Shown: one piece after another, positions 1-64,000 of the stretch
How positions within the stretch are numbered: the first letter of the stretch is position 1
Layout: each line of letters opens with the position of its first letter
Assembly: GCA_907165135.1 (NCBI GenBank)
Contig: OU015568.1
Coordinates: 5,146,001-5,210,000 of the forward strand
DNA: 64,000 nucleotides
Direction of reading: 5' to 3'
DNA from: Oikopleura dioica
Taxonomy: Eukaryota > Animalia > Chordata
Notes under the pieces: generated by a model
What the model saw: only the letters and a program-made list of their open reading frames with translations
What the model was told of the DNA's origin: nothing
Database searches by the model: none
Position numbers and translations under genes: made by a program

Positions 1-3000
1 GTTTTCTAGAGCGAAGTTGAGAGAATGAAAGGATATTGGTGCCCTTTATTTCGAGTGGATTTACCTTGGGATAGGAAAAAGCCTTTGTCAAGAGCAACGA
101 GTCGCAAAAAACTAATGAGGTCTTTTCGCTGCATGCAAGTAAGTGCCACTTCTATGCATTTCTGTTGCTCCTCTGCGTCGATATTCGACTTTTCAGGATT
201 CAACCCGGAGTTCGCTTCGATCGTTTCTCCGGAAAAGATGATCGGAACTAGAAAACTCTTTCTCAAAAGCTCTTCAAACAGATCTTACCTTTCGTCTTGT
301 CGATGAAATTCTTTAGCGCTCTCCAGAAGCCCTCGTCCTCGGAAAAGAGCAAATCGACGTTGGAGAAATAGATAAGCGTGTCTTTACTCTTCTCCGCGGT
401 TTTCATGGCTTCTTTGACTTTCGAAATTTTGAAGAAGTTTTGTATGGCTGTTTTCTTCTGCTGAAGGCGCTCTGATTGAGTTGCTTCACTCAGCGTTTCA
501 CGGAGGACAGATCCGCTTCGTTCTTGCCCAGGGTGGACTTCGATAACCTAAAAAAGAGAAATTAAGTTGCAAGAAAACATCTGGAGTCGTGGGACCTGAG
601 TAACAGGTGCGAAAGAATTGACTATCAATTATTTACGAATTGCCTAAATCGGAGCAGCGGGAAAACACCTGGAATATGCTGTATAAAACTGTCAAAAATC
701 CAAAATCCACACTCAAAAATAAAATGAAGCGAAGATAAATAAGAAAAATCGCTCTATTCCCTGAAATAAAATGGAATAGAGTGCTTTCTATAATTTATAA
801 TCAAGAAATAGTGGACGAGATCCAGGCTTACATCCGAGCATTGGCGCCTTCATAAAAATTTGTAATTACAATCAAATTTTTGATAAATTTCATTCAAAAT
901 TAAATTATTTTTAACGAAAAAAACGGTTATTAAAAAACCTATTCGACTCCAACAAGTCTTCTTTTGCTACCTTAAAATTGTATTCCTTCGCGCAAGCATG
1001 AACAAACGCGGCTTTTCCAAGCCCCGACATTCCAAACAAAAACACCGTCTTCGAGTCCGGTACATTTTCCTTTTCCAAAACATACTCTTCGTCGCTGCTG
1101 TCCGAATCGCTGCGTCGTCTTGATCCCTTCTTTTTGGTTTTCTTCTTCTGTTTCCCATTGTTCGACTGAGGGGCGACTGCTTCTGCTTTTGAACTTTGAG
1201 ATTGTTCTCGCCGCTTGTCAGCTAGGCAGCGCCAGTCGTACATCCATGAAGCTACTCGATTCTTGTCGCTGGAGTCTCCTCCGATGAAATCTGGCAGTTT
1301 TACCGGCTGGTATAGTCGGGTGAACTAGAATTTTAAATGAACATTTCGCACCATCATGAGTTCTATGAGAGCTCTTCTCTTGTTGGAAAGCTTAAAAAAC
1401 TCAACCAAAAAGTTCAGGTTTTCTCAAAAGAAATCTGTTGTAACTAACCTGAAGAAGATCGCTTTCCTCAGAAATGCCCTGGTTGCTCACTCGTTTCCAA
1501 TTCTCCGCCACATCCATGCTCTTATTCGCCTTTTGAATCTTCCCGAGAATCTTCTCAATATCTTCGTCGTTGATGATCAAGTTTCGTTCCGCCCGCTCAA
1601 TCCTCTTCTCCAGATGCAGCTGGAAATCGCCATCTTTTAACTCGCAATACTTTTTCCAGCTCTTTACTTTTTCATCTTCTTTCGCGTAAAAATCTAGTTC
1701 TTCTTTGGTAATTGGTGGCTCGGTCTTCTTCGCGGGTTGCTGGGGTTTTTCGTCGTCTGAGTCGATTTCGATCACTGGGCCATTTGAAGACGATTTTGAC
1801 GAAGATTTCGACGATTTGTTGGGCGTCTCCTTAGCAGTGTTCATGAGTTTTTTCAACCCATTGACTTTCACTGGCGTTCCGTTTTCAACGAGTTTGGCGC
1901 TAGAATTCCTCTTTGATGATGGAGTCTGGGCTTTGGAAGAAGTAGTAGAGGAATTTCTACGAGCTTTTGGGGTCGCTTTAGCGCTGGATTTGGCGAGTTT
2001 TGGGTCGAGTTTTTCGCGCTTTCGAGGGGGCGAAGGAGGGGATGGACTGGGCTCTTCGACTGGTGGCTTTGTTTCTTCAATTTTCTTGATTCTGAAAGGA
2101 GTGGATAAGGATAAGGGAAAGACAGGAGCAAATAAACTGACCTAGAGCTTCGTCGTCGAGGAGTACTTGCTGCTTCATCTTCTTGAATCGATTCAAGACG
2201 AGCTGGTTTGACAGCCTCTGTCGCCGAAGCTTTCCTCTTCTTTGACTTCTTGTTCGTTTCGGAAACTGGACAATCTGGCTTTGGAATTTCCTGCTCTTCG
2301 TCTTTCTCTGGTTCATTTTCTTCCTCTTCGTTGATGGGCGCGATAGCCTGCTTTTTCTGGCTTTTCTTTCTCTTGCTTCCTGAAGATTTCTTTTTCGTCA
2401 GCTTGATTTTTGGTGTTTTTGCTGTTTCTTGAGACGTGAAAACTTCTCCATCGCTGTCGGAAGATATCACTTGGCTTGTCGAAGATAAGAGATCGATTCC
2501 GTTAATGTCAGGAAGAGATTCGTTGAGGGACGCATTCGAAGAGGAGCGTTGAGGAGTCGGCGGTTTTGAAACTTTTGGTGAAAAAAGTGGAAAATTTTTG
2601 AGCACAGCAGGTTTTGGAGGGGTTTTTCGAGGAGTAATGGACTTTTTCGGCAAGGCTTTAATGGAGGGCTTCTTTTTAGAGGAGTCGTTTTCCGGCTCGG
2701 AGTCTGAAGAACTGATTTCGACGATTGGAGAGGGCGGGTTCCTTGGGCTTTCTGAAGAATTATTTTAATGGTAATTGAAGAAAATGCTTTTGCGACTGAA
2801 AATCCTTCTGGTTTTCAATAGGAGTTAATAAAACCTATCAGAGATGGTTATTTTTTTCTGTGGTGAATGAAAAATCTCCATTTTCGTAAACGGACTGATT
2901 TTCGAGCCGAGAAGGGTTCTTTCTTTAGATCTCAAATTGAGACTCAATATAAAATTACCTGTAGATAGATTTCTTGACTTGGTCTTTTTCTTCCCATTTT

Positions 3001-3085
3001 CTGCAGTTTCATTATTCAGATTTTTCTCTTTCAAGGGTTTGAAATAACCCAAAATCCCTTTTTTCTTTTCATCTTCTACTGCCAT
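1..3085 (-). CDS. ATAD5: ATAD5/ELG1 (alternative RFC large subunit, PCNA unloader); multi-exon, 3' end runs off the left edge
   Basis: Spliced translation gives a long Lys/Ser-rich N-terminus, then MFTRLYQP..SWMYDW, LFGMSGLGKAAFVHACAKEYNFK|VIEVHPGQERSGSVLRETLSEATQS and LIYFSNVDLLFSEDEGFWRALKNFIDKTKR. These blocks are colinear with recalled ATAD5 motifs (KYQP..SWLKDW; GKTAAVYACAQE..EVNAS..RSG..EATQS; ILFEEVDVIFDED.GF..AIK.F..TTKR). ATG at 3085. Confidence 0.85.
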
Positions 3086-3434
3086 TTTCTCTTTCGTTCT
3101 TTTCGTGTTCTTCTAAATCTTCATTTTCTTCACAGTCTGCTTTTTCCAGCTAAAATTTGTCACTGGAAATCAGGAAAACTCGCTTTTTGCAAAACTGAAA
3201 AAGCAAAAAAACGCGGGGCCCAATGGTTCGCCGCGCGCAAATCGTAGCGCGCTAACGGGGCAATCGGCCGTTTTCGAAAAGAAAATAACCGATCTAGAGA
3301 AAAAATCAAAAAGAAGGAAAGAGAAGAACTCAATTTCTGATAAAATCTTTGGGTCACTGAAAAAATTAATTTTCAATTTTCCTTATAATAATTATTAATA
3401 TGAAAAACATTAAATCAGTGAGGAAATTTATAGA

Positions 3435-6400
3435 ATGTCAGTTCCATCGCGAAGTCGACCCGGTGGCGAGCGAAATCGTCATCATCCCTACAACAACCAA
3501 AGCTCCTCTTCTTCGAAAAATGATAGAACCCAGTCATGTACGGTTTCAGTTGAAAATTTTTGATTTTTAAGAAATTTCTTCCATAGACGATACTTTCAAT
3601 AACGTCTCTTTTTAGCGGATTTGACGATGCATGAACGAACTTTTGAATATTGCCCAGACAAGCAGAAGAAATACAAGGCTACAGCCAAGATCGGACAGGT
3701 AAAAATGAAGAAATTTGTAGAAGCCATAAAGCGAAAGAAAGTTGTAAGAGAACGCTTAGAAAGAAAGGGTTTCGGTTGTATAATAAAGACGCGCTTTTTT
3801 TAAGGTGGTGGAAGTTTTCTAGCCCACTTGCGCCTTATAAACCCTAGAACACCATACCTTTTTAGAATCAGCAGGAAATTCTAAGAACTTTGACCGTTTT
3901 AGTTTTCGAAAATTCCACTTCCGGTCCGATTCTAGAGCCGGAAGTTGGCGAAATTTTGGAGTAATGGTAGTTGGTGACATATGAAATTAATGCTCAGAAG
4001 ATTTTGAGTCATCCTATAATCAAACCATCAGAAGAAACAGTCCCAAACGTGGTCAAACCGACCGGTAAAATGATGTAAAAAAGGCATAAATTGATGAAAT
4101 TTTTCACAATTTTAACCGGTTGGTTTGGCCGCGGTAGGGATTGATTCTTCTCTATATCGACAGGAAATCTTCTGGGGAGCAATTTGATAGGTCACACATT
4201 ACCTTAACTACTAAATTTCGTCAACTTCCGGCTCTAGAATCGGACCGGAAGTGGGATTTTCGAAAACTAAAACGGTCAAAGTTCTTAGAATTTCCTGCTG
4301 ATTCTAAAAAGGTATGGTGTTCTAGGGTTTATAAGGCGCAAGTGGGCTAGAAAACTTCCACCACCTTAAAAAAAGCGCGTCAAAATGAACTTCATTTCTT
4401 CAACCACATCTTCTTCACCACTCTCCTCTCATTTGTAGTCATTTAAAAGATATTTGATGAACAGTCGGCTATTATGAAAATAAAGCCGGGTTCGCAAAAT
4501 AAAAACTCTATTCTATGTCAAAATTCTCACGCAGCCGCTATTTCAGGGAACCTTTGGCGAAGTCTGGAAAGCAAAATGCACAGTAACTGGGCGAGTCGTC
4601 GCACTGAAAAAAGTTTTGATGGAAAACGAACGAGAAGGCTTCCCAATCACCGCTCTTCGCGAAATAAAAATCCTTCAAAAGCTCAAGAACGAAAATATCG
4701 TCGAGTTGATCGAAATCTGCAGAACGCGGCCAGATCATCGGACGAAAAAACGGCCAGAAATTCATCTAGTTTTCGAGTTTTGCGAACATGATTTGGCCGG
4801 ACTTCTCACGAACAAACAGGTTGAATTTGATTTTTCACTCCCTTTTCTTCATGAAGATTTTAGATGAATTTTTCGATCGGAGAAAAGAAAAAGGTCATCC
4901 AGCAGCTTTTCGAAGGACTGTATGTTATTCACAAGAACAAAATTCTTCACAGAGATATGAAGGCGGCGAATATTTTGATAAATCGAAAAGGGATCCTGAA
5001 GTTGGCTGATTTTGGTCTTGCCCGTCCTTTCAGGTTATTATACTGTTAATATTGATATTTATTACTATTGACTTGATGCTCATTGGCCTCAAAGAGTTAT
5101 AACTGCTAAAATCGATTCATTTTCTCGGTTAATTTTATCAATGTTGAACATAATTTCTTCAGCTGGATACTTCTTTCTGGTTTTCGTAAAATAAATTGAT
5201 CATCTTTTTAGCATACCAAAAGCAAGCCAGCCAAATAAATACACCAACAGAGTGGTAACCCTTTGGTACCGACCTCCCGAATTGCTCCTTGGTGAGCGAA
5301 ACTATGGCCCGGCGATTGATGTTTGGGGCGCGGGCTGCGTCATGGCAGAAATGTGGACAAGAACGCCGATTATGCAAGGAAAAGTGGAACAGGATCAACT
5401 TCAGAAGATTCAAAAACTTTGTGGTGGCATCAATCCGGAAACGTAAGAGCATTTTTAAATAATAAGGGAAGAGGCTTGTGGATTCAAGTTCAAGCAAGCT
5501 GCTTCTTCATTTTCTCGATAATAGTTGAGTATATTTTAAGATGGCCTGGTGTGGAGAAATTGGAACTGTATAAGAAACTTGTTCTACCAAACGAAGTCCG
5601 AAATTCCAGCCGAATCCTGACGCAGCGATTAAGAACGTATATGCCGGATAAAAATGCTTTAAATTTAATTGACCAGGTACTTTTGGAACTTTTGAAATTG
5701 CAGCACTTTCCCATGCAGCTATTAAACCGTACTGACGCGATAAACTACCGGTAGCCGAACTACGGGTGTCGCGGTTTTCTCTAATTGCCCCCTTAGTCAA
5801 CAGTTTTTATGCAATATAACCCCAAACTTCTCGCCGAGAAATCAAGCCAGAAAGTCAGCTTTTTCGAAGATAATTTGAAAAGCGATGAAGCTCTTCCAGT
5901 TCTTTCAATTCGTCCAGCTCGCCAAAGCGACTAGCTACTCCAACTGCGCTCCGCTAGAATCGCCAGAGAACGGCAAGCTCGAATGCTCGGGCCACCACTG
6001 CTCGGTGAAATGCGAGGAGGGATTTCTCCCAACTGGATTGAGGAAGATCAAGTGCCGCGGAAATCACAACAGCGGATATTCGTGGAAGAGAGAACTGGGC
6101 GGCTGCGGGACGTGTCAAGATCTCGCTCCTGGATCTGGTATTGTCAAGAGCTGCGACATCTCCAAGCACAACAAGCGTCGATGCCTGTTTTCGTGCGCCA
6201 ATGGCGATCCGATGAACAACGGTCAGACGCAGGTTGATGTTTTGTCCGCCGTTTGCCAGTGTCCCAAGTCCGATGTTTTTCCATTCACTTGTGATTGGAA
6301 AGGAAAAGGCGATTGGAAAAGCGCACTGAATCAAACAACTCTTGATAGCTTCACTTGTGGCAGTTTGACACCAACAACGACTACCACAACTACAACAACA

Positions 6401-8371
6401 GCTTCTCCAACATCATCAAGCTCAACAGCAGCAAGTTCTACCACTGCTGCTAGCTCAACTACAACAAAATCAACAACTACCACTTCTTCGACCACCGCAG
6501 CTTCCTCTGCCGCTACTTCTGCCTCCACAACAGCCTCGACCACGGCTTCTACCACTCCCTCTTCTTCAGCTGGCGTCGACAAAACTGCCTGTGTCCAAAA
6601 ACTTACCGAATACGGGCACAAGGACGCAGCCGAAGCTTGCGATGCTATCATCCGTCACAATCAATACCGAGCGAATCATAACTCCCCTGCTCTTGGAATT
6701 CCTTCCAAAGCCCTTTGTGATGGTGCTCAAGAATGGGCGAACATCCAGGCAGAGAGACGAACAGGAAGCATGGAGCACGCGTCAAGGGATCAGCTCGGAA
6801 GTAAGTCAAAAACAGTTTTGAATGCAATCCTATGATAAATCCTCCTTTAGGTCTCGGTGAAAACATGGCCTGGTCAAGCGTGAGCTCTGGCTACTCCATG
6901 TCTGACGGAACCCAAGCATGGCAATCAGAAGATGTCAACTACGACTTCTCTAACCACCAAGAATGTACTGCCGATAGCTGTCCCTCTTGCTCGAAGGGAC
7001 CGAACAATGCATGGTACGATTGTGGCCACTTCACTCAAAACATCTGGAAGAGTACCAAGTTCGTTTGCGTCGCCAAAGCAACAAATGAGGCTGGAACTTT
7101 CATTGTCGCTCGATACGAAAACGGAGGAAACATGCAGGGTGCTTACTTGGCGAATATTGATGGCAACGGGCCCAAGAATGGTCAATTCGTCGGAAAACCA
7201 TCCAGCACTGGAGCTATAACTACGGCTTCTGCTGCCTCCACGACCGCATCTACAGCCGCCTCTACCACCCCTACAACTTCCTCTTCTTCAGGCGGCGTCG
7301 ACAGAGCTGCATGCGTCCAAAAGTTGACCGAATACGGACACAAAGATGCAGCAGAAGCTTGCGATGCCATCATCCGTCACAATCAATACCGTGCAAATCA
7401 CAACTCTCCTGCTCTCGGAATTCCATCAAAAGCCCTCTGTGATGGCGCTCAAGAATGGGCGAACACCCAGGCGGCAAGAAAAACGGGAAGTATGAAGCAC
7501 GCGTCGATAGATCAGCTCGGAAGTAAGTCAAAAATGCACCAGCGGAATTACTCAGAAAATCGAGAAGCCGCTGGCGGCTCCTTTGAGTCTCAAACTCAAA
7601 ATATTGTCAGTCTTATCGGCTGATTCTAGCCATAGGAGCTTTTTCAAATCTTTCTTTAGGTCTCGGTGAAAACATGGCCTGGTCTAGCGTTAGCTCCGGA
7701 TATTCCATGTCCGATGGTACCAAAGCCTGGCAATCGGAAGACGTCTACTACGACTTCTCGAACCATCAAGAATGCACCGCCGGCAGCTGTCCTTCCTGCT
7801 CTAAAGGCCCAAACAAATCGTGGTACGACTGTGGCCACTTCACTCAAAACATCTGGAAGAGTACCAAGTTTGTTTGCGTCGCAAAAGCAGCTAACGAAGC
7901 GGGAACTTTCATCGTCGCTCGATATGAAAACGGTGGAAACATGCAGGGAGCGTACTTGGCTAATGTCGATGGCAACGGGCCCAAGAATGGTCAATTTGTT
8001 GGAAAACAATAATAAATTCTGCGTTTCTCTGTCCCAATTATCTAATAAAAAAGTCCCTTATTTTCAAAAATGTGTTTTTTTTTCTTGTTTCTTGTGGCAA
8101 AAGCCTCACTTTTATTTCGAGCTTTTTAATTCCCTTTCTTTAGCTTCTTACCTTGAAACCCGAAAATCGAATCGACTGCGACACAGCGCTAAATCATGAC
8201 TTCTTCTGGACAGATCCGATGCCAGTTTCTCTCGAAGGCACTTTGAGCAAACTCTCGTCCTCGATGTTCGAGTACCTGACTACCAATCCGCAGCGAAATC
8301 ATCACCAGCCAGCTCAAGCTTCAAGGCAAAATAACGCATCCCATGGCGGCATGATCGACCGTGTTTACTGA
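3435..8371 (+). CDS. CDK9: CDK9 paralogue A (P-TEFb kinase), multi-exon
   Basis: KIGQ|[75 protein letters not shown]; last exon 8144-8371 [41 protein letters not shown] introns include 3699-4546, 5443-5540 and 5677-8143. Confidence 0.95.
3788..4381. mobile_element. Palindromic MITE (family A, copy 1) in a CDK9-A intron
   Basis: About 200 bp near-perfect terminal inverted repeats (gacgcgc..taagg / cctta..gcgcgtc), loosely palindromic core, 3-bp flanks aaa/aaa; second copy at 23977-24566. Confidence 0.9.
5885..8012 (+). CDS. Secreted protein: sushi/CCP-like plus Cys-rich module, Thr/Ser linker, two tandem CAP (SCP/PR-1) domains; nested in a CDK9-A intron
   Basis: Signal peptide [15 protein letters not shown]; [21 protein letters not shown]; [29 protein letters not shown] and [11 protein letters not shown] each occur twice. 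In-frame GT-AG introns 6801-6850 and 7523-7659; stop 8010-8012 overlapping aataaa. Confidence 0.9.
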
Positions 8372-8708
8372 GATATACTGTGCCCCTAATCTACTTAATC
8401 ACCTTTTCTGCTTACATTTCTATTTTACTATTCTCTGTCCATCAGCTAGAAGTCTCCCTCAAAGATCGGTGATTTAACAAGTCATTTTGCCTGATTATCT
8501 TTATATCTCAAAGCCGCACGCGGCTTTTTGTGATTATCATCGAAGATTGTTTACTTCACTAGTCTTCTAAATATAATTTCAACGGTTTAAATTTTTGAAA
8601 TACTCCCAAAAACTTGTCACAGATAAATACAACATCAATCTATTCAAAATCGAAATCCATCAACCCTTTGTAAGTTCAGAACAAGGAAATCGCCCCCTGG
8701 TTCAGAAA

Positions 8709-10740
8709 ATGTCGATTGCCAATCAAGTGATGCCATACCGAACTCGCCCATCAAGACCTCACAACAACCACCATCATCAGCATCAGCAACAGAATCTTCC
8801 TTATGCCAGACCGCCTCAGAAAGAAACCCGATTCCCAGATGGAAACGCTCATCGCCAGAATGAGAAAAGTCGCCCTCCCTTCGTTCACAAGTTGAAATCC
8901 CCTGATCCAACGAAGTCAGGTAAAGCGCCCTTGTTCTTATGTCTGAGAGACGTAGCTCAATATTGCCGGAAAATCTCTGGAATATGGAGTCAATCAATTG
9001 TTTTCATCAATTTTTTCACCTACAAAAAATTGATTTTTTGACGCTAATAGAGATGAGTTACGATCCCAGTTTCAACCGTCAAAATCCCAACATAATGGGC
9101 GATTTGATGAAGGATATCACGGATTTTATGAAAATGAGAGATCGGAGTAATTCCACGGAAAAACGACAGAGAGAGGCAGATCATAGAATCCCGATTCCTG
9201 AAAAACAGAAGCCGAAAAAGAGACATGTTCATCATACAGGTCTCTTATTTGGCGCTAGAATCTGCTATGAGGAAGTTTTTTGACAGTCATCGACATTTTT
9301 GACATCGATAGACATTTCAGGACATCTACAGACATCCAAAGACATCATGAACATGATTTTCTAATCGACTTTTTAAGATAACCCCTCTATGTTCGACCGC
9401 GATTTCCCCCACTGCCCCGATCGTCGACAAAAGTACATGACTATCGCGAAAATTGGCCAAGGAACATTTGGCGAAGTCTTTAAAGCGAAGAACCAAGAAA
9501 CAGGTCAAGTTGTAGCGCTGAAGAAAATCCTTATCGAAAAGGATCAAGCTTCGGCGGGTTTTCCAGTCACTGCCTTGCGAGAAATCAAAATTCTCAATAA
9601 TTTGAAACGAGTCCCGACAGACAACATCGTCCAGGTACTTTTAAACCTCCGAAAAAATGAGTTGAAAATGCGTTTCAAGCTGATCGAAATCTGCAGAACC
9701 CGCTTCGATCCAAAAGAAGGGCGCCGACCAGAGATACATTTGGTCTTTGAGTTCTGCGATCATGACTTGGCCGGCCTTCTTCAAAACAAAAAGGTTTAGA
9801 AAGTCCATTCTTTGATTCTTGATACCATCTCGAGGTCAATTTTTCAATGGGAGAGAAGAAGAAGCTCTCCTACATGTTGTTCGAAGGCCTTTTCGCGCTG
9901 CACAAGAACAAAATTCTTCATCGAGATATTAAATCGGCGAATATTTTGATCACGAAAAAGGGTGTGCTTAAGATTGCTGATTTTGGACTTGCTCGCCCTT
10001 TCAGGTGAAAAATTAACAATTGCTCGATTATTTCAAAAATCAATGTTGACTAATTTTCTTTCTAGTTACCCAAAGCAAGGAAAAGAAAACCGCTACACGA
10101 ACCGAGTCGTGACTCTTTGGTACCGACCGCCAGAGCTGCTCCTTGGCGAGCGCAACTACGGCCCAGCAATTGACGTCTGGGGCGCTGGCTGCGTCATGGC
10201 CGAGCTCTGGACGCGAACTCCCCTGCTTCAAGGGAGCAACGAGCAGGATATGCTCGAGAAGATCCAGAGATTTGTTGGAGGCATCAACACTGAATCCTGG
10301 CCCGGCGTCGAGAAATACCCAAGCTTCAGAAACGCGCTTCAGGGAAAACCGATCACGAAGGAGAAAAGTAAAATATTCAAGAATCTTGGCCGGTACTTGA
10401 GAGATGAAAATGGACTGAAACTTGTTGAACAGGTGAATAGGGAAAAGAAACCTATTCAGACAGTTGTTTAGCTCTTGACCCTGAAGCCTGAGAATAGATG
10501 GGACTGTGACACAGTTCTGGATCACGATTTCTTCTGGACTGATCCCATGCCTTGTTCACTAGAAGGTACCTACCGGAAAGTCAATTGAAAATCTCCATTC
10601 ACAAATTCCTAGAAACACTTAGCAAACTTCACAAATCGCTCTTCGACTTCACAGAATCACTTCCTCAGCAAATGAAACACGCCCAGCATTCCGCCGCGAA
10701 AAAGCCCGCCTTTACCGGACTTGTCGATCGAGTCTTTTGA
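8709..10740 (+). CDS. CDK9: CDK9 paralogue B, with long N-terminal extension and divergent C-helix
   Basis: [77 protein letters not shown]-terminus GLVDRVF*; ATG preceded by gttcag. Confidence 0.9.
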
Positions 10741-11832
10741 TTCTCAGCAAAAGTTCATTCAATTCTTCGCTACTGTAGATTGTTGCTTCAGTAAAAACAA
10801 AATAACGAACATTAGAAACATTATTATTGATAATAAACTTGACAGATAAATCCTCAAAAACCGACTTTTTACAGAGTTTATTTACAAAACTTTACAAGCA
10901 GAGAGACAAGATCATATCCATTTTGGGAGGTTTCCATGGCTCTCTGATGCTCTAGAATTTTTTCTGTTGAAGCTTTTAAAACTTGTCCGTAACTCTTCGC
11001 CTTTTTCTTGGATGGCGTTTTTTACATCATCAATTCAGCGAAACTATTCATTGAAAACTTTGAAAAAACGCTGCCTTTGATTTCTTTTTGAAAGCAACTG
11101 TATATCATCCACCAGATAAAATATAAGATCACTAAAAGATCCTCCAGTTTAAATTAAATAATGATCAAATTATTGACCTGAACTTCCAGCAGTAAGATAA
11201 ATCGTTAAAATCGCCGTCTCTTTCATTTATTTTTCGTCTCTTTCGTTTTCGCGAAAAACAAACTTGTTCGATATTCTGTCGTTTCGCTAAAAGGGCCCTA
11301 AATAGGATTTTGACTCGCTCATTATTCTCTGTGTAGTCGATAGTATGACCTGTCTATCTGCTGTCCGTACTGACATTAGCAAGCGCATGATTAGTGGCAT
11401 CATGGCTGCTCAACAATACCTCGCAATTACTCTTTTTTTCGAGCTGCGATTTGTGCTTTGGTCAAGTATTTGGGGCTGCGTACCTTTTTTAATTCGAAAA
11501 TTTGCCTCTACGATGTTTTTTTTTTGGTTTATTGGAAGCAGATAAAAATCTCTTCCTTCTCAAAATATAAAATAAGCCGTCTTGCGAACTCGTTTTCTTT
11601 CAAAAACGAATAATTTTGAGTTAATCCCCATTCTCTTGTGGCAATGTCATTAGCTCTGCTATAGCCACTATCTTTGGAGAAGGCGAAAAACGAATAGAAG
11701 GGCGATTACAAAATCGATTATCTGCTAATATAGTGTCTGAATAAAATGGAACATTCTTGAAAAATGCAAAGGAGGAAATTTATTAAATTAGTTCATTTTT
11801 CAATAAGAATAAATCGTCAATCAATCAAAGAA

Positions 11833-13676
11833 TCAAGCAAAGGCAAAAAGAAGAAGAAAAACAGTGGTGAATGAAATGATTTCTTTACCAGCCCCGCCAG
11901 AGACGCCGGGAAGTTTGCTAGCTTCTTTGTTCTCAGTTTGTGCTTGAGATTTGAAGGAGACGAGGTCTTCGCAGTTCTTGACGTCGCCACAGACCATCTT
12001 TTCGGTGGCGGAAGAAAGGTCAGCTGACATTTCATCGGCAAGAGCTCTGAAGTCTTCTTCCTTGATTCCCTTCTTGACCGCGTTTATCGCTAAAGAGCGA
12101 GTTATGAAAGAAAAAGGGAGGGAAAAACGTACCATGTTCATCCATTCCGGCCATTATCAAAAGTTCGTCCATGTTTGACTTTATTGTTTTCACCATATTC
12201 GGAACTGATTTGAGCACTGCCTGTCCCACTTCACTCATCTTGTACATATCATACGACAATGGTTGCTGTCCCGCTGGAGGTGTTTCAGATTTCATGAAGT
12301 CGCCAAGAATACTCATAACATCACTCATCATTGTTGAGCTTTCCGCTTGTCTTCGTCTTCGAGTCGCCATGTTCATCAATTGAGAGAGATCTCCTTCCAA
12401 TAGTTGATCTACATTGACTTGAGATAACAAATCCTCAACGCCATTCATTTCTCCCATCAGATCTTCAAAAAGCTGGGCGCCGTCTTCTGTCAGCTTTGTG
12501 CAGGCGTTTTCGTTTAGTAGAAAGTGTTTTGATAGACGGTATTCAAAATAGATCATCTTTCCGATGCTCAGAAGTCCTTCTTTGCCGCTTTAAAAACAAC
12601 TCAACGTCGATTCCTAGCGTTTTTCCTACCTGACCGCATTGTTGAATTCGCGGATTAGACCCAAGGCAAGTGGTTTTACTTTATTAAAGATCGGCATCAC
12701 CTTGAAAACAAATTTTACGATCATAAATTCAGCGGTAAATCTAACCTCGTCCATTATTAAGCATTGCTCATCATACTCGCCTAGATTTGATGGATCGGCG
12801 GAAGCAGTAAATTTGATCGCCTGGATAATTGTTCTCACGGTGTCTTTAGCTTCTCCCCAGAGATCGGATTGAGCCAACTAGAATTATCTAATTACAGTTT
12901 TTTCGGGAACTATCGGAGCGAAAAGAGTAGCATCAATATTTATCTTGATTTTTTAGGAGTAAGTTGCTGTTGACTTTGATAAACCAACTGTTTTTCTTTC
13001 AAGGTAAATTTGATGAATTTTTCAATTCGATTTCTATTTATCATTATGTTACCATGAATGCTTTGACTTCTTCAAGCATCGCGACAAGTCGGTCCACTTG
13101 TGGATTCACACTGAATAATTAACATCATTCTTTTGTTCGCTTTCAACTAAAAATTACCCAAGTTTGCGGAAAATGTTCAAAATTATGCCGACAATAGACT
13201 CGGTAAAGTCCGTCGCAGCTTTCAACTCGTCTCCTTGCGATTCCATAGCGGGGATAATTGCAGAGACAACCTTGTTGCACCAGTTTTTGTTCATGTTGCT
13301 CAAAAGTCCTGAAAGAAAAGCTGCAGAAACCTCTCACAGATTATGTTACTTTCAGTTATTTTCATCCCATCAACGACTGTGAAGGCCTGGAAATCCTTGT
13401 CCGTGAGAAATTCGGTGATCTGCTCGTCCAGATCCTCGATGTATTCACGCACGACATTCAATGCTCCCACAAGATCATCGTCTTCAGGTTTTCTCTGAAA
13501 ACCAAATCATCGATTAGAATTCGATTCTGATGACCTACTTTGCAAATGTTCTGAAACTCGATGTCGTCAAAGAAGCTCCCAATCTCTGAAACTCCATTCC
13601 CGTAATCATCATAAAAGTAGTTCTCCCACTGTGCTTGACTTATTCCTAGAAAAACGCCCAATTTAAAGAGCATCAT
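11833..13676 (-). CDS. Orphan secreted, probably GPI-anchored protein, tandem paralogue 1
   Basis: Signal peptide MMLFKLGVFLGISQA; several short GT-AG introns; internal TRRRRQ; hydrophobic C-terminus EIISFTTVFLLLFAFA*; highly similar to 16863-18710. Confidence 0.75.
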
Positions 13677-13725
13677 TTTTTCTCGAGTTTTTTGACAGAC
13701 TGATGAGCAGAGTGTTGTTTTCCTG

Positions 13726-13733
13726 CTTTTATA
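13726..13733 (-). promoter_or_regulatory. TATA box of paralogue 1
   Basis: TATAAAAG about 50 bp upstream of the ATG, in a context (gccatc.aaaattataaaag) shared with paralogue 3. Confidence 0.6.
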
Positions 13734-14098
13734 ATTTTTGATGGCGCTGCTCGATTAGTGTGCCTTTGACGAGTTCAAAAAGAATGATTAGCTGTGGTCA
13801 GCTGAATGATTTCACGATCGGTCATAACACGCTAGGAACAAATAGGAAACATATATGTTGTAAAATTGTCCGGTCAATTAGTACTTCTTTGTGACAATAC
13901 TGATACAGACAGAATATCGATCATAATAGGCTTTTTTAAATCGGTTTTTTTAAAGAAAAAATATCTGAATATCTTTTAATCTGGACGAGATTAAATAGAC
14001 GATATTGTAAATCAATCATTTTATTAAGAACAGTCAATTTCAAAAAGTGAATATCATGGACTCATGAGTCATGGTCATGCATTTTATCATTCTCTAAG

Positions 14099-16207
14099 TT
14101 AAGCAAAAGTATAAGCCAAGAGGCAAATAGAAGAAATAGAGCTCAGCATTCTTTCTGCCCTGCTTTCAATATCTGCGACGTATGGAGCATTTTCCTTTTC
14201 CACTTGAGCCTTAAAAGCTTCCAAAGCATCGCAATTACTGTCAGTTTCACAGATCATTTTTCTTGTAGCAGAAAGAAGAACCGAAGACATTTGGTCAGCG
14301 ATCACTCGGAATTTTTCTTCCTTGATTTCATCCAGGACAAGTTTTGCTGCTAAGAAGTGTTCAACTCGTAAATGTCAAAATATTTTTTGATGCTTACTTT
14401 CCTCAACCACTTCCATAATTTCAAGCACTGGATCAATTTCTGACTTGATAGTTTTCACCATATTCGGAAGGGCTTGGAGCAAGGTTTCTCCGATCAGGCT
14501 CATTTTAAACAGATCGTATGTCAATGGCTGCTGTCCAAATGGCGCGATTTCAGACTCAACGAAATCTCCAAGAAGGCCCATCATTTCCCCAATCATTGCC
14601 AACCCATCCTGCTCTCTTCTCCGCCGACCGGACAGCTTTTCCAACTCTCTTGTAAAGTACTCAACTATTCCGCTCCCATCTTGCATAAGCTTTGAGCAGG
14701 CGTTATCATTGAACAAAAAATGCTTTGCAAAGCGGTACTCAAAATAAATCATCTTTCCAATGCTCAGAAGACCTTGTTTCTCCCTAAAATGAATGCTTTA
14801 TTTGATTCGTCAAATATTTTGAATTACCAAAAAGCTTCTTGAAAGTCGGAGATAAGTCCTTGTGCTAATGGTTTTACTGTATCTATAATCGGCATCACCT
14901 TAAATGAATAACTTCGTTTAAAATTGAGGGGAGGGAAATTACTTCGTCCATCTCAGAGCAAGTCCTTTCGGAATCAAAAGCACCAAGAATATTGCCAAGA
15001 ATATCGCTCAAATTTTCTGAATCATTTGAAGAAAAATCGATTGACTTGAGAATAGCTTCCATTATCTCTGAAGCTTCGCCAAAAAGATCAACTCGCTGTA
15101 ACTAAACATATTCGAGTACACGCAAGTTATTAGCAATAAATCATACCAAGAATCCCCTCATTTCTTCAACCATAGCGAAAAATCGGGTGAACTCCGATCC
15201 GAGACTGAAACTAAAAGAATAGACATCACTCGTTTCTATAATTATTACTCAATATCAGTGTTGAATATCTCAAGAAAAACTTGAGTTACAGCTTTTGTGA
15301 TTTCCGATACTGTTTCTTGCTCATCACTTCCATTTTCCAGCGCTGGCTTTACCGCGGAAATCACCTTATTACACCAGCTTTTCTTGAAGTTCGTCAAAAT
15401 TCCTATGAATATATCAATTTTCCATGTATTCTTTTCCTGTTAAAATGACCTTCAATTATCATCATGAAATCAACAATGGTAAAAGCCTGGAAATCAGAGT
15501 TCGTGAAGAGTTGAGTGACCGGTTTGTCCAAATCTTCAATGTATTGACGAACAACATTTAGTGATTCCACAAGAGAATCGTTCGCTGGTGCTTTCTTCAA
15601 AATAAAAAGATGAAGGATGAGAAAACGGGTTCAAGATAGACTGTACCATGCAGACATTCTCAAAGTCTCAAAAAAGTTGACTTCTGATAGAAAATTTTCA
15701 ATTTGATTCCCGAAATACGAAATCGTTACATCATCATCATAGAGACTTTATACCAGTTCTCTGGTCTGTAGCAACAATATATAGCAATGAAGAACTCTAG
15801 GGTTTAAAATCACATCTTTTTCTTCGACATTTAAAAACTGAAGATAGCTAATTCCGTTGGCTTTTATGGTTAATTTTTCATGGCGCTGCTTAGTACTTTT
15901 CTAACAATCTCAAGATTTAGTTTTGGTTTCTTTTGAGGACTTCAGAGTCCGCTTTTTAAGAAAAAAAGTATGGGGTCAACAGTTGACCGTCAACTATTAG
16001 TACCTTGCAGATGTTCTTGAAGTCGTTGTCAGTATAGAATGCCTCGACTTCAGAGAGTATAGATTCAAGTTGATACTCGTAGTACCCAATCGTCATTGGC
16101 CAGTAGGAATCGCTGCTATCAGAGTACCAGTAGTAATCATAGTGATACCGGTTGTATGATTTGGCCAGACACGAAACTAGAAGCAACTCTAGAGTAAAAA
16201 ATCTCAT
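14099..16207 (-). CDS. Orphan secreted, probably GPI-anchored protein, tandem paralogue 2 (most divergent)
   Basis: Signal peptide MRFFTLELLLVSCLA; exon 1 ends FKNICK|gt; shared blocks LNVVRQYIEDLD..DFQAFTIVD and GLLSIGKMIYFEYRF; SGRRRRE; C-terminus SSISSICLLAYTFA*. Confidence 0.7.
15645..15815 (-). pseudogene. Dead duplicate of exon 1 inside intron 1 of paralogue 2
   Basis: Reads M*F*TLEFF against MRFFTLELL, then frameshifted ISYFGNQIENFLSEV..FENVCM|gt against IGYYEYQLESILSEV..FKNICK|gt. Confidence 0.7.
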
Positions 16208-16862
16208 CTTTCAAAGTTCTCAAGTCTGAAGAGTGGTAAACTCCTTCGTCGCTTTTATGGCAATTTTTCGACCGCAATGTTTAGTGTTCTTTTGTTTCTC
16301 TCTCAGGATTAAGTTTCGATTTCCCTTTTTGATGAAGCGTTTATTTATAGGAAAAGATAGGATGACAAGGTAATCCGAATCGCTCTACGATAACATTCCG
16401 AATGAGAATGAGAGGAAAAGGAAAACACGGTTGAAAAAGTCGATGAATTTTTCAATTTGAAAATATTTTATATTTTATACAGTAGGTTGCGCTGGTTATT
16501 GCCCCTAAAGAGCGATAATGATTTGCTGTGGTCAGCTAAAGGATTTCACGATCAATCATAACACGCTCGGAACAGATAGGAAATATTTGTAGCGTAAAAT
16601 TCAAGCCAAAATTCAAGCCATTTAAATCAAGCATAATAGAACCGTTACAATGTTCTGATTTAGCGTCAACTTGTTTAAAAATTTATCTAAAGCTCGAATT
16701 AAAATTTTGCGAACACGGAAATTATTTAATTAATTTATTTTACAATCTTTAAATTGTAAAGTTTACAATATGGTACAATTAGAAAAAATGAGCTATCAGT
16801 TAGAATAAAAATTGAAGAAACAACTATCATGCTCTGAAAGTGTGCTGGCGCTCAAGATACGG

Positions 16863-18710
16863 TTAAGCAAATACAAATAGGAGGAGAAGAACAGTGGTAA
16901 ATGAAATAATTTCTATGTCAGCACCGCCATTATCAGCGGCGTCATTGTCAGCGGCGCCATAGAGTCCGATTGGTTCGACAGCTTCGTTGAATTCAGTTTG
17001 TGCTTGAGATTTGAAGGAGACAAGGTCTTCGCAATTCTTAACGTCGCCACAGACCATCTTTTCGGTGGCAGAAGAAAGGTCAGCTGATATTGCATCGGCA
17101 AAAGCTCGCAAGTCCTCTTCTTTGATTCCATCCATCACCATGATGATTGCTTAAAGGATGAGAAAATCGCTCAAAGGAATATAAATACTTACTCTGCTGG
17201 TCCATTCCGACCATTTCCAAAAGTGGGCCCATGTTCGACTTCACCGTCTTCACCATATTCGGGACTGATTTAAGAACTGCCTCTCCGATTTGACTCATCT
17301 TGTAAATATCGTAAGTCAACGGTTTCTGCCCCGCTGGGGTTTTCTGATTTCACAAAGTCCCCAAGAATACTCATAATGTCATTCATCATCATCGAACTTT
17401 CTGCTTCTCTACGTCTTCTTCCAGTAGTCGCCATGTTCATCAATTGAGAAAGATCACCTGCCAAGAGTTGATCCACATTGACTTGAAATAAAAAATTTTC
17501 AACGCCATTCATCTCTCCCATCAAGTCTCCAATAAGCTTGGCGCCGTCTTCTGTCAGCTTTGTACAGGCCTTTTCGTTTAGTAGAAAGTGTTTTGAAAGA
17601 CGGTATTCAAAATAGATCATCTTTCCGATACTCAGAAGTCCTTCTTTGCCGCTTAGAAATCAACTGCACTTTTATTTCAAACGCGTTTCTACCTGAACGC
17701 ATTGTTGAATTCGCCAATAAGTCCTAAAGCAAGTGGCTTTACTATGTCAACGATCGGCATCACCTTAATTGATTTTAACGAGCTTTATAAATCAGTTAAG
17801 CTTACTTCATTCATAAATATGCATTGCTGATCAAAGTCATCCAAATTTGAAGGGTCTGCGGAAGCAGTTAACTTGATAGACCGGACAATGTCTTTAGCTT
17901 CTCCAAAAAGATCGGATTGTGCCAACTAAAATAATCGAATTGTCATGGGTTTTGGGGAAAACTCAGAGCGAAAAAATTGACTGGGATGAGCCAACTGTTT
18001 ATCCTAAAATTTAAAATTTGATAAAATTTCAGTTCGAATTTATATTACCATGAATGCTTTTACTTCTTCAAGCATCGCAACAAGTCGGTCCACTTGTGGA
18101 TTCACACTTAATTTCGTTCAGTTATTAATTAACATCATTCTCTTTTCCGCTTTCAAGTAAAAGTTACCCGAGTCCTCGAAAAATGTTCAAAATAACGCCA
18201 ACAATGGAGTCGGCAAAGTCGGTAGTGGTTTGTTTCAATTCGTCTACCCCCGATTCCATAGCGGGGACGTAGACTGAGAGGAACTTGTTGCACCAGTTTA
18301 TGTTCATGTTTTTTAGAAATCCTAGAAGAGAAAACTATGAAAACTCTCAGATAAATCTTCACCTTCCGCAATTTTCATCATGTCAACAAGAGTGAAGGCC
18401 TGAAAATCCTTGTTCGTGAGGAATTCGGTAAAATGCTCGTCCATGACTTCGATCAATCCACGGACATCATTCAATGCTCCGACCAAAAAATCGTCTTCTG
18501 GCGTTCTCTGAAAACCAAATCATCTTTTCTAAGTCATTCGATTATAAAATATCTTACCTTGCAAATACTCTGGAACTCGATGTTTTCAAAGAAACTCCCT
18601 ATCGCTGAAACCTCATTTCCATAATCTCCAAACATGTCTTCATATGAACTATAGTTCTCCCACTGAGCATGACTTATTCCTAGAAAAATACCCAATTCGA
18701 AGAGCCTCAT
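16863..18710 (-). CDS. Orphan secreted, probably GPI-anchored protein, tandem paralogue 3
   Basis: Signal peptide MRLFELGIFLGISHA; TGRRRRE; C-terminus EIISFTTVLLLLFVFA*; exon structure mirrors paralogue 1. Confidence 0.75.
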
Positions 18711-18760
18711 TTTTAACTCTAGTTTTTGAAAGACTACTGAGAATGAGTGCTGATCTCCTT

Positions 18761-18768
18761 CTTTTATA
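18761..18768 (-). promoter_or_regulatory. TATA box of paralogue 3
   Basis: TATAAAAG about 50 bp upstream of ATG 18710, same flanking context as paralogue 1. Confidence 0.6.
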
Positions 18769-18897
18769 ATTTTCGATGGCGCTCTAGAGTAGAAACAGTG
18801 GTCCCTCCTTAGTTTTGTTTGGCGCATCCCCCTTTTCCCCTCACCGGTTCCTTTTCCTGTTTTCACCTCACAACTTGGAATATTATCAAGCCGCTAC

Positions 18898-19191
18898 CAG
18901 GGTTTAAAAAGTCACAAATGCCCAGTGCTCTGGGCATGCCGACTTTTCGACTTCTCTTTCGACTTTCGACTTTCGACTAAATTTCGACTTTCGACTAAAT
19001 TTCGACTTTTCGACTAATTTTCGATTTTTTCGACTAAATTTATATATTTTTCAAGTTTTTCGACTTTTCGACTAATAAGTCAACTAAGTCGACTCGACTC
19101 GACTAGCAAGTTTCAAAAACGCTTTCGACTCGACTCGACTTCTGATTTTCAGCTCAGATTAAGAACCCTGGCTCAGACTTTTCAAACCCTG
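18898..19191. mobile_element. hAT-like MITE with internal ttcgact arrays
   Basis: TIR cagggtttaaaaagtc / gacttttcaaaccctg; 8-bp TSD gccgctac / gccgcttc (7 of 8). Confidence 0.8.
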
Positions 19192-19285
19192 GCCGCTTCC
19201 ATTTCTCTGCACCATCATCATCTCATATCATTTTTAGAAGAGAGTCCGCGCTGCTTAGCCCAATGATTTCAGAAATGGTCTGCTC

Positions 19286-19723
19286 AGCTCAACTCGATAA
19301 ATTCTGAGACTAATCAGCTCAGCTTAATTCCATGATTTTTTGAGAAGACCAGCTCAGCTCACACTATTTCGCTTCTTTTAATACTGTAAAACCTGCTCAA
19401 CTTGGCTCGAAATTGTGTCTGCTCAGATCAGCTCAACAGCTTACGAAAAAGATCTGCTCAGCTCAATGATTTTTTAAAAAGTCCAGCTCAGCTCAGCTCA
19501 ATAAGCAAAAATTCTACTCAGCTCAGCTCTGAAAAACTTCAATCAGAATCAGCTCAGCTCAGCAATAAGGACAAAATTTGCATCCATGGGGCGTCTCCTA
19601 GTTCATTTTGACTCAAAGCTCAAAAATTACAACAAATAGTCTATTTGTTAAATGCTTCGAGTCAAAAATGAACTAGGAGACGCCCCATGGATGCAAATTT
19701 TGTCCTTATTGCTGAGCTGAGCT
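19286..19723. repeat. cagct(cagct) array ending in a 173-bp hairpin (19551-19723)
   Basis: Many cagctcagct units; about 64-bp inverted arms at 19551-19614 and 19659-19723; internal motifs resemble the MITEs at 46302 and 57181. Confidence 0.8.
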
Positions 19724-20064
19724 ATTTGAAATAGCTCGTATAAGCTACGTATAACTGGCATGCAATTAGCTGCATTACTCTTCTTGATCCTAGTTCATTC
19801 CTCCTTTTTCGCAAAACTTTAATAATTAAATCAGTTTGTGATTTCAGACTTGACCGACCCGAGTTGACTTCCCCTCGAGCGCGTGAATAACTCGTCGTCC
19901 GCGCCAGGGTTTTGGCAGCGCGAATTGGCGAACACGCGTAGGTGGTGTTTCTGGAACGAATGGAATTTCTCCTTGAAAATCTCATACAATTTTCATAAAA
20001 ACATCCCGGAAAAAAAGAATAAAATATTGATGATTGATTGAAAGAGAAAATATGGATCTTTACG

Positions 20065-23000
20065 ATGGAGAGCTGGATTTTAGCGAAATTGATGGAGTTT
20101 TACGCGAATCGGTCAGATCTGATAATGATTATTCGATAGCCAGGTAAATTTCTTTTGTTTTTCTTGAATCAATGTTTTCACAAAGTTCTGCTTCAACAGC
20201 CGTATCAAGAGAAATCGCCCATCTTCGGTCAGAAGTCCGGAAAATCGCGGAAAATGCGACTCGTTCAAAAGAAAAAGCTCTTCGAGAGAAGAAAATCGCC
20301 CAAAACAACTCGATCATCGAAAGAAAAAAGAGCAAAATCGCCGAAGACAAGGTGAAACAAGTGGCGGAAATGGCCGAGCAAATCAAGAGAATGTCTGATC
20401 AGAAGATTCGCCAGAGCAAGGAGAGAATCGACCAGCTCAAGGAAGGGTTTTCGGATGATATTATCGCGGAAAATTTCGGTGAAAATTGAGTTAGAAAACT
20501 GAACAAAAGGATGAACTATCGAGGACGAAAGCAAAACTGGGGACCTTCGAGGATCAAAGCTCAAAACTGGAACGATGCAAGATAAGAATTTCAAGTCTAG
20601 AAGATACGCTAGAAAGAGTCAAGGCTACGGTTCAAATATGATCATTCAGTGTTCAAAATTGAACAAACCATAAAATTAGTAAATGTAAAAATTTTCTGGA
20701 TTTTAAATTTTTTTTCGTTCGAGACATACCAAGATAATAAGATAATTTATACCAGTTAGCTGACTGCTCCATTAACAAACATTTTTTTCGATAATCAGAT
20801 TTAATTGAAATTTTCATTAACCGATAAAAGACCGAAAAATCAAAAGCACTGGCAGAATTTCAGCTCGAGCGAGAGCGCCGAATTCGCGGAGAAAACCGAC
20901 TCACAGCCGAAAACGACTTCGACCAAGAACTTCAATCCCGCACCCACGAGCTGGAATTCGAGCTCAAGGAGAAAAAGAAAGAAAACGCCAACCTGGACCG
21001 CCGATTCACCGAACGAGGAGAGAAGCTCGCCGAAGTGACGGTGAAAATGAATGAGTTTTCAAAAGAAAATATTCGGCTGAAAAAGAGGCTGGAGAAAATC
21101 AACCAAACGAATAAGGAAATGAATCGCGAAGCTGCTGAGACCGGGGGAGACCTTGAAAAGGCTCTGGACGCCCTGAAGACGCTGAAATCAGAACTGAAGA
21201 CGAAAAACGACTTGGTCAAGAAAAAAGATCATCAAATAGCGGCGCTGGAATCCGAGCGCGCTGAACTGGTCGAAAATATCGACGGAATCCGGGCGAACGA
21301 GAGGATTCAGAAAGATTCCAAAAGCGATGTGGAAAGAAGACTGGTCGTTGCTCTTCAGGACCATGCGATAGCGCAAATCACGATCAAGGAACTCGAGGAA
21401 AAGCTGACGGAAAGAGTGGAGCTGTTCGAAGGGTTGAGGGAGAAGGTTGAGGAGGATGCGAAGAAAGAGAATCAGAATATGGTTGAAAATCTTCAGGAGG
21501 AAATAAAATCAGGTAAATAGTGTTTGCGATTAGTTATAATTTTAATAATTATGATAATTTTTTGTTTTCATTGGACATAATTTTGGATGATCATTACAGA
21601 CCGATTCGAAGAAAATGTTCTTAAAATTTCTTTTCCGAATGGGATGATTCTCAAAATTAAGAATTTCATTCATTTTTTCTTCTATTATGGTTTTCATATT
21701 CAGCCGAATCTCGAAAGGCCCAACTTCAAGCCGTAATCGACGGCCAAAAAGATACGATTTCCACCATCGAAGAAGAAAAAACCAAACTCGAACGAGAGTT
21801 AAAGACTTATAAATCCTCAACAGCTGTTGGAAACAAAGAACTTATTGAGAAAACTTCCGAGTGCACTCGACTTACTTCTGAAGTCACTGCGTTGGAGAAG
21901 AAAATAAAGGACTTGACGAAGAAGATTACGAGTTTGGACTCTGAGCGAAAATCGCTGAAGAAAATTTCCGAATCTTTGGCGAAAAAACTCGATAAAAGTC
22001 AACAAGAAAACGACGACCAAAAAGTCAAAACTCTCACTCTTGAGAGACGAAGCGACAGTCTAGTAGACGAAATCAAATGTCTGAAAGACGAGATCCGCGG
22101 GAAGGAAAAAGAACTGGAAGAAGAAGTGGCGAAGGTAGAGGGCTATCGATCGAAAATTGGCGATTTGGAAATGAAGATGCAAAATTTTGACGGTCAAATT
22201 GTCGATTCTACACAGCGGGTAAAATCGCTAGAATTCGATTTGAAATGCAAAGAAAAAGAAGCTATGGATCTAAAAGAACAGTTAAATAATGAATCAAACA
22301 GGTAATGAAGACGACAAAAATAAGAAATTATAATCAACAAGGACTAGCAATTATCTCGTTCATTTCTAGGTGCGATGAAATTAACGCAAATTTGGAGTCG
22401 ACTCGTTCAAAATACCTCGTCAGCGAGCAGAAAATTACTGAACTAAAGATTGCGCTCCAAACAGCCGAACTGACTTCAGAAGCGAAGGTCAATCAAGATG
22501 AGAGGCAGAGAGAGGAGCTCCTGCAACTTAGAAAACTCAACAGAAAATTGGATAGAGAAATTTCTATGTACAAGGTAAAATAATCAGAAGAGATAGGCAA
22601 CCTGTGAAGAAAACCTGAGTCAGGAGTCTTGACAGATCTTTTATTGCCTTGAGAAAGACCCTGACTCAGTTTCGTTATACGGGTTTCCTTCTTGGTGAAA
22701 TTCAAGTCTATCTTTTCGATCGAAAAATCTGTTCCTGGGAACCTCAAATATTTACGCTTATTTACTATCTCTCCATAATTCATGTTCTTCGTAGGAAATC
22801 CTGACAACGAGCTCATCAACAGAAGCCAAAAACACAGAGAGACTCGTCGAGCTGCGAAAAAGCCTGAATGAATTGACGGAGCAAAAGTTAGATGCCGAAT
22901 CAGAGTTGCAAAAGTTCATTTCGGAGAATGAATCGCTCAGAGGAAAAGTGAAGGAATTGGAGAAGGAAAGCGTGAATATCAAAAAGACGGTAATGGTGAA

Positions 23001-23673
23001 TATGGAAGCGGTTCAAAATGCGGAACTTGAAAGGTTAAAAATAGGGTCTCCCTTTCAATATTGAGTTTTCTTTAGAACAAGAATTGAGCTTTCGAATGAG
23101 CGTCAACGCGCAATGTCCGCCGAAAAACTCAACGAAATCCTCCAAACGCGTCTCCGGCGACAAGCAACCGCAGAAGCTGAATCAAACAAATACTCCAAAG
23201 AAATCATCGAGCGCCTGGAGTCTGAGCTCTCTCAACGCTCTTCAGACACTCCGACGCTTAGAAGCTCGAAACCAAACTCGGCCAGAAGTGGGAAAAGCGA
23301 TACGTTGAGCATAAACGACGAGATATCAAGGACGATCGAGAAGATAGACGAAATGGCGGTTCATAATTTGGAACCGGATTTCGGCGACGTGGAAGAAATG
23401 AAAAAGCAAATTCAGGCGATCAAAGATAATTTGGAGCAATCGACTGTTTCGGAATCGTCAACTCTGCTTCATGAAGTCAGCCAATTCAACGTCGAACTAG
23501 AGTCCTTTCTGACTGAGGCTGATCAGGTACAATTTCGAGGTGAAATATTCTTATGCTCATTTCAGTCGCATTCGGACACACTCCTGATCGACGATTTCAA
23601 AGCCAAACTGATCGACATCGAATCTCGCCTCAACGCGCTTCCCGAAGACATCTCATCTCTGCCAAATGCTTAG
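20065..23673 (+). CDS. Long multi-exon coiled-coil protein, family not recognised
   Basis: Consecutive E/K/L-rich heptad exons joined by short GT-AG introns (first exon MGELDFSEIDG..IAS|SASTAVSREIAH); stop at 23671-23673. Middle exon boundaries not all verified. Confidence 0.7.
22615..22668. repeat. Minimal member of an AAACCTGASTCAGG-ended repeat family (intronic)
   Basis: aaacctgagtcaggagtctt ... aagaccctgactcagttt; same end motif at 33901-34052 and 63640-63670. Confidence 0.5.
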
Positions 23674-23778
23674 ATTTTAATTTTTAATTTCTGTTTTTTC
23701 ACACACACTTTTCTATTTTTATAAGTTTCTTATTTTAACTCTCATTCTCTCTATAAAATTGTAGATTTTGAAGGAAAA

Positions 23779-26231
23779 ATGACGACGACGGAAAGATTGA
23801 GTGATGCTCAGATGAGAAGATTTGTTGCGACATTGACAGAGACTGTATCCAGGTTGACGGACAGTATCAAGACGCTAGAATTCAAGGTAAGGAGCCTTTT
23901 AAAAGCTTTTAAATAACGTCAAACTGCGAATAGACCCTAAAGAGTCAGTAAACCAGATCAAGCGGTCGTTGACATAGACGTGCTTTTTTTAAGGTTAAGG
24001 AAGTTATTTCTCTTCGTACCTCTTTTTAGACCGGGAACACCATACATATTTGGAATCAGCAGGAAATTTTAAGAACTTTGACCGTTTTAGTTTCTCAAAT
24101 TTCCACTTCCGGTCCGATTCTAGAGCCGGAAGTTGACGAAATTTTGAGTTTGGGCAACTTGTGACCTATCAAATTGATGCTCAGAAGATTTTGAGTCATC
24201 ACATCTACAAATTATTCAAAAAGACCGTCCCAACCGCGGACAAACCGACCGGCAAAACAAGGAAAAAAGGCATAAATTTGTGATTTTTCTTTCAGTTTTT
24301 AGCGGATGATTTGACCGCGGTCGGCATTGATTCTTATCTCAGATGATAGGAAATCTTCTGAGCATCAATTTGATAGGTCACAAGTTGCCCAAACTCAAAA
24401 ATTTCGTCAACTTCCGGCTCTAGAATCGGACCGGAAGTGGAAATTTGAGAAACTAAAACGGTCAAAGTTCTTAAAATTTCCTGCTGATTCCAAATATGTA
24501 TGGTGTTCCCGGTCTAAAAAGAGGTACGAAGAGAAATAACTTCCTTAACCTTAAAAAAAGCACGTCATACGCTTTGATCAGATTTAGTGATCCGTGACAG
24601 TGCACTTTTTAATTCAGTCCCAATAAAGATCTTTATGTAACAGATGCTAATCGTTTTATGATCCCTCTGTAAGTATTTAACCTCAAACTTCCTTACTCTG
24701 AGCCACAAAATCTCAAAAGGTTTTTTCCCTTTTCAATCTATGCACGATTTCGTCGGGCCCTCCATAATGCAGAAATACACGATCGTCAAGATTCTTGAGG
24801 AATGAGAGCCGGAAGAAAACAAGTAAGAAAAAGCCGCCCAGCTGCAGAAGTGGCGAATCGATTCTTGTTTTCTTCTGGCCGTCGTTTCCGCCATCGCTTT
24901 TTGCTGCATCCTGTCTACAGTGTCGAATTTCAGACTGTTTTAAGATGGCCCCGTATTATTCACTTCTAAAATGATTCCAAACGTTCGGTGATCCCACAAC
25001 TATTGCCATTTTGTAACTATTGTGAAGTTTACAACTACTGTAAGGCTTACAGTGTAAGCTGCTACTTTTTATATTCTTGAATAAAATAATTCTTACAGCA
25101 ATCTCCTCAATGAATGCTTTAGGTCTCCGCATCAGAAAACAACTACATTTCCGTCCTAAAAAAGCTCAACGAGGTCGAAAATGAAAACAAAGATCTCTCC
25201 AAAAAACTAGTCCAGCAAAATGAGCAAATCTTTCATCTCGAGGTACTCCTACTTTTTCTTTTTGGTATGTTATTTGCCTGCACTAGAATTCGTTGAAGCA
25301 GCAATCTCGCATATCAGAAGAGCACACTCAGACGATCCAAAGGAGGATCATGGATCTGGAAGGCGATAATAAGCAAATCGAAAAACGGGTAGAGCAAACG
25401 GCAAGGAGCGAAGGACAACGGGCTCTTGAAACATCAGATTCTATTGCCAAAGGTTGATTTCAGTCCAACTGTAACTTACAGTTGCATATCAGAAAACGAA
25501 GTTTTTCGGATAAAGCGCATGTTTCATGATTCAAGCCATTCAAGGCATTTTTGAAGCTAAATTTCTTCATAAATTCTCTTGATTTCTCCCTGATTCTTGC
25601 ATGAACCCATTTAAAAGCTGAGTCGAAAATAACCGGAAGCGCAGAACTTCAGCTGCTGCAAACCAGACTCAATTCCCTCGCCGAAGAAATGCGACTGAGC
25701 ATCGAGAATTCCAAGCGCTGGGCAGATCAGGAGCGAGAACGAACAAATCGTGAAATGAATGACAACATCAGAGAAGCTTTGGCCACTATCGAGAGGGACA
25801 GCAAAGATCTCAAAGTAAGACTCTCGTTGCTTTTGGCTTTTTTATAAATTATAATTTTCTTTAGAATTTCGTCCATGAAACAGCGGAAGACTTGAAACAG
25901 ACGACCACTCTTTCGGACCAAGAATGCAAAAGACTGGACGATAAAGTGAAGCAGATCATCAAACGAATCACTGAAAACGAAAGCAGAAGCCGATCCAAGC
26001 ATTCACAGCACGTTGGCGAAATCAAGAACACTAGAAGTGAGGTAGGCCAATAGCTCATTATTCGTATACTTATCCCTCTCCAAGATTGAGCATGGATTTG
26101 ACAGTCTTCAATCGACTGTTTCTGGACTCCAAAAACTCCTTGAAGGCAAAATCCAGCTGTACAAGGACGATTACGACCGCCAAGTGGCAGAAATGAAGAA
26201 GCTCATTGTTCTGTCTGACACCAGCGTTTAA
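23779..26231 (+). CDS. Coiled-coil protein, FAM81-like
   Basis: Heptad exons; C-terminal EHGFDSLQSTVSGLQKLLEGKIQLYKDD resembles the recalled FAM81 tail (GF..I..S..SL.Q.LEAKM.L). Long first intron holds MITE A2. Family call from memory only. Confidence 0.55.
23977..24566. mobile_element. Palindromic MITE (family A, copy 2), intronic
   Basis: Long TIRs gacgtgc..taagg / cctta..gcacgtc, 3-bp TSD ata/ata, core colinear with 3788-4381. Confidence 0.9.
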
Positions 26232-26444
26232 AGTCTTCCACGATCTTCCATGTTGTTGAATATTTTTTTGAGAAATCTTCCATTCCTTCAAGCTTTTCCT
26301 TTCTGTTGCAGCGAGCTTGACTCTTATTCTTTCATGATAAAACATTCTTTTTTCTAAATAAAGTGTATTTTTATATAAACATGAGTCGTTTCTAGAGCTC
26401 TCCTTGTTTTCTTCCTTTTTTCCTTGATGATTTCAAAGTAGACA

Positions 26445-29400
26445 ATGAATACAAGCCTCCCTTACGAGCTGGATTTTAGAATGTCAGCCCAACGGGCAGG
26501 CTGGCATCCCGGACTCGCGAAGCTCTCCCAGGAAGAAGTGCTCGACAAGTATCTGACGCTTTATGACAAGCACGAGGAGCTGAAAAAGATTTGCAGGGCG
26601 CAAGAGGAAAAGAACAAGCGCTTCGCCACGAAAATATTGAAATTGGCGGATGATCGGAAACGAAGAAATAGATCCAGATCGGGAACGAGAGATGAAGCCT
26701 TTGATTCTGAGGAAGATATCAGGTTGGAAAGATGATGAACTTTTTAAGAGAGAAATTCGCGAAGCCGATTTTTGTTTTTATAGGCTTTTTAGTTATGAGT
26801 GGCGGCTGAAATGTGAAAAGCTTGAAGACGAAAATCGCAACCTCGCCCGAAAAGTCGAAACGCTCAAGACTCAATACAAAGAGCTTCAGCAATCGAAGAA
26901 GATCCGCTCGTCAAAAGTCGATTCTGGCCTCCCATTTCCCTCAGGTGGCCGACCCATGAGTGGAACATCCCCTGCTCGTCAAGCGAAATCAGCGACTGTA
27001 ACGGCGAATTCGATCAGAACTGGCATGAGGAGAGTCGAGTCAAGCCCGCAGCTGAGGAGTCTTCAGCAGCATTTGGACGTAGCAAACCAGGAAAACGAAA
27101 ATATGCTCGAAGCAATAAGCCATCTTCAGCGACAACTAGCCCAGACAGAAGCGACTAACAAAAGCCTCAACACGCAGCTTTCTCAAAAGAACGAAATGCT
27201 CAACTTCTCTTCCGCAAATCTCAATACCCACCAGAAATCGCTGAAAACCGAGATTTCCAACATGCGACGAAATCTGAACAAAAGCCAAACTGAAATTCAA
27301 ACGCTCCAGTTTGAAATCGACGCCAAAGATTCAAAAGTAACTCTTTTGGAACAGCAGCTCAGCGCGGCGATAGAAGCTCAAAAAGCGACGCTAGAAGAGC
27401 TTGATGCTGTCAGACGAGACTTTTCGAGCGAAATCGAGAGGAATAAAAAGCTTCAAAGTGACAGAAGAGCGCTGGTTCTTCTCAAGGAAGAGCTTCAAAC
27501 TGAAAAAGACACTCGCCAAGATTTGGAAAGCGAGCGCTCTCTTCTGCGAGATCAACTAGCAGCGATTCGAAAAGCAGATTCAGTCGGAAGCAACATCGCC
27601 AAGGAGCGAGAAAATCACTACAAAAGTCAAATCAAATTGCTAGAAGACTCGATCGGCCACGATGCTAAAACTGCTCAAAAATTACGCCTTGAGCTTCATC
27701 AAGAAAAACTCATGACCCAGCGACTTGTGGCGAAACTTGATGAACTCGAAGGAGCGCATAGAAGCATGCAAGAAACCTTGCTCGTTCATGGAAAAGGAAG
27801 CGAGTTGAGAGAAGAGCCGAGGGAATCGACTGAAGAAGCGTTTGAGCGAATGTCAACGCTAAAAATCGCCACGAGCAGTGCTGGAAACACGAATCAAGAG
27901 CTCGAAGTTGCTCTCCGCCAAACTACACGGCGCGTTCGAGAGCTTGAGCAAAAGCTGATCACTTGCCATAGACAGATTCAAGCGAAAGATGAGGAACTTG
28001 TCAAGCTTCAAAAGGAATACGACCAGACCAGACGAGCTCTCGAAGAAATGACGGCGAAGCAGGCCAGAACTATCGATAATCAAAACAGCCAAATAGACCA
28101 ACTTTCTCGAAGCCTAAGGCAAATTGGTCTGGAAGGAACAGCGCCTCCCGTGTCAGGAAACGGTTCAATCAGGCTCAATTCTAGCGCTCTCTAGTAATTA
28201 GCGCCTATTGAACCTTTTGAATTAGGATTGACAAGCTCGAAGCTTATCGACACCGAATTTGGTCAAGCAGTTCCTCTAGGTGAAAATGAAATCTCTCTGA
28301 GATTAGAGGAGTGCGAGTTGTTTACGCAGAATTCTTTCCAAATTTTTGCGTGTGTTAATTTCGGCAGATTCAAGCCTGTGGCGACCAACGTTGTGACTGG
28401 AATCATGCCAAATCTCAAGTTCAGGTACTTCCACTCTTTGTCTTCATAAATAAATGACTACATCTCCTAGACATTGCTATCAAGTCGAAGTTTCCGACGA
28501 TTTCCTCCAATTCCTCCAAGACGGGTGCATCTTCATCGAGCTCCACCGCGTTCTTGGCGGGACACAATACGAACTCATCGGTCGAGGAAAAATCCCCCTT
28601 CGAAAGTTTCTAAGCGCTCAGCACTTTGATGGTTTTGTGGAGATCAAGTCCAACGATCCAGTCGTAGCTGTGAGCGAGATTGCAAGTATTCAGTACGCGG
28701 TGGCGGCGAAAATACCCTTTGAAAATGCGGCTACGCTTCATTTTGAGAAATCAACCGCGAGGGGATTTTTGAATGAGGAGGAAAGTGCAAGTGGAGGATT
28801 CAATTCTTTGACAGGTAACAAATACAAGGATGCGATTCCAACTCGTTCTAGTGAACATCATCGGCGGTCGAAACTTCGACGGAATCTTCGAAAACGAGGA
28901 ACCAAGCTGTTTCTGCATATATAAATTCTTTACGTACGACGAAATGACGACTAACGTAATCGAATCATCTTCAAATCCGCGATTCAACTACACCGCGCGC
29001 CACCCCGTCGAAGAAAACGAAAATCTTCATCGCTACTTATCCACCGGGAGATTGACGATTTTGGTCGTGGATAAAAGCGATGATGGCGAAGATCAAGAAG
29101 AGTACCTTGGCAAGTGCGAGATCGTCCTTACATCTTTGATTCAACAAGACGAGGTTACTGAAATTCTGACGCTCACGGACCCGCATGGTGATGAAAGCGG
29201 ACAGTTGGAGGTCAGACTTGCCTGGGAACACTCATACAGAGGTACTCTTTGATTAGCTCGTGCCTCCAACAATCAAAAATTAAGAACGCCATGGAGCGAT
29301 GAGAGTTCCGGAAATAATTCCAGCAGAAGTTGATTACACCAATCCACTTGTTATTTCCGACAGTCAAAAGTCAAGCCCAAGATCAGCGACTCGATCAAGG

Positions 29401-30371
29401 ACCAAATCATCGGCTAGTCTTCTCAGGTAGATTTTCTCTCTCCAATCTTTTTTCATAGACTTCTAGCGCCTCGATCAAGTCAAAATCCCGCTCGGTCTCT
29501 CGCGAGGTTACTCCCTCCGCAGCAGAAAGTGAAAAGACGCCAACGCCGCCGCCGAGAACGAGTCAATCTTCAGATCCATATCCATTCGACGAGAAGAATA
29601 TCGATGATGACGATGCAGCTTCAGTTGCTCCACCGAGCATTCCAGAAATTGAAAAGATCAAGAGTCCGTCTCCTCCCGTCGAAGAAATCGAGCCAGAGCC
29701 CACTGAACACGAAGCAACTCCTACTCCTGAAGACGGTGAGTTTACAGCGCTAGAAATTGTTTTGACTTAACTTTCAATTGAAGAACGAGAAAATGCGGAG
29801 GAGCAAGAGCCTGAAAAGGTTGAAGACAAAGAGCTGCGAGTTTGTTTGAAAGAGCTTCGTTGCGGAAAAGATGCAGAAGAGACACTTCTCAATTCAAAAG
29901 TCTTCATCGAGTTCAGCCTCTGTGGAAAATTATGCGAAACGAATCCATCAATCGACTATCCCAAAGATCCTGAAACGCCAGTCACGATCAACCATGATGA
30001 AATTATGCCAATAACGGTAAGAAATCTCATAAAAACAATGCTTTTTATCATCGTTTCAAGGAGGGAAGCGAGGAAGAAAACCAACTGAAGTTGATGATGA
30101 ATGGCGAGTTCGATTCTAGAGTTACTTTCACGCTGCTGACGGATCCTGGCGAAGACGATGACGGAAGCGTCGAATGCGAAGATGTTGCCACTGCTGAGAT
30201 CGATCTCCGAACCTGTAAGTCGTTTATTATCCTCCCCAAATGACTGTCTCTTTAGTCAAAGAAAACGAAGATCTGAAAGATCATCTTCTCGAATTCACGA
30301 GCGACGGAAAAGTCCTCGGCGAGCTTCTCCTCGATTTCTCTGCCGCCGGTGTTATTCGTTCTTTATCTTGA
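26445..30371 (+). CDS. RPGRIP1L: RPGRIP1L/RPGRIP1 (ciliary transition-zone protein: coiled coil plus three C2 domains)
   Basis: N-terminal LSQEEVLDKYLTLYDKHEELKK..QEEKNKRFATKILKL; long coiled coil; C2 blocks GENEISL..YQVEVSDDFLQFLQ, CIYKFFTYDEMTT..SSSNPRFN..YLGKCEIVLTSL and FTLLTDPGEDDDGSVECEDVATAEIDL. Confidence 0.88.
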
Positions 30372-30577
30372 TTTTTATATGACTTCAAGCTTTTATTTTT
30401 ATACTGACACACTATTTTGATAAAAATCATTTCTATTTTCTTTCATTTTCATCAACTCAATCTTCAATGCCATCAATCTATTTTTTATATTTCAATGTTC
30501 CAAAAACTTTATTTTTCAAGTTCCAATTTCCTTAAAGATTTCTTTCTTCACCCTTTCGAACTATAAACTGCTTCAGA

Positions 30578-31052
30578 ATGAACCCAAGAGAAACTGAAGC
30601 TATCGGCTATGTCGAGGAGCACAAGCTCCAGCCACTCATGCAGCAGCTGATTGAATTGACGACTTATCATCAGCCTGGAGATCCAAGAGCATTTATGATC
30701 GGTAAAGTCTCTTTTTGCGGTCATTTTGAGTGCCTTTTCTTAATTCTAGAGCAGCTCAAGCACCTGATTTCTGCAAGAGAAAGCGGAACGGAACCTCCAA
30801 CTCTCCTTGAAGCCAACAACTTTGCCGCTATTTTCGGCCTCATCGATATTACTGGTCGTGGAACGTAAGAGCCTCACATTATTCTTCATTGGCTCATCAA
30901 ATTCTAGCGTTTCAAAGGCAGAAGCCCAGTCAGCCCTGCGCAAAGTCGGCATCGAAGCAGACCTTTTCGAATCGGAACTGATCACACGTGACCACTTCGT
31001 CAAAGCAGCAGAAGCCGAATACAAAAAGCTCAATATCACCTTCAAGAACTGA
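30578..31052 (+). CDS. EFCAB10: EF-hand protein with RIIa-like N-terminal docking region, EFCAB10-like
   Basis: EAIGYVEEHKLQPLM..HQPGDPRAFMI|EQL..NFAAIFGLIDITGRGT|..ALRKVGI; two short introns; matches the recalled EFCAB10 pattern (YLEKH..RPEKP.EYLI..MFEMMD..GRGTI). Confidence 0.75.
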
Positions 31053-31207
31053 GAATCTCAAAGTCCGAAAAACTTTTATGTACAAGTGCACCCGTTTTTC
31101 CCTTTCATTTTCTGCGAAACTACTATCGGTATATTTTTATATAATTAATAAAGTTTATTTTGATTAAACCAAAAGTTTTAATACAGAAAGACAAGGAAAC
31201 ATCTGTA

Positions 31208-32340
31208 TTAAAAATAAGGAGTGAGAGTTTTTTGATAGTCGCTAATGAATTTGAGAATGACTTCATTTGCTTTGATCCAATTTTCTCGTGAAGAAAAGCT
31301 GAAGAAAGATACTCAATTCATCATAAGGATTTGGTCTACTTTACCTGTGTTCTTTGCCATTTAGGTGGACTAAATTAATCGGATACAGATTTTTCGTTGT
31401 GCTGGAAAGTGCTACTTCTTCAGCTTCCAGTAGCTCTCCAACTTTTATGTCACGGATTTCCGCCTTGATTCCGGCTGAGTTCAAGGCCTCGATGATTTTA
31501 TCCCGTGTTATTCCTGAGAGGACGTGTTTCGCCGGAGTGGACCAGGTTCCCTTTGAGTAGAGCCAGAAATTAGCCCTAGAATGGACCTTTCAAACTGCCT
31601 CCATCAAGATCCATTTACCTGGAAAGCTCACATAGCAATCCGTCCCGAGACATAAGACACTCGTTGTATCCGTCTTTGTTTGCTTCGTCGAGCGCTAGAA
31701 TGTTGTTCAAATAGTTTCCCGACTTTATGTTCGGATCCATCGAGTCATCTGAGTTCCGTTGAATATCTGTAACTTTGACGGAGACGGTAGAAGTGAGTGG
31801 GTCGGCGTTGACGGGAAATTCTTTCACGATGATGACGAAGTTGTTGGGTTGAGTTTGGTTAGCCAAGGTTAATGGACCAGTTCCTCGGGTGATGATCTTT
31901 TTGGGTTTATTTTAGCTGATAAAAAGTTTGTCCAAATGCAATTGACGAAGATAATTTGCTTTCGATAGTTCTTCCGAATATATTTAGAATATAATTTTGC
32001 AGTCTTTCAGGGTAAGGTTGTAATTTATGGTCCTTTGATTTTTTCAAAATGAACCCGGAACCCATCGGCAATAGATCCTTTGAGGCTTCTCTCCATAAAA
32101 CGCGATCGTTCTATTGATCTCCTCAGTCATTTCTTCATCAGAAATCGTAAGCTTCATTCTCATTTTCTCCGCTGACTTCTTCATTCTTTCCAAATGCTCC
32201 TTGAGAAACATTGGGTATCCATTTTCGATGATGATCACTTCATACAACGAGTCCCCATAAAGAAACCCGCGGTCAGTGATAGGAATTCTAGCGTCTTCAA
32301 GAAGCGATAGAGTTCCATTCACATTGGCAACTTCTCTCAT
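31208..32340 (-). CDS. PLP-dependent class IV aminotransferase (IlvE / D-amino-acid aminotransferase / ADC-lyase type), about 292 aa, 3 introns
   Basis: ITDRGFLYGDSLYEV, FLKEHLERMKKSA, YCRW|IITRGTG, DPNIKSGNYLNNILA (catalytic Lys), CELSR|ANFW, VLSGITR; GT-AG introns 31897-32061, 31576-31618 and 31299-31344 give one open frame. Confidence 0.9.
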
Positions 32341-33100
32341 TTTTTGATTTCTATCGGAAATGGGACACTGTGTGTTTTCGAGGTAGTATTTGAGATTTGG
32401 GAGTGGTCTTGTGCCAAATATGGAATTTTTTGAAATAAAGGAACCAGTTTTTACAAGTTTAGGAATTCAGATCGAAGTTTCAATCGAATGTTTTATTTAC
32501 AGAAAGAATACAGGTCAGTGAAATCTTCAATTTTCACATCTATCTTTTGAACACAGCGCGAACATTGCCCTCTATAATTATTGTTACGTAATGAATAGTT
32601 TTTATCAACTCACCTGGAGCTTCTTGATACTTCGCCAGAACTGGTTAGATAATCGCTTGCACTGCGGCTTGTCTAATTTGAACAAAGTTCTAAATGCCTT
32701 TGTCAGAATTGAAAAACAGTCACGCTATTGAAACATTTTGGCGCCTGAGACATTCCCAGATTTGACATCTGTTCCTGGTTTGGCGATGCGTTGTCCCTGT
32801 TTCCGGTCAGTTTTTCATTAGAATTTTTTATCATTAAATAAAAAAGGTCTCGGTCAATTCTATGCGATTTCAATGGGTATTTTCATTCTATCACTTCATT
32901 AGCGAAGAGGAAAATATATATTCTATTTTCCCTTTGAGGTAATTATAGTCTTCCTCTCATCATAAAACTTACTTGATGGTCGAACTGTAGCAAGAAGTCG
33001 TTACTGAAACTCCTGTCTTCCATGATTTCGCGCCAAGAGATCTGATCAGAATCCCTCTTTGATTTATTTCAGTGTGCACCACCATCCCTAAAATTTTCTT

Positions 33101-33645
33101 TCACGCCGTTTTCCAAGAAAGACTACCTTTAGCATCAATTTCCATGGCTTCCTCACAAGTCTGCGCGACTCTCAGTAGCTCGTCCTCTTCCAACTCATCA
33201 TTCAAACACCCCTTCATTCTTTTCTGATCCTGGGCAGCTTTGACAAGAGCCATTTTGATGCCCTGGGCGAGTTTGAAGCTCACTAAATCAGTTAAACGAG
33301 CTCGATTACTAAACCTGTTTGGGACGAAATGCGCAATGAATTGGCCGGTCATTCGTTCGTGGACATTTGTCGGGAGCCAAGTTTTTCCTTGGGCAGGGAA
33401 GGGGACTGGGGAGCAGTTGAGATTTGATTCTAGAGAAGGGATCAAAAAGAAAGGTCGTTTTTCGGCTTCCTCCTTGATTTTTACACAATGAATTTTGATC
33501 CCTTTTCCTGGTCTGGTAATTTCCTTCGCGCTGAAAAATTCCAAGTCTCCAGGATTCTCAGACGACTTACAAGAGCACGCTTTTAGTGGCCGCAATTTCG
33601 CTTGAAAGTATTCGCTGCAGATGGCATTTTCTGAACATAAACGTC
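33101..33645 (-). CDS. Uncharacterised coding exon (probably part of a multi-exon gene)
   Basis: 164-aa ORF with a plausible upstream ATG after a cag acceptor and a possible GT donor at the 3' end; no recognisable domain. Confidence 0.35.
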
Positions 33646-33900
33646 AATTGTTGTCGATAAAATTTGCGCATAATTTGCAATTGCGCGGGTTTTCGTCAGA
33701 TTGGAGATCATCTGATTATTTGCTGAGCAAGGAAATTCTCCGACCTTCTCTTTATTGAGAGTTTTTACAGAAAAGTCAACACAATCAAAGAATTTGCGAT
33801 GAACTCTGGGGTTTCTTTGGGTCTTGCATCATCCACAGAAATCATTACGTAAAAATTTAATCCTCGGCCATGAAAATTTGGGCTCAGCAATCTGTCTTTA

Positions 33901-34052
33901 AAACCTGACTCAGGGTTTTAAGAGAGCTTCATCAAAAGCCGCATAGCGGCTTTTATGAAAATGAACCCGAAAAAGCGGCTTCGCTAAAATATCCATTCAA
34001 ATCTCTCTTTTAATTTCTAGTGCAGCTATTAGAAGATCCTGACTCAGGTTTT
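33901..34052. mobile_element. Small TIR element of the AAACCTGASTCAGG family
   Basis: aaacctgactcaggg ... cctgactcaggttt with internal gccgc/gcggc repeats; related sequence at 63490-63670. No TSD identified. Confidence 0.55.
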
Positions 34053-34937
34053 TTCACAGGTTGTCGAGATTGGAGGTCAACTTTTGGTGTAAACAGGGAC
34101 TTACTTCCGCATTCTTGATCTTCGCAGGCGAAAGAAATAGCTCCAAAATATGTCAAAATCTTCATCCTCGAAATAAGTTTCAGCTTTCCTACGGTAGAAT
34201 CGATGATTGTTCCTCTGGAGACGTTTTTATTACGAAAGCGAGCCCGCAAGTATCAACCTGGTAGCAAATCGAATGCGGTCGGCGCCACAAGATGGCGGGA
34301 TCAGAAGATGTTGTCGCGAAATTAGCGCGGTAATTGAAATTTTCGCAATTATCACACAATCATGGATGCTCTTTCGAAATCGGAATTACGAGCCGGAAGT
34401 GTTAGAAAACCAGCCTCAAGTTGTCCTTCGCGGGGACGAATCGATTTATACAGACATTATGAATCTCAAGTTTTCCTTGGAAAATCGTGACAACTTCAAG
34501 GACAAGCCAATCGTGCAATTTTTACGCATTTTTGTGAGGTCACAGTCTTCAAGAGATTTTCGACGGACGTCAATTTATGGCCTGACGTACAATGAAATTA
34601 CTGTGTACTTTTTGAGTTTAATCCACGAGTCTCTACAACAGACTCTTACAAAAAGATGCTGGATGAAGAATATTTCCCTTCTATTTCTTATGATAAAAAT
34701 TCTTATTATATTTATAATTTAGAGTTTTATAATAAGATTTTCACTTTGAAGGCCAGAAAACGCGCCATGTCCACCTTGAAATACACGATTTTATGACATC
34801 CGAAGGGCTCTGGATTCTTCTACGTAATCTCTGTCCTTGTTTACCTTCCGCATAAAAACCCATCGTCTTTTGCGAATGAGGTCAAACGCGGTGACGTCCC
34901 AGAATTTCCACGAAGAAAGACAATAACCAAAAACAAA

Positions 34938-35195
34938 ATGAATTTTTTAAAACTGCTTCTTTTCGTCCTCCAAACTGCTCAATCAATTCCTCTTGAAAAG
35001 GGGCTCAGAAGAAAGGGAAGAGATTTGATCAGCAGAAATCACATGCTCAATAGAGTAAAACTTCATCAAGCAAGTAGACGAAGAAACGTCCCTAGAATCG
35101 GAGAGCAAGAATTCATGCAACAGATTCAAATGGCGTTGAATTCGAGAAGATCGAGAAGAAATTTGAAAGTCCCTAGGCTGATCCGTTTTAACTAG
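34938..35195 (+). CDS. Small secreted basic peptide precursor (85 aa, single exon)
   Basis: Signal-like MNFLKLLLFVLQTAQS followed by RRKGR, RRR and RRSRR basic clusters. Confidence 0.45.
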   Translation: MNFLKLLLFVLQTAQSIPLEKGLRRKGRDLISRNHMLNRVKLHQASRRRNVPRIGEQEFMQQIQMALNSRRSRRNLKVPRLIRFN

Positions 35196-35329
35196 ATTTT
35201 TTCACTTTTCTGCCCAATTTTTTGAGTCAATTTTCCAGAAACGTATCTAAAAATTACTCTTTCTGTTAATAAATTCTAGCTTTTTTTCTTCATTTCGTCT
35301 TATTATTTATTGCATATGGCACTTGCTCA

Positions 35330-36715
35330 AGAATTCTTTATCTCCTCATCATTTGCTATTCTTTTTCGTCTTTTGTTGAACTGCTGCTGCTGATGCCCCG
35401 CCAGATAATTGTTCCCTGAGCAGCGGTTAGTGAAAACATAGAAAAATTATGGACTCACGTGAATTTTTGCCAATCAGCAAAATACTGAATAGCTTTTACG
35501 ATGATCGAATCGTCCATTTCGTTAAAAGAATTGGCGATGTACTCTTCTCGTCTGAGGACGTACTGGAGGTTGAAAAGCAGATACGACTACGGTAGAAATT
35601 ATCGAATAAGAGGATGAAAAAAGATGTTGATTCTTACCATCGTGAACATTACTAGAAATTGAATGATGTAACAGGAGAAGGAAAAGATCGAAACTGCTTG
35701 AAGTCTAAAATTTTTTGTTCATAAAAGTCGCTAGAATCGGATTTCCTTACCGATAAACAGGATGTTTGAGAGTTTCCCACCCGTAGTAACCAATAAGCGG
35801 TAGACATAAGTACGCTCCAACATGACAAACAGTCGCCCAAAGAATAATAAATCCTTTCTTATTCTTTTTGACGGCGCGGTCGAGGAAGAAGAGATTGCCG
35901 ATTGAGATCACGATTATTCCACTAGAATCATTGTTAATTATGAATTTGAGGTTTAGAAGGAACCGTTCCTTAGGAACGGCAATTCCTCGAGTTAGTTGAG
36001 CCACTACTTGTTTGACTTATTAATGTAAGTTTACTTACAGCATTTGGGCGGCAATACCGCCGAAAGCAACGAAGCTGCTGAAGTGAAGATATGTTCGCGT
36101 AAAGATCAGAAATGCATTCAATCCGGCTGAAAAGGATTCAAATTAGATAAACCAGGAGGACAGGTAAGTACCAGTAAGCAAGCAAATCGCAGTGAAAAAG
36201 AAAATCGCCTGTATCCCCCGCCAAGTATCACCCAGCAAGGAATCCTTCAGCTTCAAGTCCAAGTTATCGATTTTCTGAAAATAAAAATTGTAGGAAGTTA
36301 AAATCATTCGATTGTACCTCGATTTGCTCTCGTATCCGTTCCATCGGGGTAGCACTGCGTTTGTAACTTTCCACTTTGCCAGTGTGTTCATTCCACGACT
36401 GCGGGCGTAAAAGCGACAAGTCGTCATTAAAATTTCGAGTTCTGATAAAACCAATTTAATTTTTGAATTCTTTTTTAGGTTTAAGAAAGTGCGATGATGA
36501 TGATTTTTGGTGAATTTGAATGAAGATTGAAATGTCACGAATGTCAACGAAGTCTTTCTCAGTATGCCTGTTGATAACGCCAATCTTGACATAAATGACA
36601 TTTGTCTCATTAATAAATATGTCACGAACGTCACGACTGTCGTTAATATCGCAAAATCGACTACTGTCACGTCAGAATGTATTCCCGACATTCCTGACAT
36701 TCGTGACATATTCAT
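35330..36715 (-). CDS. Multi-pass membrane protein, multi-exon, boundaries uncertain
   Basis: Hydrophobic exons WRGIQAIFFFTAICLLTGTYL, FLIFTRTYLHFSSFVAFGGIAAQML, VCHVGAYLCLPLIGYYGW and LQAVSIFSFSCYIIQFLVMFTM, separated by gt..ag introns. Confidence 0.35.
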
Positions 36716-38629
36716 TAATTGCCACTTTTTATTTGCGCCTTTGAAATGACGATGGTATGTTAGTGGTTGTGCAAGTTAACTCCTGACTTTCAATTTCAAT
36801 CGTCTCGTGATCACAGCCACTTGTCTCGCAGACAATTGTTTCCGGCAGTGGCACGGGCGCACATGAAGAGGGCGTTTTGCCGCTTGAATCGGACTTTAAG
36901 TCCACTAGCTATATCTCGGTTATTCAACTGTTCCTAACGCTAGAATTGCTAGTTGTCAAGAACCAATCCTTGATCGAACTTGAACTTCCAATCCTCGAAA
37001 GAATTTTCAAAATTCCTAACATCTCTAATGAAATAACGACAAAAAATTAAAAATTCAATCGTTTTCTTGCCCGAAAGAAAATGATTCAAACGACGATTAT
37101 AAATATCGAACAGTTCTGGAAATTTGCAATATTGATCAAGCTTTTTCCGAAATCGCTCAATTTCAAAATCAATATCAAAGATATCACTGTGTATAAAATT
37201 AAGGCGAGTACTCAAATGAGCAAGTTATTTATGAAAACTTGACGTATCGACATTATTTTGAAAGAAATGAAGGCGTGTCGAGGTAAGTGAGTGAATTTAC
37301 GATGACAAAGTGTGCGGATTTTTATGAGCCGATTTTGATTAAAAAAAGGAACATCAAATACCTGAGTGTCGTATTTTGCTTCGCGTTGCTTTTCGAGAAT
37401 GCGTTGCCACTTTTGCATATGACCTGGCGACCCTTTTACTCGGCTTTGAAAAGAAAAAAAAGAAGAAGAGGACCTTCTGAATGGAACACGTGTCCTTTGG
37501 TCTCCCTTTTTATATTGAAATTCGTGTATTTACCGCCTGTATCACTTGATTAACACAAGATCTGACGGTTTAATGAAGGTTCTAACGTCCAAAACCACGA
37601 CGATTTCAGTACTGTGTCAGTACTACTGTTGTTTTAAAAGCCGTTCCTTGACTAAGCTCATCGAAGACCCACTTCTATGAGACAGTTTTGCCCGGCTTCC
37701 TTCATTCATTGTCAAAGTTATCATCGCTTTTAAAAGTGGTTTATAAAGTGGAAGCTCTGCGGTGAAAGTGATATTCTTTATGAAAGGGGGCGGTTTGGTA
37801 AGAAATCATTGATTTTTGTTGAACTCGATATTTATTTCCATTTTTGTTACATCCTTTGTTCCACCTTGCCCCTGAGAGCTTCAATTTACTGAAGATAAAA
37901 GGCTCAAAATGAAGGTGAAAACGAAAGATAAGGCATATTTAGTTTGCTTGAGCCCGTGAAAAAATAAAATTTTGGATGAAAATGAAGTTGAATTTGACAA
38001 TTTCCTGCAAGTGAAGCTGATCTCGTCCCAATTTGATCCTCGGCAAAGCTTTGAGATCTGTGTTCCATCATCTTCTTTTCTTATTATTTTTCTCTAAGAC
38101 GATGAACTAATAAAAAATAACCAAAACTGGGTGATCAGGTACTCCAATTAACTTCGCCGCGTCGGATCGTTAATTTTTCGCTTTCCAATTAAAAAAATCA
38201 GCGTCTTATATTTTACGACCGGTTCCTTTTCTGGAGAGAATTGAGGTCGAAAATTATTCGCGAATTTTTCAGCGAATATTTTCGGTAATTAGATGATTCC
38301 CCTGATTTGGGAGAAAGGATTTTATTTGAAGAGTCAAGTCATGTTAAATAAAATGCGCTGAATTTTGAATGAGTTTGCGAGCGCCAATGTTCTAACCATC
38401 TTGAAGAGAAAAAGGATGAATTATAAAAGAAATGGCTGGCGAGGGCTCAATCAAGATATTTTGGAAAGTCTTTGAACCTGCTACTAGACATTGTCAATAG
38501 AAAAACAAAGGCTTGCGTAGTCCTCATTGATTGCAAAAGACCAAAAGCGTTTGAAAGAAAAATATATGTATTGGTTAAATAAATGGATAAATGAAGGGAA
38601 AGAAGGTTGTTTAAAGTCAGCGCTCAAAT

Positions 38630-40350
38630 ACAGTTAATATATTTTGCCTCGACAGAAATCTTGTAGTTCGGAATAACATCGTACTCGAAGGCTTTTAGTT
38701 GATCGCCCTCAATGAAGATTCGCTGGAGATTCTGACCTGCACCTCTGAAAAAAACATAAAGAGATTTATGTAAGTCATTGATTCTCACATTCCGTGAAGG
38801 ATATTGTTCAAGCTGAGAAATTGAGTGATCGTGTGATGAACATGACCAACAGTTGTGAACTTTTCATCATCGAAGCGGACAATTGTTCTTCCACTTTGAG
38901 CAATAAAGATTCCGTTCGGTGTGGAAACAATTCCTCCAGATCGATATGAGCTATAATTTTATTAATAAATATTTTTATTTGAACGTAAATTCTTACCCAT
39001 ATTCTACTCCTTCAACAATTGACCATCGAGTTCCATTAAGGAATTCAACTGTTTTTGCAAAAGGGTAGCAATAATTACTATCGTAGCCACCGAAAACGTA
39101 AAATTTGCCTCTGTTTTCGCCCATGATCCCCAATGGATGATGATTTTAAGTTCTTCTATCCCATTCTCTAACTTAAACAGCTCGAAACGGAAAAGATTAA
39201 ATATTGCGAGGTTGTTCTGACCCTTAATCTGAGTCGCCATCAAAAATTTGGCATTCGTTACCAGCTTGGTGGTCTTGATATCTTGTGTTACGGTAGTTAA
39301 AGTCTTTGTTGTACGATCCGAAGCAGATGTAAACTTAAGATAATAATAATAATATCAAATGACAACTTAAAATCTTCACCTTCATTATCGTAGGTATAGA
39401 GCGTTGACCAATCTTTCAATGGGTATAAAAGTGAGGCTGTTTTGCCCCCAAAGTAATATAGTTTATTCTTCAAAATTATTGATCTTGTATTCTCCAGAGC
39501 TCCAGAGCTCAATTTGAAATTTGTGACCTTTGAAGAAGCCCGATCTTATATTTGTTAACAATCTTTCTTTTTAAGGGAATTTTTACTCGTTTATTTGAAG
39601 CGACTCCGTTCAGCGTCATCATTGAAAATGAAGAATGACCCCTGAAATTTGAACGGAGACAAAGAGGAGGATAATGTGTCCTCGTCTTAATATTTTTAAT
39701 TCAAATATAACCCAGATCTCTCAAACCTCTGACGTTTTCCTTTGTGAGCGTAAAGTCGCATTGGTAGGATCCCGTGCAAGAGGTCTTAGGAGCACATCCA
39801 GTATCGCAGTTTGCGTTGCAAGGACAGTCCTCGACCTTCTTGTCGAATGCTGAGCAACAATCATCGTAGCAGGTTGAATTCGCAGAGCAGACCTTAGTTT
39901 ATTACGAATGCTCTAACAGATGACTAAACCTTGATGCAAGCAGAGAAAGCGCCACTCGCCCGATCCATACAACGCATGTAGTTCGGATTATTTTCCTGGG
40001 GCTTTTCGCAGACGTTCGTGTCCTTACAGGTTGCTTCAGGTTCATCACAGCATCTTCCTTGTGCATCGCGATTGTCAGGGCATGGGTCCTTCCGTGGATC
40101 CTTTCGTGTTCCGATTCAATAGTAAGTACTATTCAAAAATAGAGAAAATTATGCTCAAAATATGATTTCTCTGTTCGTCAGAGTCTGTTAATAATAATCT
40201 TTACGTTTCACATTTAATCCTCTCCTTCGAGTTACAAGGGCAAAGTATCACACAATCAATCGCTTGATATCCACATGCCAGGGCGCAGCTCATGTCATCA
40301 ATGCATTTGCTGTGGCATTCCCCGTATTCGGCTTTGCATTTTGCCTCACA
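38630..40350 (-). pseudogene. Cys-rich plus beta-propeller-like gene fragment, at least one frameshift
   Basis: GECHSKCIDDMSCALACG, CCSAFDKKVEDCPCNANCDTGC, KNKLYYFGG, LQRIFIEGDQL; frameshift near 40240 relative to the related module at 43250. Extent approximate. Confidence 0.45.
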
Positions 40351-40614
40351 CGTCAAACAAAAATTTTCATAACTAAATAGACAATGACCAGTTTTTCAGT
40401 AAAAAATGAAAATATTTTCCGAAAATTATGATCTGTTCTGAACTTACGGGCAAAATTGAGTCTTCGGTGATAAGTGAGCCTCGACCGCGATTCCAGCGAA
40501 AATTGAAAACAATTTCGACCTCATAGTTTTGTGGTGATGAACTTGAGCAAGCTTTGATTAAATAGGCCAATGTACTAGGGCAAGATGGGTTATAGTTTCC
40601 ATTCTATAAGGAAC

Positions 40615-41735
40615 AATGTGGTGGGACTGGGTTCGTGGGACTAGGTTCGTGGGTTTTTAATTGAAATTTTTTCTATAAAGAACAATAAAATGCGATTAGG
40701 TTCGTGGGACTAGGTTCGTGGGTTTTTAATTGAATTTTTTTCTATAAGGAAGAATAAAGTGTGACTAGGTTCGTGGGACTAGGTTCGTGGGTTTTAATTG
40801 AAATTTTTTCTATAAAGAACAATAAAATGCGACTAGGTTCGTGGGACTAGGTTCGTGGGTTTTTAATTGAAATTTTTTCTATAAAGAACAATAAAATGCG
40901 GCTAGGTTCGTGGGACTAGGTTCGTGGGTTTAAATATTGGTAAAGTTGAATGGTAAAAATTGACTTTCCCACCCCACCCCCAAATAAGCCGCTAGGCTCT
41001 TTAACTGAATTTCTATGTTAGCGCTGAATAACAATGGTTGCCATACTTCATGGTTAAAAAATGGTGAGAGTATAGCTCTCCCATTAGATTATTTAAAGCC
41101 TAACCATAACAAACAAAAAAATAAAAAAATACATATAAAAATCCAAATTCCACGAACCTAGTCTCACGAACCTAGTCTCACGAACCTAGTCTCACGAACC
41201 TAGTCTTCACGAACCTAATCTTCCCGAACCTAGTCCCACGAACCTAGTCTTCACGAACCTAGTCTTCACGAACCTAGTCTTCACGAACCTAGTCCCACGA
41301 ACCCAGTCGCACTTCACTTTTCCTTATAAAAAAATTTCAAAACCCACGAACCTAGTCCCACGAACCTAGTCGCACATAATTTCTCCTTATAGAATAAAAA
41401 TAATTACCAATTAAAAACCCACGAACCTAGTCCCACGAACCTAGTCGCACATATTTTTTCCTTATAGAATAAAAATTATAACCAATCAAAAACCCACGAA
41501 CCTATATTTAGATAACAATATTATATTATATGATCATTAACAATTACAATTCATGCATATAAATATATATAAATAAATATATACATATAAATAATACTCA
41601 ATCATTATAAATAAAAATATACATATAAAATCAAAAACTCACGAACCTAGTCCCACGAACCACCTTTTCCAGCCAGACACCCACGAACCTAGTCCCACGA
41701 ACCTAGTCCCCACGAACCTAGTCATCCCACACATT
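40615..41735. mobile_element. Foldback-like element with inverted subterminal minisatellite arrays
   Basis: gggactaggttcgtg units forward at 40620-40930 and reverse-complement (cacgaacctagtcc) at 41150-41725; higher-order roughly 60-bp repeats; ends aatgtggtggga / tcccacacatt. Confidence 0.8.
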
Positions 41736-42432
41736 AGAATTACAAATTTCAAACAAGCTAGAGAATATTGAGAGCATCGGTTGTGTCTAAAACCCAGCAT
41801 TTCGGGGTCAAGTGGTATCGTTCTTCCACAGCAGTGAATTTTTCCCCTCTGAAAACAGCATTTTATCATTTTCATTGGCGATTTTTTCTTTACTTAATAA
41901 GGACAGAGGCAGTTCCATCTTCTTTAGGCACAACAACATAAGCGTTGTTATTCATAAAAGCGCCGATAATTCTCTTTACTTTGTAAAAATCCTCGACTTG
42001 TCCATGTTCAACAGAAACCTAAAACTTTCACGCAACCAGTTTCGAATCCTTCTCCAGACTCTTTCATGTCTTCAACTTCGGTTTCAAGACCATTTTCAGT
42101 GCTGACGTTGATCGATTCTCCCTCAGGAGAGCGGATATTAACCGATTTGAGGAATTTACGTCCCTTTTCATTTTCGAACATTTTGGCGACAAAGGACAGT
42201 CCGCTTGGATCGAAGGGCAGAACAAGATCGTCAAGGGTTTCAGGATCGTAGTCGAAGCAAATTGGAGGCTTGCCAAGAGTTTGGGCTTGAGTCGGCTTGG
42301 GCGTGACCACCAGCTCCCTACAAAAAGCGCTCATTTTTTTCTCGATTTCAAAGTTTTGACTCACCGCGTCGTAGTTGTTGTTCTGATTGTGGTTCTGGCT
42401 CGGCTGATTGTAGTTCTGCTGATTGTACTGGT

Positions 42433-43003
42433 CTAGGGTCGGACCCCTTACTAAGGTTTCCTTAGTTACTAAGGGTATGGGTTTTGATTTTGATGAAAAT
42501 CAAGAAAGGCCTAAGGAAGGACTAAGGGCCTTCCTTACTAAGGCCTTAGTAACCTTAGTAAGGATTTGATAAGGTACGATTTGCAAAAATGTTCTTATCG
42601 ATGAAAATAGCATTTATTTAAGTCAACGACCCTATATTTCGAACAATTGGTTATTTTTTTGCAGTCAGTAAGTTGGCAAGAGACATTTTTCTTAAATTCC
42701 TTCACAACTCGTCCTTAATTCCTTTCCTTACTAAGGCTTGTGAAAAGGTTTTTTAATAAAAGCGCCCTCCAAATGCGTAGGCCGTCGAAAAAATCCTTTT
42801 TAAAATCCTTAGTAAGGAAAGGAATTAAGGAAAAATCGCTAAGGATTGAAGATCCTTACTAAGGATCTCTGAAAACTCAGAAAGGAACTATGGTAAGGAT
42901 TTTTTTCAGCCGAAATCCGAAAAAGGGTAAGGAAAAAATCCTTACCTTACTAAGGGAAGGACCCTTAGTAAGCAAAAAATAAAGGAAGGAAGTCCGACCC
43001 TAG
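42433..43003. mobile_element. hAT-like MITE inserted in the pseudogene exon
   Basis: TIR ctagggtcggac / gtccgaccctag, perfect 8-bp TSD gtactggt, internal ccttactaagg repeats. Confidence 0.92.
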
Positions 43004-43297
43004 GTACTGGTTCTTATAATTGTTGTTGTTGTAGTTTCCCAACATTTGTTCTTCTTCTCCTGGTCCTTCCTCTCCGGCTTCATCAACAACGGCTTCCTGG
43101 ATCTTTTCTGGTGTAGTGTCTTCGACAGTTGTTGTGGTGGTAAACGTTGTTTTCGTTGGTTCTTCCGTTGTTGTTAATTTCTTCCTTGTATCGGTACCCG
43201 TAAAATTATTTCGACATTTTGCGGCATCAGGACACTCATCTTCTGAATTGCATGGACAAATGATGACGCAGTCATTCGCGGCATATCCACAGCCGTG

Positions 43298-43678
43298 CAG
43301 TGAAAACTCAAAATTTTGCCTACTCGAAATTTGGCCGGTTTTGGTCGAAATTGACTGATTTTAGAATCTGAAAAATACTGGCCGCTTTTTCAAAAATAGA
43401 AAATTTTGGATCAAAATTGCGCCCAAATAATGCTATTCCTGGGCATTTTTAGAGTGTTTAAATTATCTTAAATGACAATTTCTAAAATAAATGTCTTCAA
43501 ACAAGCAAAAATTTGAATAAAATTACTCAAAAACGTGAAAATCATGCCCATTTTCGAAAATTTCGAAAATTTGCTTCTTAGAAGGGGACTCTTGGCTATC
43601 TGGAAAAAAAACTCAAAATTTGGCCGCTTTTTTCTTGAATGAGGATCTAAAAACCGGCCAATTTTTGTGTTTTCACTG
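43298..43678. mobile_element. MITE with CAG..CTG ends splitting a Cys-rich exon
   Basis: TIR cagtgaaaactcaaaatttt / atttttgtgttttcactg; no intact TSD. Confidence 0.7.
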
Positions 43679-43885
43679 TAATAGAGCGTAGCTCATGTCA
43701 TCAATGCATTTGCTGTGACATTCTCCGTATTGGCTCTTGCATTGAATCAATAATTGTTTTTTTTTTCAAAAAAAATGATTTTTACAAACAACAATTAAGG
43801 ATAATAGGCTATTATTATTAATAGCAACAGGGATAATAAAATTTAATAAAATAAAAATATAGACATTTTATCTGAGAATTTATTA

Positions 43886-46800
43886 TTAGACACAATAATC
43901 AGGAGAGACCTCAAGAAGAACAGGAACCCAACTAAAACGAGTGCCGTGAATATATTCGGTCTTGACCAGTTCATCTCCTTCAAAGTCGAGTCGTTGAATT
44001 GGTGCTGGATTTTTAAATTCGCCGGCGACAATGAAAATTGAGTTTTTGATCATAATTGCGGATCCCGTGTTGTCAGCCTGAATTAAAATATAAATTTTCT
44101 GTTTTAAGAATAAAGCCGCTCCAGAAGCACTTTTAAAACCAATAAAGCTCTTCTCACTTCGTGAGGGGGTGAGTGTGGGCAAGTGCGGCAGCGTTAGAAA
44201 GACGCCAGCGCTGCTGAGTACGGCCCTCCACCTCATCTTTTTCTCGGGCTGGAGATCACTCTTGTCCGTAACCGACTATGACTCTTTACTTTTGAAATGA
44301 AAAAAATCTACCGTCCCATTTTCGAGCTACGAGTGTTCTTCTGGAGCGGCTATATCCTTGACATATTTTAACTTACGTATTGAAGATCCCCAATTTTATT
44401 CCAGTTGTTGTTTTGAAGAAGCCAAATTGCTGTTTGACTATAAGATTGATCATTTTCTCCTCCGGCAAGCAAAAGACTTCCACTTGGAAGGCCCATCAAA
44501 ATATGATATTGTATTTCGCTAAATATTTTTTGAAATTAATAATTCCTTCAAGAATACCTTGGGAAATCGGCTAAAGAGGACCAGCCTTCAGAATTAAGAG
44601 TTTCGACCCGATTACTATCTTGAGAGCCCCCAACAGTTGTTGGGTGCCCTTTGTAGAAACCTAGCTTGCCTCCGTTATGGGCAAATTTGGATGCATGTGT
44701 CGTAGCTGAAGTTTCTCCATCGAAAATTTCACATCTCTTCCCTTCGCCGTAATTAAAGCAAATAAGTGCTTTATCGCCATTTTCGATCGTCAGTGCTGCG
44801 GAAAGAATACTCATCCTATAGATCAATCTTGTCGACTGCTCTTCCCACTCGCAGCCAGTCAATTTCGCAATCTGTATTTAATTATTACAAAATTACTAAA
44901 CGTCATAACTTGTTGTTTCTCCGTTCTTCCACCAAAAACGAAGAGCTCGTTCTTAATAAGAGCATGACAAGCCCATTCTAGGTAGTCGTCGGAAGGACCT
45001 GTAATTGTTGCATCCGTCGATGTTGATCCATCGAGTGAGATTAAGAATGAGTCGTCCAAGTCATCGCCCATTATCAAAAGGTACTTGGGAAATAATTAAA
45101 AGTTTGCGAATAGTTTGACCCGTTGCCGAGCAACAACAGGCCCCGATGCTTGAAATCGCACTGCTAATCTAGGGTCGGCACCGACCCGACTAAAAACCCG
45201 ACCTGGTCGGAAATGGTCGGATTGATAGGGGCACCGACCGGACCGACCATTGATTATGACTTTTTGAATTGGTTGGTCTGTTTTTGGTCGGTTTAAACCT
45301 ACGCATTGTGCGATTTATTCAATTCTCTCCGGCGAAAGGAGAAAAAATCGACGGCGAGTCCGCGCTAAAGCTCTTGAAAATCTTACTTTTCAGGGCAAAT
45401 CTACTGTTACAGTAAAATGCTTCGATTCGAAAGCCTCGAGCGCTGTCTTTTGTCTGCTCTTTTTTCTTGGCACAATTTTGTGAACTATATTCTGAGTAGA
45501 CAGTTCCAATTGGTACCCGAATTTTCTCGTCTGGGATCAGGCTTATATCATATAAGTTATATGAAGTATGGTCAGATTAAATTATTTTCGCTTTCTGATT
45601 CAAAATCTTCAAAAAAAGTACTCTACAAGGAAAGCTTTTTGTGAAATTACAATTTTTTACTCTTTTAAAACTTCACTTTCGAGCTAATACTCGACAAAGC
45701 TTGATCCGATTTATGATTTATCCGAAGGACCGGCCAAAAAAAGCCGACCCGACCGACCAAACCGACCACGGATTCGGCCTCTTTTCACGGGGACCGACCA
45801 AACCGACCATGAAAAATGGTGGTCGGCGCCGACCCTTGCCGCTTATTGGCGCAGAAGACATACATATAATGTATTAACGCCTGCCGCTCGGACTGTTTTT
45901 TACCTTTTCATTCTCTTTCGAATTTGGAGCTTCGAGAAAAGATCTTTCGGAAACGCCGGTTTGATTTCGAATTTTTTGAGATTGAATATTTTCGTCCAAT
46001 ATATCGATTCTAAAGAAAAGATTGAACGAATTCTTTTCATTTTTCGTCCACAAATAGTATAAAGTTACTTGCCTTGTTTTTGATTCATCAAGGTCTTCCT
46101 CGGGTCTCTTCATTTCTTCCAAATCGTCATCTTGATTTTCGCATCTTTGGATTTTCGAAGCTCGAAGATTTCTATTTTCTTCCTTTAGCCGTCTGATTTC
46201 GTCATTTTTCTCAATCAACAAAGCAGTTTTTCTTTCGTTTTCTTCTTTGAAAGAATTTGCCTTCTTTCGCAAAGTGGAGATTTTTGAATCGCAGTCGTCA
46301 GCAGAATTGCAAATTTTTAAAATTTCCTCTGAGCTAAGCTTGCTGAGCTGAGGTCGAAATTTAGCTGAGCTGGCCTCTTTCAAAAACAACTAAGCTGAGC
46401 TGAGCTTAGCTGTTTTTTTCAAAAAAATTGATCTTAGCTGAGCTGAGCTTGGGCTTTTCTGTAAATTGTTGAGCTGGCTTTATTCAAAAAAATTTAGCTG
46501 AGCTGAGCTATCTGAGCAAGCTCACAAAATTTGCAACTCTGGTCGTCAGAAAAATTGAAGCAGGGGCACTTGCTGATTTCTTCCTCAAAGGTTTTTCTTT
46601 TAGCGGTTTTTTTTTACTTTTTTTTTAATTAAGCTAATTAGTTTTCGTGTAAGTAAAAATCAATTCCTGCAAATTTCTAGACAATCAATTGTTTTGCATC
46701 TTCTTTTGCATTTTTTCTCCATTTTTTCCGCGTTTCTGTTGCATCTTTTTGAGTTATTTTGGTACTTTGATCCTTCCGAGCTCTGACAAAAATCGCTGCA

Positions 46801-46902
46801 AGAAAACTCCTTCGAACAAACACTTCCGTAGTTCCTTTTCTCCCTCGACTGAGCAGCTATTCCGACAAGGAGGAGCCATATTCCAAAAATAATTGCCCTC
46901 AT
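43886..46902 (-). CDS. Secreted Cys-rich / coiled-coil / kelch-like beta-propeller protein (hand-assembled single model)
   Basis: Signal MRAIIFGIWLLLVGIAA; 8-Cys exon joined in frame through a GA-AG intron (46597-46666) to KTFEEEISKCPC; coiled coil; ENEK|YLLIMGDD; CHALIKNELFVFGG, ALICF..RCEIFDG, GKLGFYKGHPTTVGG; ends PVLLEVSPDYCV*. Joining all parts is inference. Confidence 0.55.
45169..45838. mobile_element. hAT-like MITE with ccgacc subterminal repeats (intronic in the model above)
   Basis: TIR ctagggtcggc / gccgacccttg, degenerate 8-bp TSD ctgctaat / ccgcttat; TIR shared with 42433-43003. Confidence 0.75.
46302..46541. mobile_element. hAT-like MITE (agctg family) inserted in a coding exon
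   Basis: TIR cagaattgcaaatttt / aaaatttgcaactctg, perfect 8-bp TSD gtcgtcag. Confidence 0.92.
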
Positions 46903-47661
46903 TTTTTTCTCTTATTTTTTCTGAGGAAGTATTGTTATTGAGCTTTCGCTGCCTCTTTTTCTGTTTGCACTCTCTTAATCGCGCTTTTGCAGAGGCAGTC
47001 TCGAACAAAACGTGATCAAGTTCACCCTCACGTTCTCGTTTCAGAATGTTTTTATTTAAGATTTATTTAAGATTAAGTCAAGATTTTCTCGATTCGATCC
47101 AGAGGCTGCGCTGAAGAAGAAGACACCGATCCATCCACTGATGAAATCACTCCTTCCCCCCTCAACCATCAGAAGATCCGAGAAACCTAAATGATGCAGA
47201 ACTTCTATGCAAATGCAAACAAACAATTCTACATCCAACAACCCCAATTTTTAGAAAATCAACTCTTCCAAATTCAAGTTTAGCCAGTTGAACCGAATAC
47301 GTAAACAAACGTCCAGGAACCGACTTGAGTGCCAACAACAAAGAGACAAAAAGCGGAAATATGCAGGATATCCTTCTCATTCTTAATTTTCTCGCAGAAA
47401 AGCTTATTTACTTTTGTTGAAAAGCAATTTCTCGCTGCGTTTGTTATTCCTTCTATGGACACAAAAATGATTCAGAAACCTTACTCGGCTGGGGGGGAGA
47501 GAAAAATTCTGTGGACAGAACCATTCTGTTTGAAACAGAACTATTCTGTGTCGTACCTTTTATTAATTCTGATACAGTTGTGGTCAAGATTAAAGATTTA
47601 GGATTAGCATATGACCCTGAATGAGACTTCATGACAATTTTTGTGAACAAATTTATTAGAA

Positions 47662-49078
47662 TTACAAATTTCAAACAAGCTGGAGAATATTGAGCGCATC
47701 GGTTGTGTCTAAAACCCAGCATTTCGGGGTCAAGTGGTATCGTTCTTCCACAGCCGCGAATTCTTCACCACTGAAAGGAAAATGTTATCATTTTCATTGG
47801 TGCCTTTTCTTTACCCAATAAGAACAGAGGCAGTTCCATCTTCTTTAGGCACGACAACATAAGCGTTGTTGTTCATAAAAGCGCCGATGATACCCTTAAC
47901 TTTGTCGAATTCCTCGACTTGTCCATGTTCAACAGAAACCTAAAACTTTCACGCAACGAATTTCTAGAGCATCTAACCTCCAAATTCCTTTTGATCGTAT
48001 TGGAAATAATCGCAAAAGCTGGTCCTCCATGAATGTGTACGCGAGTGTGTTCATGAACTCCATTCCTAGAGACTATTATTTTTCTTCCAAAATAGAGACC
48101 TACCAGTTGCTTTTGATTTTCAAATCTCCAACGACAAATCCTTCTCCAGACTCTTCCATGTCTTTAACTTCGGTTTCGAGACCATTTTCAGCGCTGATGG
48201 TGATGGATTCTCCCTCAGGAGAGCGGATGTTGACCGATTTGATGAATTTATGTCCCTTTTCATTTTCGAACATTTGGGCGACCAGGGAGAGTCCGCTTGG
48301 ATCGGAAAAGAGGACTAGATCGTCGAGTGTTTCAGGATCGTAGTCGAAGCAAATTGGGGGCTGGCCAAGAGTTTCGACCATGAAATGAGGATCGGCTTGA
48401 GCATAACCACCAGCTCCCTACATAAAGATCAATTTTCCTCTTTGATTTCATGACTCACCGCATCATAGTTATTGTTCTGATTGTAGTTCTGGCTCGGCTG
48501 ATTGTAGTTCTGCTGATTGTACTGGTTGTTATAATTGTTGTTGTTGTAATTTCCCCACATTCGTTCTCCCTCTCCTGGTCCTTCCTCTCCGGCTTCATCG
48601 ACAACGACTTCCTGGATCTTTTCTAGTGTGGTGTCTTCGACAGTCGTTGTGGTCGTAAATGTTGTTGTCGTTGGTTCTTCCGTCGTTGTTGTTTTCTTCG
48701 TTGTGGCGCGCGTTGTTGGTCGAGGAGTTGGTCGAGTTGTCGGACGATTTTGTTGTTGAGGTCGGTTTTGGACGGGTGGACGATTTTGAGTCTGGCTAAC
48801 TGGGCGCTGACCTACTGGTCTTTGGCCGAATGGTCGCTGAGTTGGGCGCTGCTGCATAGTTGGCCGATTTTGGGAAGGGAAGCCTCCACTACTTGGTGCT
48901 CGCGCTCGGACATCTGGAGAATCAGGGCTAAAGAAAGGAGCTTCTTATGAAAATTATAGGCAAAATTATCGCTGCATAAAATTAATGAAGAGGCAATGCG
49001 TACTTACGCAAAGAAAATAGCACCCTGAGAAGCAACAGTAACAACCAGCGAGGAAAGAAGGCTCGAAGCGATCTTCAT
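47662..49078 (-). CDS. Secreted protein: Gln/Arg/Pro-, Thr- and Asn/Gln-rich stalk plus inter-alpha-inhibitor heavy-chain C-terminal-like domain
   Basis: Signal MKIASSLLSSLVVTVASQG; NYDA|GAGGYAQADPHFMVETLGQPPICFDY..DLVLFSDPSGL; KVKGIIGAFM; KCWVL..LQLV*. Resembles ITIH DPHF..CF..L.L.SD..SG..HGL.GQF..CWF; GT-AG introns. Confidence 0.7.
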
Positions 49079-49541
49079 CCCTTTTCTTTATTCTCTGTCT
49101 TTTAAAAATGCGGAATAGCGTGGAGTTATTCTCTTAACTTCCCTAAAGAGAAAAATTCATGCGCGCCATTTTTCTATGATCCAAAAAAGGTCGATGCATA
49201 AAATAATATCCTCTGATTCATAATTTTCGTCAAGCTTTTAGAAATTTAAATAGATGCTGAGTTTGTTTGTACTATATTTACAAAAATGATAAAAACAGTG
49301 GTGGCAGTGGTGATTTAGAAAATTTCTAGAGCATTTTTTGGGCGATAAATTGGAGTGCCAGCCTGGCTTGGGTTCAGGTCTTCTAGGGTCATGCGCACGG
49401 GCTCGCCGGGTTTGCGGGTGTCCAGGCCGGAAATGGTGTTCGTGGTGGAGGACTGACTCACTTAAGGAGGTTGAAAAACTGGGGAAGGAAATGTTCTCAC
49501 CCATTTGTTCACTTTTGTCTTTGAAGAAGCCGTACGACTGG

Positions 49542-51127
49542 TCACATTGCGATACTTTTTGGTTGTGTTTCTGGTTGTTCATCTTCCACTGAAGAGATTG
49601 TCAGTCGATTTTCTTGATAAGAGAGACAAATAAGAAATTTTTACATTCAAAAACTTCTGGTTCTCCAGAAACAAGCATAAAAATTGATCTAAACTTACGC
49701 TTGTCCAAAGAAAATGCGTCAAAGACATCATAAATGAACTGTCTTGGACTTATTTCTTCCTAAAATTCGCTTGATTAAGTGTTTTCCCTTCTTTACATAC
49801 CCTTTCTCCTCCAACAGTACAAACAGGCTCAACAGTAACGAGCACTAGCGCGAAGAAAATCGCTAAAACTCCCCCAATCGCCAGGAAATATGCCTCTCCT
49901 GGATAGACCGTTGTGTAGTTGAAGTCGGTTATTTCTCCAGTCCCGAAGAAAGAGCTCAAGAAAGACGTCATAAGAAGAAGTGCTGATGCTCCAGAGCCAA
50001 GAGAGAGGCAGCACAAGCCGATCGCAAGACCTCTCAGATGAGAACGCAGAAATTTGAAGATGCAAGCCAGAAAAGATGAAATAAGGGAGATCATGAAAAA
50101 GCTGAAAATAAGCTTCAGTGGCCAATTTTTATATATCTTCGAGGTGTCATTATTCCAACTGTAGCAAATGAAATTCTTTTCTAAATCTTTTTCGTGGCTC
50201 AAAGCTTACAGTCATGCTCCCGTGGCCGCGTGGCCTAATGGATATGGCGTCTGACTTCGAATCAGGAAGTTGTGGGTTCGAGTCCCATCGTGGTCAAAAA
50301 ACTTTTTTTTCTTTCTTTCTAGAGCCCGAGCCTGAATAGATACAGTATTCCCACAAGCCAACGGAAGTTCTTGGCAGGAATTCTTCACAAGAAGCTGGAG
50401 AGTTCGAACAGTAACCAGCAGAGTTGCCGAAGGTTGGCTTTGAGGTGGAAATGGCGATGAGTGTGCAGGAGCCAAGGGAGAAAATAGCAAATAGAAAATT
50501 GATGAATGTCCAGGTTCCAGTTGAGTGAATTGATTCTCGATTGGCGTGAGAAAATAGACCTGAACGAGGTTGGAAAGAGAAAAAGGAGAAGAGTCTCTAC
50601 CAATAATGAACAAAACCGAAGATCCAGCAACAGCTAGCCAGAACGTAAAACAAAACTTGACAATCACAAAATGCGCCAAAACAGCAACAGGAATTGCCAG
50701 CATCGCCGTCACGCTGAAAAAGCTCGCTAAAATTGCGAAAAACGAGCATGTCGAAGCCGATTCTTTATTCAGCCGCACACAGGTCAGAAATCCAAAAACG
50801 GCGGAAATAACAATCGAAGCGCAGCCAATTTGAATCGGAATCGGGGAAGAGGAAGAATAGGCAGACCAGCTGGAGATCGAGTCGTTCGAGCGCTGGATTT
50901 TCCAGAGGGAAATTTTTAATGATTCTGAGGTTTCATTTGGGTCGGTGATTTCCAGAAGAGGGTGTAAGCAAAGACCGACAAGTAGTAAAGCGCATCCTGA
51001 AAATAGTCATTAGAGCCCCTTATTCAAGATAAAAGTATTTTGTCAATTTCATATTGTCTCCGTAAAACTTACCTATCCAAGAGAACAAGATAATTCCCAA
51101 CGACGAGAAAAGCTTTCTCCAACCCAT
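49542..51127 (-). CDS. 8-TM protein made of two tandem claudin/PMP22-like units
   Basis: MGWRKLF start, eight hydrophobic segments after splicing (a 41-bp intron joins FIIG|LFSH), claudin-type VGLWEYC..C and PGEAYFLAIGG in unit 2, ISLWKI in unit 1. Confidence 0.65.
50224..50296 (+). tRNA. tRNA-Arg(UCG): tRNA-Arg (anticodon UCG)
   Basis: ggccgcgtggcctaatggata..tctgacTTCGAatcagg..ggttcgagtccc..cgtggtca; 73 nt, cloverleaf-compatible, A and B boxes, followed by a T8 Pol III terminator. Confidence 0.97.
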
Positions 51128-51602
51128 TTTTCCTCCCTTTTTTCTTTTTAATAATTTTCAGGTCTCTTTTTCTCGTCTCTCAGAAGTAGTTTATCAAGCT
51201 GCCAAATGCACTTGCGCGCAGCAATAAACGATTATTGTTTCTGCTTTCTTCTCTCTCCGGTAGTTGTAAAATGCGATCACCTGCACGAGTAAATCCGATA
51301 TTCGGCGCCCACGGATCCATCCGCTGCCAAATCTGATCGAAATCCGAAAACGCGAAAACTTCGCGAAATCGAACAAAAGAAGCTGGAAAAAAACGAATAG
51401 GGTTGAATTTTAGCGCGGATTTTGTTGGTCATTTACGATTTTTTCTACATAAAAAATCAAAATTTTCAATTCTTTGAATATTCTTCTGATGAATTTAGAG
51501 TCATTTAGGAACACTGTGAGTTTTCTCTTCTGGAAAATTTCATGGGACTTAGACAGCTGTATTTTTCGCGTCATTTGACAGAAGATTTTGTTCTTGAAGA
51601 AA

Positions 51603-52690
51603 ATGTTGTTGAAAAGCGCTCTTTTCGCTTTTTCTTCGGCCCGTTTGATTAATATTCCTACCAGTGAGAACAACTTCATCGACTTTAGCGAGTACGAGTC
51701 CTTTATTGAAAACAAGGACGACTTCAATTTCGCCGTCTTCGCCGATGCGCAATTTGGCAAGTACGACAAAGAGGACTTAGATGGCGATGGAACAGATGTT
51801 TCTTACGACATCGAGAGAATCGAAGAAATGTGTCGGCAAATCAGCGCGATGCCCAGTTCCGAGAGACCTGCTTTCATCGTCAACTTGGGCGATATCGCTC
51901 ACGGTTTGCCACACGACGAAGGAGCCAGCAATCCTGGCTCGAATCCTGAACTCCGGCCATTCCAAGTTTCCGAATACATGGACGCAATGCGCTCTTGCCC
52001 AAAGGACATCCCACAATTCGCCGTCAGTGGCAACCGCGATGACGGAAACGAAAAATACAAGGCAAATGACATGCTTGGCTTTGAAAAACTGTTTCACGAG
52101 AAAAACTTTTGGTTCAAAGCTGGGAACCGCTATTTTATCGGACTCGAAACTCAAGTTTACTTTCTGGTAAACGGATTTGCCCAGACTAGGCTTCGAGAAC
52201 AGGAGCACTTTATCATGAATACTCTTAATTTGCTCCCTAGCGACGCGCCAAAGACTGTTTTCATGCACAAAGGTATTTCTTCGCTTATTTTTCTTCCCTT
52301 TCATCTCTTTTTCTAGCGCTTTATATCGAAAACCCAGAAGAAATTGAAGCTTCCGAATTGAAAGAAAAATCTATCCCGATCGCTTACAGAAACCAACTTC
52401 TTTCCCAATTCTCAGAAAACGGTGTCGATTCGGTTTTCTCCGGCCACACTCATTTCGAAAACGTTCCACCAGCTTATGGCCCGGTTCAGCAATATGTAAT
52501 GACTTCCATTTCAAGCCAGAACTCTTGGAATTCAAAGGAATACTGGGGTCCGAACGGAGAAAGGATGGCTTATGGTGACTGTACTCCGAGTTTTTATATG
52601 GTCAATGCAAAGGCAGAACGAGTTACTGTAACAGCGAAAAGAGTTGATGGGAAGAGTGGATCAATTCCCGTCTGTAAACATCCAAAATAA
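51603..52690 (+). CDS. CPPED1: Calcineurin-like metallophosphoesterase, CPPED1-like, with predicted signal peptide
   Basis: FAVFADAQFG, VNLGDIAHGLP, VSGNRDDGN, VFMH, VFSGHTH; one intron 52273-52316; N-terminus MLLKSALFAFSSA. Confidence 0.75.
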
Positions 52691-52974
52691 ATCAATTTAT
52701 TCATCATAAAGGTTCAATCTTGAATAATCGCATTACTTCGAGGCGACTCATAAATCTACTCATAAGCTGATGAAAATTATAAATAATTGAAAAGTTGCAA
52801 ATTTAATAAACACAATTTCAGCAAGAGAATTTTTGAACTTGATTTTGTCTCTAGATTATTTTTTTATTGTGATTACAGAAAGTTAATTAGCCAGTTCTCG
52901 GCAGCGAAAAAGCCAGCAGCGCCAGACTCATTTATTTCATTTATTTTCAATTATCAGATTACCAACAAAAAAAA

Positions 52975-54629
<1,655 letters not shown>

Positions 54630-55114
54630 TTCAAAGCCGATGCCCTTATCTCTAGATGTAACGGTAGGATGGGTTGATTTTTCTACCGTTACACCTACTT
54701 ATCTCTGCTTTTTTCTCCATTCCCTGCTCTTCAAAATACACTAGCAACACATTCAGACAAAACAACCTCTTTTCCATTCATTCTATCACAAAATCGACGC
54801 AGTTTTACTAGCGATAAGATTTCGTAAATCCGCTCTAAAATTCCTTCTCAAATTTGCTCTTTTGAAGTTTGAGAATCTTTGACTCGAGTACTCATCTTTC
54901 TATTTGCATTTCGAAGCTACGTCAGCTGTTCTTTTGTACTTACAGTGCGCTGTCGTGTAGTAACATACAGTCAGGTGGCTTCTCTGACGCGCGGTATTTA
55001 CGCAAGTATCGCTTCTAAAGGACAAAAGGGGCAATAATTGCTTCAAGTAAATATACTCGCCAATATAACCTTCATGTTTCCATTTTTCTCAAGAACTAAA
55101 AAACTTTCAAAAAG

Positions 55115-55464
55115 ATGATCGAGATCAAAAATTACGGAGAGCTAGAAAAGCTGATCGAAAAAGAAGAAGTTGTTATTGGCGTCTGTCTGGCAGACTGGAG
55201 CAGATTGTGCAGAAATATCAAAAAGGAGCTGCCAGAGATTGCGAAAAAATACGAAAACATCAAATTTGGTGAGGCACTTTTCCCCTTCTTCCAGTTCTAG
55301 CGCTCTTTTTAGCCGCGATAAACGATAATGCTTACGACATCAGAAAGAAGTACTCGATCGCCTCTTTTCCTACTTGGCTGATTTTCAAAAACTCGAAGCT
55401 GATTTCGGAAATTTCGACTTCAAGCGAACATATTCTTCAATCGCGAATTTCTGCTGTTCTATAA
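55115..55464 (+). CDS. Thioredoxin-fold protein with atypical WSRLC site
   Basis: VVIGVCLADWSRLCRNIKKELPEIAKKY..F|AAIN..IASFPTWLIFKN; one short intron. Confidence 0.75.
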
Positions 55465-55525
55465 AAACGACTTTTTTCTGTAAATTAATGATAATCTAAT
55501 TCAAGCATGTCCCAACGGTTTATTT

Positions 55526-57791
55526 TCAAAGACAAAAATCAGCTTGAACTTCCATAAAGATTGGATAATAATTGAAAGCTTCAGCGGTGCCGATTATTTC
55601 AACGTTTTCTATTTCCTCTTCTTTCATGTCAAGTCGTTGAATGATTGCGTCTTCGTAAAAATGACTTCTCGAGTACCCGGTGAATACAATTGAAGACCCA
55701 ACAACAATTCCCGACAGATAATTGTCAGCCAAAAGAAAAGTTTAAACTCAGGGAAAGTAAGTAAGCCTAACCTCGATTAAATTTCCAATATGACTCCAGT
55801 AATCATCTTTGAAAAGCCAAATCTCGCTCGATAAATCTCGCTCTTCATCGACTCCACCAGCAAGAATAAGATTATCATTGAAACCAACAAGGGCATGAGC
55901 CCAAGTCTTTCTATGTTTATAATTAACATTCTTCGAAGGGTTAGGTTTTTGGGGAGCTTAGTATATACCTTGGAATTTCCCCAATGTACTCCCAACCAGA
56001 TTGGGAATACGTTTCTATCGCGAATTTGGAAGAAAAATCTCCTCCAAGTTGAAGTCCTCCAACAGTAGTGGGTTTTCCCTTGTAGAGCCCAAGCCCACCA
56101 AAATAATGAGTATAATTCGATGAAAAAGTAATTTCGATTTTGACTGTATCGAAAATTTCGCATTCAGTAAGACTAGCGTCGGATAAGTGGCTCGTTGCGT
56201 AAGGGAAACAAACAAGTGCTAAGTCTAATCAAAAAGGGACAAAAACTTCGATTTTTACCTTTGGTGCCATTTTCTATCGCAACAGCTGATGAAAAGCCTT
56301 CGTAAAAATATTTCATATGAATATTGAGAGATTCAAAATCGCATCCGTCCAGTTTGACAACCTTAATTTTGGCAAAAGAAAAAAATGATGCAAATCACTC
56401 ACATTTATCGGATTTGAAAACAAGTAAAGCTCATTTCTGATAATTGCATGAACATTTCCATCAAAATAAGGTGACGTAAGATTTGTCTTGGTTCTACTCA
56501 ATGCATCAGAAGAATAAACTGAGGCTTCTTGACGTCCGTTTGAAAAAACAAGCATTTGAAAGCCGAGCTAAAAATATTTTCGATTGAAAGAGACATTCTT
56601 TTTTACATTTATATCTTTTTTCTTATGTTTTCTGGGATCAGCGACTTGCCCTTTCATACAAACAGCGTAAAAGAGATCATCACAGTTGCGCAAAAATGTC
56701 CCTTTATCATCATAATCGTTTCTTATTGTATAACAGTTATCGTAGTTATCATCATAATACTTGCTCTTTGGAGCAAGTTTTGCGTGATCGAACCAATATT
56801 CGTAGCCTTTCCAATTTTCTGACAGTCTTCTTTCTTCTCGCCAAGTTTGACGGTCTGGAAACCACATATTTCGAACACGACAAAATAAAAAAGCATCTCT
56901 GTAACTCATTGGTCTTTCTGATCTTTTGAGCTCAATTGGTTGCGGTCCTACTTTTGGATTTCTCTCTCTAGCATAGAAGCGAAGAAATCTGATGTTTCTG
57001 CTGATTTTGTTCATCTGTCTCCTCGCCATCCCAAATTCTTTCGACCGGAGCGCGCTGTAGTAACTTGAATAGCCGCGCAAAGTCTTGACGATTTTCAAGA
57101 CAGAAGCTTCGGTTAAACATAAGAAATCCTCAATCCAAAGTTCAATCAATTTCACCAAATTGTAAACATTTTTTGCTTGGCTGAGTTGCAAATTTTTGAA
57201 AATTTTAAAAAGATAGACCAATTGAAAATGGTTCTGAGAGCTTTCTGAGCTGGAGTCAAAATTAAGCAAGCCGAGTTGAGCTGGCTCCTTTCAAAAAATC
57301 GTTGAGCTGAGCTGAGCTGGCTTTTTTAAAAAAATAATTGAGCTGAGCTGAGCTGTAGCTCAGAAAATTTGCAACTCAGTTGCTGGGTAGATCTTCTGAT
57401 CATAAAGCTTGACCAGTCCGCCATCAACTCTTTTGTCTATCCAAAATCTCGGGTCTGATTCATTATGACAAGTGACATTTGGGTTTCCATAAATTTCCCA
57501 AAGTCCTAAGGTCATATTTTGAACATTGTGTTTGGTGCGATCGTATCTTGCGAAAAATCGTTTCTCTATTTGATTATCGACCAGAGATCGACCAATTCGA
57601 TGAGCAAAGTTGTCAGCTTCTCTCCAAAAATCCACGAATTCAGGAGGAAGATATTTATCCCAGTTTTCTTCGAGATTCTCATAAGTTTTAAGGTAAGGTT
57701 CACCAGCTTGTGACAAGATACCTTGATAAAGTAAAGCGTTCATTCCGAACTTTTCCGATTTTTTCTTCGAGAAGGCGGATTTATAAAGCAC
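55526..57791 (-). CDS. Orphan N-terminal region plus degenerate C-type-lectin-like domain plus kelch-like beta-propeller (probably one gene; 5' end not found)
   Basis: MSYRDAFLFC..YWFD..NCY..NCDDLFYAVC; phase-0 acceptor tttttag|LGFQMLVFSNG; HAIIRNELYLF, GGLGLYKGKPTTVGG, ALVGFNDNLILAGG; ends PIFMEVQADFCL*. Exon interrupted by the MITE at 57181-57379. Confidence 0.55.
57181..57379. mobile_element. hAT-like MITE (agctg family) with CTG..CAG ends, in a coding exon
   Basis: TIR ctgagttgcaaatttt / aaaatttgcaactcag, TSD ttgcttgg / ttgctggg (7 of 8). Confidence 0.88.
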
Positions 57792-58547
57792 AGGATTATT
57801 TTCTAAATAAGCTCATATGGACTCTGTTGAATAAAAACGCAGATGCAACAAGCTGTTATTATTGAGCAAAACGTCACTTGGTCAAAACTAAAGTCCAGAT
57901 TTACCATAAAACTTCTTCAGACCGCGAAATAAGTTTTTGCTGTCAGAAGCAGAACGGAGAGTTCAGAAAAAAATAAAGGTTTTTCCAGGTCAGCGGAATT
58001 GAAAATCAAACAATGCAAAATTCTTGATTCAGCGTTTCGAGGTTGCTTCAAGCAAGCATGGTTCATAAATAATTGACAAAAATGATTGTCTTTTTAAAAA
58101 TTTTAACTCAGAATCTCTGCTAGAGTCTCTAGAGAAAAATGTACATTTATACACCGCCAGAAACTAAGTCAACAGTATTGCAATGTTAGTTCAAAATAAC
58201 TTGACCGAAGTCTAGTATAAATTAAGATTTGATAGGAACGACTCCGTGGATCATTATTCTTGTATTTTTGCTATTTCAAAACTGCTGCAGCAAACGAGAG
58301 GAGAGAAATGATGAGTTTTTCAAAGTCGATTATTTCTCGGGAAACGGGATTGATGTTGTTTCTGGCGAATCGGAAGAAGGAAAAGGTAAGAAAGAGAAGA
58401 ATTTTTACACTATTGAAATCAACGAAGACTACCCGAAATTCAACAAAATATACGCGGCCAAGATATATTTTTTATCCTTAGTGCCACGATCACGATAATT
58501 CGAAGCAGAAAATCAAGAATATCTTACCGAAATTTCCTTTTTCTTAA

Positions 58548-59292
58548 GGGACCTGGGCGAGCAGCGCGGAGCCGAACTTCACGGGCTCGCAGCTTATCTT
58601 AGAAGTGAGATTTTTAAGAATTTCTTTTTGCAAATCATATCTACAAACATTCAGCTTTCTATACCTACTTTCAAAATTTCTCTATCATTACCGGTTGATG
58701 AACTAGAGAGAAAAAGAGAAGAGCAACTTCAAAAGGCATCAAGTCCTGCAAACCAAATTTTATCTTCCTGAAACTAGCACCATTGAAAAGCCCGTTTAAT
58801 TCTGCACAGATTCCACCTAATGCGCAAATACGGGACAGTACCTATTGGCAATAGAGGCTAGATAAACAAGATAACTGAGCGCGCGCTCAGCGGGAATCAT
58901 GTCCCGGAAGGCCAAAATGGCTTCATCAGAGCGTCCTTCTGCGCCGCGACCAGCTGAGCGCGCTAAGTAACTTTGTTTATTTGGCGTTACTTGGCGATAA
59001 GTACGTATTTAGCTTTGCGCATTAGGTGGAATCTGTGCAGAATTAAACGGGCTTTTCAATGGTGCTAGTTTCAGGAAGATAAAATTTGGTTTGCAGGACT
59101 TGATGCCTTTGAAGTTGCTCTTCTCTTTTCTCTCTAGTTCATCAACCGGTAATGATAGAGAAATTTTGAAAGTAGGTATAGAAAGCTGAATGTTTGTAGA
59201 TATGATTTGCAAAAAGAAATTCTTAAAAATCTCACTTCTAAGATAAGCTGCGAGCCCGTGAAGTTCGGCTCCGCGCTGCTCGCCCAGGTCCC
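58548..59292. mobile_element. Non-autonomous DNA element with about 280-bp near-perfect TIRs
   Basis: Arms 58548-58828 and 59014-59292; GGG..CCC ends; left flank ttaa, right flank aa. Confidence 0.9.
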
Positions 59293-60078
59293 AAGGGTGC
59301 AAAATGAACAAATTTTATCGATTTTGCTGAAAAATCAACAAAAATTTGCCTCAATCTTATGCATCAAAAAACTCATAAATGACCACGTTTTTGGTCAAAA
59401 TTGACTTTATCACGAAGAAATTATTTCAAATAAAATTTATTCAGGTGTTGGTTTATGGAATGAAGAAATCTTCAATATCGCCGAGCGAAACCTCTCCCGT
59501 CCAAAATACCAGATGAAGCCTTGTTAATTTTCTTCCCAAAAAACAGTTCAAAATTACAAAATAAACCATTCCTCCCTCATTCAAAAATCAGAAGCAGTCC
59601 AGGTGTAGCGGTTCTGGGCCGATTCACGCGTAAAGCTGAGCGCATTTTTTTGAATTCAGCTGAAAGATCGCCGAGCAGGATAAACCAGACGATTTGCATC
59701 GGCCGTTGCTTAGAGCGTTTTTTCCAAAGAACACTTTTCAGATTTCAAGAAAATCATAATTGATGATCATTTGAGATTTTATGGGGCTGCTTATCTTCAT
59801 GGTCATTTAAAAAGGATAAGTTTAAGGGTGTCTTGATCGATTTTGGTATTTTTCTTTAATATAAAATTTAGCCAATAAAAAAAAAGTTTGATTTATTTAT
59901 CTTTATTGAAATTATTTCATCATATGATATGATTCATATCTGTGTAATCGTGCTTTAACAGTTTCATTTAAAGTTCAATAATTTCTGTTGTTTATCCTTA
60001 ATATTACAAATATAAGAAGTAGAAAATTTAGGAAATGAACAAAATAATCATGTCTTTCATTCGAAAATCATACTTTAA

Positions 60079-60777
60079 GGGATCCCCCCCCGTTTTTGCC
60101 ATTTTCAACGGCAAACTACTTTTTTTTGGGCTTACAATTTCAAGCGTGCAATAGCGCAAATGAAAGCTCGTTCATAGCGGGTAATTCTCTAGTACAGAAA
60201 TAAAATTCCGTAAACGCAAACCTACCACATGGGGGCGCTGAAGTTAGCGTATTTTGAAAAAACGCCGTTTTCGGCCATTTTCAACGGCAAACTACTTTTT
60301 TTTGGGCTTAGCTAGAATAAATCTGCGACTAGATTTAGAAAGAGTAGAGTTTAATCTCAAAACTCTAGTACAGAGAAGTCGTTTGGTCAAGTAAGAAAAA
60401 ATTTTTCTTGGGAATAACTTTTTGATGCCATTTTGGCACATATTTGACTTTTAATAGCTCTCTAGCGCCGATTTATGACCAGAAATTCTAGTGCGGTTCT
60501 CATATTCTTACTCAGTGCATCCTAAGCTTTCGATAGACCCCTAATATGACTATTTTCGATCACTTTGAAAAGTCGAAAAAATTGCGATTTTTACGCTTTA
60601 TTTTGTACTTAAGTACAATTTACATGCATTTTTGCAATTTTTGAAGGCCGAAATTTCGGGGATAGATGTTCGTAAAGGGGTCATGTGACACATCAAAATG
60701 ATCCTCAGAACGCGAGGAATCTAAAAATGTCAAATATAGACCCGTATCAAAGACTTACAAAAACAGGGGGGGATCCC
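60079..60777. mobile_element. Non-autonomous DNA element with TTAA target duplication (Kolobok-like ends)
   Basis: ttaa|gggatcccccc ... ggggggatccc|ttaa; internal direct repeat gccattttcaacggcaaactacttttttttgggctta. Confidence 0.8.
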
Positions 60778-63470
60778 TTAATGCTCAATCCTCGATGTTT
60801 TTATGCGTTTTGGCAAGATGTTCCAAATTATTCGTTGTTGATTTTAATCAAACTTTATTCCTTACCGAATCCGTAAAAAAGTCCAGATGTCACGATTTTT
60901 CAGCTGAAAAATTTTTCGCCTGTTGAATAACAAGAATTCTGTTACTCCAAGAAAGTGAGAAAAACTAATAAAATCCAGCTCATTCGTGACTTACAGACAA
61001 TTGAATATTGAGTGTTCTGGGTGACGAGAGAGGCACTTCGCTTTTTTTCATTCCTTTGTCACATGTTTTTGCCGCTGAGGAAATTGGCAAGGTGCATTTT
61101 AGAAAATGATTTAAGTTTTTTTGGAAGAAAAAGGGTTGTGTCCTGGGAAAAAAACATCAGATAGGAGGGGTGACATAACTTTTGGCTCTTCCAGAAGGGG
61201 ATGAAAATATGTCGTTAAAATTCCAACCACGTAGGGAGAAAAATCAGCCGAATATTGGGAGAAGAAAGCAAGTTGAATGTCTAAAATAAGAATGAATTTT
61301 ACTAGTAGAAATATTATTTCACGAAAAAGGTTCAATTTCTCAAAAGCAATGATCCACACAGATGTTAAAATTTGACCTGAAACGTGATTAAAAAATCGTT
61401 ACCGACCCAGGCCGACTTGAAATTCTATCTTCGTTCTTATGCAAATCCTTTTTTCTTACAAGCCTCTGTCATCCCGCAAATTATTCTAGTCAGAGCAGGA
61501 ATCTTTCCTTGCTTTTTATGGCCGTTTTCGCGTAAATTTATGATTGCAATTACTGATTAGCGAAAAAAAGAATGAAGAACGTATTCGGAAGCGTTCAAGT
61601 ACCGGGTGAAGATTGGCGATTGGCGAAATCCGACCGCAAGATCCCGAGATTGTTCCCAAAAACTATCGACTTTCCAAGCCCCTGTTTATGATAGATAAAT
61701 TAATGAACAATCATTAATTTTGACGAGCCCGCTTTTTATACAACAACGATTTAATGACGAGATTATGATGAAAATATCACTTTTTGGGGCCTTAGATTGT
61801 CTTAAAATTCGTCTGGTAATCCAAAAAACGGTGGGATTATTACTGAGTAAGGGTGGTCTGCGGTCGCGCGGTCGTTTTCTTTGTCTAAAGAGGCACCTGT
61901 TTGTCCCTTCCCGCTGGAGAATGCGCTTTGCTCAAATTCGATTTTGTCTTGGCTTCTCGGCCAAAAGCCACTTTGGCATCGGAACGCCCGGGTCGACTCA
62001 TTTCAAGCGATTACCAGCAGCTTGTTCCCAAGTACTCTTTCAATGCTTTAAAATCACTAGATCAAGAACAATTATTCCTCAATTTTATTTTATATTTGAT
62101 CAAAGAACATAGAAAATATCATTAGGAAATAAATTTTGTTCAGACAAAATCATCATAAACAGTGGATTTTTCAGTTTCATTTTGAATGATACTTGAATGC
62201 TGATCTTGGTTCTTTTATGCCTTTTGGCAAGATGCTGCAAATTAATCGGTCTTGATTAGAATCTGGGTTTTTTTGAGTATCGAAAATTTCAATTTAAAAT
62301 TTTCCGCTTTGCTTTCAACAGCAAAGAAAAAAAAAAGCATCTTTCGGCCGCATAAAACAGTGTTTTCGGTGCTCACGTCAACAAGAAGCTTGACATAACC
62401 CTGCATATCTTAATATTTGCGAGATTCTTTGTTCAAAAAAATATTCTTCAAGAGAAGCGAAAGACATACTTGCTACAATCTTTCACGTTCTACAGAGCGC
62501 ACCTGTCATGTCAAAGCTGACACCCTTTTTTTTTCACTAATCGGAGGCGCCTGAGAAAATCAGACTCAAAAAGGGCTTCTTTCTTTAGTACAGTTTTAAA
62601 ATAGATAAGTAAATTTCTTCGAAACCCGGATTTTACGCAATAATTCCATGAAATTCCAAAGATTTTTCAGCCATAAAGATTTTTCATCTGTAAGCGAAAA
62701 AAAAATAGATTCCTATCAAAACCGTTAAATTCAGACCATCTTGCCGATTCGCATAAAAAGAAGAAGCCTTTTGATAAATCAGAAAGATTATTTAAATGAA
62801 ACAATTTTTATAAATTTTGCTTGAGTTTTCACGTTTTGATTATTTGCTGATGATGATTTTGAAATGAAACTTTTTCATTTGCCAGTCGATTGTTAATAGA
62901 ATGGGATTTTAAATAAATTGCTCTTTTAAATGAATCAATACTATTTTCAGTTATGTATTTTTTTCCTTCAGTCATTTCTGAATAAAAAATGAAACTATTC
63001 AAATAGAGATGTCGGCTCAGATTATTTGATCATAAGAAAATCAACGAAGTGGTCAATAAGAAAAGCATTTTGTTTTTTCCTCATTTTTATTATTGTTTTA
63101 ATTCTGGCAACATGCAAAAACGTAGTGTCTACTCACACGCGTCGTTCTATGCAATAAGAGTGTAAATTGCGACAAAGTGTGTTCTTAGCTTTGGAACGCT
63201 CTATTCGCTCATCACTGGCCATTTGTTGCCGGTTCCATTTTTGGGACAGCGCACAAATTGACGTGTTTTTCAACCCAACGAGAATTGTTTTTCCAATCAA
63301 TTTTCGCATTTCAGTCGAAAGAGGGTAACTTTGTTCTATCAATTTTCAGGCTTTTTCTTTCTCGAAAATCATTGACCAAAACTTAACATAGGGACACCCT
63401 ATTAGTTCTAAAAATAAGTTTCATTTTTGTAAATAATTCAAATAGATCAAGGGCCAGCAGTCTGTAAACA

Positions 63471-63670
63471 AACCTGAATTAGAAAAAACCCATAAATAGT
63501 CGCATAGCGGCTTTTTAAAAAACGAAGCCGCAGGGCGGCTTTGCCAAAGTTCTCTAGAAAGTCAACATCAATTTCTGCCGAAGCCGCGTTGCGGCTCCAT
63601 TTTTTGAAAACCCGTTGCGCGGCCTTTTTAAGGGCTCTCTTAGAACCCTGACTCAGGTTTTTACGCAGGT
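63471..63670. repeat. Degenerate copy of the AAACCTGASTCAGG-ended element
   Basis: gccgc/gcggc repeats and gctctcttagaaccctgactcaggttt, the reverse complement of the 33901 end. Confidence 0.5.
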
Positions 63671-64000
63671 TACCTTATCCTAACCTTCGCCATTAACTTA
63701 ACCCCAAACTAAGCACCTTTCGAATAACATGTTTCTATAAAGAATACTTTTGAAAATAGATTTTATTTTGAAGAATAATAACAGGCTAATCAAAAAATTG
63801 ATAAGAATTTTTTGAAAATTCGCTTTACAAAACTCGCTAATCGATCGTTACTTTCTTCGGCAGCCAAGCAAATTCGTATTTCATCTTATCTTCGTTGTAG
63901 ACTTGCTAAAATTGAACTTGAATTAGTTGGGCCGCTTTCTAAGGAGCATTTTAATTTCTCCGAATAATTCGCGCTGTTGCCCTTTTTTGATCGGATAGAG

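Follow-up and report, generated by a model that had tools for sequence, protein, structure and literature searches.

A CAP-domain gene lies on the same strand within intron 6 of the CDK9-A gene of Oikopleura dioica

Introduction

Can a gene be expressed in full when a complete second gene, transcribed in the same direction and equipped with its own poly(A) signals, lies inside one of its introns? This question is raised by a stretch of 64,000 nucleotides of DNA from the planktonic tunicate Oikopleura dioica (the window, within which all positions are numbered), in which a CAP-domain gene lies wholly within intron 6 of CDK9-A. The original prediction held that nested genes are mostly antisense, a fair statement in view of the human figures: about 63% of human nested genes lie on the opposite strand and about 37% on the same strand (PMC3192792), so that the majority stands, but a same-strand share of over a third is not exceptional. 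Compact genomes, that of O. dioica among them, have also been described as featuring intron-nested genes (bioRxiv 10.64898/2025.12.04.692336). Here we describe the locus and conclude that the nesting is genuine and of a type already known; the CDK9-A case is a well-documented ordinary example, and it reveals no new mechanism.

Results

CDK9-A is an intact gene of seven exons on the forward strand, with 1221 nt of coding sequence (407 codons); this total, like that of the nested gene given below, was computed from coordinates and not from joined sequences. Its identity as CDK9 rests on the PITALRE motif, on catalytic motifs that are all intact, and on CDK9 being the closest kinase. Exon 1 (3435-3537) is proposed to begin with an ATG at 3435, following tttatag/a, and ends in phase 1 at t/gtacgg (slashes mark splice boundaries); its frame and phase fit exon 2, and its predicted Ser/His/Asn-rich N-terminus is like that of CDK9-B, the tandem paralog. 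Exon 2 (3616-3698, phase 0, ending in KIGQ) was detected by a tblastn search of the window with the N-terminal exon of CDK9-B (E 3e-7). The 5' part of CDK9-A was found to lie further upstream than first apparent, tblastn with the CDK9-B N-terminus having led to both 3435-3537 and 3616-3698. Intron 2 (3699-4546, 848 nt) has no counterpart in CDK9-B and holds a foldback MITE of about 600 nt, whose arms (3788-4004 and 4165-4381) form a 217-nt inverted repeat that is 93% complementary; the MITE family numbers at least 40 copies genome-wide.

The kinase domain continues through exon 3 (4547-4819), with the GTFGEV glycine loop, the VALKK lysine and PITALRE (Pfam Pkinase 5.5e-14), exon 4 (4864-5033), with the HRDMKAAN catalytic loop and DFG (Pfam Pkinase 6.3e-17), and exon 5 (5212-5442), which carries the T-loop and whose best solved relatives were CDK9 chains (E 9e-38 vs 2e-24 for CDK12). 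Exon 6 (5541-5676) ends with NALNLIDQ in phase 0 and is collinear with the GLKLVEQ end in CDK9-B, and the last exon (8144-8371) ends with MIDRVY, stop codon included, and matched only CDK9 chains (residues 295-357). The host thus shares with CDK9, the PITALRE kinase of P-TEFb, its eponymous motif, the T-loop threonine context and the CDK9-specific C-terminal segment; it differs in that O. dioica has two tandem paralogs with different intron sets, and only copy A houses another gene.

Intron 6 of CDK9-A (5677-8143, forward strand, 2467 nt, GT...AG) opens with a GT at 5677-5678, directly after the LIDQ that closes exon 6 at 5676, and ends with an AG at 8142-8143, after which coding restarts with LLTLKPENR at 8144. 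The start, introns, stop and poly(A) signals of the nested gene all lie between these limits and on the strand of the host. The nested gene fills nearly the whole 2.5 kb; the other introns at the locus measure 39-180 nt, except for the 848-nt intron 2. CDK9-B (8709-10740, forward strand, about 65% amino-acid identity to CDK9-A) starts 340 nt downstream of CDK9-A, and these two are the only CDK9 copies in the genome. The same intron is 39 nt long in CDK9-B (10433-10471) and falls at the same codon boundary and in the same phase (LIDQ/LLTLKPENR in A, LVEQ/LLTLKPENR in B). Intron 6 of CDK9-A is old, being common to both paralogs. The exons that flank the nested gene belong to one host gene, being collinear with CDK9-B and with human CDK9 up to and from residue 295, and in an A-type CDK9 protein from another larvacean (P0005) the sequences of the two exons are contiguous. 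The original prediction had placed the break in the kinase at LIDQ (5677) and its resumption at LLTLKPE (8144), had given the CDK9-B intron as 39 bp, and had described the nested gene as intact, with its own introns, a stop, an aataaa at 8011-8016 and a weak tataa at 5815; each of these features was recovered at the position foreseen.

The nested gene has three exons on the forward strand and 1938 nt of coding sequence (646 codons). Exon 1 (5885-6800) encodes a signal-peptide-like N-terminus, Cys-rich sushi-like modules, a Thr/Ser-rich linker of mucin-like composition and the N-terminal half of CAP domain 1; exon 2 (6851-7522) encodes the C-terminal half of CAP1, a linker and the N-terminal half of CAP2; and exon 3 (7660-8012) encodes the C-terminal half of CAP2 and ends with the stop codon TAA (8010-8012). 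Both introns (6801-6850, 50 nt; 7523-7659, 137 nt) are GT-AG and in phase 1. Exon 2 matched the Pfam CAP family (PF00188) with 31.8 bits (cut-off 21.1), even with the domain interrupted by introns, and an intron-free relative (P0002) scored 37.1 bits, covering positions 3-115 of the 117 in the profile. The two CAP domains arose by tandem duplication within the gene (copies at 6506-7136 and 7228-7945, 81-86% identical in nucleotides), and all four CAP signature motifs could be read in the translations of both, including HNQYR for CAP3 and GENMAW for CAP4; the CAP2 motif has Ala where Cys is usual. By eye, the N-terminus resembles a signal peptide, and the product is predicted to be secreted. 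Residues 21-60 matched Sushi/CCP (PF00084) at 16.8 bits (E 0.009), under the cut-off of 20.7, with a Cys/Pro/Gly/Trp spacing that appears sushi-like by eye.

Like other members of the CAP superfamily (CRISP, antigen 5 and PR-1; GAPR-1/GLIPR2, Pry1 and the hookworm ASPs), the nested gene product has PF00188, the HNxxR, GEN and GHFTQxxW motifs and a secretory-type N-terminus, and a two-CAP architecture is also found in hookworm ASP-1 (PDB 3nt8), a weak match. It differs from these proteins in the sushi-like Cys modules at its N-terminus, in its long Thr/Ser linker and in a CAP2 motif without the usual Cys. The nearest solved structures were GAPR-1, PR-1 and Pry1, and the relatives found were larvacean only. 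Paralogs of the same architecture occur in the genome, those of exon 1 at 42% identity.

The position of the CAP intron is common to the nested gene and to paralogs on another chromosome, where 45 nt separate the match to exon 1 from the match to exon 2. We considered whether the nested gene could be a retrocopy and rejected this origin because of the shared intron position. Intron 6 would instead have grown by insertion of the gene at the DNA level, introns included.

The 3' part of the locus could be compared with a wild lineage. Three marine-metagenome contigs (L030, L031 and L032), each from a different assembly and one of them from Tara Oceans (PRJEB4352), aligned at 92.7% over positions 7647-8965, that is, at about 7% divergence. 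The order of exon 3 of the nested gene, AATAAA, the host acceptor, the last exon of CDK9-A and the start of CDK9-B was kept in all three, with the same spacing. Because three independent contigs agree in this, the 3' junction is not misassembled, which disposes of the misassembly that the original prediction had named as an alternative on this side; as to synteny, which it had proposed to check, the 3' half of the arrangement is retained in the wild lineage. A further contig, L027, was the only one to cover the start of the nested gene, and its flanks are unrelated, so that conserved nesting is seen on the 3' side only.

The same contigs allowed selection to be estimated. The protein encoded by exon 3 of the nested gene was 99% identical on the three contigs, and its dN/dS against the wild relative was 0.026. 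For the last exon of CDK9-A, dN/dS against L030 was 0.054, an estimate that draws on six substitutions only (5 synonymous and 1 non-synonymous; p about 0.003 for at least 5 of 6 synonymous, by a binomial worked by hand). Coding identity to the wild relative was 97% (97.3% in the last exon of CDK9-A) vs 82-88% in non-coding stretches. These comparisons indicate that the nested gene and its host are both under purifying selection, as read from exon 3 of the former and the last exon of the latter. The Pfam CAP match above threshold, the paralogs of the same architecture and the dN/dS of exon 3 together argue that the nested gene is not a chance open reading frame. Since an exon of the nested gene and the last exon of the host are both under selection, we infer that splicing of the host from 5676 to 8144, across the nested gene, almost certainly persists. 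Both genes look functional.

Discussion

We think it probable, weighing the sequence evidence as a whole, that the nested gene arrived by DNA-level insertion and is an independent transcription unit, that the host is spliced across it, and that the conflict between the two is limited by separate expression. The nested gene would be transcribed from its own promoter within the 208 nt that separate its ATG from the host donor, where a TATAA (5815-5819, forward strand, 66 nt upstream of the ATG) is a candidate core-promoter element and where a conserved 45-nt leader precedes the ATG; the distance from the TATAA to TCAGC, the best initiator-like sequence, is about 40 nt, which is beyond the textbook spacing. 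Transcripts of the nested gene would end at the AATAAA signals that it carries at 8011 and 8044. Transcription of the host would run on through the nested gene, the pre-mRNA would then be spliced, and some host transcripts would be lost at the nested poly(A) site during read-through, as a cost and not as a designed switch. The conflict is probably limited in that CDK9-A and the nested gene, by appearance the source of a tissue-specific secreted product, may be active in different cells or stages. In CDK9-A, as in CDK9-B, a T-rich AG stands directly before the ATG, a trait of trans-spliced O. dioica genes.

In holding a complete gene of unrelated function in a single host intron, the locus resembles the same-strand intron-nested genes cataloged in human, Drosophila and C. 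elegans. It differs from them in that the nested gene makes up nearly all of its host intron in a locus of otherwise short introns, in that the poly(A) signals of the nested gene lie 95-130 nt from the host acceptor and in that the organism uses spliced-leader trans-splicing. It also resembles the operons of O. dioica in its tight same-strand packing, in an AATAAA that closely precedes the following 3' splice site and in the single spliced leader of the species; however, the nested gene is flanked on both sides by exons of a single gene, and its poly(A) signal is followed by a host exon and not by a new cistron.

[quoted passage not shown] The single spliced leader of O. dioica serves at least 39% of genes and also resolves operons (PMC7986045). 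Within intron 6, the ATG of the nested gene is preceded, at a distance of 15 nt, by an AG in a pyrimidine-rich context (5868-5869, ctttttcgaag/), a weak candidate for a spliced-leader acceptor, and L027, otherwise unrelated, matches the last 45 nt ahead of the ATG (5840-5884) at all but one base. A loose 500-bp same-strand criterion (PMC11067885) would even make one operon of CDK9-A, the nested gene and CDK9-B. However, intercistronic distances in O. dioica operons are at most 60 bp (PMC7986045), and here the ATG lies 208 nt past the host donor with no gene 3' end upstream. None of the AGs in 5677-5884 is of the TTTNAG form, whereas a T-rich tract adjoins the AG in 11 of the locus's 13 confirmed acceptors. 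An acceptor with a donor upstream would be expected to splice in cis, a rule established in nematode outrons that we take to apply to tunicates, and joining 5676 to 5870 would bring a stop after two codons and destroy the host message. Moreover, one precursor could give either the nested mRNA or the host mRNA, never both. We therefore regard release by trans-splicing as unlikely.

A second alternative, the switch suggested in the original prediction, concerns the other end of the intron, namely that the poly(A) signals of the nested gene are used or suppressed in a regulated manner that sets the amount of full-length CDK9-A relative to CDK9-B. Two AATAAA signals (8011-8016 and 8044-8049, forward strand) precede the host acceptor by 95-130 nt, the first overlapping the TAA stop codon, and both were kept in L030 and L032 together with the acceptor. 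The U/GU-rich stretch past the signals overlaps the polypyrimidine tract of the host, so that cleavage and splicing must compete physically, and premature polyadenylation of hosts by nested genes and intronic elements is known (PMC3192792). But the geometry alone makes such competition automatic, and a selected function is not needed to explain it. Nothing in the sequence points to regulation. We found no structure that would hide the poly(A) signal (the region is unstructured, z +0.96), and the ends of intron 6 form no helix, their pairing energy (-33.7 kcal/mol) being that of shuffled sequences (-33.4 +/- 4.7 kcal/mol). Nor is there extra conservation around the signals; positions 8013-8143 were the least conserved segment of the alignment, at 82%. 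Finally, the truncated product would lack everything from human CDK9 residue 295 on, subdomain XI of the kinase as well as the tail; it would be a null, and the arrangement could work as an off-switch only. A regulated switch is thus improbable in our judgment. The claim that either a selected competition between poly(A) site and 3' splice site turns CDK9-A off and leaves CDK9-B alone for P-TEFb, or the CAP mRNA is released by spliced-leader trans-splicing, strikes us as decidedly unlikely; if such release did take place, the locus would be an operon folded inside an intron.

It is very unlikely, furthermore, that the insertion split CDK9-A, leaving exons 1-6 as the source of a truncated product or as a pseudogene and 8144-8371 as an orphan remnant. 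Certainly, an intron of 2.5 kb that contains a poly(A) signal severely handicaps a gene in a locus whose introns mostly measure 39-180 nt. Yet the last exon is intact to its conserved DRVY end and has kept its 97.3% identity and its excess of synonymous changes next to non-coding flanks at 82-88%, the catalytic motifs of exons 3-5 are complete, and both splice sites of the intron are canonical (donor at 5677, acceptor at 8143), the acceptor being the most pyrimidine-rich of the locus (10 of 10). That an assembly misjoin put the nested gene into the intron has nothing specific in its favor and is hardly credible at all, given the order and spacing shared by the three short-read metagenome assemblies and the 5' part of the intron (5677-5884), which has no match elsewhere in the genome and is continuous with host exon 6.

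An independently transcribed gene over which the host is spliced thus remains the reading that we prefer. The locus is a clean example of gene nesting under the extreme compaction and rapid rearrangement of an animal genome, in which an ancient intron of the 39-nt class, in a core transcription kinase, took in a whole three-exon gene, with both genes still under selection. The un-nested paralog CDK9-B, so close downstream, provides a built-in control. This makes the locus convenient for studying how the host message escapes a poly(A) signal that lies on its own strand some 100 nt ahead of the acceptor, and also whether organisms with trans-splicing treat such a poly(A) conflict differently.

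The nested gene and the intron that holds it

The genome searched was the O. dioica assembly OKI2018_I69_1.0 of the Okinawa lineage (19 contigs; length 64,281,565 bases, PMC11067885, Table 1), in which the window occupies C1:5,146,001-5,210,000, and spliced models of both CDK9-A and the nested gene were searched one exon at a time. The exon boundaries of the host agreed with the original prediction: CDK9-A exon 6 ends with NALNLIDQ at 5676 and is followed by GT, and the acceptor AG at 8142-8143 is followed by a stretch of 27 residues. The counterpart intron in the tandem paralog CDK9-B (10433-10471) is 39 nt long and lies at the same codon boundary and in the same phase. The two genes thus have in common the intron that in CDK9-A spans 5677-8143 and holds a whole gene on the same strand.

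This nested gene, which we call the lodger, has three exons on the + strand (5885-6800, 6851-7522 and 7660-8012) that add up to 1938 coding nt, or 646 codons, and are separated by two phase-1 introns (50 nt and 137 nt) with GT-AG ends. The signals predicted at its two ends were also found, a TATAA at 5815-5819 and a stop codon (TAA, 8010-8012) overlapping an AATAAA at 8011-8016; a second AATAAA lies beyond the stop at 8044.

CDK9-A and its tandem paralog

CDK9-A at first appeared to lack its N-terminus because no ATG was found in its reading frame upstream of GTFGEV (4547). A tblastn search with the N-terminal exon of CDK9-B located the missing exon at 3616-3698, beyond an 848-nt intron; it ends in phase 0 with a 19-residue stretch closing in KIGQ, which rules out that CDK9-A is a 5'-truncated pseudogene. 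When the proposed first exon (3435-3537, + strand) is counted, the seven exons of CDK9-A total 1221 nt, or 407 codons. The PITALRE motif, the VALKK lysine, the HRDMKAAN catalytic loop, the DFG motif and the T-loop are all intact. By far the best solved relatives were CDK9 chains (E 9e-38, vs 2e-24 for CDK12), and the last exon matched only CDK9, at residues 295-357. CDK9-A and CDK9-B are about 65% identical, and the genome holds no further CDK9 copies.

The two genes (3435-8371 and 8709-10740) share three introns and differ at four intron positions: introns between KIGQ and GTFG and between INPET and WPG occur only in CDK9-A, and those between NIVQ and LIEI and between SLE and TLS only in CDK9-B. 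The pair is a compact case of intron turnover following duplication. The 848-nt intron of CDK9-A (3699-4546, between KIGQ and GTFG) holds a foldback MITE of about 600 nt at about 3785-4385, whose arms of 217 nt are 93% complementary. The genome carries at least 40 members of this MITE family, one of them elsewhere in the window at about 23976-24567. This intron could be young or enlarged by the transposable element.

We also noticed a T-rich AG before both start codons, tttatag followed by aATG in CDK9-A and ggttcag followed by aaaATG in CDK9-B. No canonical AATAAA was found in the 337 nt from the CDK9-A stop to the CDK9-B ATG. As read from these sequences, CDK9-A and CDK9-B may form an operon resolved by the spliced leader. 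Our literature search found no paper on the CDK9 paralogs of O. dioica.

Family and origin of the lodger

The N-terminus of the lodger protein resembles a signal peptide and is followed by Cys-rich modules with sushi-like spacing (Pfam Sushi, 16.8 bits, under the cut-off), a long Thr/Ser-rich linker and two CAP domains, of which exon 2 alone scored 31.8 bits on Pfam PF00188. The four CAP signature motifs, among them HNQYR and GENMAW, were found in both domains, and the CAP units form an internal tandem duplication with 81-86% nucleotide identity. For P0002, an intron-free larvacean homolog, the nearest solved structures were GAPR-1, PR-1, Pry1 and the hookworm ASPs.

Paralogs with the same architecture, 42-60% identical to the lodger, form a tandem cluster on another chromosome (C5:3,169,400-3,175,300, minus strand; loci L004-L012, L014, L015 and L018), and in one of these paralogs an intron interrupts the CAP domain where it does in the lodger. 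The sushi-like N-terminal module by itself matched about 30 places in the genome. Because of this cluster and these matches, the genes combining sushi-like modules and CAP domains look like a secreted-protein family expanded in larvaceans, for whose CAP proteins our literature search found no paper.

A retrocopy origin of the lodger was ruled out by its introns, one of which has a position common to distant paralogs. Recent copying from elsewhere in the genome was ruled out as well, given that even the best paralog shares only 42-60% identity with it, and is also countered by the 5' part of the host intron being unique in the genome. The distance of the paralogs and the shared CAP intron position indicate that the lodger is an old member of its family that was relocated as DNA rather than retrocopied or recently duplicated.

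Conservation in wild relatives

When lodger exon 3 was used as the query of a word search, a protein 99% identical to it turned up on three metagenome contigs. Each belongs to a different assembly, among them Tara Oceans PRJEB4352. These contigs align to 7647-8965 with 92.7% identity and keep, with order and spacing unchanged, the last lodger exon with its stop, the two AATAAA signals, the acceptor of the host, the whole last exon of CDK9-A and, past the spacer, CDK9-B exon 1. The possibility raised earlier that the region was misassembled does not hold for the 3' junction, because contigs from different assemblies carry the same order.

Identity to the contigs was 97% in coding and 82-88% in non-coding sequence. 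The dN/dS of lodger exon 3 was 0.026 (9 synonymous changes and 1 non-synonymous), and that of the last CDK9-A exon was 0.054 (5 and 1, respectively). The last CDK9-A exon thus remains under selection for its coding function, and this is difficult to account for if the host transcript does not join exon 6 to it across the lodger. A search with the same host exon found three larvacean fragments: P0005, a CDK9 of the A type in which both junction exons are contiguous, P0006, a genomic read-through fragment, and P0072.

The metagenome contigs carry a lodger with one CAP domain, made of the N-terminal half of CAP1, intron 1 and the C-terminal half of CAP2 (window 6506-8012, contig L030:3-692), with the switch point near 6851-6900 / 7660-7710. 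The two CAP repeat units of the window diverge from each other far more than orthologs do between lineages, so this form looks like a loss by unequal crossing-over between the repeat units, or a segregating structural variant.

Word searches with lodger exon 1 found only the protein P0001 and the metagenome contig L027, the sole contig covering the lodger start. L027 (723 nt) matches the window at 5840-6162 only, with 93.5% identity over a 45-nt leader, the signal peptide and the first sushi-like module; the leader, which precedes the lodger ATG, has a single difference. Similarity breaks sharply at both ends, and no match to the flanks of L027 was found in this genome. The contig may be chimeric, or it may represent a shuffled exon or a rearranged ortholog. 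A scan of JGI metagenome contigs for the 5' junction of the lodger gave no match.

How the lodger and its host may be expressed

The best-supported reading of these sequences is that the lodger would be its own transcription unit and that the host would be spliced across it. The lodger promoter would lie within the 208 nt from the host donor to the lodger ATG, the lodger transcript would end at its own poly(A) signals, and the host pre-mRNA would be spliced from exon 6 to the last exon. The lodger poly(A) site lies about 100 nt upstream of the host acceptor, and competition between the two is a physical necessity. The original prediction saw a possible switch in the use of this site; a host transcript truncated there would be null, lacking kinase subdomain XI.

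A spliced leader could still act on a transcript initiated at the lodger itself: trans-splicing through a pyrimidine-rich AG 15 nt before its ATG is possible from the sequence. Operon-like release of the lodger mRNA from the CDK9-A precursor, as had also been proposed, fits poorly. O. dioica has operons and a single spliced leader, on at least 39% of genes, in a very compact genome with short introns (PMC7986045). The lodger starts 208 nt past a donor site, whereas intercistronic distances in O. dioica operons are at most 60 nt (PMC7986045), and an acceptor upstream of its ATG would be expected to be cis-spliced to the host donor, leading to an immediate stop. The TTTNAG form typical of most confirmed acceptors at the locus is not seen in any AG upstream of the lodger ATG, in contrast to the ATGs of CDK9-A and CDK9-B, each of which is preceded by a TTTNAG-like site.

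Searches for special RNA structures gave negative results. A helix joining the intron ends (RNAduplex, 5677-5884 vs 8013-8143) was no better than dinucleotide shuffles, and a hairpin masking the poly(A) signals was rejected, as the fold of 7985-8150 was unstructured (z +0.96). The segment from the lodger stop to the host acceptor was the least conserved of the metagenome alignment. A chimeric CDK9-CAP isoform was ruled out by the in-frame TAA at 5817-5819 in the lodger frame and by the early stops that arise when either lodger exon 2 or lodger exon 3 (phase 1) is spliced onto host exon 6 (phase 0).

Same-strand nesting in a compact genome

About 63% of human nested genes lie on the opposite strand (PMC3192792), leaving about 37% on the same strand, and intron-nested genes are among the listed features of compact genomes such as that of O. 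dioica (bioRxiv 10.64898/2025.12.04.692336). Same-strand nested genes are thus already known, and the CDK9-A locus adds a well-supported case, whose usefulness lies in the un-nested CDK9-B that adjoins it as a control.

Follow-up and report, generated by a model that had tools for sequence, protein, structure and literature searches.

A fold-type-IV aminotransferase gene of probable marine bacterial origin in the larvacean Oikopleura dioica

Introduction

To our knowledge, few transfers of a bacterial metabolic gene into a chordate are well supported, tunicate cellulose synthase being the classic case. As far as we know, animals also dispose of D-amino acids by flavin oxidases and not by transaminases. 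Larvaceans are major grazers on bacteria-sized particles and important for ocean carbon flux, and the D-Ala and D-Glu of peptidoglycan constitute a large, otherwise refractory oceanic nitrogen pool.

Among tunicates, the sole cellulose-making animal group, the cellulose synthase gene CesA of Ciona is an ancient acquisition (PMC10334666). The enzymes of fold type IV to which the present gene belongs are distinguished by specificity motifs, which have been tabulated for the transaminases of this fold (PMC8401098, Table 1). Non-canonical D-amino-acid transaminases (DAATs) achieve D-specificity without the Bacillus-type motifs, with arginines at other positions (PMC8401098). Here, we describe a class IV aminotransferase gene in Oikopleura dioica, of which no earlier report was found in the full-text literature, and compare it with these systems.

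Results

A four-exon aminotransferase gene with an intact reading frame

The window, by which we mean the whole stretch of 64,000 nucleotides analysed, corresponds to 5.15-5.21 Mb (5146001-5210000) of contig C1 in a genome of 64.3 Mb in 19 contigs. Its minus strand carries, at positions 31208-32340, a gene of 292 codons in four exons that encodes a class IV (fold type IV) PLP aminotransferase (Table 1). The spliced coding sequence of 879 nt is in frame throughout and its sole stop codon is terminal, bearing out the full-length open reading frame over four exons proposed in the initial annotation. The two motifs quoted there were also located, DRGFLYGDSLYE in exon 1 and PNIKSGNYLNNILA in exon 2, as were its 43- and 46-bp introns; the 165-bp intron 1 went unmentioned and is implied by the four exons. 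All three introns are of the GT-AG type and, with 31-42% GC, are AT-richer than the exons. Exons 1-3 each score above the Aminotran_4 (PF01063) cut-off of 28.5 bits and together tile the profile colinearly from position 2 to 222 of 223, an order that chance open reading frames would not produce. Exon 4 was matched by eye to the C-termini of relatives (KFISDY versus KIFLDY/RIFAQY), MAFFT having misaligned this short exon. In the alignment, the N-terminus is flush with the bacterial N-termini and bears no transit or signal extension, so the product should be cytosolic. Database searches and family scans were run exon by exon, and the joined protein was used only for alignments, trees and residue tables.

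Table 1. Features of the aminotransferase gene (positions in the window).
Feature	Position	Strand	Structure	Residues and profile matches
Exon 1	32062..32340	-	93 codons; start ATG 32340-32338; ORF translation	Specificity motif 1 Y28..I37, phosphate-binding Arg52, Y90-C-R92; Pfam Aminotran_4 40.5 bits, profile 2-57
Intron 1	31897..32061	-	165 bp, GT..AG, phase 0, GC 31%	
Exon 2	31619..31896	-	92 codons + 2 nt	Schiff-base Lys151 (codon 31725-31723) in IKSGNY; Glu183; Aminotran_4 45.0 bits, profile 63-150
Intron 2	31576..31618	-	43 bp, GTAAAT..CTAG, phase 2	Interrupts Arg186 codon
Exon 3	31345..31575	-	1 nt + 76 codons + 2 nt	G-I-T-R and S-S-T-T phosphate-binding loops; Aminotran_4 55.2 bits, profile 153-222
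Intron 3	31299..31344	-	46 bp, GTAAAG..TCAG, phase 2	
Exon 4	31208..31298	-	1 nt + 29 codons + TAA stop 31210-31208	C-terminal helix
Putative polyadenylation signal	31154..31159	-	AATAAA, 49 nt past the stop codon; read from the sequence	

The gene is embedded in the host genome and under purifying selection

A convergent plus-strand gene with RPGRIP1-type C2 domains, which is a ciliary gene, ends at position 31052, 155 bp from the aminotransferase stop, and CAP-domain genes are found 5.9-7.6 kb away. The base composition of the coding sequence (43% GC, GC3 49%) compares with 46% GC and GC3 of 46-54% for the neighbours. The gene is present in a single copy, and the only other Aminotran_4 locus of the genome is a multi-exon, metazoan-type BCAT on contig C5.

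When exon 2 was compared with 1.84 billion representatives, one close match was obtained, a 97-residue open reading frame (P0001) with 87% identity, all other matches being short fragments of at most 57% identity. P0001 sits on L007, a 648-bp marine metagenome scaffold that covers exons 2-3 and shares both of the intron sites that it spans, with intron 1 represented by its acceptor and intron 2 in full. The introns of L007 and of the window gene have diverged, and the exon differences are mostly synonymous: amino-acid identity is 82-87%, with pN of 0.089 and pS of 0.82 (saturated) over 163 codons, hence a pN/pS ratio of about 0.1. Judged against this sister lineage, the gene is under strong purifying selection. 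Taken together, these data support a host gene that is integrated in the genome and probably functional, to which the intact reading frame, the pN/pS ratio and the AATAAA signal point indirectly.

The next-closest relatives are transcripts and exons of planktonic eukaryotes

The next-closest sequences fall into two sets. The first comprises AT-rich contigs of about 1 kb from Tara Oceans metatranscriptomes, each with one gene, and with polyadenylation signals (P0154/P0002 and P0003 of the MERC catalogue, and P0157-P0161). The second consists of exon fragments on Tara metagenome scaffolds (L012/L013 and L014). These plankton sequences are 35-54% identical to the window gene (per exon or read through introns) and have clade-specific features in common with it in the alignment. 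For L012, a model of five exons with introns of 86, 97 (GC-AG), 61 and 45 bp was assembled by eye and checked by translation. None of these four intron positions coincides with the three of the window gene, and introns are thus unusable for dating the transfer. No synteny was found between L012/L014 and the window, and three Pfam-less open reading frames that neighbour the plankton homologues had no useful match in the host genome. Na/Ca-exchanger exons are also present on L012/L014, with an uninformative identity of 44-74% to host genes.

The eukaryotic clade is nested within a marine bacterial subfamily

A scan of 185,579 species genomes yielded 575 bacterial relatives, the best of which are 38-45% identical to the plankton sequence P0157 and derive from marine MAGs of Lentisphaeria, Arenicellales and other Gammaproteobacteria, Planctomycetota, and Bdellovibrionales/Oligoflexia. 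A quick tree of 100 rows agrees with a careful maximum-likelihood (ML) tree of 65 rows (LG+C20+F+G4), for which canonical paralogues (ilvE_I, ilvE_II and pabC) taken from these bacterial genomes served as the root. In the careful tree, the eight eukaryote rows, window gene included, are monophyletic (support 100/99). Their clade sits at a depth of three levels among bacterial clades and forms part, with marine bacteria, of a group of 37 rows (100/100), to which Bacteriovoracia, Myxococcota and other Planctomycetota are the successive outgroups. The window gene is not basal among the eukaryotes, as it falls in a five-row subclade (99/91), and its branch is long (1.36), which invites long-branch artefacts. 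Placement of the eukaryotes outside the 50 bacterial subfamily rows was rejected by an AU test whose groups were defined after the first tree had been viewed (delta lnL 41, p 0.0086). When profiles of the eukaryote clade were searched against 5.8 billion protein clusters, no named eukaryote appeared among the best 120 matches, and the named matches were all bacterial; the plankton transcripts, rows of the query profile and hence high by construction, scored 471-517 bits, and bacteria at most 352.

Two indels are common to the eukaryotes and the bacteria of this clade. All 29 sister bacteria carry a four-residue C-terminal insertion, as do five eukaryote rows out of eight; the three remaining rows are even longer. 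With the insertion, the region counts 21 residues, versus a shorter 15-17 in almost all outgroups. A two-residue deletion accompanied by a Trp (S-N-x-W-F) occurs in all eight eukaryote rows and in ten of the 29 sister bacteria, namely the Arenicellales, Poriferihabitaceae, L015 and L022 rows. The ML sister of the eukaryote clade is a Bdellovibrionales MAG, with weak support (91/75), and the AU test does not reject a grouping of the eukaryotes with the ten bacteria that carry the deletion (p 0.32). The deletion favours an Arenicellales-like gammaproteobacterium as the putative donor.

The acquisition of the gene from marine bacteria by horizontal transfer thus appears well supported, on the strength of the 100/100 nesting, the AU test, the common indels and the searches in which no named eukaryote relative was found. 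These are also the data that sustain the bacterial origin proposed in the initial annotation, which had looked to nesting in a bacterial clade for support; in the rooted ML tree, the gene is so nested. The eukaryotic clade that the annotation had associated with vertical inheritance does exist, made up of plankton sequences without taxonomic label, but it is itself nested within bacteria. As the gene is common to a clade of other marine planktonic eukaryotes, the transfer would be old.

An active site of mixed character with an apparently relocated arginine

The PLP-binding residues, namely the Schiff-base Lys151, Glu183, which contacts the pyridine N, and the phosphate-binding Arg52, Thr209 and Ser/Thr243-246, are conserved in 8/8 eukaryote rows and in the bacteria, and Tyr90-x-Arg92 is invariant in the clade. 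The enzyme is expected to act on alpha-carboxylate substrates. Its specificity motifs are mixed, motif 1 being DAAT-like (Y-x-V-I) without the [KR], and motif 2 BCAT-like (Y90-C-R92; L102-T-L104). The IlvE motif 1, Y-x4-F-[ED]-G-x-[KR], is unmatched, with Tyr for Phe, Val for Gly and Ile for [KR]; the IlvE motif 2, Y-x-R ... [LMVI]-G-[VL], is largely matched. From the DAAT motif F-x4-Y-x-V-[IVA]-[KR], the Y-x-V-I part is present and the [KR] absent. The DAAT carboxylate trap (H-x-Y ... [RK]-x-H) is likewise absent, L-T-L occupying its place.

Profile scores give no closer assignment: none of the NCBIfam equivalog cut-offs is passed by clade members or by their nearest bacteria. BCAT models score these sequences at 147-208 bits versus cut-offs of 245-363; for IlvE (TIGR01122/NF005146), P0157, P0160 and P0161 reach 147-160 bits, below the cut-off of 245.55, and the window exons sum to about 112, as against 340-444 for the true IlvE proteins of the bacterial genomes. 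The DAAT model (TIGR01121; cut-off 277.45) gives 106-128 bits for clade members and up to 145 when the nearest bacteria are included. Likewise, PabC models (TIGR03461/NF004761; cut-off 176.85) give 92-101 bits for clade members and up to 115 with the nearest bacteria, while a genuine PabC of one of these bacterial genomes reaches 230. Exon-wise scores of the window gene against NCBIfam draw the same mixed picture, and among solved structures, archaeal BCATs come closest (about 106 bits). A housekeeping BCAT was rejected; the scores are far under the cut-offs, and the host has its own BCAT. The (R)-amine:pyruvate transaminase motifs H-x4-Y-D-[VT]-x-[STAHP] and [FY]-V-[EQAWNS] are absent: Tyr28 replaces the His, Glu replaces the Asp, and Arg92 is kept at a position where (R)-amine transaminases have no Arg. 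An (R)-amine substrate, suggested in the initial annotation, therefore finds no support and was set aside, the carboxylate-binding Y-x-R being retained.

An active-site arginine sets the eukaryotes apart from their bacterial sisters. In motif 1, 28 of the 29 sister bacteria have an Arg, whereas the seven eukaryote rows that cover the site all have Phe, Ile, Leu or Thr. Conversely, at position 186, which follows Glu183 by three residues, 8/8 eukaryote rows have Arg and 27/29 bacteria Asn. Such a relocation of the arginine could have retained or altered substrate binding.

Bacterial homologues neighbour genes of D-Ala and D-Glu metabolism

In the bacterial genomes, the homologue is followed by the D-Ala-D-Ala ligase gene (Ddl) in ten loci, and the alanine racemase gene (Alr) lies directly upstream in six. 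It is divergently paired with DgcN in 11 loci and with DgcA in nine, with an amidase beyond in five. A D-glutamate-cyclase-like gene lies downstream of the homologue in a Bdellovibrionales locus, and SpoIID upstream of it in an Oligoflexia locus. NCBIfam models identified these neighbours as DgcA (427 bits, cut-off 400), Ddl (408, cut-off 262) and Alr (245, cut-off 168), and the DgcN neighbour, a truncated open reading frame, scored 368 bits. Four of the five bacterial genomes checked also encode a canonical IlvE above the equivalog cut-off, and one a PabC. With Alr, Ddl, DgcN/DgcA and D-glutamate-cyclase-like genes as neighbours, the bacterial subfamily is most simply read as a non-canonical D-amino-acid (D-Ala/D-Glu) transaminase.

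The host genome also has a D-glutamate-cyclase-like gene, on contig C2 at 5951010-5951789. For the host enzyme, the most likely reaction would be the conversion of D-Ala, or another D-amino acid, and 2-oxoglutarate into pyruvate and D-glutamate, at odds that we place slightly short of even. The D-amino-acid role advanced in the initial annotation draws only indirect support, from the gene neighbourhoods of the bacterial sister clade.

Discussion

We propose that the gene encodes a functional, cytosolic host aminotransferase of fold type IV that descends from a horizontally transferred bacterial gene, a reading to which we assign a probability of roughly 0.72. The donor would have been a member of a marine bacterial subfamily that differs from canonical DAAT, PabC and the housekeeping IlvE. 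After the transfer, the gene would have gained spliceosomal introns, a polyadenylation signal and the base composition of the host, with all PLP-binding and catalytic residues retained. The active-site arginine would apparently have been relocated, the motif-1 Arg giving way to a hydrophobic residue and a new Arg appearing three residues past the catalytic Glu. With such an enzyme, a bacterivorous filter feeder could exploit peptidoglycan-derived D-amino acids, and the host D-glutamate-cyclase-like enzyme could take the D-Glu further or remove it.

Other accounts of the origin were also considered. Bacterial contamination, a mis-assembled insert or a decaying pseudogene would account for the bacterial affinity of the protein and for nothing else. 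The host neighbours, the composition and the separate BCAT locus exclude contamination and mis-assembly: three GT-AG introns break up the reading frame, GC and GC3 are host-like, a convergent eukaryotic gene ends at 155 bp, and the sole copy lies in the middle of a chromosome-scale contig. A pseudogene is ruled out by the intact reading frame, the conservation of every catalytic residue and the pN/pS of about 0.1 relative to L007, with its common intron sites. The case against contamination already made in the initial annotation is reinforced by these data, and the chance that this explanation is correct is negligible. A much older origin or a eukaryote-to-eukaryote route is possible. In the former, an ancient eukaryotic class IV aminotransferase would have descended vertically, surviving in larvaceans and a small number of plankton lineages while nearly all other animals lost it, in line with the monophyly of eight or more divergent eukaryote lineages without taxonomic label and with intron positions that vary among lineages, which is compatible with a long eukaryotic history. 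This account is countered by the nesting three levels deep in bacteria in a tree rooted on canonical paralogues, by the AU rejection (p 0.0086) of any placement outside the bacterial subfamily, by derived indels in common with one bacterial subgroup and by the lack of a named eukaryote relative among the best 120 matches from 5.8 billion protein clusters; we consider it highly improbable. A second-hand route, from bacteria to another planktonic eukaryote, protist or animal, and from there to the larvacean, is somewhat less remote, though still improbable. O. dioica lies within the eukaryote clade and is not basal to it (five-row subclade, 99/91), and the other members stem from Tara metatranscriptomes and metagenomes without taxonomic label. 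No evidence counts directly against such a route, but if all members are appendicularians, simple descent suffices; as a weak indication, the GC-AG intron and the 45-97 bp introns of L012 resemble those of appendicularian genes.

A transferred gene could also encode an enzyme with no link to D-amino acids, either an L-branched-chain or broad L-aminotransferase or an aminodeoxychorismate lyase, an alternative that we regard as less probable than a D-amino-acid reaction and yet a serious contender. L-amino-acid activity is possible, since the enzyme lacks the canonical [RK]xH trap and its motif 2 resembles that of BCATs (Y-x-R ... L-x-L); the relatives score best with BCAT models in NCBIfam and with archaeal BCAT structures in the PDB, and a more distant bacterial homologue, P0012, adjoins a branched-chain 2-oxoacid dehydrogenase cluster. 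By contrast, scores fall far under every BCAT or PabC cut-off, motif 1 contains the DAAT-type Tyr-x-Val, and the conserved neighbours in the sister clade are D-Ala/D-Glu enzymes. Moreover, canonical IlvE already exists in 4/5 of the bacterial genomes checked and PabC in one, and the host has its own BCAT. The fullest version of the D-amino-acid reading would make the gene the first animal D-amino-acid transaminase, captured from an Arenicellales-like bacterium by a larvacean ancestor, its arginine relocated, and acting with the D-glutamate-cyclase-like enzyme to assimilate peptidoglycan D-Ala and D-Glu; as a whole, this scenario is speculative and, in our view, rather unlikely.

To the bacterial genes in chordates, the present locus adds a case that unites rooted phylogeny, common indels, intron gain and purifying selection. 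Should the enzyme prove D-selective, larvaceans would have gained a bacterial-style entry into D-Ala/D-Glu metabolism. The gene also flags an uncharacterised bacterial aminotransferase subfamily tied to Alr, Ddl and the DgcN/DgcA D-glutamate pathway, and the switch from Arg37 to Arg186 would constitute a natural experiment on substrate recognition in fold type IV.

Comparison with known systems

The closest counterpart is the uncharacterised marine bacterial subfamily (L015-L059) of Gammaproteobacteria (Arenicellales, Poriferihabitaceae), Planctomycetota, Oligoflexia/Bdellovibrionales and Lentisphaeria. Its members are 38-46% identical to the eukaryote clade, of equal length and joined to it in one 100/100 clade; they have in common with it the four-residue C-terminal insertion, in a subset the two-residue deletion, the catalytic residues, and the Y-G-D-S-x-Y-E-V and Y-x-R motifs. 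They differ in having no introns, in their operon-like contexts with Alr, Ddl and DgcN/DgcA, and in keeping the motif-1 Arg, with Asn (27/29) at the position of the eukaryotes' Arg186. Canonical DAAT (Bacillus sp. YM-1; TIGR01121) resembles the window gene in its fold type IV, the motif-1 Tyr-x-Val, the Lys/Glu/Arg PLP ligands and, as proposed here, the reaction of D-Ala with 2-oxoglutarate, whereas Y-x-R and L-T-L stand here instead of H-x-Y and the [RK]-x-H trap. The BCATs (IlvE type I, the archaeal enzymes 5CM0, 5E25 and 5MQZ, and the host BCAT) share fold type IV, Y-x-R and the best HMM and PDB scores, and IlvE type I also a length of about 290 residues. However, motif 1 does not follow Y-x4-F-[ED]-G-x-[KR] here, the scores are well under the cut-offs, and the host BCAT, located on contig C5, is a different and far more distant gene. 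Non-canonical DAATs (Haliscomenobacter hydrossis 7P7X and the related 7P8O) are also of fold type IV, but match P0157 at only about 78 bits, and their R-x4-F-D-Y-F-L and G-x-R motifs are unseen in the present gene. Finally, CesA and GH6-1 are, like this gene, bacterial enzyme genes domesticated with introns in a tunicate genome (PMC10334666). They encode another enzyme class. The gene described here was found only in the window genome, on L007 and in plankton eukaryotes.

Genomic surroundings of the host gene

The class IV aminotransferase gene of O. dioica converges with a long coiled-coil gene of ciliary transition-zone type, the two stop codons lying 155 bp apart so that the 3' ends almost meet. 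The host's canonical BCAT gene lies on another contig; an intron-like gap of ~640 bp with repeat-like sequence inside, at about 1815-2455 in locus coordinates, precedes the final exon and is unusually long for this genome.

Features of the host genome (G000), plankton scaffold L012 and bacterial loci
Feature	Location	Strand	Remark
Long coiled-coil gene carrying two C2 domains of RPGRIP1 type	window 26650-31052	+	convergent to aminotransferase gene
Canonical BCAT (L002)	G000:C5:7783742-7787041		
D-glutamate-cyclase-like gene (L114-L116)	G000:C2:5951010-5951789, outside window		Pfam GLUCM-like_C
L012 intron 1, register A	donor 7611, acceptor 7696		GT donor
L012 intron 1, register B	donor 7632, acceptor 7717		GC donor
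P0012	L005:343-1518		
P0004	L006:454-1275		
Conserved DgcA/DgcN neighbourhood	L016, L017, L024, L028-L033, L035, L036		Arenicellales-type MAGs

Planktonic and bacterial homologues

In the plankton metagenome homologue L012, the first intron can be placed in two registers offset by 21 nt (L012:7584-7717), both of which maintain the frame and encode similar 7-residue peptides; a mini-segment may have been duplicated here, or the two sets of splice sites may be alternatives. The matching region of the second plankton scaffold, L014, is read through in frame. Two metagenomic bacterial homologues, P0012 and P0004, have C-terminal halves that fail to align with the aminotransferase family, probably because of assembly frameshifts. 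P0012 adjoins an aldehyde dehydrogenase and a 2-oxoacid dehydrogenase cluster.

Possible links to D-glutamate metabolism

The host genome also carries a D-glutamate-cyclase-like gene, in which three colinear exon matches cover positions 1-217 of the Pfam profile. A gene of this family adjoins the aminotransferase homologue in a Bdellovibrionales MAG (L025).

Among bacterial loci of the related subfamily, those tabulated from Arenicellales-type MAGs share a gene order of DgcA, DgcN and then the class IV aminotransferase in divergent orientation, followed in most of them by a D-Ala-D-Ala ligase; an amidase lies past DgcA/DgcN in five. The DgcN/DgcA D-glutamate pathway has been described only recently. 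Conservation of this neighbourhood, from DgcA through the aminotransferase and, where present, the ligase, suggests that a dedicated transaminase feeds the pathway in these bacteria.
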